Assembly (NCBI GenBank): GCA_951406725.2
Contig: OX597814.1
Span: 179,614,001 to 179,678,000, forward strand
Source: Octopus vulgaris
Lineage: Eukaryota
Direction of reading: 5' to 3'
Length of the DNA: 64,000 bases
The translations under genes and the position numbers were made by a program. Position 1 is the stretch's first letter. Each line of letters begins with the position of its first letter. Shown one piece after another: positions 1 to 64,000 of the stretch. Below the pieces are notes generated by a model. It saw only the letters and a program-made list of their open reading frames with translations, ran no database searches and had not been told where the DNA came from.

Positions 1-490
1 GAGAATAATATTTGAGACGATATCTTCCATTCGCAGTCTCAACAGACTCTCTAGATATGTTTTTACTTTGTCTCCTGAAAACCCCATCACTTGAACCGGT
101 GTCGTTTTTGAATGCGCTCTTTCCCCTCTGTGATAACAATACAGAGAAATACTGTCGCACTGTGGTGGAAGCACTCCGTCGGTTACGACGACGAGGGTTC
201 CGGTTGATCTGAATCAACGGAACAGCGGAATTATATTGGGTGAAAACATTAGTCTACCTTCTGGAGTGAGAATAATATTTGAGACGATATCTTCCATTCA
301 CAGTCTCAACAGACTCTCTAGATATGTTTTTACTTTGTCTCCTGAAAACCCCATCACTTGAACCGGTGTCGTTTTTGAATGCGCTCTTTCCCCTCTGTGA
401 TAACAATACAGAGAAATACTGTCGCACTGTGGTGGAAGCACTCCGTCGGTTACGACGACGAGGGTTCCGGTTGATCCGAATCAACGGAAA
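1..490. repeat. 267-bp-period tandem duplication including the 3' tail of a SINE
   Basis: 1-222 is nearly identical to 268-489 (gagaataatatttgagacg...tcaacggaa). Confidence 0.9.
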
Positions 491-800
491 TTAACGTGTA
501 AGTGGCTGAGCACTCCATAGACACGTGCACCCTTAACTTAGTTCTCGGGGATATTCAGCGTTACACAGAGAGTGAGAAGGACGGCCCCTTGAAATACAGG
601 TACAACAGAAACAGGAAGTAAGAGTGAGAGAAAGTTGTGGTGAAAGAGTACAGCAGGGATCACCACCATCCCTGCTGGAGCCTCGTGGAGCTTTTAGGTG
701 TTTTCGCTCAATAAACACTCACAACGCCCGGTCTGGGAATCGAAACCGCGATCCTATGACCGCGAGTCCGCTGCCCTAACCACTGGGCCATTGCGCCTCC
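431..800 (-). mobile_element. tRNA-derived SINE, family A, full length
   Basis: Head ggaggcgcaatggcccagtggttagg...gtttcgattccc (A/B boxes); 13-bp TSD actgtcgcactgt at 418-430 and 801-813; homologous to 16230-16619 and 58358-58742. Confidence 0.92.
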
Positions 801-1632
801 ACTGTCGCACTGTATACATGATGTCTGAAGACTACAAAAATTGTAGTATTTCAACCTCAAGGTGGTGTCTGATCCGTCCAAGTGAAGATCTTTACAGCCA
901 TATTCTTCATTTCATAGCACAATTTCCTTCAACAGGACGAGAAATTATTCTTATATCCCCATTTCAATTATTCTCTCGAATAAATTTCCATGTAGAACAT
1001 GTAGATGCAAGTCCTGACATTGTAGCCCTTAATGACGTCTTCTCCAAACTCATTATGCAGTTCTACAGACCAATTAGTAGTATTAAAACACAGATTACAG
1101 CATAAAATTGTTTCCGTTTCCCAGGCATATGAATCGTCCTTATGTTCCGAGTTCTGCTCCACTCATCGTACTGTAGCTGTTTCTGTGGTTTGCCGTTCCA
1201 TGATATCCGTTACACCATTAAATCTCATAAGATCGTCAGAATTGCAAGATACTTCATCGTGTAGCAATATGTATATCCGTCAAAGCAGTACATAATGCAT
1301 TTATAAGCAGCAATATTGTCTTTGAAATTTATTTAATAAGGATTATTGTGAACGGGCATTCAGAATGGCATCTCAAGTAATCATCTATTATTTTGAAGAT
1401 GATCATCTTTTCGGTGTTGCAGATTTCACCTAAATGCATCCCTTCTAAATAACATTTGCTCGCTTCTCATTTTCATTTCCTTTCCCCTCGTTGTTCTCTC
1501 ACTTTCTCCTCGCTATTAAAGACCCTAATGCTCACTCAATTGGAACATGTTCGGTGTTAACGGATATGTTTTACACTACGCAGATCTCGTCAGTGAATCA
1601 TATACAGTTTCGAATGAATTTACAGCTTAAAA

Positions 1633-1682
<50 letters not shown>

Positions 1683-2018
1683 GAGAGAGAGTATACATAC
1701 TGAACATGTGAGTCAGAAAGGAAAATACAATAAGAGAACAGTCAGCATATATATAAATATATGTGCGTGTGTGTGTGAGTACGCACACATGTTTTCATGT
1801 ATATATATAAGAGATAATGGTGTCATTGAAACCCAAAGATGTCAGGTAATGCTGAATAAGTGCTATAGACAGACCATAGTTAAGTTCCAGATTCGTTAAT
1901 TTTGCGAATAAGGGGTTCGACGTTGGTTCTATGTCAGTGTGTGTAGATAAGAATTATTTGCGTAATAAGATAAAAAAAACCAAGGCTGTATAGACATTAA
2001 AGCGTTTATAGATAGAAG

Positions 2019-2070
2019 GTCTTACAGCTGTTTCTAAGATATTTATTAATTATATCCCTTCATCAGAGAC
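2019..2070 (-). ncRNA. Minimal type I hammerhead ribozyme motif (Penelope pLTR-like)
   Basis: gtct-CUGAUGA-agggatat...atatctta-GAAA-cagctg-UA^agac; palindromic stem III; A/A mismatch at the base of stem II. Confidence 0.7.
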
Positions 2071-2163
2071 GGTGTGAGAGGATGGTTAAGTCACAGTTTA
2101 GATGTGATACCGCCTTGGTTTTTTTTATCTTATTACGCAAAAGATTCTTATATGAATATATAT

Positions 2164-2211
<48 letters not shown>

Positions 2212-2359
2212 GTGTGTGTATATATATATATATATACATACATACATACATATATATATATATACATGCATATATATATATATATACATGGGGGGGAGAG
2301 CATAGCAAAGTAATAACAAAATAACAAGTAGTGAGTTTGTATTGTTACCTTCTACAAAA

Positions 2360-2578
2360 GCAACGGAGCTGGCAGAATCGTTAGCAAACCGGGCTAAATG
2401 CTTAGCGGCATTCCATCCGTCCTTATGTTCCGAGTTCAAATTCTGCAGAGGTCGATTTTACCTTTTATCCTTTCGAGATCAATGAAATAAGTACCAGTGG
2501 AGCACTGGCGTCGATATAATCGACTAGCCCCCTTCTGCCAAACTTTTAGGACTTGTGTCTCTAGCAGAAAGGATTATT
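2360..2578 (+). mobile_element. SINE family B (tRNA head, Meta-domain-like core)
   Basis: gagctggcagaatcgttagc...gagttcaaattc...ggtcgattttaccttttatcctttcg...aagtaccag. Confidence 0.8.
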
Positions 2579-2693
2579 ACGTACTACATGATAAGGCGTC
2601 GAGTAAAATATAGAAAAAAACAAAATGCTTCATAGAATTGTATAAAAACCTGAGTAATGGTATTATACATATTGGAACTATATTTTTATATGC

Positions 2694-2772
<79 letters not shown>

Positions 2773-3300
2773 TAGATAGGTAGAGAGAGAGAGTTATATA
2801 TTGATACGTACACACGCTCTCATATACGTATATAAATTTACATATATACGTATGTGCGCATGTGTGTGTGTTTGAATATGGGTTTATGTGTTTCATCGTA
2901 CACTCCACGTTTTTCTACAACCGCATTGGTTTTCTTGCCAAAATACATGTACAATATCTGTGGTTTCGTGAAAACTTTAGAACGTAAATATTGCCCAATT
3001 TTACTCAAGGTAATTATAAAGTGTCATGTTGAAGAAGAAAATACAATTTGTTACACCTATTGCATCATTAACATTTATATTACACTTCATTTTTATTTTC
3101 TATGTGGCCAACTCCAAAAATTACTTGCCACCCATAGATATTAGAAACACAAGTTCTTATAAAAAATGTATAAATAATAATTTTGGTAGAAGGGAATGGT
3201 ATAAACGATAGTTCGCAATTTTGTGTCTTTCCTTATTTCCTTATTATTTATAATGATGTGTTTCGACGTTGGCTTGATGCCACTAGGTGTATATATATGA

Positions 3301-3368
<68 letters not shown>

Positions 3369-4170
3369 CACGCATAAACATATGTGCGTGTGTGCATGTA
3401 TATAACAATGTATGTATGTATATATATATATATATACATACATACAACCATACATATAATATATATATTTATATATATATATATATATATATACATATAG
3501 GTCTTGTTTTGACTTTCTGAAGGCAGAGTGCCCAATACTAGAGTAGAGATTAATAATATTTTTATATTTTAGGTTGTCTCACTCATTTAATTTTCTGTAG
3601 TCTTGCCTGTGATAGCCCTGGATAATGCAACCCCTGCACATTGAGGGGTACTTATTTAATCTTTAGCACTCTGTTTACCCTGACACTGCCCTATTCGTAC
3701 AGGGGAGAAAACGCATACGGTGACATAATGCACCTACAATATAGCTACAGGCCAACTAACTACAAACCCTCCTCCTCAAAGATAATATATATAAAAAATA
3801 ATAAAGGTCATTTCCGTGTCATATAGACTCATAGGGCTGGTTTCACGGTTTCCATGACCTGACCTGAGAAAAGAAAATGACCCGGTACAGCAAAATACGA
3901 AAGGATGGATAGGCTACACCTTAAGGAAACCAGAGTCAGGCCCTGACCTAAAAGCTGCAAGGTATGCAAAAAGAGGACGCCCTAAAATTTGTTGTCGGCG
4001 TCCAAATAGTGAGTCGTAGAAAAGGTAGCCCTGAACAATGGATGAAATTAGTCGATAACCCCCACAAGGAGCGAAGTGCTTAAGTGAGCTAGCCCTATAT
4101 ATATAATTAGGAAATTGGGCAGAATGGCCAGAGCGTCAGATAGAATGATCATAATACTCGCTTCTGGTAA

Positions 4171-4374
4171 GGCGGCGAGCTGGCAGACACGTTAGCACGC
4201 CGGGCGAAATGCTTAGCAGTATTTCACCTGTCTTTACGATCTGAGTTCAAATTTCGCCGAGGTCGACTTTGCCTTTCATCCTTTCGGGGGCGATAAATTA
4301 AGTACCAGTTGTGTACTGAGGTCGATCTAATCTACTGCTCCCCTCCCATAAAATTTTGGGCCTTATGCCTAGAG
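4171..4374 (+). mobile_element. SINE family B
   Basis: ggcggcgagctggcag...gccgaggtcgactttgcctttcatcctttcggg...taagtaccag. Confidence 0.88.
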
Positions 4375-5352
4375 TTTCTGGTTTTTGCACTTTATGTTCA
4401 AATCCCTTCTACTTCATCTACTGGTTGATAAATATAGTACCAGCAAGTGCTGAAGTCAATTCTTTTACCGATCTCACTTTATTTTTCCATATATATATAT
4501 ATATATATATCCCTCTCTCTCCTCTCAGTCTCTCCCTCTTTCTCTCTCTCTTTCTTCCCGTCTCACTCATTGTTTGTATTTACAAGAAATCTGCTGTAAT
4601 TAAACTGGGAGAATGATTTATGCAGCCGAGTTTAAGTAAACAAGATGCAGCGTATTTGACGACTGTGCTCAACTCTCTCGGGAATTGTGAGCCCCAAAAA
4701 TGATGGACGATTTATAATTCCGGAAGAGAAACAGAGGTGTCATAACTGGTATAATTTTTATGATAGTCCCATACTATAAAGACTCGCCTGTGATTACACA
4801 ACTATCTTGAAACCGTCGTTTCTATTACATCCACAGATTTTAAATCTAAAAATGTATTAATATATCCCATAAGGTTTTCCATATCAAATTACTCATTCGT
4901 ACTTCCTTTTGATACGTATTCCCTAGAAATCACCTATTACCAAAATAAACACGTAGTAATTTATGTATAGAAAAGTACACTATTTGATATAGGCAGCAGA
5001 ACAATACAGCAAGATATAAATAGAAAGATGTTGCTTTTCTCTTCGCTCTTCGTGATAAAAAGAAAATGCCCCTGTATCATATCATACATTATCATCATAT
5101 TTAATGCAAGCAAAATTGAGATTTCTCTCGTAACACATTCCAGGTTGTCTAATAGTAATTTCTTAAGAATTTTGTGTTTTGATCATGTTACTCGGCTGTT
5201 TATTTTCCGACGTGTTTTATCGATAAGCGGCGTCTACCACATTTATGAAACACGACCAAACCATTATATTATTCTTTGAATTCTTACTCGATTTTGTTAT
5301 CTCCTCTGAAGTTTCTTCGTTGTCATTCAACACTGATATATGCGTGTGAGTC

Positions 5353-5430
<78 letters not shown>

Positions 5431-6202
5431 AGTTTGCGCGAGTATATGTGTGTAATGTGAGTGTAGGCATGTAAGTACATGTATATTATACGTAAATACC
5501 CAAGCATTGAAATTAATAATAAACATTGATATAAAAATACATTTATCCATATGTGCTCATGTATATGTGTGTGTGTTTGTGTGTGCTTGTGTATGTGTGC
5601 GTATGTGAGTGTGTGTTGAGAGGGAGAGAGAGAGAGAGAGAATAAGAAAAAGAAACAGATAAATAGATAGATAGACAGATACGCAATTGATACTTATACT
5701 TGCTTACATTTGACTAAATTATGCGTGTAACAAACGATAGATTACTCAATACTCTCCTGCAATTTTCAGATTTCCAATTGCATAGAAAAAGAACATTCAT
5801 TTCCACAGTTCGCATGTTTTACTTCTATTTTCAAAATTTTGGCTTTGCTTGTTTAGGGTATTGTGTATGTGGATACCTCCCTATCTATCTACCAACCTAC
5901 CTATCTACCTATCTACCTACATACCTACCCCTCTACCTACTTACCTACCATCCTACTTACATACATACACACATGCATGTATATATGTGTGTGTGCGTGT
6001 GTGTGTGCGAGTGTGTTTGTGTGTGTCTGTGTGTGTCTCTGTGGGTGTGTGTGTATCCACACATACACATACAGACATACTCATATGTATATAGATATAT
6101 GTATAAGTATGTACATACACATAAACATACAGTTAAACATAAGCGTACATACATATACATACACTCATACACACATACATACATTCATACCTACCTACCT
6201 AC

Positions 6203-6233
<31 letters not shown>

Positions 6234-7008
6234 CATGCATACATGCAAACATACATACATACCTACATAGACAGAAGGATAGGTAGATATGAGTATATAC
6301 ATATATATATATACACACAAGCATGTGTGTGTCTGTGCGCGCGAATTTTATTTGATATTAAATTTACGATAGTAGTACCTGTGTTGTTTACCGTCTTATT
6401 TTCAATATATGGAGAAGCCGTGTATCGAATCTCACCCCATAGATCATTCTCAGCATATATCAGCCGGGAAGCCATACCTCCTTGACAGAATCTTATATCA
6501 AAGATGCCCTTCTCTTAGGTTAAATATTATCTATCTTTTATCTTGCTTCTTTACTTGTTATTAGCTTGGATTGATGTTGCTACCTTTTAGAACAGTTAAA
6601 CCACATTGTCTGAAATATGTCTGCCTTGTTTCGGAATATCAATGCAGTTTGATGGGAACAAAGGATCAACCAGTGCCAGATAACCTACATCTATTTGTGT
6701 ATTTATACATCTATGACAGCTGGAGCAGCCTTGATATGCGAGTGTTTGTCAGTGGGAAATCCTATACAGGAGTGATTATAAACTACTTCAATAAAGAGAA
6801 TCCGAAAAGTCACGCCCAGTTATTTGAATGCTTTAGGTATACTATTGATGTGAATTCAAACGGAAAAGGCATTTGAAAAAAATACCACTAAATGTAAAAT
6901 ATCACCAACGTGTTATAAAAAATGGCGTGGATGATTTTGATTAAATTTTACACGTTTGATATTATACGTATGTATCTGGTGTGCGTGTGTGTAGGCGTTT
7001 GTATGTGC

Positions 7009-7047
<39 letters not shown>

Positions 7048-7057
7048 TATATAGATA

Positions 7058-7089
<32 letters not shown>

Positions 7090-7112
7090 TGTGCCCGTGC
7101 GTGTGTGTATAT

Positions 7113-7146
<34 letters not shown>

Positions 7147-7154
7147 CGTGTTTG

Positions 7155-7295
7155 TTTAGGAGAGAATTCACAAAAACACAAAAGACGAAGACAGATGGTG
7201 TAGACAACAAACAGATGTATTACTATAACGCGCGGGAAGTGTAAAGGTGTTTAAAGTTTCGAGCCTACGCTCTTCCACAGAAAGTAACACAGAAA
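7155..7295 (-). mobile_element. Penelope-derived short repeat with HHR-like motif (7249-7283)
   Basis: ttt-CUGUGGA-a-gagc-gtag-gctc-GAAAC-UUUA-aa on the minus strand; A6 substituted; next to (GT)n. Confidence 0.5.
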
Positions 7296-7385
7296 GAAAA
7301 AAATTAATGGTCGAGTGTGTCATGCGAATGTTTTACAAAACATACACACATCCAAGTGTATGTGTGTGTGTGTGATTGTGTGTGC

Positions 7386-7436
<51 letters not shown>

Positions 7437-7499
7437 AGTGCTCAACATCGTATTTGTGGATATAAATTCTTTATTCGTGGTTTAACAATATTATTATAC

Positions 7500-8870
7500 A
7501 GATCACAGGAGGTAACTTATAGGAAAACCATAATTGTTCTCTCCTTTGTTTTAGCATATATCCAGCATATGTTTATGAGGGTGTATGATTTTTATACACA
7601 ATGTTCATCCATTTTATATAATCAGTGTTTACCGAACTTATTCAGGTTGAAGTGGTGGCGAAGTGGGCGAGAAGTCATGCTTGAAATTTCGAAATAGGAA
7701 TTATGATTTATGCATGCAGGAGAGGAGGTGTCCACCATAATGTTTATAAATTTCACTGTTGAGGTTATGATATTTGAGTTTTCGGTGGTGGAAAGCTCTC
7801 ATTTGTTACCCCGTTCCCTGTATTTGCCGGCCTTAGTTATGGTGCTCCAGTTTATATGGGGTTTGCTCACTCGTCTCTCTTTAAGTGTCCATTACATATC
7901 GAGTTAAGATGTATGTATCTTTTGTCTCCGAACGAATCCAAATGCTGCTTATATATTTCTTTAAAGGCATTTCCCGTCATTCCAAAGCAAGTTTTTGTTG
8001 CTCGGTCCGTCATGCTGACGTTCTACTCTACTTCTTTTTCCAATGACTTGTTCAAGAGACAGCTGTCCAGTAATCTAAAATTCAGCAAGTGCTGTCTGAG
8101 AGACAACATGCGACTTTCGAAGGCTGTCTGCACAAGCTCAAGACTCTATTTCCTTCATTCCTTCTTAAATAGAGGCTGTTGATATCACTGCTATTGTGGA
8201 ATTTTCTGCTTGATATAGGGATCTCGCGGGCTTTAACTTCTATGGAGTGAAATTCCTCAATAGATCAGTAAAGTATCTCATCAGTTGGAATTAGCACTGG
8301 TACAGCAAATGGAGTGTGAGATATTGTCTTGTAAGAGGAGAATTCTGAATTTCATATTTTTCTGTGTCTGGTATAATATTCTCAGGTCACTCTATCTTTA
8401 TTCACAGAAAGTTCGTATATGTTTTTATCCATGCCCTGGTATTTGAAGCATTTTTTGAGTGGAACAGGAGAGATAATGTGACCGTTGATGCCAAGGTTTT
8501 GGGTTTGGGGAATGATTTTCCACGTTCAGCAATCAAATATGAACATTTCTTTTGGCTAAATATCATTCCTATGTCAGCCAAAAATTCCAGCTGTTTTTTT
8601 GGCATTGGTAACACTTTTAGCATAAATTTTGATGTCATTCACGAAGTAATTATGGGTTATCCTAATATTTCTAGCAGTTGCAGAATCAAACATGTTGTCA
8701 TTTGACTTTTGTAACAGGAATGATAATGGATTTAATGCCAAAATGAATACAATTACAGAAAGACTATCTCCTTGGAATATTCTCTCAGAAATATTGATAA
8801 CATTGGAGACACTCATTCTGCCCTCTGCATGCATATATGTTTGTAATGAACGTTTTTAAAGAAATTTTTG
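7500..8870 (-). mobile_element. Degraded R4/Dong-clade LINE (RT and RLE remnants)
   Basis: IFQGDSLSVIVFILALNPLSFLL, ITHNYFVNDIKIYAK (YxDD remnant), DIGMIFSQKKCSYL; many stops and frameshifts. Confidence 0.8.
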
Positions 8871-8974
8871 CTCCTATATTCTTGGTTTTATTTGCCAAAA
8901 ATAAAGAAAAACTATTAGACATGGAGATTTGTAGCACGCCACAAACCAACGTAACTTTATTATTATTATCATTA

Positions 8975-9090
8975 TTATTCAGAAGTCTTATTTTTATCAC
9001 GTGCTTTCACTGCACTACTAAGCGCAGCTTTGTGTGTCTTGGGTATATGCTTTGGTTTGTTGTGATGCTCTTATTTTTACGTAGAATGTG
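8975..9090 (-). mobile_element. 3' end of R4/Dong LINE next to (TTA)n
   Basis: Matches 19480-19600 (cgtgctttcact...gcgcagct...gggtat...ttgtgatgctct). Confidence 0.75.
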
Positions 9091-9142
9091 AGCGGTATAT
9101 ATGTTATATATATTTGTTAGTCCTAGTGTTTTTGTAATGTTC

Positions 9143-9199
<57 letters not shown>

Positions 9200-9260
9200 C
9201 CTTATTATTATTATTATTATTATTATTATCATTATTATTATCATTATCAATATTACTAAG

Positions 9261-10135
9261 GGGGCAAGCTGGCAGAATCGTTAGCGCACTGGACAAAATG
9301 CATAGCAATATTTCGCCTGTCACCATGTTCTGAGTTCAAATTCCGCCGAAGTCGAGTTCACATTTCATCCTTTTGGAGGTCGATAAAATAAGTACCAGCT
9401 GAACACTATGTTCGATGTGATCGATTCATCCCTCCTCCAAAATTGCTGCCCCTGTGGCAAAATTTGAAACCACTATTATTATTATAGTTGTTGTTGTTGC
9501 TTTTGTTGTTGTTGTTGTTGTTTTTGTTGTTGTTGTTTTTGTTGTTGTTGTTGTTTTTGTTGTTGTTGTTGTTTTTGTTGTTGTTGTTGTTTTAAACCCG
9601 CGAGTTGGCAGAATCGTTAGCATACAGGGCGAAATGCTTAGCGGTATTTCGTCTACCCTTACATTCTGAGTTAAAATTCCGACGAAGCCAACTTTGCCTT
9701 TCATCCTTTCGAGGACGATAGAATAAGTACCAGTTGAATATTGGGGTCGATGTTATCGCCTAGTCCTCTCCCCACGAAATTTCAGGCCTTGAACCTATAG
9801 AAGAAAGGATTATTATATTTATTGTCAGCGGGAAGTTTAGCTTAATCGGTAGAATATTCAGCCGGCATCTGGGAGGTGCGTTTCGCGTCTCGTGGCTGTC
9901 TGCTGACAACTAAAACAAGTCGGCCAACTGGCAGAATCGTTAGGATGCTAGACAAAACGCTTAGCGGCATTTCGTCCGTCCTTGCATTCTCAATTCAAAT
10001 TCCACTGGGGTCGACTTTACCTTTCATTCTTTCGCGGGTGAAGGAAATAAGTACAAGTTACGCACCGGAGTCGATGTAATCGACTGGGCGCTTCCCACAA
10101 AAATTTCAGGCCTTGTACCTATAGTAGAAAGGATT
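9261..10135 (+). mobile_element. Three SINE family B copies (9261-9478, 9600-9815, 9920-10135) separated by simple repeats
   Basis: Each has a tggcagaatcgttag head, a cctttcatcctt-like core and an aagtac motif. Confidence 0.85.
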
Positions 10136-10217
10136 CTTCTTCTTCTTCTTCTTCTTCTTCTTCTTCTTCTTCTTCTTCTTCTTCTTCTTCTTCTTCTTCT
10201 TCTTCTTCTTCTTCTTC
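10134..10217. repeat. (TTC)n microsatellite
   Basis: Direct reading. Confidence 0.95.
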
Positions 10218-11840
10218 GCGTGTGTATGTGTATTAATATGCATATTCGGTATATGTTAAAGATGTGTGTAGATTTTCAGCGAGTAAATGTTCCTTCGTGG
10301 CAATTTAGATTACAAAATCATGCCTACGTACATGCTTCAACGTTTCGCAAACTGACAACTTTCCACTATTTATAGTTTCTAAAATAAACCCATTCTCATA
10401 TATGCTATTTTTAACCAAGTTACCATGAAGATAGTTTTAGGTTTGATTGCATGCATTTATGTACATATCTGATCACAACACAACAAATATTATTCATATG
10501 GGATAACAAAAATGAATAAACCCCGGTAAGACATATCAAGAAATATTAGAACACAGTAGGATATTAACTAGCAAGTTTACACTGCATTCTAACCAAATAT
10601 TAAATACGTGATACTTTTAAAAACCAATGTCGACTTTGTTTTTTAAATTCAATGATGCAGACTTCTTGACTGCTATGAGAAATTAGCAATAATTGCAATG
10701 AAACTTTATATTTTTATTTTCCTATATTTTTCATTAGTTCATCGGTAGTTTTCTATTACTCCACTGAACCCTTGTTGCAAGTTACTTCAGTAGAATAAAC
10801 TGTTGAATTGCTTTTCACAAAACTACTCTGAGACATAAAACACAATTTATCTCATTTTCATTCAACACCTAAGTCTTACTTCTTTTAATAATATATCAGT
10901 CACGAAATGAAAGTTAATCATATAGCAAAGTCATAGAACTAAAACTTCACTTACAGACTACATGATTAACTTCCATATGAATAACAGCAATTTAGTTCAT
11001 TAGCCTTTTTGGAAAGTTGTTATATATTTATGGGCTTTTATCTACTGAAGTATTCCGTTATAGATTTTGTCGCCAAATTGCGAGAACGGGAACTTTGATG
11101 CCTGAAAATATATGTAGTATATCTAATAAATTTAGATATGGCCTCCTTGTGAAAATATACTTTAAACAGATCACAGAATTTCGGATGTCTATTAAAGAAA
11201 GATCAGATCGGCTAACACATGTTTTGCCTACATAGACCTCTTGATTGTAACCTTCAGTTTTCTCTCCTAAATTAGAAAAAAAGAAGGAAAAAATCTAGGA
11301 TTTTTATTAATATTAGAAATATTGAATTTCTAAATGTCTCAGAGAGACATGAGCGGTGGTGGAGCGATATAGTGGTTGTATACTGTCAGCTCAACGTGAC
11401 AGTCCCGTAAGGTAATTACACCACCGCCATTTAGCCCTAGGAAACAGTTTAAAATAGTTTAAATACGTTTATCGTACGATAATTTACTGTTCGGAAATAA
11501 TCCGGCTTTTGAGTGTTGAATCAAAGTATTCCACTCAGAATTCAAAAGATGAAATAGATGTTGGAGCGTTTCTTTACTTCCAGCAATCACTTACAATATA
11601 GCTATACAGCAGGAATTAATAATTTTAATAAAACATTGCTTGTACCTTGAAAGTCTTGAAAGTCCAGTGTAACCATCATCTGAACTCTTTGGGATCAGGG
11701 CCAGTGTAGACAGTAGGTTACTTTTCATTCCCCTGTTTTTACGTAGAATACAAATTCGATCATTCCAGTAATGTCCTACAGCATTTCCGATGTTGAGACA
11801 CCTACAAAAGCAGGGATTGTAAAAGTAACTTTAATTATAT

Positions 11841-12250
11841 AGGCGCAAGAGTGACTGTGTGGTAGGTAGCTTACTTACCAACCACATGGTCCCGGGTTCA
11901 GTCCCACTACATGGCACCTTGGGTAAGTGTCTTTTACTATAGCCTCGGGCCGACCAAAGCCTTGTGAGTGGATTTGGTAGACGAAAGCTGAAAGAAGCCC
12001 GTCGTATATATATATATATGTATGTATGTGTGTGTTTGTGTGTCTGCGTTTGTCCTCCCAACATCGCTTGACAACCGATGCTGGTGTGTTTACGTCCCCG
12101 TAACTTAGCGGTTTGGCAAAAGAGACCGATATAATAAGTACTAGGCTTCTAAAGAATAAGTCCTGGGGTCGATTTGCTCGACTGAAAGGCGGTGCTCCAG
12201 CATGGCCACAGTGAAATGACTGAAACAAGTAAAGATAAAGAGAAAGAGAG
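11841..12250 (+). mobile_element. SINE family C, full length, with internal (TA)/(TG) tract
   Basis: ggcgcaagagtgactgtgtggt...cgggttcagtcccact...ccgaccaaagccttgtgagtggatttgg...ctccagcatggcc...tgactgaaacaagtaaa. Confidence 0.9.
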
Positions 12251-12666
12251 AGGTGTGTATTGTGTATGACACAGTTATAAAATCATCGCCAAATAAAGTC
12301 CTTTATTGGAAAAAAAAGCAAATAATTAAACACTCTAAAAAATATTTCGAACTGTAAAAATATTGCAAGAATATCGCAATTGTTAGGGTGTAACTTTTAC
12401 GTCTTACAGGACATTATTCATCTGTAGATGTGAATTTCTTAACTATTTACAATGTCTAAGAAATGCACCGTCAGAATATGAAAGCATCCACCTGTTATTC
12501 TCTCATTTTTTTTTGTGTTGGTATCTTTCATTACATTGCCTTTGTTAGATGAATGTCAGACAAGACTTTAAGTCTGGACAACAAACCGCACAAATGATCA
12601 TCAAAAAATAAAACAGTGATATGTAGTACCATTCACGCAAATTCCATCCAACACTTTTATTAATAA

Positions 12667-13063
12667 CTAGCAGTATCGCCCGGCGTTGCTCGGGTTTGTA
12701 AGGGAAATAACTATATAAGCATTTTTAGAGATGTAAAGTATAATAGCCATCTCAATATGGCTAATCACAAAGGGGGGGGTGTTACTGTAACTTTTTACGT
12801 TCTGAGATTTAATAATAAATTTTTAGAGAGTTACTTCCCTTATATATGCCAAAAATGCATTAAAGATGGGAAAAATTGATGGTAAATTTGTTTTAAAATC
12901 GTAGACTCATCGTCGACGCGCGCTAATACCCAGAGGGGCTCGATATGAATTACGACTATAAGATACCCGGTTTTCGTTAAACTGCACCGCAAAATGTGGG
13001 AGTAGTTAGGAATCTAAATCGTAGGAGACAGACAGTACACAACCTTACTTTTATATATAAAGA
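12667..13063 (-). mobile_element. Non-autonomous Helitron
   Basis: Minus strand starts a|TCtttatatataaaag and ends cccgagcaacgccggg (hairpin) cgatactgCTAG|t; A-T insertion site, no TSD. Confidence 0.85.
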
Positions 13064-13879
13064 TATACCACTACACGTATTAATCATCAGCATGATGCGA
13101 AATTTATCCATATAAAGCATAAGTGCTACATACGTCACTTGAAACATGCATATTTTAGTTATATATATGTAATAGCACTTAAAGTTGCATTTCTGTAAAT
13201 AACGTATTTGATTTGGGCGTTTAATTGCCAAACTGATTTACTATAAATCCTAATGGGAGGGTGTATTTCGAGTATCTGAGTGTTATTCCGATTTCTCTTC
13301 GTTCTCTCCTTTCAACTGACCTTTTAGAATCGTGCATTTAAATACATACACATACACCCACACATTTATTTTATCCTATTCCATTTCTGCGTTCCAATTT
13401 GTGCATATTCAATGTTTGCACTAGATTCGACAATTTTTGCTATTCTTGTGTAGGGCTCGAACAACTGGGTGACAGTGTTTGTGTGTAGTAGTTCAATCTG
13501 CTTAATTTTAAGCGATTTTCAAAATCAAAGAAAATAAAACACTTCTAGTTTTCTCTTATTGATATCAAACAGTATCTATTAACTGAGCCCACGGCAACAT
13601 TTCAGGGCCATATATATATCTTATCTTTTATCTATCACATGATTCAATCATTAGACTACAGCCATACTGGGGTACCACCTTGATATCTATATATGCAATT
13701 ATATAGATTAGAAATGGATTCGGTGTATTTAATAGTGTCTTTATATGGAGAGAGTTGAGACATTCGCCTAAAATTCGTTAACTATAAGGCTAGAACTTTG
13801 AATGAAATACTCTTGTTTTTTCCTCAACCGTGCGGCTTATATTTACCGCCTGCAACGCATAATTTTTCACTAGAATTGG

Positions 13880-14200
13880 TTTCCTAAGATACTTTAGTGA
13901 CAACGAAAGATATGCAAAGTATGTCGCCTTCGTGCTTTTGCCAATACAGGAAAATAGATGTCAACCAACCATAGTGCATTGTGGAGTTCTGTCTGTAAGC
14001 GAAGCCTTCGTCTTACATATAATGCCAGCCTTCTGAAGCTTGCTGCATAAAATACATTTTTCTTTTTTATCAACGCCTGAGTCTTTATCAAGATGTGCAT
14101 AGTAGCCTCTTGATCAAGATAAACAGGCTTTAGAGGTTTTCATTGTATATGCTTGTTAGATATTTTCGAAAAAGAAATAGTTATTCTTGTTGCTATAACA
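13880..14200 (-). mobile_element. Very degraded CR1/L2-like RT remnant
   Basis: LCSKLQKAGIICKTKASLTDRTPQCTMVG resembles the KL..GI.G....SFL.DR.Q.V.V RT block. Confidence 0.35.
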
Positions 14201-14416
14201 GTTACGGCGTCCTTGTCCTGAAGCCATATTTCTCCCGCACAAAAGATGTGATATGAGAGATATCATTGAATAGATATCTGTCAGTACTCTATTTCCAACT
14301 TTATGTAAGTACAAACACACATATGCACATAACTATAGAGGGATAGACAGACAGTCTGACTGACAAACAGACAAATAGATAGACAAACAGATATTCACAC
14401 ACAGACACACGAATAT

Positions 14417-14810
14417 ATCATCATCATTTAATGTCCGCTTTCCATGCTAGCATGGGTTGGACGATTTGACTGAGGTGTGGCGAACCAGACTCCAATCTGA
14501 TCTGGCAGAGTTTCTACAGCTGGATGTCCTTCCTAACGCCAACCACTTCGAGAGTGTAGTGGGTGCTTGCACGTGCCACCGGCACGAGGGCCAGTTTGGT
14601 GGTACTGGCTACGACCACGCTCAAATGGTGCTTTTTATGTGCCACCTGCACAGGAGCCAGTCCAGCGGCACTGGCAACGACCTCGCTCGAATGTTTTTTC
14701 ACGTGTCACCAGCACAAAAGCCAGTAAGGTGACGCAGGTAATGGTGTTTAACGTGCCATCGGCGCGAAGGCCAACTTGTTGCTCTGGTAACGATCTCACT
14801 CGTATGGTAA
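14417..14810 (-). mobile_element. SINE-like repeat with RTE-type (GAT)n tail and internal ~60-bp tandem units
   Basis: Minus strand ends ggacattaaatgatgatgat; four acgtgccacc..gccagt..ggcaacgac units at 14570-14805. Confidence 0.75.
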
Positions 14811-14817
14811 TATATAA

Positions 14818-14920
<103 letters not shown>

Positions 14921-16229
14921 CTGGATCATATCTTCACATTAACTTCTACGATTTTAGAGAAACCGATTTTCACCTGACTTCTGAACTGGTCGTCATTCAA
15001 GTCATACTTCAGAATTATTCAAAATGGTTTATCTTAAAAAAAAAAACTTGAATATATACGATATATACGATATTTGAAAGAACTTCCATTAATTTGCCAA
15101 CACATTACTTATTGTCCAGGCAGATATAATTTATTAATTTCTGTCTATTCTTAAATTGAAATTCAACATAGGAGGTCATTTGTTATGTGTGGTGATGTAT
15201 GTGAAACATCTAGAAGTTCATCTGTCGTATAACATTCAGGTGATATGTTGTTAATTTTATCGGTAGAGAAGATTTGTAAACACCCTGGCAACGTCTAATG
15301 GATAATGCTATAGATCTATAGCAATCTATTTTGTAGCGTGACATGGTTTTCAACAAAGACTGTTTTCCTGTGATTTCCTACGCGAAATCATTCAGTGAAA
15401 ACAATTTCCCGAAGTAAGGTTAGCTATGCTTACCAAATCAACACTTTTGTATCATGATCCATTTCGGTTCAATTTCTTCGTTTCTCCTCATCTTTCTCTC
15501 TATGTCTTTCTACGTCTCGTCCTGTCTTTCTCTCTATCTGTCTGTCTGTCTTTCTTCTCTCTTTCTCCACTTACACTCAGATAAAATGAAGCCACTGACA
15601 TATATATATGAAGATACTCTCGAGCTTACGTTTCCAAGTTAAGTATATATCTGTATGTGTGTATGTGTGCATATGTGTGAGTAATTCTGCGCACTCACAC
15701 ACAGACACACTCACGAAGAAGCACATTATCGGAGATACATTAGTTAGAAACTAACATTTCTTAAAGCTATCACATCATCATTTCAATACTTTCCTCATCT
15801 TATCTTTAGTGCAAACTTATTTCAGTCGTGATTAGTATTGCCGTTTGGTTTTCGCAAGAAGCATGAGCATACTGTTTCGATCGCATTTATTTCTTTCCCG
15901 CATCACATTTTCTGGTCGTTAACGTCACACATCTTTTAAAAACAAGGAAACAGCTTCCCCGTAGTGGCTGATGTCAGTTACAGATTTAGTATATGGAATG
16001 TGAGATTTGTAATAACTGTGTCTATTGATATAGTTTCCGTAACAAATCTGTTTTTCATCAATTGAGATTTATGAAAATTTTATTATTTAATAATATTTTT
16101 CTTTCTATATAATTTTGCTTTGTGTTGTCTGATATATGTTGTAATGGCGTCTTCTCTTAGGTATATCAACAAATGAAAGTCTTGTAGTTTTATGCGTAAT
16201 GTTACTGAATAAGTAAGTATTCAGATTCT

Positions 16230-16619
16230 GGGGAGGCGCAATGGCCCAGTGGTTAGGGCAGCGGACTCGCGGTCATAGGATCGGTTTCGATTCCCAGACC
16301 GGGCGTTGTGAGTGTTTATTGAGCGAAAACACCTAAAGCTCCACGTGTCTCCGGCAGGGGATGGTGGTGATCCCTGCTGTACTCTTTCACCACAACTTTC
16401 TCTCACTCTTACTTCATGTTTCTGTTGTACCTGTATTTCAAAGGGCCGGCCTTATCACTCTCTGTGTCACGCTGAATATCCCCGAGAACTACGTTAAGGG
16501 TACACTTGTCATGGAGTGCTCAGCCACTTACACATTAATTTCACGAGCAGGCTGTTCCGTTGATTCGGATCAAACGGAACCCTCGTCGTCGTAACCGACG
16601 GAGTGCTTCCATCCTATCC
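16230..16619 (+). mobile_element. SINE family A, full length
   Basis: A/B boxes; 11-bp TSD attcagattct at 16219-16229 and 16620-16630. Confidence 0.92.
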
Positions 16620-16949
16620 ATTCAGATTCTATTATTGCATATGAATACATACATTACATCAGCCACCTGATATTCATCTTGATGTCTACTAGCTTGAAGA
16701 ATATAAGATATCTTTACAAAAGAATTTGAAGCATACGTTAGGCAAAAAGAAAATTTTCAGTAGGATTTAATCAAGCGTTTCGCAAGCTGAAATTCTAAAG
16801 AAGTTTTATATTTTACAGCAATGGTTCATATTTGATTACTGAATCAATTACGAGTTGATATAGGTTATATTAGGTTATTCCTCACGTGAAAGCACTGATG
16901 ATTTTGTTGTTTATTTATTTTTGAAAGGTCTTGGAAAAGAGTCCTGTTC

Positions 16950-17722
16950 CCCAGCCCTCCAGGACGGGCCACACCGAAGCATCTAATGCTCCAATTAAAA
17001 TTCTGTAATTCAACACATCCAAGTAAACATAAGCAGAGATAGAACCTCAGATAGTAGACATCTGGGAAGGGTTTGGACATACTGGTTACTATGGAACCTG
17101 AGAAAAATACTATAAGTGACGGGAAGAGATGAAATGATTGAGTACCATGCAGCTGAGTGAATATGGCAGGCGATCAATTTACTCTGAGGAGAATGGACAA
17201 CTGTTGTATCGGTAAACATGCAGAGAGAGAGAGAGAGAGAAATAGAGAGAGCATATTACTGGGCTGATTGGTGGGAACAAAAACCTCTGCATGGCAAATA
17301 TGTGGCCCGTAGCAAACAAGCTGATGTAGACCAGAAGGACACCCTTCAGTGGCTAAGAATCTCAGGCTAAAGGCAGAGAGTGAAAGCTTTTTCTTGACTG
17401 CCCAAGATCAGAGCTTATTGACCCGGAATGAGGAAAAATGGTGTAGACCCCAAGTGCCGATACTGGGAGAGAAGCAGTCGACCACCTATTCACTGCATGT
17501 AAGGGTTTTGCACCTGTAGAGTACAAATCAAGACATGACAGAGTTGGCCAATATCTACATTGGATAATGTGTCGGCATTATAAAATCAAAACTGCTGAGA
17601 AATGGTATAAGCACCACCCTGAGACTGTAACTTAAGGAGGAAATGTAAGTATTTTTGGGGACTTGTCAGTATGTACAGATCGGACTATCAAGGCAAATAA
17701 TCCAGATATTGTTGTAAAAGAC
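16950..17722 (+). mobile_element. Degraded R4/Dong LINE fragment, inverted relative to the 17826-19397 copy
   Basis: Similar to the reverse complement of 18290-19100 (KPLHGKY, DQSLLTRN, RHDRVGQYLHW, TDRTIKANNPDIVVKD). Confidence 0.85.
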
Positions 17723-17825
17723 AACGGTTTTTGTGTGTTTCTTAAACGGCTTATAAACACCTTCCACGCTGCAAAAAAAATATCATTATTGTTGTTGTTA
17801 TCATTATTATTATTATTATTATTAC

Positions 17826-19397
17826 TTTTTTTCTTCTTTCAAATTTTCTTCCATTTCTTGCCGAGTGTCTTCCCGACTCCTAGGGCAAAGAAACTCATAG
17901 TGTATATTGGTAGGCCATTAAACCAAACTCAGTAGTTCGTTCATTTTTTTTTTTTTTTAAAGTTAAATTAAAATACATGAGCAGCAACAGTTCTCACATC
18001 GACAATGCTCTTCTCAATACGTGTGATGTACCAGTTAAGACAATCTTTTGCACTTCTTGCAGGGATGGTAAGCCAGGGATCATTCTCATATAATTTTCGG
18101 TTCCCTTCTTGATCATTCCTAGTGCTCCTACGATCACTGGTATTGTAACCGCCTTGAGATGCCACATTTTCTCAATTTCAATGAGTAGGTCTTTATATTT
18201 TCTGAGCTTGTCAAACTCTTTCGCTGAGATATTATGATCACAGGGGATGCTCATGTCGATCAATAAGCAAACTTTATTGTTTTGGTCTTTCACAACAATA
18301 TCTGGTTTATTGGCCTTGATGGTTCGGTCTGTATGTACTGGAAAGTCCCACAGAATGGTTACATTTTCTCCTTCAGTTACAGCCTCAGGGTGGTGATTAT
18401 ACCACTTGTCGGCAGTTTTGATATTGTAATGCCGACTTATTAGCCAGTGGAGATATTGGCCAACTCTGTCATGTCTTAATTTATACTCCACTGGTGCTAA
18501 GACTTTACATCCAGAGATTAAGTGGTCCACTGTTTCAATCATGTCGTTGCAGAATCGGCATTTTGGGTCTGCTCCAGTTTTCATCACATTGGCCTGGTAG
18601 TTCCGGGTTAATAGGCTTTGGTCTTGAGCAGCCAGGATGAAACCTTCGCTCTCTGCTTTTAGCCCTGAGCTCCGCAGCCACTGATGGATTTGCTTCTGGT
18701 CAACATCAGCTTGTTTGCTGCGGGTCACATATTTTCCGTGCAGAGGTTTCTCCTCCCACCTATCAGCCAATTGCTCGTGTGCTTTTTTCATTGCCATCAT
18801 TTTCACCTTCTTTGCAACAATAGTTGCCGTACTTCACTCGGGTTGTTCAGTTTGGGTATCCTGCACGAGATCAATAGCAAATTTTTTGCTTTCCTTGATG
18901 ATAGAATGAAGCTTCTTTCGTCTCTCGTGATTTTCCACGAGCTTTAGCATCCAGTCATTCGATATTTCGAGATATTTGGCCAGTCCAATTGTGGTTGTTT
19001 TGTAAGCTAGTTCAAATTGGATCAGGCCTCGACCTCCTTGGGCTCTGGGAAGGTAAAGGCGATCTACGTCTGCCTTTGGGTGGTGCATCCTATTACAACT
19101 CAGCAGCTTGCGTATTTTTCTATCTATATTCTTTACTTCACTCATATTCCAGTTCAACACATTGTAGCTATAAGTAACAACTGGAACTGCTAAGGAATTT
19201 ATAGCTAACACCTTGTTACGTGCATTTAGTTCAGATTTCAGGACTGCACGAACTCTCCTATAACATTCCTTCCTGATTTTCTCTTTCATGCTTGCATGCT
19301 GAATACCAGAGCCTTCATTTATCCCTAAATATTTGTATGTCTGTTCTTGCTCAAGCTCTCTTATGACTGTGTCAACATCTATTACTGTGTCAACATC
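17826..19397 (-). mobile_element. 5'-truncated R4/Dong-clade non-LTR retrotransposon (RT thumb, CCHC, restriction-like endonuclease)
   Basis: YKYLGI, DRLYLPRAQGGRGL, CRFC..ETVDHLISGC, RHD, KPDIVV..LIDMSIP, K..KY, PVIVGALG; one in-frame TGA at 18834-18836; (TTA)n on both sides. Confidence 0.95.
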
Positions 19398-19479
<82 letters not shown>

Positions 19480-19482
<3 letters not shown>

Positions 19483-19774
19483 TAGTTTTATTTTTATAGC
19501 GTGCTTTCACTTCACTACCGAGCGCAGCTCTGTGTGCCTTGGGTATGTGCTGTGATTTGTTGTGATGCTCTGATGGTTATTGTATGGAAAGTGTTCTGCG
19601 TAGGATGTTTGCAGTGCCTAGTAGTGCAATTTTCTGTATGTTATATGTGTTTGTAAGTCCTGGTGTTTTTGTTATGTATTTGTCTGAATATTTTTTTATC
19701 ATGCCTAATGCACCTACTATGATAGGAATTGTTTCTGTTTTCAGGTTCCACATTCTAGTTACCTCTATTTCCAG

Positions 19775-19776
<2 letters not shown>
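19480..19776 (-). mobile_element. 3' fragment of a second R4/Dong subfamily within (TTA)n
   Basis: EIEVTRMWNLKTETIPIIVGALGMIKK...IQKIALLGTANILRRTLS plus 3' UTR. Confidence 0.88.
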
Positions 19777-19851
<75 letters not shown>

Positions 19852-19868
19852 CATTATTGTTGTTGTTA

Positions 19869-19944
<76 letters not shown>

Positions 19945-21599
19945 CATTATTATTATTCCATCGAGGTCGGCTTTGTCTTTCATGTTTTCGGTGTCGGTAA
20001 AATAAGGATTTTCATTAGAATACGAAGATCGTCTATTTTCGTTTAGCCTACTTGAACTTGGTTGCTTCATTGTTTGAGGCGGATTGAATGTATGAAGGCA
20101 AAACGGGGCCAACACTATCAGAAACGAGGGAAGCAGATGGATTAATATACCTAAGGACATCACTAAAGAAACATGTCTCGTCTGTAACTAAAGCTGCTCA
20201 TCAACTATTGCGATTATAGCTATCCAACGATTTACAAATGACGAGATGGTCATTAACAGACACGATGGGCAGACTTAAGCTATTTATGTAGAGTGTGATA
20301 ATGTACATGTGTTGCTCTGTGTTTGCCACCGTTTATACGCGAGTCTGCATTATATAAGCATTCTGTTGATAGGAGATGTTTCTATAAAAACTTTATATTT
20401 ATTATTCAGTCGGAAAAAGCTATTATTATCATAACTGTTAGGGCATATTCCTATTTTATATCGTGAAGTTTTGTTTCATACCTGTGAATAATGCATAAGC
20501 TATTTCATAAATAACTTTTGAAATAAAATACAAACGAAAATATATTTAGAATTTTTTTTTTCTATGTGTGCGTATGTATCTGTGAATGTGTATACCATGC
20601 CTTATCGTTGTCTATTTAATATCATTCTTGCGAATCCAAGACATACATTTATATAAAATATTATATTTACACTTTATCATAATTACAACTCTGAAATTAC
20701 ATTTTTTATGGTGAAATATGGCTTTATGAGTTCATATTTCATTTTGGAAATAAAATAAAGGGAAAACGGTTTTTATACGTAATATTGTTTTCAATCTTAA
20801 TTGGGTTTTGTTTTTTTTATAAAATATTTATATTATTTTTCAGTTCTTGTTATTTTACGCTCACTGGCTAATACACGATAATTACACAAAATATGCCATT
20901 ATTCTTGGCACAGACCCGAATAATCAAAAGTTGTAAATATTGAAGCAACAGTAAATTCAATTATTGTTATAATTTTTCGCAATAAAAACAGATTCTTTAG
21001 CTTGCAATGATCTGAAAATATTCCTCTTTAGTTTAAATTTAATTATTTTAAAAAATGTGCATTTTAAATTACTTTACTGAATCAATATTCTGTTCTGGAT
21101 AATAATTCTCAACAGATTCTACAGTTTTCAACAGTCAAAATAAGGTGTTCTGTTTATTTTATTCAGTTTCAAAGAAAAATCATCGTGTTCTAATTTTCAG
21201 TCTTCATTAATACAGATCGATGTTGGATATCATTTTCAAGTTTTCATTATTACGTTCCGTATTAAATAGATTTTTGGCACATTTTATAAATGCTATTCAT
21301 TTGATGTACACTGCATTTAAAACGATTCCCACAACTGATACCAAGCTTACATTTCGATAAAATGTTGAGCTTCATTGTTTCTTCATGGAGCTCTGGAAAT
21401 TATGTGTTTTCCACTTACGATAAAACAGCAGTAAATAAAAATAATCCATAGGAGGTTTTATTCAGTATAATACTTTTAAAATATAGGAAAGACAACTCAT
21501 ATGAATATTTCCAGTATAACAATATAGTTAATTAACTAATGAGAGTGTTGGTTCCGTTCATCGACTTCAGAAAATTCACCCAATTTTTAATTTTTCATT

Positions 21600-22430
21600 A
21601 CTATTGTTTTACTTCTCAGAATGCTCGGTCTTGTTTGCTCTGGTTGATTCTGTGAGAGCAGATAGTAGCCTGTTGTCAGAGGTCTCACAGGGTCTCTTTC
21701 CGCGCATTATAAGCTTTGATGATTGGTTGTTAATTATCCTGGAAGACATTCAACATCCAAGCATCAATCACAAAATCCTAGCTGTCTCCAGCAGTGCAGT
21801 TTTTTCTTCTTCTGATCGCATGTCAATTCCGATTTCTCTGACATATTTCTCGAACTTGGTTGTTAGTGCTCCGAGTGCCCCTACAACTACTGAGATGACA
21901 GACATCCTCCTCATTGTCCACATTCTTGCAATTTCGTCTTTTAGTAGTGTGTACTTATCAATCTTTTCGATTTCGATTAGCAGATCCTTATATTTTCTGA
22001 GCTGTATGATCCAGCATCGTTTGCTATCTTTCTAAATTAATACTATGACTGACTTCCTCTTCTCTATCTCATAGTCGCACTGAATCATAAAATCCCATAG
22101 GATCTTTGCATTATCATTTTCGATTATGCCTTCAGGTTCATGTTCGTACCACTTTTTTGCTCTGTCAAGTCCATACTTGTTGCAAAGTTTCAAATGGACA
22201 ATCCTTGCTATATTGTCAGGACGTCTCTTATATTCTTTCTGGGCTAGTGGTGTACATTGAATGGTAATATGCCATACCGTTTTCCCATTTTCTCCACAGA
22301 TTCTGCGCTTATCACTTTTTGTGTTGTCCATTCTGTATTTGACGTAGTTGTTTCTTCATGCCTGCTCTTATCTGCTTCATGACCTCTCCCGACGGTATCG
22401 CTGGCCCGTCCATACATTTGATTTTGCCTA
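21600..22430 (-). mobile_element. Degraded R4/Dong LINE 3' fragment (third subfamily)
   Basis: RICGENGKTVWHITIQCTPLAQKEYKRRPDNIARIVH...ENDNAKILWDFMIQCD; VVGALG. Confidence 0.85.
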
Positions 22431-22467
22431 TCTATTATTATTACTATGATTATTATTATTATTATTA

Positions 22468-23024
22468 TGTGAGAGAGCAGTGCATGCCATCAAAGTGACA
22501 CTGGGGTAAAATATACGAAGCCCAATATACCCATCATGACTACCCGTCTGATAAAGGTACACCAGGCACATGCATCACAACCATATGTGCGCGACATGGT
22601 GATCTCATATCAAGATAAACAGCACATGACCTTGCAGGTGGGGCCCAGTTAGAATTTTCTTCAGGTTGAGTAGCCCATCCCGCCCAAAAGGTCCCTGAAT
22701 AAGGGTTGTTTAAGGATGTTGAAAGAACCACCCATGTTTCCAGAGGTGAATTATTCAAACTCCAAAGAATCCCTCTCAACACATAGCTATGATGCTCCCC
22801 CACTACTTCTGCTCGTGATCAGAGATGCACATATCGTCAGCCACTAAGGGACATGCTCAACTGGTTAAAGTCAAACAACTGACAAGCAAATCTGTGGTAT
22901 TGAGCAGAATATTTGGTGTAGCCCATCTTTTATACCAAGACAAAACAATGTACATGATAACACTTCCAATCAGTTAAGATTAGAAGCCATGAGAGCCACT
23001 GCCTGGTACTGCATCAGGGCATAG
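22468..23024 (-). mobile_element. ~555-bp non-coding repeat (family D) within (TTA)n
   Basis: Near-identical to 35819-37125 (tandem) and 45208-45528; no ORF. Strand inferred from target polarity and G-U hairpins. Confidence 0.85.
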
Positions 23025-23030
23025 ATACTG

Positions 23031-23172
<142 letters not shown>

Positions 23173-23439
23173 ATTATTCTCTCCCAAGTGTTGATTTGGC
23201 ACAATCTTTAGAGCATCGGGAAACTGCTTTGTGGTACTTGTTTGGGCTCTTAACATACCTCGTTCAAATTCAGCTGCTTAAAAAAAGGCACGGAAGAAAA
23301 GCTTCTCCCCCTAGTTTTACTGCATTACTGCTGACCTAGCGATGTCTAGCAATAGTAACAACAAAACGAAAATACTCAACGCACAATTTCAGGATTTTAT
23401 ATTATTTATGCTGAGGAAGTAAAAGATTAAATTATAGTG

Positions 23440-24383
23440 ATTGTGACATTTTCAGGTTCACACGTGCAGGTAACATTGATGTATTTGAAATTCAGTATGT
23501 CAGTATCTTAACATCGGCAGATAAAATTTGTGCTTTGAGAGACATGATAACAATTTGGAAATGCAAATTAAAAGAAGGAAATTTTGATATGCGCTTTCCA
23601 CAACTTGTGAGTGCGAGCTAAAATGTGAGATCAACTTGATAATTGTTGACCAGTTAACATTGCTTAGAGAAAAAAATTGATTATTATTATTATCGAAATA
23701 TTGAAATTCAAAACTACGATTGGATCAGAAATCCATTTCTAGCAACTGTAACGATTGATTTTTCACTTACCAAAGAAGAACTCGCCGAAATCAAGAATGA
23801 TCGGTGTCTGTTACTGATTTACGAAGAGGGGAACTTCCAGAACGTTTAGATTCGTGTTTCAAAGAAAGATCCAAACCTAGCTAAAAAGCTTTACAAATTA
23901 TTTTACAAATTTCAACTACAGCATCTTTTCAGCTATACTACACTTTATAAAGACATCGAAACGTGGAAAATTGAAAATGCTTGATAGTGAAATGCGTGTA
24001 TCATTATCTACTATTCCACCTAATATCCAGAATCTCAGCTCTTCCCATTATTCTCATGTATCTCACTTAAATAGTAAGATATAGAAGTTTTTATTAATAT
24101 TCGCACATATTTACAGATTATTATTGATAAATGATAACTCTTGAAAACGTATTTTATTTTGTTTATAAATTATATATTTATAAAATAAATGTAAATGAAT
24201 AGGGTTTTCTCGATAAGTTCCGTTATTGAAATTCATTTACGCATCTACATCTTATAGTCATGGTAGAACATTAAAATTAAAATAATTAACGCCAGGTTCA
24301 CATAAAACTTTATTCGTGTATCGCTAAAGTATGTTTTTAAGAAGTGTGTCACTAACCGGAAGACTTTGAAAAATGCTGGTCTA
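23440..24383 (+). mobile_element. Degraded hAT (Charlie/Buster-type) transposon, 3' part
   Basis: DKICAL..IWKCKLKEGNFDM, YDWIRNPF, EELAEIKND, EMRVSLSTIPPNI..HVSH*; TIR-like tttgaaaaatgctg near 24365-24378. Confidence 0.7.
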
Positions 24384-24440
24384 AAACAATACACAAAGAG
24401 GGTCTATAATTGAACCGTGTTCCACTTTCTTACATCGAGT

Positions 24441-24515
<75 letters not shown>

Positions 24516-24517
<2 letters not shown>

Positions 24518-25509
24518 TTACCCGTCCTAGATACTGAGCTATGGATGGAAGACGCTATGGTTAATGGTACCATTAAACCATGTATACTCCACTCACACTA
24601 TCAGAAACCGATGGCTAATCCACTAGTAATCCGTAGTGACTCAGCTATGTCGGATACTGCCAAACTCAACATCCTAGTGGCAGACTTAGTTAGAGTAATG
24701 AGGAATGTATCACCACTATGCCAACCACAAGAACGACAACAACACATCCAGCACTACATATTCCGAATGCAACGCTCCGGATACACACAAGACGATAGAG
24801 TCAGGGTGTACAAAGGAGCGAAAGCTAGATTCGAACGCATTCTAGGGAACGACGAAAACGGTATATGCCCCCTGTACCGCAACAAGTTCTGGAATAGGTT
24901 AGAGAGGGACACCAACAAAAAGATGAGAAACGTTACTTGGTACGATAACAGGAGATTTCATGGAGTGATGTTCGTTGACGCCACACCTAAGAACGAGCTA
25001 AGTAAAGCATTCAAGAAAGTCCTGCGCACTACGGGCCTAAAAGTTAAAGTTGTAGAAAAGACAGGTAGGACTATCAAATCGGCATTATGCAGATCATATC
25101 CATTTGATAGAATCACCTGTCAGAGTAATTGTGCAGTGTGTTCGACAAATCCACACGTAAATTGTAAAACCAAGGGCACTGTATACCAGATTAAGTGCCA
25201 GGAGGAGCTTGCGCGGCTAACCCGGAATCATACATAGGTGAGACCTCTAGAAGCATCAATGATAGGTTCAAAGAACACCTGGACAACTACATTGAAAGGA
25301 AGCCAAACTCCATCTTCTACCAACATGCTGTAGACTGCCACAAGGGATCCTTAGTGGAGCTTAAGTTGAACATCCTATCTACACATCCCACCGATGCAAT
25401 GTTGAGACAGGTCACAGAAGCTGTTTGTATACAAGAATACAAACCTACTCTCAACCGAAAGTCCGAATGGAATAACATCCAGATCCCATTCAGAAGGACT
25501 ATTCTATAA
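24516..25509 (+). mobile_element. 5'-truncated Penelope-like element (RT thumb, Zn knuckle, GIY-YIG; Naiad-like), one frameshift near 25200
   Basis: LPVLD, HYQKPMAN..SA, SGY, C..NCAVC...NCKTKGTVYQIKC / C....YIGETSRS..RFKEH...RQVTEAVCI...LNRKSEW; abuts (AT)n at 24444-24515. Confidence 0.92.
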
Positions 25510-26479
25510 CCACCCCTCTCTCTCTCTCCCTTTCACCTGTAGTCCTTACATACAGGTTGCAATGCGTATGTGCAGTTATATACAATGGTATGAGCAGACG
25601 TTGTTTGATACGAACAGTTGCACCTAGGCGTTGTATCCATTCACGGTTAGACGATGATGAGAGGAACAAACACACACCCACACACATATATATATGTGTG
25701 TGTGCGTCTATACAAACATATATGTAAATATGTATACAACCTTCAGCAAAGTAACAGTCATGTACACAACTTGGACGGACACATGCCAGTACACGGACAT
25801 ACGTTCACATACACATACACATGTACACACTCTCACGGACACATCTGCCCATTCTCCTAGACACTCACATACATACGTAGCACATGAATACAAACATACA
25901 TACATACATACCTACGTATGGGCATACACACGTACATACGCACGTACATGTACACACACACATACATGGGCACATGCATACGAGCGCGTATACATACATA
26001 CGCACATGCGTACGTATGCATACATACATACATACATACATACATACATACATACATACATACATACATACATACATACATACGCACATACATACATACA
26101 TACGAACAATAGTAAAACACTAGTTCTGTGATATAGAGATAAAAATCTGATAATAGATTTTAGGGTATAGTTCTTGTGAGCAAGCGTCATAAATTCACTT
26201 TCTAGCCTCGGCCGTAGGGAGTTGAAATTTGATAGCGTTGTGATGAGTGGTCACTCTACATCCATCCATCGCTACAGGTTTATAACTTTATGTTTTATAG
26301 AGTGTATGTGCGTGCTTATACACACACATACATACATACATACATACATACATACATACATACATACATACATACATACATGCATACACAGGCGTATGTG
26401 CGTACATGCATACGTACATACATACACACATGTATGCATACATACACACATACATACGTACATATATATGACGAACTAA

Positions 26480-26695
26480 CTGTTACTTTCTTAGATGCAG
26501 CACGGACTTTGTCTGTGAACAGGTCGCGGATTTTAGCGACGAAAATATTTTGACAAATTAAACTTAAATGTTGGAGTGAATCGAACGGCTTTTGTGTGTT
26601 TCTTAAATGGCTTATAAACACCTTCCACGCTGCAATTGTTTTCGTTTCAGCACACGATCTCAGATCAAATTACTTGCTATGCGAGTACATCTCCG

Positions 26696-26698
<3 letters not shown>
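26480..26698. repeat. Unclassified interspersed repeat
   Basis: aacggcttttgtgtgtttcttaaatggcttataaacaccttccacgctgcaa also occurs at 17723-17774. Confidence 0.6.
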
Positions 26699-26744
<46 letters not shown>

Positions 26745-26771
26745 CATATATATGCTCATATATATATATAA

Positions 26772-26812
<41 letters not shown>

Positions 26813-26993
26813 CATATATATGCTCATATATATATATATAAATATACATATATAAATATATATATATATATATCACAATCAAGGAACGGCCATAATAGGC
26901 CATTCACCCACTAGAAATAACAGCCAAAGCTTCAACCGCAAAATAACATTAATTCCGTAAACCAGGAGAAAATTAAAAAACATTTACCCTGTA

Positions 26994-27100
26994 ATTTCTT
27001 ATACGATGCACCGTTTCATCTACTGTTTAATGGTAAACTAACCTGATTAAATTAAATCAAGTCAATCTTCCATAGGCCCTTAGATTCGTCAGTAAGAAAT
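26994..27100 (-). ncRNA. Type I hammerhead ribozyme
   Basis: Reverse-complement copy of 27607-27713. Confidence 0.88.
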
Positions 27101-27606
27101 AGCCAGATCGGAACAGATATTTTCACGAGGCATTTCTGTCCCTGCCTCGGCAATATCTGACCTAAAATTTTCAAATCATCGCACTCGCGCCAAATTTATC
27201 GGCAGCAAATAAATATAAGCCGCCAATTCCATTACGGAATTAACCAGAAAATTCATAATTAATCAATATAGGGTGGCAAAAAAAATTTTGTAGAATTTTT
27301 TTGCCACCAGCGGCCTAGTGGGAAAAAATTAAATAGTCATACACCATTTTTAAGTTCAACATCACAATCAAGGAACGGCCATACTAGGCCATTCACCCAC
27401 TAGAAATAACAGCCAAAGCTTCAACCGCAAAATAACATTAATTCCGTAAACCAGGAGAAAATTAAAAAACATTTACCCTGTAATTTCTTATACGATGCGC
27501 GAGTGCGATGATTTGGCGCGAGTGCGATGATTTGAAAATTTTAGGTCAGATATTGCCGAGGCAAGGGACAGAAATGCCTCGTGAAAATATCTGTTCCGAT
27601 CTGGCT

Positions 27607-27713
27607 ATTTCTTACTGACGAATCTAAGGGCCTATGGAAGATTGACTTGATTTAATTTAATCAGGTTAGTTTACCATTAAACAGTAGATGAAACGGTGCA
27701 TCGTATAAGAAAT
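27607..27713 (+). ncRNA. Type I hammerhead ribozyme with extended stem II
   Basis: atttctta-CUGACGA-atcta-[58-nt insert]-tagat-GAAA-cggtgcatcg-UA^taagaaat; 8-bp stem I; predicted cut after 27705. Confidence 0.88.
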
Positions 27714-27933
27714 TACAGGGTAAATGTTTTTTAATTTTCTCCTGGTTTACGGAATTAATGTTATTTTGCGGTTGAAGCTTTGGCTGTTATTTCTAGTGGG
27801 TGAATGGCCTATTATGGCCGTTCCTTGATTGTGATGTTGAACTTAAAAATGGTGTATGACTATTTAATTTTTTCCCACTAGGCCGCTGGTGGCAAAAAAA
27901 TTCTACAAAATTTTTTTTGCCACCCTATATTGA

Positions 27934-29137
<1,204 letters not shown>

Positions 29138-29159
29138 AAATGGAAATCTTATATTATCT

Positions 29160-29262
29160 ATTCTCCATTACACGCGTTTCATTTGTAAATAAGAATCACA
29201 AAGATTTGCTTGTTAGATAGTCATGTAATGAATTTTCTATTAAAACTCATCAGATAAAGAAT
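29160..29262 (-). ncRNA. Type I hammerhead ribozyme, with a degenerate inverted copy at 29327-29430 (+)
   Basis: attctttat-CUGAUGA-gttt...aaat-GAAA-cgcgtg-UA^atggagaat; 9-bp stem I with two G-U pairs. Confidence 0.75.
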
Positions 29263-29762
29263 AATTATAATAATAATAATAAGTATTATTATAATAATTA
29301 TAATCAATAATTATAATATTATAATTATTATCTATCTGATGAGTTTCTAATAGGAAATTCTTTACGTCTCTATCTAACGTGTAAATCTTTGTAATTCCTA
29401 TTAACAAAAGGAATGCGTATAATGGAGAATAATTAATTTCACAGGATTTCCACTTGCCTGTTTTATTACAAATTAACTCTGCTAATAGTTTTCCCATAAT
29501 TCTCAATTTTAATACGTATTTCGACTCATATACAGCACAAAACTATGGATACATATTAATTGTAATACTGGAATAAGTAGGTGTGTTTCAAGAGGAAACA
29601 GCGGGGATTTACCCTAACTAACTATATATATAAACGTGCTTGCGTAGGAAGAAGGCACAGGAGTATTTATGTGACAAGAAGCTTGCTTCCCAAACATATA
29701 TTTCCGGGTTCAGTACCACTGAATGTCACTAAAGCCTTCTGGGGGAAACTGAAAAAACCGTC

Positions 29763-29804
<42 letters not shown>

Positions 29805-29810
29805 ATAGGT

Positions 29811-31690
29811 AGATGATGGCTGAGCCCTCGTTACCGAGTGTGTCCATTGCACGAAGCTTAACTGTTATTGGTGCTGTGATCGAATGTGACTTTTTAGCCC
29901 AGCTAAAGATCTACAATGTCTTGTACAGAATTGGCAGCTAAAACCTTTACCAGCAATAGCTGGCTGTAGTTGTAACTGGGCTTTATGTACCTTTGCATGT
30001 CGTTTAAGTACTCCTGCCGAATTACACTCTCTTCCACATTCTTGACAGACATGATTAATATGGCGTGTAACACCACCACCAGTGGCCAGGTTGTCACTTA
30101 ACTTTCTCGCTTTATGACTACGAAGATGACTCTTGAGTCCAGCTTTACTGAGGCAGGGTCTTGCGCAGACACTGCATGTCAGCATTATAGGAAGACCCTT
30201 CCAATCTGGAAGTGTAACAGCGATGCCCTTCCTGACATCCCTCTTTACTTTTTCATGCGCAACTCTTGATTTCTCCAAAGTAGCTGTCCCCTTGTGCATA
30301 ATCCTTCTCCACCTGCTAAGATCAATAGCTATGCCCTCTCATGTGTCAGGAGAGATGCAAGCATCTCTCAAGGAAGCCTTCAGCAAGTCCTTTTACATTT
30401 TTTTTGGTTTATGTGGAAGTCTCGCAGGCATAGAGAAGAGAAGGGAGCACACATGCCTTGTACACCTTTATCATAGTCTTCTGCATATGTCTCGCCGACT
30501 CTAGAGGCGCCTTTCTAGTCTTCCGAAAGCATCACTTGCTTTCCTAATCCTGTATGGAATTTCATCATCATCCACATTGCCATATCTATTAACAATGCTT
30601 CCCAGGTAGACAAACTGATCAACTACATCAAGTCGTTTACCATACACCTAGATGTTTGGTTCAATATACTGCTTACAAGGAGCAGGTTGGTACATGGCAG
30701 TTTTCTTGAGATTGACTGTCAATCCTAAGGCAGTGCAAGCATCAGAGAATGCATTCAAAATGTGTTGCGTATCAGTCTCTGTGCGTTACTAGATCACAAT
30801 CATCTGCATACAAAAGGTCTCTTATGATAGAGGTAAGTAACTTTGTTTTTGCAGCAAAGCGCCTGATATTAAATATGCTGCCAGAGGTCCGATAATGGAT
30901 GTAAATACCATATCTGCAATGCAATACAGAAAACCATCGCAAAATATATGGCAAATAGGGTCGATGCCAGAATATCACACTGTTTCACTCCATTTCTTAT
31001 TGAAATGGGCTCCGACATTTTCCCTCTAACATTCACCCTACCATTCATGTCTTCATGAAAAGACCTAACCAAAGCAAGGAACCTTTCAGCACACCCAAGT
31101 TTCTGGAGAACTTCCCACAATGCTTTTCTTTTAACGGTATCAAAGGCCTTTATCAGATCGACAAACACCTGATACAAATCCAGACCCTGTTCCACACACT
31201 TATCCTGAAGCTGTCTAGCTGAAAAGATCATATCAGCAGTGCCACGTACCACACGAAAGCCAAATTGACTTTCTGGAAGAACACAATCTGCAACGTGTTT
31301 CGACAGACGATCCAGAAGTACCCTGCATAAAACCTTTCTTACGACAGAAAGCAATGATACTTCCTTATAGTTACCACAATCATTCCTGTTGCCCTTTCCC
31401 TTATACAAGACCACCATTACTGTATCTCTCCAGTCCTTAGGTACAGATTCACTAGCTCATATCTTACCAAACAAAGAGTGAAGTTGCTGCAGAAGCTTCT
31501 CACCACCATGATGTAACAACTCCGGATGTATGCCATCCATACCCGGAGACTTCCCATTATTCATACTTGAGACAGCCACTGCAACTTCTTCCAACTTTGG
31601 TGGTTCCGCGAATGCTGCCTTCACGGGTAATGTAGGGATGAGTAAGAACATCCTCACTAATTACAGACTGCTGATTAAAATGTTCATATA
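29811..31690 (-). mobile_element. RTE-clade LINE, same family as 28052-29082; RT domain to 3' end with internal deletion
   Basis: [63 protein letters not shown]; ~250-bp deletion near 30418. Confidence 0.93.
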
Positions 31691-31834
31691 GGTAGATGCA
31701 TACATACATACATACATACTTTCATACATGCATACATGCATACGTACATACATACATACATACATACATACATACATACATACATACATACATACATAAT
31801 ATATATATACATACATATGTGTGTGACGTAGTGT

Positions 31835-32250
31835 ATGTGTTTGTCACCAACCAGTGTTGCTTTTTGCGTCACATAACTTAGCGATTCGGCAAAAGAGACC
31901 TATAGAATAAGTACCAAGTTCAAAAAATAAAAAAAAATCCAGGGGTCGATTCGTTCGACTAAAATTTCAAGGCGGCGCCCTAGCACGGCCACAGTCTACT
32001 GACTGAAGCAAGTGAAAGGTAAAAGCTAATATACGCGTGTATATACTCTTTTGCTTGTTTCAGTCATTTGAGTGCGGCCATGCTGGAGAACCGCCTTTAG
32101 TCGAGCAAATCGACACCAGGACTTATCCTTTGAAAGCCTAGTATATATTCTACTGGTTTCATTTGCCGAACCGCTAAGTTACGGGGACGTAAACGCACCA
32201 GCATCGGTCGTAAAGCGGTGTTGGGGTGACAAACACAGACACACACATAC
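31835..32250. mobile_element. Two SINE family C 3' halves, tail to tail (31835-32025 +, 32045-32250 -)
   Basis: taacttagcg..ttcggcaaa and tgactgaa motifs in opposite orientations. Confidence 0.8.
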
Positions 32251-32264
32251 AGATACATACGTAC

Positions 32265-32327
<63 letters not shown>

Positions 32328-33267
32328 TATGTATGTATATGTATATATTTGTATGTATGTATATACATATTCGTATATATGTATATATACACACACACAT
32401 ATATATGTATGTATATGTATATATATGTATGCATATATATATATATATGTATATATATATGTATATGTATATATATATATAGATATGTATATATATGTAT
32501 AGTTAGGAAAATGAGGAACTCGTTCAATAAATAGCAAAGCTGAAGATCAGAGTGTGAACAGCAATAATTGTAAGTTTAGTAGAATTCACAGACGAAAAAG
32601 ATAATCGATTAAAATTAAAAAGGGAGATATTGAAATTATTCTACTCAACGAGTATTTGTTGATTACTAATTTCAAAAAGTACTTTTAGTTACTTGGTTAC
32701 ATGTGCTACTTATTTGATTTGATAAACTAAAGTAATTGACCATCAGTCTACGAAATATTTAAAGTAAACAATGTCTGGACATAATGCAGATGTGTGATAG
32801 AGGCAGATTAATTGTAATTCAAGATATAATGAAATCACTGAACGATTGCTTGCACATTACAAACTTATACCATTCTCCCTGGCTTATATTGTCTTCATAA
32901 TGTCTCGTATAAATGTGATATGTGCACGTGTGTAAAATCAATAAATATAGCATACGTCTCTCGTTACCTGTTTTGCTGATATAGACTACGAGAAAAGAGC
33001 TGGGCAGTGTTCAATTTTGTTAATACTTTACATTGTAATTTTATAGAATACAATGTATTTTCTGACTGGTGATTTCCAAAGCATCCATAATAACCGTTTA
33101 AACTAACGCTTAGTAATCGTTTTAACTGTATGATATAGCAGCCAATATCATTTAAAGCCGCAAAAAGCCTCTCCTAATTACCTTAAATAAAGGACACATT
33201 AGGCAATTTTTCGATGCTTCTCTTCTTTGTTCTCTTCTAAGGGGACTCATCTGCATCTAAAGAACAT

Positions 33268-33640
33268 CTCTCTTTTACTCTTTTTTATTTGTTTCGGGCA
33301 TGATGCTGTGGCCATGCTGGAGCACCGCCTTTAGTCGAGCAAATCGGCCCCAGGACTTATTCTTTGTAAGCCTAGTACTTATTCTATCGGTCTCTTTTGC
33401 CGAACCGCTAAGTTACGGCGACGTCAACACAACAGCATTGGTTGTCAAGCGATGTTGGTGGTGGGGAGGGGGGCAAACACAGACACACAAACATATACAG
33501 ACACATACATATATAAATATACATATATACGACGGGTTTCTTTCAGTTTCCGTCTACCAAATCCACTCACAAGGCTTTGGTCGGCCCGAGGCTATAGTAG
33601 AAGAGACATGCCGAAGGTGCCACGCAGTGGGACTGAACAT
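33268..33640 (-). mobile_element. SINE family C
   Basis: Reverse-complement match to 11841-12250. Confidence 0.88.
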
Positions 33641-34018
33641 CAACGAGATTAATTAAACAAGCATTACAACAAGATGTCTAACAACAATTATGATCCCTGT
33701 TATTGCTTCATGCTTTTTGTGTTGGATAATATTTCTTATCATCAATTTACCACCAGAGTGATTTAGATTCAAGAACTCTGATCAACAAACGATTTGCCAA
33801 AATGTCGTAATGCCGCGTCCTTCATGCGGCATCAATCTGTACTTAGAGCTAAACAAACTGAAACATTTCACACTTCGGTGTATTACTCACGCTCTCACGT
33901 AATCGCACATAAAGATTTATCTACGTATTTACTCTCTAGCTAGCTATCTTTCTACCTACCTTTCCATCTATCTCACTGTCTGTCTGTGTGTATGTATGTA
34001 TCAAGAGAACTAAACTAT

Positions 34019-34089
<71 letters not shown>

Positions 34090-34558
34090 TGTAGTAGTAG
34101 TTGTTGTTGTTGTTGTTCTAGTAACATCACCTGAGGCTTCGAAAGTCGCTTTTGTTTTATAAACCATTTAGGTGTTTTAAAGTGCCATCGAAAATTTGAT
34201 TAAAAATTAATACTTAAATTAAGCAGCTAAGACTACAAATACCAGCGGCATACATTTAGTCTTTTGGTATTGCGTTATGGGCAGGTATATCAGGGAGAAA
34301 TTGTTCTTTATACATGTTATTTAAAAAGATCGAGAAATGGTTGTTGTATCCTTAAGAATTTCGTTTCGCAACTGAGGTTAGATGCAATAATTTTGCGTAA
34401 AATATTTATTAATGACTTCTACATTAGCTTCGGGTTGACCAATGTATTGTGAGCAAAATTTGCTAGTGCACCGTATTTATATATAGCTGTGTGTGTGTGT
34501 GTGTCTTTGGGCAGGATTCACCAGCGAAATGACAATGTTTTCCTAACGACAGACATTG

Positions 34559-34830
34559 TTGTTTCTTCCTTCTCGAGCCATGCCGGTTTCCCGGTTTCTT
34601 TGGCGTATAGGTTCCCCACCTGTACGGGACGCCGGTCCGTAGCAAGAGGAAAGAGTGAGAGAAAGTTGTGGCGAAAGAGTCAGCAGAAGTTCGCCATTAA
34701 CTTCTGCCGGAGCCGCATGGAGCTTAAGTGTTTCGCTCATAAACACGCACATCGCCCGGTCTGAGATTCGAACCCGCGATCTCACGACCGCGAGTCCGCT
34801 GCTCTAACCACTAGACCATGTGCCTCCACA
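34559..34830 (-). mobile_element. tRNA-derived SINE with a family A-related head and a different tail
   Basis: Head ggaggcacatggtctagtggttagagcagcggactcgcgg; 14-bp TSD aacgacagacattg at 34545-34558 and 34831-34844. Confidence 0.9.
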
Positions 34831-35686
34831 AACGACAGACATTGCGTTAACAATGTCATCTGTAGTAAGTTTCAAATTAACTTTTTCTCATTCTTCCTCT
34901 CAATTTGTATTGAACCTGTAACAGGCTCATTGAAATAATACGACCAACCAAAGGATTATAGCGCACACCAACAGTTAAATGCAAAAACCGAAAGGCGTCA
35001 TCGAAAAGTAAATCTCAGCTTCCCGAGAGCTGAAGACAACCGTACTGCCTTTGTTCTCGCATGAATTACAAAATGAGATAGAATACGGCACTTATTAGAA
35101 CATACAAACTTGTCAAACATGAAATAAACGAAACACTTTGGAGAATTGCAGTTTGTTTTATTAATCGGAGCATCGTTATGCAGAACTGAAATGCTTCCTT
35201 TGCAATCTGAAACAGTTGCTTTCTGAAGATGGTTTGGTTGACACTATAAACAAACTCGAAAGGTTCTGCCACTAAGCATAAACATAAAAGTTAGAAGATA
35301 AACATAACATGGTTATTCATTACGTACTTGTTGACTCCTTTCCGTAAGTAAACGAAGTGCTGTATTTTTACGATCATTATTTTCTTTTTTCGGCAACTAT
35401 GTTGAATTTCTGTTTTATGTTCGACTTCTCTCTCTCTCTCTCATTATATTATTATTTGTCTTTATTTATTACCTCATATAGCTCACGTGAATATACCTAA
35501 CACTAACACTGGTGTTCTGTTAATGTAAAAGCAATATCGTTTATCTTTTGAAAATTGTGTTCAACGTAGATGGTTGAGGTAAATCATTACTCGTCTTGAT
35601 ATTCTAACGTAATTTGTCTGGTACATCACGTCACTATTTACATTATTTACATTCGACAGATATTTGTCCTCATCTTGTTTGTTGTT

Positions 35687-35732
35687 AACACAACGTTTCG
35701 GCTGATATACCCTCCAGCCTTCTTCAGGTGTC
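35687..35732 (-). ncRNA. Minimal type I hammerhead ribozyme
   Basis: gacac-CUGAAGA-a-ggctg-gagggtatat-cagcc-GAAAC-GUU^gtgtt; palindromic aacgtt stem III. Confidence 0.8.
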
Positions 35733-35818
35733 TTGGGGAAATTTCGAACCTGGGTTCTCATTCCTAAGGTATTCTTCGATGTTGCTGTTGTTATTATTAT
35801 TACTTTTATTATTATCAT

Positions 35819-37125
35819 TGAGTGAGAGAGCAGTTCATGCCATCAAAGTGACACTGGGGTAAAATATACGAAGCCCAATATACCCATCACGACTACCTGT
35901 CTGATAAAGGTACACCAGGCACATGCATCACAACCATATGTGCGCAACATGGTGATCTCATATCAAGATAAACAGCACATGACCTTGCAGGTGGGGCCCA
36001 GTTAGAATTTTCTTCAGGTTGAGTAGCCCATCCCGCTCAAAAGGTCCCTGAATAAGGGTTGTTTAAGGATGTTGAAAGAACCACCCATGTTTCCAGAGGT
36101 GAATTATTCAAACTCCAAAGAATCCTTCTCAACACATGGCTATGATGCTCCCCCACTACTTCTGCTCGTGATCAGAGATGCACATATCGTCAGCCACTAA
36201 GGGACATGCTCAACTGGTTAAGGTCAAACAACTGACAAGCAAATCTGTGGTATTGAGCAGAATATTTGCTGTAGCCCATCTTCTCTATTATTAGTATTAT
36301 TATTATTGAGTGAGCGAGCAGAGCATGCCATCAAAGTGACACTGGAGTAAAATATACGAAGCCCAGTATACCCATCATGACTACCCGTCTGATAAGGGTA
36401 CACCAGGCACATGCATCACAACCATATGTGCGCGACATGGTGATTTCATATCAAGACAAACAGCACATGACCTTGCAGGTGGAGCCCAGTTAGAATTTTC
36501 TTCAGTTCGAGTAACCCATCCCGCTCAAAAGGTCCCTGAATAAGGGTTGTTTAAGGACGTTGAACGAAACACCTATGTTTCCAGAGGTGAATTATTCAAA
36601 CTCCAAAGAATCCTTCTCAACACATGGCTATGATGCTCCCCCACTACTTCTGCTCGTGATCAGAGATGCACATATCGTCAGCCACTAAGGGACATGCTCA
36701 ACTGGTTAAGGTCAAACGACTGACAAGCAAATCTGTGGTATTGAGCAGAATATTTGCTGTAGCCCATCTTCTCTATTATTATTATTATTATTGAGTGAGC
36801 GAGCAGAGCATGCCATCAAAGTGACACTGGAGTAAAATATACGAAGCCCAGTATACCCATCATGACTACCCGTCTGATAAGGGTACACCAGGCACATGCA
36901 TCACAACCATATGTGCGCGACATGGTGATCTCATATCAAGACAAACAGCACATGACCTTGCAGGTGGAGCCCAGTTAGAATTTTCTTCAGATCGAGTAAC
37001 CCATCCCGCTCAAAAGGTCCCTGAATAAGGGTTGTTTAAGGACGTTGAACGAAACACCCATGTTTCCAGAGGTGAATTATTCAAACTCCAAAGAATCCTT
37101 CTCAACACATGGCTATGATGCTCCC
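35819..37125 (-). mobile_element. Tandem array of three truncated family D copies (35819-36282, 36308-36771, 36793-37125)
   Basis: Each begins gagtgag.gagcag..catgccatcaaagtgacactgg on + and is separated by (TTA)n. Confidence 0.9.
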
Positions 37126-37164
<39 letters not shown>

Positions 37165-37182
37165 CATTATTATTATTATTAT

Positions 37183-37280
37183 TTAGTAGTTTTATTTTTT
37201 ATAGCGTGCTTTCACTTCACTACCGAGCGCTATGTGCTGTGATTTGTTGTGATACTCTGATGGTTATTGTATGGAAAGTG

Positions 37281-37283
<3 letters not shown>
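37183..37283 (-). mobile_element. R4/Dong 3' end within (TTA)n
   Basis: Matches 19481-19595 with a small deletion. Confidence 0.8.
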
Positions 37284-37357
<74 letters not shown>

Positions 37358-37384
37358 TATTATTATTACTATTATTATTATTAC

Positions 37385-37452
<68 letters not shown>

Positions 37453-37562
37453 TCACTGCTTGGAATCGAACTCGGAATCTTGAGCCCGCGCTCTTAACCA
37501 CTATGCTATATGCCCGTGGGCAGTTATGGAGTGAATTTTAGGGCTTATGAATATAATATTTT

Positions 37563-37983
37563 TCTATCCTTCCATAATAGTGGTTCCCATATGCTGATAA
37601 ACCGACCCCTTATGCCCATAACTTATGGGTATATCCATTCAAAATCGCTAAAACATAGAAATGTGTACGCGATGCGTGCGTAAAGCTAGATACGTCAATA
37701 GACAGCCAGCTGTTATTTGACTGGACGGAGATAATTTTACCCTTGACAGTCTAATGCGCGTGCGCATTTGCAGACAGTCTGTATGGCTCAGCGCATTGTT
37801 TTGGTTTGCGATGACGCGTTATCATGTGCTTTGACTTTCAAACGTGGTCGCATTTTTGATTCGAGAAATGCAGGGAATAATTAATGAGTTAGACCAAGTG
37901 AATGACGAGGGAATGGGATTTTCATGAAAGACCAAATATGGTTGACTAGCACGAGACCCAGTAATGCCGGGTCATAGTGCTAG
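37563..37983 (+). mobile_element. Probable non-autonomous Helitron (3' end clear, 5' end tentative)
   Basis: gacccagtaatgccgggtc hairpin followed by atagtgCTAG|t. Confidence 0.6.
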
Positions 37984-38015
37984 TATATATATATATATAT
38001 ATAAATATATAAGAG

Positions 38016-38072
<57 letters not shown>

Positions 38073-38092
38073 TATATATATCAACTCTTATA

Positions 38093-38130
<38 letters not shown>

Positions 38131-38156
38131 AATATATATATATCAACTCTTATATA

Positions 38157-38245
<89 letters not shown>

Positions 38246-38873
38246 ACTCTTGCGTTCAGACAATTTATTCCTTATACATAAGTGCATTCGTAACACTTTA
38301 TAAGCTTTTGTTTGCTACTCCACTCCCTTAAATATCATACAAAACGAAAATAAAAGGCCCTATACGTTTGAAGGCAGAGAAATGTGTAGTAACGGAATAT
38401 TAGGATTATTCATAATGTCTGCTGGGGAGATTACTTGAGTGCTGCCATTATATGCATATTTATATTTAATTAATTTTTATTTAATTAGCTCGCTGCCGAA
38501 CAGAAATCGAAACTGCATCACAAGCTACAGTTGCCAGAAGCCATACTCTTTTTCTTTAGAGTGCATGACGCACTTAACTCTTAATATAATTTTATTCCAG
38601 TGCTACAGGTGTTTCTGCCTTGAAGCTATTTTAAAGACGAATCATATTTTCGTTGCTTCAAAATGTATTCTTTCATCTAATCGCGTGTATATGAAGCTAC
38701 AGTTTTATATATAATTTCCTTTTTATTTAAACTGTTTTGATTTCTGCCCTCATTCGGCATAATGCTAGTTTTAAGGATGTGCCATTTTGTATAAATGTAC
38801 ATACATATATATTATGTATGTATTATTGGTCATGTATGTATGTATATATGTGTGTATGTATATATGTACGGCA

Positions 38874-38912
<39 letters not shown>

Positions 38913-39144
38913 TGAGAAAGTTGGTATATATATATTTTTTTATTACATGTCTTGAGTTCGTTGCACTGAAGAGCATAGAATGCATATTCTGCATTGATTG
39001 CGAAATCACAGGTGATATGTAACTAAAGTCTGTTTTTAAATGACTTGCTTTGAAGTTTTGCATTCGGTACAATTTGTTTATTTTAGTAGTTTTGACTGCA
39101 AGAGTCCCTCCTAGCGTGCGGTACCTATGAATAATAGTACCCTC

Positions 39145-39233
<89 letters not shown>

Positions 39234-39416
39234 TGTATATTTATTGCACCAGAGAGAAATTATGAAAATGTGGAACCTGAAATTCGGTACTTTCGTCCAA
39301 AACTTACATCAAACATGAACTACGCTTCACCACTTGACTTCTATCTATGCTTTAATTGTATATAACATATACACACAAGATTCACACAGATTTTGTACGT
39401 ACATATGATCAGAAAC

Positions 39417-39458
<42 letters not shown>

Positions 39459-39936
39459 CCTCTGTCATACAGAAAAACACATACAGACGAACACACGAAT
39501 ACACATACACACACACAAATGTGCCACATATATAAATGGACGAACATACGTGTGTGCCTCTACGCATATCTTTAATCTTTTCACCTTTTACTTCTTTCAG
39601 TTATTGTTCTAAAACGCGCTGAGGCACACCTTGAGAAGTTTAGTAAAAACTTTGACACTAGCCTTTATTTTCAAACCTGATAACTATTCTATCGATCTCT
39701 TTTGCCGACCAGGGACGTAAAGAAACCAACAACAGCCGCCAAGCGTTGGTGGGTGACAAACACAGTCACACACATGCAGATAGATATATATTCACACATA
39801 GCTATACACACACATAGTTATACACATATACTTATGTAACAATATATTATCTTATATATATATATAATATATATATATTATATTATATTATATTATATTA
39901 TATTATATTATATTATATTATATATATATATTATAT

Positions 39937-39990
<54 letters not shown>

Positions 39991-40082
39991 TAAATAAAGA
40001 GATACAATTGACAATCCAATAATTTATTATGTTATAATATAACATAATATTCTATGAATATATTATAACATAATTATTAAAA

Positions 40083-40175
40083 AAACCAAAGAAGCTAACA
40101 ATTTGTTTCGACTTATATACATTTTTCGATATATAAACAATTCCCTTATATAAGCCTCATCAGAGCCAATGGTTT
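40083..40175 (-). ncRNA. Type I hammerhead ribozyme with canonical core
   Basis: aaacca-tt-ggct-CUGAUGA-ggcttatata-[27 nt]-tatataagtc-GAAA-caaattg-UU^agct-tctt-tggttt; 10-bp stem II with G10.1-C11.1. Confidence 0.88.
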
Positions 40176-40860
40176 GAAGATAGACGAAATTCCGTGTGAA
40201 AGGACGGCTGAATTGTAAAACAAATGTATTCAAATGTCCATGTATTATGAGCGCGAGCGTTAGCCAGTCAACTGCGTATCAATTACGATAAAAAACAGCA
40301 ACAAAATTATAGCGGACAAAATAATTAAGTCGACTCTACAACTATAGAAATATATTTCTATACAATTCAAATAGTATAAAACCAAACTCCTGTATGTCGA
40401 ACACAAACTTTCGATATTATGATAACATACAGCAATAATATAAAGATGATTAAGTATCCAGAAACTGAAATAAAACGTGTAAAAAATATAAATGATACTT
40501 ATATTTTTAATATAAAATAACTCATCTATTTATTTGAAGTTATTGATATAAAAAAGATTGCTTAAAGTAACAAATAAAGATGTTCTTTATTGTTTATCGG
40601 AGGGAGAATTCCATAATAAATATAAATATATTTGCGATATTTGTATATAAATAGATTTGCGATATTTGTATATTTTCAAGCTTTATGTTATGAATGTACA
40701 AACTTAATACCTGAATTATTTATTTCTCGATTACATATTTTGCTTAAAAATACTATATGCTTCATCATAACTAATTATTTGTTTACTTCAGTGTATTAAT
40801 TTTCATTCTTTGTGTAGATATTACATCGACCCCAATAATCAACTCGTAATTATTTCATCG

Positions 40861-41120
40861 TTGGAGGCGAGTGGCTTAGTGGTTAGGGTGTCAGCATCAT
40901 GATCGTAAGATTGTGGTTTCGATTCCTGGACCGGGCGATGCGTTGTGTTCTTGAGCAAAACACTTCATTTCACGTTGCTCCAGTCCATTCAGCTGGCAAA
41001 AATGAGTAACGCTGCGATGGACTGGTGTCCCATCCAGCTGGGGAACACATACGCCATAGAAACCGGGCCCATGAGCCTGGGTAGGCTTTAAAAGGGCGCA
41101 TTTATTATTTTTTTTGTTTA
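40861..41120 (+). mobile_element. tRNA-derived SINE with V-domain-like core
   Basis: A/B boxes; gcgatggactggtgtcccatccag; 13-bp TSD aattatttcatcg at 40848-40860 and 41121-41133. Confidence 0.88.
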
Positions 41121-41410
41121 AATTATTTCATCGACACCGATGAAATAATTACCAAACTTAACCTGCAAAGACAATTCTGTATATGTACAGTTCATTTCGA
41201 AACGTTAATGCCTTGAGGAATATTGTTAGGTAACGGATATTCTGGAAATTATCCACTGACGCCAGCATGAGTATCCTCCGGAACAGACGAGTTAGTTCAT
41301 TTTCATGGACCAGCCTCTAATCTTCGACAGAACGTCAACTTCTAACTTCTACCAACCACCTTATCTGACTACTAAGAGGTTGTGTGCGCTCGATGACATT
41401 CCAGACGCTA

Positions 41411-41546
41411 AGCGCTCTCCCTCGATCTTCGCTTCACCTAACACAGCGCTCTACCTCGATCTTCGCTTCACCTAACACAGCGCTCTACCTCGATCTTCGC
41501 TTCACCTAACACAGCGCTCTACCTCAATCTTCGCTTCACCTAACAC
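41411..41546. repeat. Minisatellite, 4 x 34 bp
   Basis: agcgctctacctcgatcttcgcttcacctaacac repeated without spacers. Confidence 0.95.
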
Positions 41547-41903
41547 TGCAACCCTGTCAAAGAGATCGGTTGTAGAAACATTGTGTCTCAAAAACCGTAA
41601 CCACACTTTTCTACCGTCATGTCTCATAATTTTCTAATTCTGCGTCATGCTAATTTCTGAGTATTACTACTTTATTTTTAGATCTGGTGGCTTACACATA
41701 TATTTATGTACATCCACATTCAAGTGACTTTCATATTGTCATTAAGTCTATATGTCTTCTTCACAATAATTAGATTATTAATTTACATGTTATGAAATGT
41801 TAATTTCATAACATTTTAATTGTTAATTTAAATGTTATGAAAAAAACGGTTGGTCATGAGAAAATCATGGAAAAATATCTGTGAAATTACTAATATGGTG
41901 TTT

Positions 41904-41954
<51 letters not shown>

Positions 41955-43982
41955 AATATATATGTGCACGTATGTAAGTGTGTTGGTTTTTGTGCTCGAC
42001 TACAACTAACTAAATTACACTGAAGCGAATGAGGGAGACTACCAATTCGTTCCTGATGCTAGACAAATCATCTTATACAACACTAAATTCTTTAGATATA
42101 CTAAAGGATAAAATGGATAAAGTAGTTTTAGATATTATATGTTGACTTGTATTTCATTAAACAACATCAATAACTGTTTTATGTTTAATCATTAAAGATA
42201 TGCACTCAGAAAGAGATTATTTTCTTATAATATTATAATTATTCATTCATTGAAGCGTACTACTGATTAAGAAATTCTGTTTATCAGAAACACGGACAGA
42301 AGATTTTTGGTTTTATTTCGGCTAATTGGTGAATGACTTTCTTTTTTAATTATTAACAGAAGATAAAAAGGTAAAAGTTCGTGCTTATAAATGTATGTAT
42401 GTGCATAAGCGGACGTCAGAAATAGCTATTTGTGGTATCAGATTTACCGTTCCCGTAAACATATGCTTCTACCTGATTCAAATAAAAACCTTCCTTTGCT
42501 TAAGTTGTTAGCTTGTAAAATAAAAAAAGAAAACGTACTGAGTATATTGGGCAATAAACTAAGAGGAAAATATATACTGTTAATAAAAAAACATTGTTTA
42601 TGTATCATGTTATTGCTTCAAGTGTTTATATTGCTATTTTATTGATGCATGCAAGAAGATTTCATGCTTCATAATTTGCTAATCCAACTCGTGTTTAATG
42701 GATACAGGTATTGCTACATATTGTAGATCGAGTGGTCTATATGCATCCACTTACGCACAAACAGAATTTCATGAGACTTTTACTGCGGTTTAACTTTATA
42801 TGACTCCTTCGTGATCTTTATATTTACTGAATGCTACCTATAATTCGTGTTTTGATCGTGAATCACGCCGAAGGATCAAGTCAAAAGAGCCTGGCTGTCG
42901 AAATTGTAGTCCCTAGCTTTTAAAAATCCGTTATTGGGAAAAAATTTCAAGTGCATTCTATTAAAGAATACACCAGTAGATTACTGGTTAATTAAAAAAC
43001 GAAGGAACTGTATATGACTGGACGTGGGTTAGTTATTGTTGTTACGATTTTTTTTCTTACTGCTCTTGCTGTGTTTGTGGTTGCTTATCTACAGGTCATA
43101 CTCTACGTGAACAGACCTACTGCCGGTGACTATAGCACCAAGTGAATTCCATCCTTTTCAGGCATAGTACATCGTAAAAAGCATTATCAAATGCACCACT
43201 CAATATCTTTTAGTAGTAAAACATCATGTAAGGAAATTTTGGTAGCAACTTCTAACAGACGCTGATGATAAACTTCGACTCGCCAGACTTCCTGGATGCC
43301 ACACCTAATGAAAAATTACATTGAATAATTTTTGAAGTGCGGCTCATTTGATTACGTCTCATGCTGCCCAATGATCAGACATGCTTGACTCAGAGGTTCT
43401 CTCCTTCGCTAAAGTAGAAAGATGTTCTCAGTTAAGTTGAAATTCAATTGAAATAGCAAGTGTTAAATATCGTAGAATGAAACACAGTGTTGACAGATCC
43501 GATGGCCGCAAAGCAGACGATAACTATTCGTTCGTGTGTTACATCGGTTTATGGCTTAATCATCGATTTACTTCAGTAACACAAGATGTCAGAAATATAG
43601 GGAATAAATAGGGAAAAATGAAAAACGAAATAAGTATACAAAAAAATTAAACGTCAAATTGTGAATTGAAAATAAAGTGAACAATATTAATATGTTCAGT
43701 TCATGAGAGAAAGCAAGAAATTCAAGTTGACAGTTTTATGGGGAATTGCAAACTTGACACAAACTTAATCAACAAACACGTCTGTTTTAAGAGTTTTATG
43801 GAAAACGGTTTCAATTTCAGAATGTATTGAATTTAATTCATAATAAAATATAAAAGCCAGAAAGAGTTATTTATTGCCTCATATATTATTTATGTATACA
43901 AACACGTAAACGCCAACTCGAACACTCATATATGCCCATGTTCCTAGATAGCTTATATATGGGGAGGAGTGCGCGCGTGTGT

Positions 43983-44188
<206 letters not shown>

Positions 44189-45040
44189 TAACAGTCAGAT
44201 ATCGAAACATAATTGCAGGGAAAAGGTATAAGAGAAATTATGCTCTGAATTCTCAACTGATATTATCTAATTCTAGTTAAAGTTCTCAGAATTAGTAAAT
44301 CAAGGAATTCACAATAAATGGGCACACACACATCTAATTGTCTGTTTTTATACATCTTTTATGGTTTGTTTATAAATATATGCGCGCACACGCACACACA
44401 GACACACACACACATATATATACATATAGATATATATATATTATATACAAGCATGGGAAATTGCTGTCATACGAATTCTACTTCACAACATAAATTTCAA
44501 ATATTTCAATGATATTTTCTGAAGTAAATATGGCTGTAGGCGTCAATGAAACAAGGAATTAATATAAAATTTACTTTAATTTTTTTTTCTGCGACAATCG
44601 TATACGGTGAAGAATTGAATAATGAATAAATTAACCAATTCATATACTCATATTTTTTTCCAAATATATATGTATATGTGTGCATGTGAATGTATGTGTA
44701 TTCTTCTCGTACTGTGCAATTCATCTTCATCATACACATCATCATCATCATATACATCATCATCATTATTGTCGTAGTCGTCATAATTATCTTTATTAAT
44801 ATCATTAACAATAATAATATCATTAACGATAATAATAATAATAATAATAACAGCAATCAAAACAACTGCAACAATAACAGTAATAACAACAACAATAACA
44901 ATAATAAATATAATCCTTTCTGCTATAGGAACTAGGCCTGAAATTTGGAGGAGGGTATAGTCATTTACATCGATCCCAGTACTCAGCTGGTGCCTATTTT
45001 ATCGAACCCGAAAGATGAAAGGCAGAGTAGACCACAGCGA

Positions 45041-45116
<76 letters not shown>

Positions 45117-45133
45117 TGGTCAAGTGGTTAGCA

Positions 45134-45205
45134 TCCCATGTGGTCTAGTGGTTAGTATTCTTGGCTTTCACCCAGGAGGCCCGGTTTCGATTCCCGGCAT
45201 GGGAA
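45134..45205 (+). pseudogene. tRNA-Glu(TTC) pseudogene or retrocopy
   Basis: 72 nt, tcccatg/catggga acceptor stem, anticodon loop cTTTCac; G23>T and G53>T break the D and T stems; no CCA and no poly-T terminator. Confidence 0.85.
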
Positions 45206-45207
45206 CG

Positions 45208-45528
45208 CTATGCCCTGATGCAGTACCAGGCAGTGGCCTTCATGCCTTCTGATCTTAACTGATTGGAAGTGTTATCATATACTTTGTTTTGTCTTGGTAT
45301 AAAAGATGGGCTACAGCAAATATTCTGCTCAATACCACAGATTTGCTTGTCAGTTTTTTTACCTTAACCAGTTGAGCATGTCCCTTAGTGGCTGACAATA
45401 TGTGCATCTCTGACCACGAGCAGAAGTAGTAGAGGAGAGTTATAACCATGTGTTGAGAGGGATTCTCTGGAGTTTGAATAATTCCCCTCGGGAAACATAG
45501 GTGTTTCGTTCAACCTCCTTAAATAACC
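45208..45528 (+). mobile_element. Family D 5' portion, directly after tRNA-Glu
   Basis: Reverse-complement match to 22700-23024. Confidence 0.88.
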
Positions 45529-45600
45529 TCTGTCACTTTTGTGACCTCTGTTAATTTTGCGTTTAGCTTCTAATTGCTAATAAGCCACCGTTTTAATTTG

Positions 45601-45651
<51 letters not shown>

Positions 45652-45654
45652 TTG

Positions 45655-45880
45655 TGTTAACTGTTTCAATCATTTGACTGCGGCCATGTTGGATACAACC
45701 TTAAAGGCTTTTTAGTCGAAGAAATCGACCCCAGATCATATTCTTTGTAAGCCCAGTATTTATTCTATCGATCTTTTATACAGAACTGCCAAGTTACAGG
45801 GGCGTAAACATACCAACGTCTGCTGTCAAGCGATGACGGTAGGGGGCAAACAAAGACGGAGACACACATAAATATATACA

Positions 45881-45934
<54 letters not shown>

Positions 45935-46163
45935 TTAAATGAGGTATGACTGCCCTTACTGCCGAAACAGCTGTCAGATATGATATAATCACATATTTTA
46001 TTTTATATTTTATATTTCTATTTCCTTGTCTATTTATATTTACTATATATTTTGTATAATGCCTTTACTGATATGTAATGGTGTAATAAAGTATTGATTG
46101 GGTATCATCTGTTAGTTGATGTTTTATTGATTTAAGTATGTTTCTCCATTTTCTAATTTTGTA

Positions 46164-46199
<36 letters not shown>

Positions 46200-46360
46200 C
46201 GGGATTCTTTTAGTTTCCCTCACCAAATCCACACACAAAGCCTTGATCGGCCCGAGGCTATTGTAAAACTCATTTGCCGAAAGTGCCACGCAGTAGGACT
46301 GTACGCGGAAACATGTGGGTCGGAAGCAAACTTCTCACTACACAGCCGTGGCTGCGCCTA
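45655..46360 (-). mobile_element. SINE family C interrupted in its (TA)n by an HHR-relic insert (45932-46165)
   Basis: Tail at 45655-45875 and head at 46190-46360. Confidence 0.75.
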
Positions 46361-46373
46361 TATACATGCATAT

Positions 46374-46426
<53 letters not shown>

Positions 46427-47136
46427 CACAAAATATCTAAGGATAGTACTTCAAACTTCACATTTTAAGCACTTGTATGTAAAATTTTAAACATATATTC
46501 CTATCACTTTCTTCTCTCTTTCTCTTTCTTCCTCTCTCCCTGTCCTTCTGTCACACGCGTGTACGTGTGTCTATGTGTGTCTGAGAAAGGCAAACAAATA
46601 GAAAGAGCGTAAGAATGACTGACAGACAGAGCTCGTATTTTCTACTTCTTACGACAGACAAAATTACGACTGTTCCCCAGACTTTGGTTGTTGTTGCTAT
46701 TACTTTTATTTCCACCGATGTGTCATCACCGATTGAGATTTGTGATTGGTTCCTGACTCATTCCCGGCAATAATGTATATTGATTTTATTGCTAATTTGT
46801 CATTAACTAGTAGTATATCTAGTAATTATTTGAAAAAGATATACATCATACCCAGTACTCGAAGGAATATCATTTGATATATTCGATAATGTCGCATTAG
46901 ATTCATGGTAACTGGGATAACTCATATGAAAGTAGTGAATTGTCGAGTCTGAAATGTTTCAGGATGCTCTATCTAAAGGCGTAATTATTTTTTACAGAGG
47001 ATCCTAATTAGATAAGTCGTTAGAACAACTGGAAACCGAAGCATCATAGAAAGTATCACTATTTAGTCAATATTGATGGTATTTGTGCTTGAAATAAGAG
47101 CGAAATCTCGTTCAACTCACTTCCCAAAGCTTTTAA

Positions 47137-47204
<68 letters not shown>

Positions 47205-47283
47205 GTAGGCATGTATGTATATATATGTAGGTAGGAAGATAGACAGGTAGATAAGTAGGTAGGTAGCAAGCTATCTATCTAGG

Positions 47284-47363
<80 letters not shown>

Positions 47364-48423
47364 CAGATGGACGGACGGATGGACGGACGGACGGACGGAC
47401 GGGCAGACGGACGGACGGACGGATGGATGGATGGATGGATGGATGGATGGATGGATGGATGGATAGAAATGTATAATGTCTTGTTTGGTCATAGTTTATC
47501 CTGATTTCTATGGCATATTTCCGAATGAGAGTATAATACTTCACACTACAGACGCTGAGTCAAAAACATCTCTATACAAAATGGGGTGATAACAACCTGG
47601 ACCGTTGTTTGTCTTCTTAATCGGGATATGTCGAGAGTCAAGCAATAATAACCAACATGTGTATAAGAGATAGAAATGAAAAATTACGAACTGATGAGTC
47701 ACATATAGTCGCTAGAGTTACGTCAACACTGATGCCGGCAGTCAGTGCAAGTGATTTCATTTGTGGAGACAGCTGTAATAATGTATTAGTCCTTAGATAT
47801 TTCTCTTAGATGTAATATCTATGGCAGGCATGGGAATTTCATCTGAACAGAACAAAGCATATATTTGTGAAATCAAAGATTTACCACTATTCATTAGCTT
47901 CTATAATCTTGAAATTATCGATATTCACAAGTTCTTCTTAAGCATCTTAATCGTATGATCAGCAATTAGCGAACTAAACTTCCAATTTGAATATTACTTT
48001 GCATTTTATATCGCATTTGGTTAAAGGTTCTTAAATCACTTTGAATTTCTGACAACGGGAGTTAAAGAAGGTTGTCTGAAACTCGGGGCTAAACAAATAT
48101 CGACCTCGAAACCTTATAGCATATATTGCGAGTGCAAACAATTTATAATACTATTTTGAACGACAAAAGTAATGTGATCTGCTAGAAATAATAACCAAAC
48201 TACTTTTAAATAATCCATTCTACTCTGGGTACAAGGTTATAAATTGCTCTTAGATAATATCGTATCATCATAAAAGAGATATTTACTAATATCTGGCGTA
48301 AAAACAAGTTGGTCACGTGGCTAGAACATTATTTCTTATACGAATATTAAATCAGAGTGGAGCTGTGGCTAAAGGCTATAAACAACATTTCTCAAGTACC
48401 TTCAAATTTTGATCATGATGACG

Positions 48424-48424
<1 letters not shown>

Positions 48425-48490
<66 letters not shown>

Positions 48491-48534
48491 TAATAATAAT
48501 AATAATGATAATAATAATGATAATGATAATAATG

Positions 48535-48598
<64 letters not shown>

Positions 48599-48641
48599 TA
48601 ATAATAATAATAATAATGATAATAATGATAATGATAATAAT

Positions 48642-48715
<74 letters not shown>
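48425..48715. repeat. (AAT)n/(GAT) microsatellite
   Basis: Direct reading. Confidence 0.95.
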
Positions 48716-48716
<1 letters not shown>

Positions 48717-48737
48717 AAAAATAACAATTTTTTAAAT

Positions 48738-49056
48738 AGTAAAGATCCCCTTCGATCATGAATGATCATGGGATAGCACGTAGTAAGTTCGCCTCCGAAG
48801 CATAAATCCGGGTAAGCTTGTTTATGAAAGACCAACAGTTGCCCATGCATACCAGCCTCTCCTCTACGATGTTATCCAAGGGAAGAAAGACAACCGATAC
48901 TGCCTGGCACCAGTGACGTCGCAACTCATCTTCACAACTAACTGGAGCGACATGAAATAAAGTGTCTTGCTCAAGAACACAACGCACATCTCTGTCGGGA
49001 AACGAACTCACGACCTCGTGATTAGAAGTCTGATGCGCTAGCCACCGAGCCATGCG
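48738..49056 (-). mobile_element. tRNA-derived SINE
   Basis: gcatggctcggtggctagcgc...gtgagttcgtttccc...ttgtgttcttgagcaagacac. Confidence 0.75.
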
Positions 49057-49429
49057 ATTTCGATATATGAGTGCATGAAGGAGAGGATTAAAATGAAATG
49101 AGAAAAGGAAAAATATAAAACAAAGAAAATACAGGTTTAAGAATAAAAGACTAAAAAATCTGCATCTATTTGCGATGGATGTGTGAATGTACTTTGAGTT
49201 CAGGTATGGATGTTCCTATGAAGTTACACTGGGTACAATGATGATTTTGATTTTGCCTGGGATTGGGCAAATGTGTCTGTTGATTGCAGGATATAATTCT
49301 TTTATTGTACTGTTTCTTCAACTCAAGTACTTTTGACATATTTCATATTTTACAACATGCATGTCGATCTAGGTAATAACTTTTCCAAGATGTCAAATTA
49401 AGCTGTAGAGACTTTAGTGTTTGTTTTTA

Positions 49430-50000
49430 CTTATCCTTATATCTAAGGATGGGCCTTCCTTTACTGCGGTGAACCCCTACTTGTTGGCCATACAAAAGGA
49501 TTTTAGGAATGCATTACTCTTTCTTTCGAACAACACGGCTTACCCATCTGAACGGAATTCTCATCAGCATGTTTTTGATACTGAAGTTATCACATTTTTA
49601 CTAAGATTTTGACATTTGGATATCTTATCTTGTCATTTTATGTTGCAGATATTGCGATAGACAACACATTTGAAAGGTTTCACGTCTGTAATAGGGAGTA
49701 CATGCTTCTGCCCCATACAAGAGTATACGCAAAATACAAGGTTTGTATACACTTATTTTAGTTTTCAGACTGACACCATGTTCATCCCACAAACGATAGG
49801 GAACTTTTCTAAAAGCATTTTTGCCTTAGATATTCTAATATTGATTTCGTCATCAAGAGTACTATTAAAGCTTTACTGTATTTCCAAAACATTTAAATGA
49901 CCTAACCCATTTGAATGGCTTATTGTCAATCATCACATTTGAATCTTGAGTATGTTTTGCCCCAGGCTTTGGAATAAAACATCAGTGTTCATGATGCTTA
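49430..50000 (-). mobile_element. Degraded RTE LINE remnant
   Basis: DDEINIRISKA, RLWDEHGVSLKTKISVYKPCILRILLYGAEA. Confidence 0.65.
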
Positions 50001-50014
50001 TAGTTAGTCTAAAT

Positions 50015-50245
50015 AGGCGGCGAGCTGGCTGAAACGTTAGCACGCCGGGCGAAATGCGTAGCCGTATTTCGTCTGCGGTTACGTTCTGAGTTCAAATTCC
50101 GCCGAGGTCGACTTTGCCTCTCATCCTTTCGGGGTCGATAAATTAAGTACCAGTTACGCACTGGGGTCGATATAATCGACTTAATCCGCTTGTCTGTACT
50201 TGTTTGTCCCCTCTGTGTTTAGCCCCTTGTGGGTAGAAAAGAAAT
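50015..50245 (+). mobile_element. SINE family B
   Basis: Full head and core; agtctaaat repeated on both flanks. Confidence 0.9.
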
Positions 50246-51014
50246 ATATCGTCAGTCTAAATGCACGAGCTACTGCAGCAAACCTGTCGAATGCTTCCGT
50301 AAAGAGACGATAAAAGTGATTTCACATTTCATACAATGTTATAAAATATTATGTATGATCGTGCATTCAAATTATGACATTCGAAGTTAATGAACTGTGG
50401 GAATATTAACACAAATTTCGAATATGTCAGTATGACTTTCTAATTTCTTCATCTAAATTATTATCTTTATTATTCACTGTGCAGGGCTTATATTAAGCTT
50501 ACTGGATCTTACCTGGGAGTCGTGAAGTACTCTCTTTAATATTAATCGAAGTCTTATGGATTTCCTTTTGATTTTAGAATTCTACGCTGCCCATGATCCT
50601 ACGTGATGTGCTAATGAGCCGATACCCAAGATTGTAATTATCTATTCAATCCTTCTCTTGCTCTTCTCCTACCCCCAGTCTCTTGATCTCCCCCACCTCC
50701 AGTCTCTCGCTCCTTCTCTGTCTCTGTCTCTCTCTGTACTGTGAGTAGATATAGATTAAGGAAGCATATGTACTGACATGAATGATAATTTTCACAGCTT
50801 TTCTTTCTGCTGAAACTCTGTTTTTGTCAATCTTAGCGTATCGATAGCAAAATACCTATTCTAAGATTGTAAGATGTGAGTTTTGGTACAGTCGGTTACC
50901 GTTTCGAGTAGACTGGCCACGGCAGAGAGAAAGAAATTCCCTCGGCATTTTTTTCTTACTTCAATATTAAGGATGAATCATCACATTTTAAGAACCTACA
51001 CACACAAACATATT

Positions 51015-51410
51015 TACTCTCTCTCTTTTACTCTTTTACATGTTTCAGTCATTTGACTGCGGCCATGCTGGAGCACCGCCTTTAGTCGAGCAAATCGGCC
51101 CCGGGACTTATTCTTTGTAAGCCCAGTACTTATTCTATCGGTCTCTTTTGCCGAACCGCTAGGTGACGGTGACGTAAACACACCAGCATCAGTTGTCAAG
51201 CAATGCTAGGGGTACAAACACAGACACACAAACACATACATACATATACATATACATATATACGACAGGCTTCTTTCAGTTTCCGTCTACCAAATCCACT
51301 CACAAGGCATTGGTCGGCCCGGGGCTATAGCAGAAGACACTTGCCCAAGATGCCACGCAGTGGGACTGAACCCGGAACCATGTGGCTGGTTAGCAAGCTA
51401 CTTACCACAA
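51015..51410 (-). mobile_element. SINE family C
   Basis: Reverse-complement match to 11841-12250. Confidence 0.9.
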
Positions 51411-51482
51411 TGTCACTGTAGAATGTGTTTACGTTTACGTATGTAATTCGTATAAGCATTAAACTCAATAGATACGCGAAAG

Positions 51483-51528
<46 letters not shown>

Positions 51529-51588
51529 TATATATGTATATGTATATGTATGTATATATGAATGTATGTATGTATGTCTCTCTCTCTG

Positions 51589-51642
<54 letters not shown>

Positions 51643-51809
51643 TATCTCTTATCTTTTACTTATTTCAGTCATTAGACTACAGCCATACTGGGGCACCACG
51701 TTGAAGAATCTTTAAGCCTCTTATTTATTCTATCGATCTTTGTTGCCGAACTACTAAGACAGCGGGGATGTAATCACATGAACACACAGACAGATGCGTA
51801 CACGCACAC

Positions 51810-51889
<80 letters not shown>

Positions 51890-52011
51890 ACGTACTACGG
51901 TTGGCATTGTTACTAATATCAAACTTGTGCAAATACACTTATACAGATGTTTGCCGTTCTTACACTCTGCATAGTTGTGCATGTTGCATACGTCTAGATG
52001 TATAACCTAGG

Positions 52012-52081
<70 letters not shown>

Positions 52082-52094
52082 CGTGCGTGTGTGC

Positions 52095-52845
52095 CAGTGC
52101 TCTACCAACATGCTCAAGCAGGACATGGAGGCTCGATTAATAGCATAGAGTTTAAAATTTTACGAACGCATAGAACTGACACGACTCTTAGACAGATCGC
52201 AGAGGCTACACACATAGCACTAGACAGACCGAGCCTCAATAGGAAGCACGAATCGAACAGTAACACCCACCACCACACCACATGACTAAAGACAGACGGA
52301 GGGAGAAGAGAGAGGGAAAAAATAATTGATAAAGCACAGATACAAACAGGGTAATGCACATACAATAGATATATATGCGCATACCTGTGATACGTATAAG
52401 AAACAGAGATAGATAGCACTGTGGACGAACACACAAACACAGAGAGATACAGGAACTACTAAATTTTGGGGTTCTTGGGCAGCAGCAGGGTCAAGGAGGA
52501 GAGAATATCAGGCTGAGGAGGTCATACAGCTACTAAGAACAATGACACACACAGGCATACACATCACACAAAAATACACACATGCACACACACCTACAAA
52601 CATGGGCGCAAACGCATGCGCACATAAGAATACACATCATGAAAGAGAAGTATGAAATAAGTGGAGCAACAGGACACACGAAGACAAGAACTGTCGCTGA
52701 TGAGGTCACAGATGTGTGACGAAAGATTTCCGGATAACGAACATGAGTTTCCGGACAAAGAACAGTAAAAAACGAGTTAAGAACAAATATATAGTGCGTG
52801 AGTTTATTTGGCAAAAGAAAAATAACCAATGCGAAATACAACAGT
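52095..52845 (+). mobile_element. Penelope-like (Naiad-type) 3' fragment: GIY-YIG C-terminus, 3' UTR and HHR-like motif (52692-52734)
   Basis: LYQHAQAGHGG..FKILRTH..RQIAEA..LNRKHE aligns with 25315-25470; CUGAUGA-g-gtcaca-gatg-tgtgac-GAAA; joined to (GT)n. Confidence 0.78.
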
Positions 52846-52919
52846 ATATATGTATATATATATGTGTGTGTGTGTATGTATGTGTGTGTGTGTGTGCGTG
52901 TGTGTGTGCGTGTGTGTGT

Positions 52920-53110
52920 GTGTTTGTCACGACCACCATCATTTGACAACCGGTACTGGTCTGTTTACGTCCCCGTATACGACGGTTCGGCAAAGAGACC
53001 GATAGAGTAAGTATTGGGTTTAGAAATAATAAGTCCTGGGATCGATTAGTTTTGACTAAAGGCAATACTCCAGCAAGGCTGCAGTCAAATGACTGAAACA
53101 AGTAAAAGTA
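52920..53110 (+). mobile_element. SINE family C, 3' half
   Basis: tttacgtcccc..ggttcggcaa..tgactgaaacaagtaaaag. Confidence 0.8.
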
Positions 53111-53223
53111 TAAGAATATATATATCACCGTATACACTCACACGCACACGTACTCACATGCACATGCACGCACGTATATACATATGTATTCATACGTACA
53201 CATATACATAAATATATACATAC

Positions 53224-53279
<56 letters not shown>

Positions 53280-53632
53280 GTTCCTACCTTCGTAGCTACA
53301 AGTGTTACAGTTCTCTTTTTCTCCGAGTCATGTTATTTTAAGAGAAGGTTAACCTTCGTAAACAAGTCCCAGATGTTATAGTGAGTAGCTTTTCCAGCGA
53401 AGATACGCAAGTGACTGATGTACGTCTTCGTTTATATGCGTTCAAGTTTCAGATTTATGCAGGTGCATACATACTGTAGAGGTGAGGAATGATTCAGTTA
53501 AATAAAGGGAGTCGACCATATAATCTGTCCGATATCAGGCGAGGCGCTAAGCAAGTGACGATAAGTAAATATATACATACGCATGCACACACATGTATAC
53601 ATATGTATATGTGTGTCTATGTATGTGCTTTC

Positions 53633-53701
<69 letters not shown>

Positions 53702-53706
53702 TATAT

Positions 53707-53833
<127 letters not shown>

Positions 53834-53901
53834 AGAGAGACAGACAGAAAGACAGCGAGAAAGAGAGAGGGAGAGAGAGATACAGACAGACATTGATGGA
53901 C

Positions 53902-53933
<32 letters not shown>

Positions 53934-53934
<1 letters not shown>

Positions 53935-54268
53935 TGTTTCTTTATTAGCCACACAGGGCTGCACACAGATAGAACAAATTACAAGGTAGAGCTTTTCTTT
54001 TGAAGGTTTAAAAAAAAAAAAAATAAAAAAAAAGGAAGGGGGAGTTTCCGATCAAAAGGGATCGTAAAAGGAGAGAAAGAGGACAAAAAAAGGGGGGTTA
54101 AAAAAAAGGGGAGAGAAAAAAAATTGATCAATAGGGATCGTTATCACAGAAATGTCAATATGAAGTGTAAAGGGGAGGACAGGTGAGGTTTACCCGTGGA
54201 AAGAAAAGCCTACGGAAAAGACCACGGTAACCTCGGTCAATGAAGTCACATTTTATATTTCTTTTTTT

Positions 54269-54269
<1 letters not shown>
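53934..54269 (-). mobile_element. LINE-like 3' UTR fragment within (GATA)n
   Basis: Minus strand is T-rich and ends tgtgtggctAATAAAgaaac, then (tatc)n; (GATA)n on both sides. Confidence 0.55.
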
Positions 54270-54351
<82 letters not shown>

Positions 54352-54354
54352 GCC

Positions 54355-54446
<92 letters not shown>

Positions 54447-54461
54447 TTGACTTAGTGTCTA

Positions 54462-54800
54462 GGCCCGGCTGTGTGGTAAGAAGTTTGCTTCCCAACCTCA
54501 CAGGAATGGGTTCAGGCCCACTGCGTGGCACCTTATGCCAGTGTCTTCTACTATAGCCTCGAATCGACCAAGGTCTTGTCACTGAAATTGTCAAACAAAA
54601 ACTGAAAGAAGCCTTTCGTATATATGTCAGTGTGTGTTAGTGAGTGTTTGTGCCTGTCCTCTACCACCGCTTGAAAACCGGTACTGGTTTGCTTATGTCT
54701 CCAAAAGAAACCAACAGAATAAGTACTAGTCCTCAAAAAACATGAGTAAACCTCTCAAGGCGGTGTCCCAGCATGTCGAATGACTGACACAAAAAGGTAG
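54462..54800 (+). mobile_element. SINE family C, diverged
   Basis: ggctgtgtggtaagaagtttgcttcccaacc..cactgcgtggcacc. Confidence 0.78.
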
Positions 54801-55169
54801 AAAAATGTATAAATGTATGATTCGACTCCTCAAGAAAGCAAGTGACTGAAATTTGAAGTTAACAATTCCACAACCGCAACTATATGATTTTGTCTGTTAC
54901 TAATAAAGTTATGTGCTTATTAGCTATATACTTCTACACGAGGTTCTCTCTCCATATGGATACTGTAGTTTCCTGGCTTTTTGCATTGCGTCCACGTTAA
55001 ATAACATACACAGAACTCTATTTTGAACTAATCCGGAGTCTCTCGCTAATAACGAATTTTTACTCTGTCTACTAGTTAACTGCGACACCAGTGATTAGTT
55101 AATCATTTTTTAAGTATCAATAGAGGGTGACTTTCTCTAAGCTTGTTATTGCTCTACTCTACTTGTTAC

Positions 55170-55350
55170 TGCTCTTAACCACTACGCCATATGCTCGTGG
55201 GCATATGGCGTTGTGGTTAAGAGCGCGGACAACTAACCCCAAGATTCTGAGTTCGATTCCAGGCAGTGACCTCAATAACAATAATAATAATAATAATATT
55301 AATAATAATAATAACAACAACAACATCAAAAATACCCCAGGAATAAGAAA
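55170..55350 (+). mobile_element. Family E head, (AAT)n and start of tail, preceded by an inverted duplicate of the head
   Basis: gctcttaaccactacgccatatgctc-gt-gggcatatggcgttgtggttaagagc fold-back; B box gagttcgattcc. Confidence 0.8.
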
Positions 55351-55900
55351 CACCCACCCTTAGTGGTTAGCCATATTGAGATGGCAAGTATACCTCACAT
55401 TGTAGTGCAGTTACTGTTTATACCTCGTTCAGAGATTTATCATTGTCTATTTATAATTTTAAATACAAATTTATCTAAACTCGTTTTAATTTACATAGCA
55501 TAAGGGAGTATAAGCCAATTAATATCTATCGTTTTCCCCGTAATCTTACCATATAACACAATTTTTTTTGCTGCTCGAGTGATGAATTCTATGTTTATGC
55601 TTATTTGTATTAAACATCTTATTATCTATGCTATACACGTTAGTCCCGCCGTTGGTGGTGCTACCACAAGGTTTCTGCTTATAATGCTATAAGTTATTGT
55701 TGTTGCCATCGTGATTAGTAATACTATTGTCATCAATCATGGCTCACTTTGTTCTCATCGTTTTTATTGCTATTATTAGTTTTTATTATTGGTGTTGCAA
55801 GTTCCATTCTTGTTAGTGTTGGGGACTATAAGTTTCTGTAATTTATTACTTAATTTAGGTATATATTTCTATATTCTTTATGATTGCCAATAATGTTATT

Positions 55901-56098
55901 AATCGAACTCGGAATCTTGAGGTTAGTTTCCCGCGCTCTTAACCACTACGCCATATAGTCTTAGGAATGAGAACCCAAGTTCGAAATTTCCCCGAGACAC
56001 CTGATAAAGGCTGGAGCGTATATCAGCCGAAACGTTGTGTTAACAACAAACAAGATGAGGACAAATATCCGTCAAATGTAAATAATGAAAATAATGTA
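55901..56098 (+). mobile_element. Family E: inverted head fused to HHR tail (HHR 55996-56041, G8>A)
   Basis: gacac-CUGAUAA-a-ggctg...cagcc-GAAACGUU^gtgtt; the tail matches the reverse complement of 35633-35768. Confidence 0.82.
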
Positions 56099-56320
56099 CA
56101 TTATGATTTCTTCAAAACGTTATGGTATTTTCACTCCCTCTTTGTCAAAACCCATTGGAGTATACTGTTATTGGAATTTTTTTTAATTTTTACTTTTGTG
56201 TTACATATCCATCCTATATGCCCTATAGAAAAACTTAACCCACCACTTACTATTTTAAGTTTAGTCATTTACTCAACGTACCAAAGCGACACATAAGCAA
56301 AATGGTATGATTTAAACATA

Positions 56321-56551
56321 GGCGGCGAGCTGGCAGAAACGCTAGCACTCCGGGCGAAATGCTCAGCGGTATTTCGTCTGCCGCTACATTCTGAGTTCAA
56401 ATTCCGCCGAGGTCGACTTTGCTTTTCATCCTTTCGGGGTCGATTAAATAAGTACCAGTTACGCACTGGGGTCGATGTAAGCGATTTAATACCTATGTCT
56501 GTCCTTGTTTGTCCCCTCTATGTTTAGCCCATTGTGGGTAATAAAGAAATA
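56321..56551 (+). mobile_element. SINE family B
   Basis: 17-bp TSD ggtatgatttaaacata at 56304-56320 and 56552-56568. Confidence 0.93.
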
Positions 56552-57055
56552 GGTATGATTTAAACATATCCAGCCTTTCGTTTTCCTCTCTAGGCTCTTC
56601 TTCCTTTCTTTTCTTTATGTATTTATTTTTCTTCATTCTGATGAATTTCCATGTTCCAATATCGGTTCTATTACCAAATAGGATGAACATTATTTTTAGA
56701 ATATCAATGGCAATACCATATAACATTGGAAGCAGAAACAGCTGTTAGATGGGATACAGTCTATTTGTATTGAATTTAGGAATAATAATTGATGTAAGTC
56801 AATTGGTATTGATCAATATTTCTCCATTTTCTATTTACTTTCTGTTGGGTTCCTGATAAACTCATGTTTATCTTTGCTATTACCTGTAATCTATGCGTAT
56901 GATATGCTTGCATATGTATGTCCGGGGTTAACATAGGTAATTATAACGGTAGCATAACGGATACTTTTATACCTTAGACGGATATTCCAACCTCTAACTC
57001 TACTAACCTTATATATAAATATATATATGTGTGTGCGTGTTTGTGTGTGTTTCTG

Positions 57056-57106
<51 letters not shown>

Positions 57107-57161
57107 TTATGCATATGTTATGAATATATGTATATATGTATATATTTACATATATACATAC

Positions 57162-57206
<45 letters not shown>

Positions 57207-57470
57207 CTATAGAGTCTACTAGAGCAGATGCAAGCGCTAGTATATGATTTGTAAAAACATGTGACATATTAATAAATATCCATAAATATAAAACCAGCCC
57301 GATTTCTGAGTACCTTATTTCTTCTAATATATATAATACCTGTACATCATCTCCAAACCATCTAATATATATATATATGTATATATATATATACGTATAT
57401 ATATGTGTGCGTGTGTATGTACATATATACATATGCGTGTGTGTGTGTGCGTTTATGCATATGCTATGTA

Positions 57471-57539
<69 letters not shown>

Positions 57540-57546
57540 ATATATG

Positions 57547-57669
<123 letters not shown>

Positions 57670-58357
57670 AAGTTTACAGACAGATATACTGACTGCTAGT
57701 TAGACATGTGTACATACAGAGACAGAAACAATTGGAAAAATAGACTGATAGACAACTATAGCGGCGTATATAGAGACGATATACTAGGGTACAGTCATAC
57801 TAAGAGACCAAAAGTTAGTGCGATAGCGCACATTATCCAATCACTAACCAGCAAGCGTATCGTAGCAACAGTAATTTTGACAACTATGCGAGCGGAGACA
57901 AATCGGAAAACGATTTACCTTCTTCAACACCAGCATACTAGTATGCAGACACTTCAACACCAGCATACTAATGTGAGAGAGACAATATATAAATAATATG
58001 TCTAACTGGACAAGAATATTTCTCCAGGCTATATAGTAGTAAATTTATTGCTTTTATATAGTATATTTTGGTAATTTAGAACATTTCCTGTATACAGTAT
58101 TATATTCACACGTCCAGGATACTTTCGTACATTCAGTGACAAAATTTATATTAAGCGTCTGTTTATATCTAACTTCATAGTTAATAAATAGCTTGGGTAA
58201 GTAATGCGTAAGCTATATCAATTGCTCTATACATACTCACAGATATACACACGGGCATCTATATATATATTGGGCGCATAAGGTATTTGAGGACAGTAAT
58301 ATACTTACACAAAAATGACTCTTAGAAACAGACAATAATGCCTTTTTACTGAAAAAG

Positions 58358-58742
58358 AGGAGGTGCAATGGCCCAGTGGTTAGGGCAGCGGACTCGCGGT
58401 CGTAGGATCGCGGTTTCGATTCCCAGACCGGGCGTTGTGAGTGTTTATTGAGCGAAAACACCTAAAGCTCCACGAGGCTCCGGCAGGGATGGTGGTGATC
58501 CCTGCTGTATTCTTTCACCACAACTTTCTTCACTCTTACTTCCTGTTTCTGTTGTACCTGTATTTCAAAGCGCCGGCCTCGTCACTCTCTGTGTCACGCT
58601 GAATATCTCCGAGAACTACGTTCAGGGTACACGTGTCTGTGGGGTGCTCAGCCACTTACACGTTAATTTCACGAGCAGGCTGTTCCGTTGATCGGATCAA
58701 CCGGAACCCTCGTCGTTGTAACCGACGGAGTGCTTCCATCCA
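58358..58742 (+). mobile_element. SINE family A, full length
   Basis: 13-bp TSD tttactgaaaaag at 58345-58357 and 58743-58755. Confidence 0.93.
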
Positions 58743-58789
58743 TTTACTGAAAAAGGTTTTGAAGATAAGAACAAACATATTCGTTCGGA

Positions 58790-59800
58790 ATTTTATTTAA
58801 TAAATTCTCCTTCAGCTCCAATAACGGCTTCTTTGCGAGCTCTGAATCCCCTACATACTAGGATCAAGTTGTCTGTGTTCATATTGGACATTATTCTGGC
58901 TGCTGAGGCTCTTCGGTATTCTTTGATGTTATGCGGGTGCTCATTAACTTCTTTCTTAACTACGCTCCATACATAGTAGCCCAATGGCTCTGGGGAGCTA
59001 GGAGGCCAAATGTTAGGGGTTATGTGGTCATGAAAATTTTCAGCCATCCATTCAAGCGTGCTGTAACCTTATATGATGATGCGTACATTATCGATCCATC
59101 GCTTAACCACTGTATTCAGAATATCTATGTAGGAAGCAGACCTTGTGGAAAGAAGTGAGGAGGCATTATATAACCTTCATTGCTGAGAAACCCGCAAACC
59201 ATAACAGTTGCAGGAAATTTTGTATGCATTACTCCTGGAACTTCCTAAGGGTCTGTACATAGGCCTATTGCTATTCTGTTTACTTACTGATCTTGATCAA
59301 AGATTTTCTCGATTGAGAATAACCAAATGACATCTTTCTCTACTGGGTTTTTAAGTTTGTTCAGGAATCTTTTAGATCTGATTACGCCATTTTCCTTCAC
59401 TATTTCTGACATGAAATGACCTTTGCTCATCGCATAATATTTGCATCTGATGACTTTGTGGACAACAGTTCGGATTGTTTCTTCTGCAATCAATTGTTTC
59501 TTTTGCAATCAAGCTCATGTATCTTCTGGGATTGTCATCAATGGTCTGCTTTACTTGTTGAATAAATTCTGGTGTACTAATAGTACCAGTGCATCTACAA
59601 TGTTTTTTACGTTTTGATATTGGCGATTCACTTCCGTCTTTAGCCTGTAACACTTTGCAAATTTTGTAGTTGAAGGATCTGGCGACATTTAACATTCGTG
59701 CTATTTCTAAATTGCTATGTTCAGCCTTTATAGCCACGATGAATGCGTGTCTCTTCATTCCTTGTGTAATCATGCGGCTGTCATTGATAATTCTGAAATA
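58790..59800 (-). mobile_element. Degraded Tc1/mariner transposase (DD37D/maT-like)
   Basis: HTH (HSNLEIARMLNVARS), WLFSIEKIFDQDQ (FSDEK), NFHDHITPNIWPPSSP..YYVWS; frameshifts and stops. Confidence 0.85.
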
Positions 59801-59872
59801 TATATAATATTAAGTTGATAAATATGCTGCTACAATAAAACAACATATGTCCTAACGCACCCAGTATATATT

Positions 59873-59919
<47 letters not shown>

Positions 59920-60093
59920 ATATATAAGAGAGAGAGAAACATAGACACACATATATATATTTAACACATATACATGTATATACATGATATAGATATACAT
60001 ATAAGTATGTGCGTGTAATGTGTGTATATATATATATATACGTACAACCATATATGTGAGCGCGCGTGACCTTTTTTATGGGGTGTGTTTTGT

Positions 60094-60155
<62 letters not shown>

Positions 60156-60404
60156 GTGTAGGTGTGCACATGTAATTTATGCATTTTTTATTTTATTTTT
60201 TCTTTCAGTCATTAAACTGCAGCCATTCTGGGGTTCCACCTTGTGGCCATTGACCCACTACAGATTTTTCTAAGCCTAGTATTTATTCTGCCGGTCTCTT
60301 GGCTGAAGTACTAAGTCACGGAGACAAAATACACAGCACCAGTTGCCAAGCTGTGATAAATGACATTCACAGACACAAAGTCACGCACGCTCACGCACGC
60401 TCAC

Positions 60405-60810
60405 ACAGGCAACAAGACTCAACACCACGCCACACAAGCAGAAGAACCCAATCAAGACTATCAGACAATTTCTGCCACCACATCACCCCTAACATCTAGC
60501 CACCTAACTCCCCACACTGCAACCCTGTTTATTATGTGTGGGGCCCAGTTGACTGAGAGACCAACAAAACTCCTTGATAAACTGAAGGCAAGTATTATGG
60601 CAGCATTCACTAACTTAAACAAGGAGAATGTCCAGAAGAGTTGCAGGAGATTCCGAAGTTGTCTGGAGGCCGTGGTTGAAGCCAATGGCTATTTCATTGA
60701 ATAAATTTACTCTTTAGTATTTCAATATATTCTTATGTAATTTTGGTAAATATATCCGTTAAAATGAGATGTCGGTGTTATTTTCATTTTTGCGTAATTT
60801 AGACGACAGT
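60405..60810 (+). mobile_element. 3' fragment of a related Tc1/maT transposase
   Basis: QQDSTPRHTSRRTQ..DNFCHHITPNI*PPNSP; CRRFRSCLEAVVEANGYFIE*. Confidence 0.8.
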
Positions 60811-60989
60811 TGCTTCTCCAGGTGCCGAACCGCAAGCCCACTGTACATTCCACATTCTTTACTTCCCTGTGTTTCTCTGCCTGTCTTTGTCGGTCTGTCT
60901 GCCTTTCTGTCTATCTGTCTCTCTTTTTGTATACACACACATACACAAACACACACTCACACACGCATATATATAATATAGAAAGATAA

Positions 60990-61031
<42 letters not shown>

Positions 61032-62168
61032 GATATATGTATACAGGTAGTACATGCATACATCCATACATGCATGCATGCATGCATGCATGCATGCATG
61101 CATGCATGCATGCATCCATCCATCCATCCATCCATGCATACATACATACATACATACATACATACATACATACATACATACATGCATACATACATACATA
61201 CATCCATACATACATACATGTGTACATACATGTATGAAAGCTGTAACTATTATATTAACGAAGTATTATATTGTGCACTTACACGCGTGCAACTACTGTC
61301 TGTCATTGATAAAGTGATTTCCTTTATAAGTATTAACTTCTTATCTTCAAATACCCAAGCATAAAATACATTATATCTTGCAGCTGTACGGATTTATTAT
61401 GTGGCAATATTCATCTAGGTCGATTGGTGCTTAGTTCCGTCTCTAACCTTCTGTTCTTGATAAATGTGGTTGCATCTTGGCAATGTGCAAGTATAAGGAT
61501 GAGGTAATAGTGTGAACCATCGTATTTGTTTTTGCTTTTGCTTGCCCAACCATGCTGAAACCTGTAGTGGCTTCATAAAAGCAGTTACACTTTTCATTTT
61601 ATTTCTCGATGTTTGGTAGAAACTAGACTATTGTTATGTGTGTGTGTGTGTGTGTGTATGTGCGTGTGCGTATGTGAGTGTGTTATGGTTATATATGCAT
61701 ATATATATATATATATTTATGCATATATATATATGCATATTTATTTATTTATTTATAGTCATAAGTATATGTATATACAAATAAATTTATGTATATATCA
61801 ATATATATACATATATGTGTATATAATAATAATTACCACATGTATGTATGTAATAATAGCATACATATATACGTGTGCGTAAATATTTGTACATTCATAT
61901 ACATACATATATATAGAGGTACATACGTTTTGTGAGCTAGCAATTGTGCGTGTTTGTGTGAAATTTTACATACAAATATTCATATGCGATTATATTTGGT
62001 CTTTGATTTTGTGTGAATCATATTGTTACCTGAAATCAAGTAAAACTTACCTATATTTACACCCTCACCCGTCTACATAGCTGTATGTGTGTATATGTGC
62101 GTACCCGCAGTCGCAAAAATAACACAAACACATATATACATACTTGCATGCACACACACATATCTATA

Positions 62169-62215
<47 letters not shown>

Positions 62216-62632
62216 TCACGCACACGCAAATATGTGTATATACATATATAAGCACATCTATATTTGCATATATATGTACATACACACACACTCACACACA
62301 CACACATATATATGTTGCATGAATACCAGTGATATTAAACATAATTTTGATTAAAACAAGAATGGAACTTTCCTTGATAATAGGAAATATTGAAATGAAG
62401 CGAAGTCGAATGAAAATAATTTCATTTTCAACAATAAGGTAAATATTAACGCTATTTTCATTTTGTCGTGTTTGTACTTTCTATTGCTTTATGGTTTAGA
62501 TATATTAAACTGTACATTTCTTCAGGGTAATGGTTCATAATAAACATTATTTCATATTAATTCGTACATACCCAATCACTCTGTGAAGTATATTTGAAAA
62601 TTGCTGTAAGAATTTACATTGGTTTTGGCTCT

Positions 62633-62700
<68 letters not shown>

Positions 62701-63364
62701 TTCAATTTTAATCTATTTTAGCCCATTATCATATTATATTCTAGAAACTATTTTCTTTATCACAATAACACAATTTTGAAACTCATAACATATGCTCGAT
62801 ATTGCTTATATTATATTTTGTTTTCATTTTTAACACAGGGGAGATTATCTTTCCGTGGGTATTCTATAACTGACATGCTACCTTGCATTAAATTCTGTCT
62901 AGATCTGGCATTATGTCCCATTATTGCCAAAATCGTTTTGACAAGTTTCAAAGCTTGTTCATTCGAAATAGCTCCACGTATTATGCATGAAAGAAATATT
63001 ATGGTTATGAGGTTGTTGAAGTGCTCGTCTCGACTTAAGCTGCCTGTACTTTTCCATAACAGATGTGTACCTAACGAGTTTAAGTTTATACAAATTACAT
63101 AGGTAAACACTTTCTAGATGTATATGCTCGAGTTTGTATGTGTAGTCTCCTTAATTATAAATTTGATGGTTTATCATAAATTTTGAAGTAAGTGGGAAGA
63201 AAATATTGAAGGCCAGTCTACTCTCCCAAAACTTACATCTTAAAATAAGTACTTTGGTTAATGCAAACATAGATGCACTAAGATTCACAAAAGACAAAAT
63301 TTGAGTAAAAGTCTCAGCAGTAACAAAAGCTGAAAAAATGAATCTACATTAATTTTATCTGATT

Positions 63365-63597
63365 TAATCAACCAAATATGAACCATTTTGTTGCACAATG
63401 CGTCTCCATCTTTCCTTTACCGTGAAAATACCCTCTTCCCAGAATTGAGGTGGTTTCATGGCAAATAATTCATCAAGGCATCATTTTAGGTCATCCAAAG
63501 AATTGAAATTTTTACCATTAAGACTATTCTGCAGATACCTGAATAAGTGGAAATCCGAAGGAGCAATATCTGGTAAATTTGGAGGGTGGGGTAACAC
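63365..63597 (-). mobile_element. mariner (DD34D) transposase C-terminal remnant
   Basis: Manual translation VLPHPPNLPDIAPSDFHLFRYLQNSLNGKNFNSLDDLK*...FWEEGI...RWRRIVQQNGSYLVD*. Confidence 0.85.
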
Positions 63598-64000
63598 ATC
63601 TACATGGCTATAAACAATATGACGTCATAATTGGAAAGTGGCAATCAAATGCTGTACCTCGTGTTAAAGCAGCATGAGGGTCTTGGGTTGCTCTTCTTAG
63701 ACTCATAGATGTGTAAATGTTCTTGCTTTGTGACTTATAAATCAATTTCCATTCCCTAGAACGGAGAAACGGCGTTCACTTGACTTCAATACCTCGAAGC
63801 TAAAGAGTGGGAGCAAAATAAATTCTGATGAAGGACAAAACTGATATATTTTCAAGTTTTGAGGTATTTCTTCAAGCTGGCGGGAGATTTTTTATCCTTA
63901 TTCACTACTTTTGAAACTAATCTTCCATAAAGTGATTATAGCGATTATGAATTTCTTATAAGAACTGTGTTTCTTTATATCGCGGATTAAACCTAAGCGT

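Follow-up and report, generated by a model that had tools for sequence, protein, structure and literature searches.

A tRNA-like repeat with a hammerhead motif in Octopus vulgaris is the pseudo-LTR and reading frame start of a Penelope-like retrotransposon, with a likely Pol III promoter in its head

The composite repeat described in this study, consisting of a tRNA-like head, an (AAT)n spacer and a tail with a hammerhead motif, is the pseudo-LTR and the start of the open reading frame (ORF) of an autonomous Penelope-like retrotransposon (PLE), and is not a free SINE. The joint reading, in which the tRNA-like head of this pseudo-LTR also acts as the Pol III promoter of the element, is considered likely. 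The repeat was identified in a window of 64,000 nucleotides, this being the whole stretch analysed, on contig OX597814.1 of Octopus vulgaris, where a sequence-only reading had assembled it from three loci and proposed a Pol III SINE that parasitises Penelope machinery. All three loci, with head, (AAT)n and tail, are present in the window sequence, and the connection to Penelope was upheld by junctions with the ORF, but the separate SINE lineage was not, as the same two haplotypes occur with and without the ORF. The parts of the three copies are:

37545..37596, - strand: end of the Penelope RT/GIY-YIG ORF, last 17 codons and stop (stop 37547-37545), 92.6% to the family ORF end
37516..37544, - strand: stop-to-head spacer, 29 nt, ending TGCCC-AC
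37447..37515, - strand: tRNA-like head with A and B boxes and an 8-nt internal deletion in this copy
37286..37446, - strand: (AAT)n spacer, expanded (family median 28 nt)
35798..37285, - strand: later insertions in the AAT tract, not parts of the element
37285-37185, - strand: LINE 3' end (100 nt) inside the AAT tract
37125-35798, - strand: 2.7 tandem copies of a 488-nt repeat inside the AAT tract
35632..35783, - strand: tail, being the 3' part of the pseudo-LTR and the first 42 ORF codons (ATG 35761), short-end form
35687..35732, - strand: minimal type I hammerhead, core intact, predicted cut after 35692, within the ORF
55171..55350, + strand: solo copy 2, with inverted head piece, GT loop, head, AAT spacer and the first ~30 nt of the tail, then broken off
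55171-55194: inverted head piece of copy 2
55199-55275, + strand: head of copy 2
55322-55350, + strand: tail start of copy 2, first ~30 nt
55901..56104, + strand: copy 3, an inverted head piece joined to a tail
55901-55956: inverted head piece of copy 3
55960-56104, + strand: tail of copy 3

Locus 1 (35632-37596, - strand) is an ORF-linked copy, 5'-truncated at 37596. It had been described as a head and tail split across 37517-35633, which was correct for both parts, but the Penelope ORF end directly before the head was missed. The split was caused by the 100-nt LINE 3' end and the 2.7 copies of the 488-nt repeat in the AAT tract, and insert types of this kind recur at L005, L020, L024 and L030. 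The TGCCC at the end of the 29-nt spacer pairs with the first five bases of the head, and transcription may start near this spacer.

The surroundings of locus 1 contain several other repeats. The 105 nt past 37596 are part of an abundant, unrelated repeat with short internal hairpins (37596-37900, - strand, and L192-L220) into which locus 1 was inserted, and do not belong to the Penelope element. The LINE 3' end, putatively Dong/R4-like, sits in AAT tracts at 37185-37285 (- strand), 19481-19595, 8981-9074 and L030, and at L030 the last LINE coding residues are visible upstream of it. The repeat of ~500 nt (35798-37125 and 22444-23024 on the - strand, 45208-45528 on the + strand) inserts into (AAT)n, sometimes in tandem, and is also found inside the head-tail spacer at L005, L020, L024 and L120; the repeat has a variable 5' end. 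A full tRNA-like sequence with a duplicated 5' piece (45134-45205; Rfam tRNA, 50.4 bits) is fused directly to one copy, and the copy at 23024 is without it. Long inverted repeats lie at 28477-30421 and 26872-27941 (656-nt arms, 91%; 272- and 244-nt arms, 100%).

Genome walking from the window yielded a majority unit of 2659 nt with a single 838-codon RT and GIY-YIG frame, the majority sequence being built by script from 13–45 copies per segment. The parts are ordered as ORF end, 29 nt, tRNA-like head, AAT spacer, tail with ATG and hammerhead, and the remaining RT and GIY-YIG frame, with the ATG of the majority sequence lying 23 nt into the tail. The 79 nt 5' of the head (37520-37598) also precede the head in 3 of the first 60 loci, and a search with these 79 nt gave 29 further loci, all of which continue into head and/or tail; many are preceded by GIY-YIG/endonuclease-like and RT coding sequence, and two further upstream walking steps reached RT and then the N-terminal region. 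On the other side, the tail passes directly into the ORF in L294, L282, L283, L288 and L310, with ORF end, head, tail and ORF body present in order in L294. The first 42 codons in the window tail match the N-terminus of P0001, an intact protein from the database, at 52% over 33 aa (E 3.5e-7 among four proteins compared). The junctions at both sides, together with this match, are what identify head, spacer and tail as pseudo-LTR and ORF start, and since contigs of four further organism labels span the ORF-end/head junction, the arrangement is common to relatives.

The majority 838-aa frame shares 57% identity over 831 aa with P0001 and 37% over 809 aa with the Anolis protein P0034, and the latter value, together with the domain order, points to the Penelope/Poseidon clade. 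Pfam RVT_1 matched the real copy L259 (E 1.5e-7) and Pfam GIY-YIG gave no score on L265, the sole C-terminal piece run; the endonuclease is a predicted one, assigned from the GIY-YIG motif and homology over the whole length. No close relative of the protein was found in the PDB. A genome-wide Pfam GIY-YIG search gave other PLE families, with head or tail in 0 of the 30 loci examined of 148 matches, and the ORF-bearing partner was therefore reached by walking from the window. Copies are ~93% (median) identical to the majority, with 96% for the best segment; no intact copy was among those seen, the full ORF in this genome being known only as majority sequence, and no complete repeat-ORF-repeat copy was among the loci examined. 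A single ORF with RT and C-terminal GIY-YIG, a pseudo-LTR, a minimal hammerhead, an optional tail and an inverted 5' copy were all found, and on every feature tested the element is a member of the EN+ Penelope-like elements.

Other PLEs were also observed in these searches. A young second family (L171-L177), present on several contigs, has many intact 781-codon RT/GIY-YIG frames, which in L172, L173 and L174 are preceded by a separate frame of 350–480 codons, and a long repeat-rich 3' region; no hammerhead was found in it by descriptor search of these copies. Another PLE copy (L180) carries a U3-A8 variant hammerhead on both strands at its two ends, which are inverted repeats.

AAT tracts in this genome do attract other elements, which would allow head and tail to be separate repeats that meet by insertion in such tracts, or the tail to derive from an ordinary LINE. 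The fixed order of ORF, head, tail and ORF excludes both, the tail being the N-terminus of a GIY-YIG/RT protein, and the probability left to this explanation is negligible. The count of heads that co-occur with the tail, which the sequence-only reading had proposed as a check, showed a same-strand tail at most 1.4 kb downstream in 135 of 145 head rows, many of which had been selected on head, tail or ORF; among head-selected loci other than those of the window it was 28 of 29. The independent occurrence of head and tail that would have spoken against a composite family was thus not what was found, and the proposed search for an autonomous PLE sharing the tail led to one that shares head, spacer and tail.

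The family is abundant, with a piece of it in 13, and a head in 9, of 100 evenly spaced 10-kb stretches. This corresponds to an estimated ~36,000 insertions genome-wide (95% range 19,000–62,000), a rough number scaled from a sample of 1.0 Mb to a 2.8-Gb genome of 227 contigs. The 3' ends of 238 tails fall into 107 short, 10 between, 108 long and 13 continuing into the ORF, short and long ends lying ~35 nt apart; the tail end given previously agrees with the short form, but about half of the copies run ~35 nt further. An optional tail has been tied to two internal priming sites in an anole element, according to the available part of PMC11167929. In 49 of 57 divergent (inverted) pairs, a long end is combined with a short one (p 1e-8), which is also described in the portion of PMC8557442 that was available. 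A flanking direct repeat of at least 8 nt (8–14 nt) was found in 29 of the 57 divergent pairs vs. 2.2% of mismatched controls. The copies are dispersed solos or divergent pairs, and not head-to-tail tandem units with ribozyme-set ends. At L282, L290, L296, L304, L294, L297, L302 and L303, N-terminal ORF pieces are followed ~300–400 nt on by head and tail or by the tail, which suggests template jumps, or insertion into the element's own ORF at a preferred region.

Judged by eye, the 58 tail-selected loci comprise 31 that start at -12 to +6 of the head, 8 that extend into the ORF end, 3 whose start lies further inside the head and 16 with no forward head within 1.5 kb. The solo repeat is therefore the commonest form among tail-selected loci (31 vs. 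8 of 58), whereas solo and ORF-linked heads are about equal in 1.0 Mb of random DNA (4 vs. 3). This commonness, and the retention of both boxes and the tail, would be expected of a Pol III SINE lineage that uses the Penelope protein in trans, with a promoter, protein-binding and priming region of its own. However, the solo copies are without the upstream TATA-like box, and a comparison of 83 solo with 62 ORF-linked head rows revealed no solo-specific change beyond nominal p 0.04 or CpG sites, with non-CpG subfamily variants at equal frequency in both forms (p 0.36–0.69). Two haplotypes, defined by three linked non-CpG sites, are present in 35 and 18 solo and in 10 and 6 ORF-linked copies, so that at least two source elements each made both forms. 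No separate SINE lineage was found among these copies, the partner sharing the whole sequence and not just a 3' end, and such a lineage is regarded as improbable.

The solo copies instead fit priming within a full transcript at its first repeat, in which case their common start would place the RNA 5' end near -7 of the head. Many of them open with a 5-bp hairpin that uses the first bases of the head, often extended as a fold-back, and the pile-up of solo 5' ends could instead stem from fold-back at this small hairpin and not from the RNA end. The loop sequence GT occurs in 7 of 46 solo copies and in 1 of 46 ORF-linked ones, which agrees with a palindrome of which one or the other arm may persist.

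The presence of a hammerhead in the tail was confirmed by hand and descriptor as a minimal type I motif with its core, a 5-bp stem II, a palindromic ACGU helix III and a GUU cut triplet; Rfam gave no hammerhead match at 35600-35830, nor any among the 150 listed of 189 window-wide matches. Minimal type I hammerheads have been described for Penelope repeats (PMC4209133). The core is intact in 111 of 195 copies spanning it, and in 17 of 29 relatives the same core with different stems is found after the ORF; in copy 3, an A replaces core G8 and its hammerhead (55996-56041) would be inactive. The suggestion that the ribozyme defines an end of the element had to be rejected, as ends do not pile up at the predicted cut, tail position 92: of 261 tail pieces, 3 have their start at 92-93 and 2 their end at 91-100, and a slight excess of 5' starts over tail 91-110 (25 of 261) is diffuse. 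Raw RNA reads from a related organism likewise showed no pile-up at this position. Cleavage by the hammerhead probably requires a dimer or the help of a protein, and does not set ends.

The claim of a tRNA-like head was borne out by an A box at +8, an exact B box and tRNA spacing. The head aligns over 73 nt with tRNA genes of the same genome, best with tRNA-Arg (z 8.4 and 6.8 vs. shuffles), in a comparison with 12 of 20 fetched tRNA genes that covered 8 isotype labels; an origin from tRNA-Thr is unsupported, as Arg scored higher among these labels. ARAGORN called a tRNA in 0 of 4 head copies tested. Conservation of the boxes among copies (92–95% vs. 91%) is uninformative since the copies are dead. 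A tRNA module beside the ORF is absent in 79 metagenome PLE relatives, and a tRNA-like match in one relative (L394), considered as such a module, lies ~490 nt before a truncated ORF and looks unrelated.

Transcription by Pol III is rated as probable for at least the template RNA, and as doubtful for the mRNA as well. On the sense strand, the 2659-nt unit has 0 T4 runs vs. 29 A4 runs, and 0 T3VT2/T2VT3 motifs, which are weak Pol III terminators. Shuffling synonymous codons gave P 0.025 for T4, and 0.009 and 0.0025 for wider near-T4 patterns that were picked after T4 = 0 had been seen, while base shuffles gave P 0.01–0.0007 and a first-order Markov null P 0.11; the deficit of T runs is modest, at P 0.003–0.1 depending on the null model. 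Among real copies, T4 occurs at 0.42 per kb (89 kb in total), where neutral decay of a T4-free source predicts 0.44. The second PLE family of the same genome has 8–9 T4 in 2343 nt, and the median of 55 metagenome relatives is 3.7 T4 per kb. Among these 55, two without a tRNA module have no T4 in 1.9–2.3 kb (one under the wider pattern). The metagenome PLE L386 lacks a tRNA module as well as any T4 or near-T4 motif throughout 2.27 kb, but has a TATA-like box and a hammerhead, and is a useful control for the T-run argument.

A TATA-like TTTATAA lies at -36 to -30 and would suit initiation by Pol II from the inferred start site; the same Penelope element may be transcribed by Pol II from this box at the ORF stop, or by read-through, with the tRNA-like segment as a SINE head captured in its 5' leader. 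The solo copies would then start at the head because the Pol II start site is there, or because the hairpin triggers fold-back. This agrees with the TATA-like boxes upstream of the hammerhead in L386 and L394, and with the T4-free stretches of the two relatives mentioned above. As far as the available text of these papers extends, PLE promoters and start sites have been located in the pLTR (PMC8557442, PMC6765202), and autonomous elements are argued to need Pol II (PMC10886601). Pol II RNA would also resolve the problem of translation: an uncapped Pol III RNA of ~2.6 kb must still be translated, with a two-codon upstream ORF preceding the main ORF in the inferred transcript, which is an objection to Pol III. 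Against Pol II, chance would have to account for the full A/B spacing found exactly at the start site, and for the absence of T4 and near-T4 terminators over 2.66 kb. An upstream TATA also helps Pol III at many tRNA genes. Overall, transcription by Pol II with a captured SINE head is possible, though rather unlikely. In three raw RNA runs from a related organism, the strands were equal, 78–79% of reads continued into unrelated sequence and neither starts nor ends piled up; no public run recorded as RNA was listed as containing the stretch.

If Pol III does transcribe the element, the transcript would begin ~7 nt ahead of the head, cross the ORF with its lack of T runs and continue into the following repeat. 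AT-rich DNA would be nicked by the Penelope protein, with reverse transcription beginning at two internal positions of the RNA, both in the tail and separated by ~35 nt, as has been demonstrated for the anole element in the accessible part of PMC11167929. A start at the first repeat would give a solo copy of ~290 nt, from the RNA 5' end to the tail, which is the SINE-like form; if the start were at the second repeat instead, the products would be ORF-bearing copies truncated at the 5' side. Inverted pairs in one target duplication would arise when both nicks prime and the products are joined or fold back at the self-complementary 5' end. In its widest form, which is put forward tentatively, an autonomous coding retrotransposon would be transcribed end to end by Pol III via a captured tRNA promoter. 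Terminators would have been purged from the 2.5-kb ORF, and translation would proceed from uncapped RNA with an A/U-rich leader. The internal start of Penelope reverse transcription, with no poly(A) needed, would shed SINE-like solos in cis by the tens of thousands.

The following comparisons are limited to the portions of the cited papers that were available. The element resembles Penelope/Poseidon PLEs such as the anole PAc (PMC11167929, PMC8557442) in its one ORF with RT and C-terminal GIY-YIG, an ORF start that overlaps the hammerhead region of the pLTR, an optional tail of 30–40 bp on one end, an inverted truncated copy at the 5' side and a hammerhead cut that is not an end. Unlike PAc, the Octopus pLTR opens with a tRNA-like A/B-box module, which is not mentioned in the available text, and the sense strand of the element is without T4 runs. 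Schistosome Sm-alpha/Sj-alpha (PMC2770079, PMC6765202) likewise combine a tRNA-derived Pol III promoter, putative in Octopus, with a hammerhead in one short repeat. They are non-coding and often tandem, cleavage frees monomers and no autonomous partner is named in the parts available, whereas the Octopus module belongs to a protein-coding element whose ends do not coincide with the cut. Cassandra, Helenus and Ajax (TRIMp3, PMC10886601) also have a small-RNA-derived Pol III promoter in a terminal repeat (again putative in Octopus), proposed there to originate by insertion of a SINE into the repeat, but are non-autonomous LTR elements of 311–1263 bp, and not a 2.66-kb protein-coding PLE. Animal non-LTR retrozymes (bioRxiv 10.64898/2026.07.22.740005) are similarly pLTR-derived, PLE-linked non-coding units with a type I hammerhead; whereas they are defined as head-to-tail tandem arrays, the Octopus family, with its tRNA-like head, occurs as scattered solo copies or as inverted pairs. 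A search of the openly accessible literature gave no account of a PLE whose repeat contains a tRNA module.

The octopus tRNA SINEs OK, OR1 and OR2 were reportedly described by Ohshima and Okada in 1994. They share with the solo copies a tRNA-derived head and an octopus-type genome (cited in the available part of PMC4758252, where OR2 is listed as a CORE SINE), and were compared by description. The solo form may already carry a SINE name (OK/OR1/OR2, Repbase or Dfam). The octopus repeat paper PMC13282606 gives counts only in the part available.

The unusual part of this element is the promoter module, that is, A and B boxes at tRNA spacing and a T-run-free sense strand in a coding PLE, as the known Pol III promoters of retroelements belong to non-coding passengers (SINEs, Cassandra, Helenus). 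A coding PLE with a tRNA module at its start site makes a Pol III-driven retrotransposon mRNA a testable question, and if the module does serve as a Pol III promoter, the small-RNA polymerase would be reading a self-sufficient retrotransposon, which is unusual. That an abundant 'SINE' of this genome is the end repeat of a Penelope element bears on repeat annotation, and its solo copies would map the RNA 5' end and the two priming sites. Should Pol III transcribe the element from end to end, this would offer a direct route for the birth of a SINE from its own autonomous partner.
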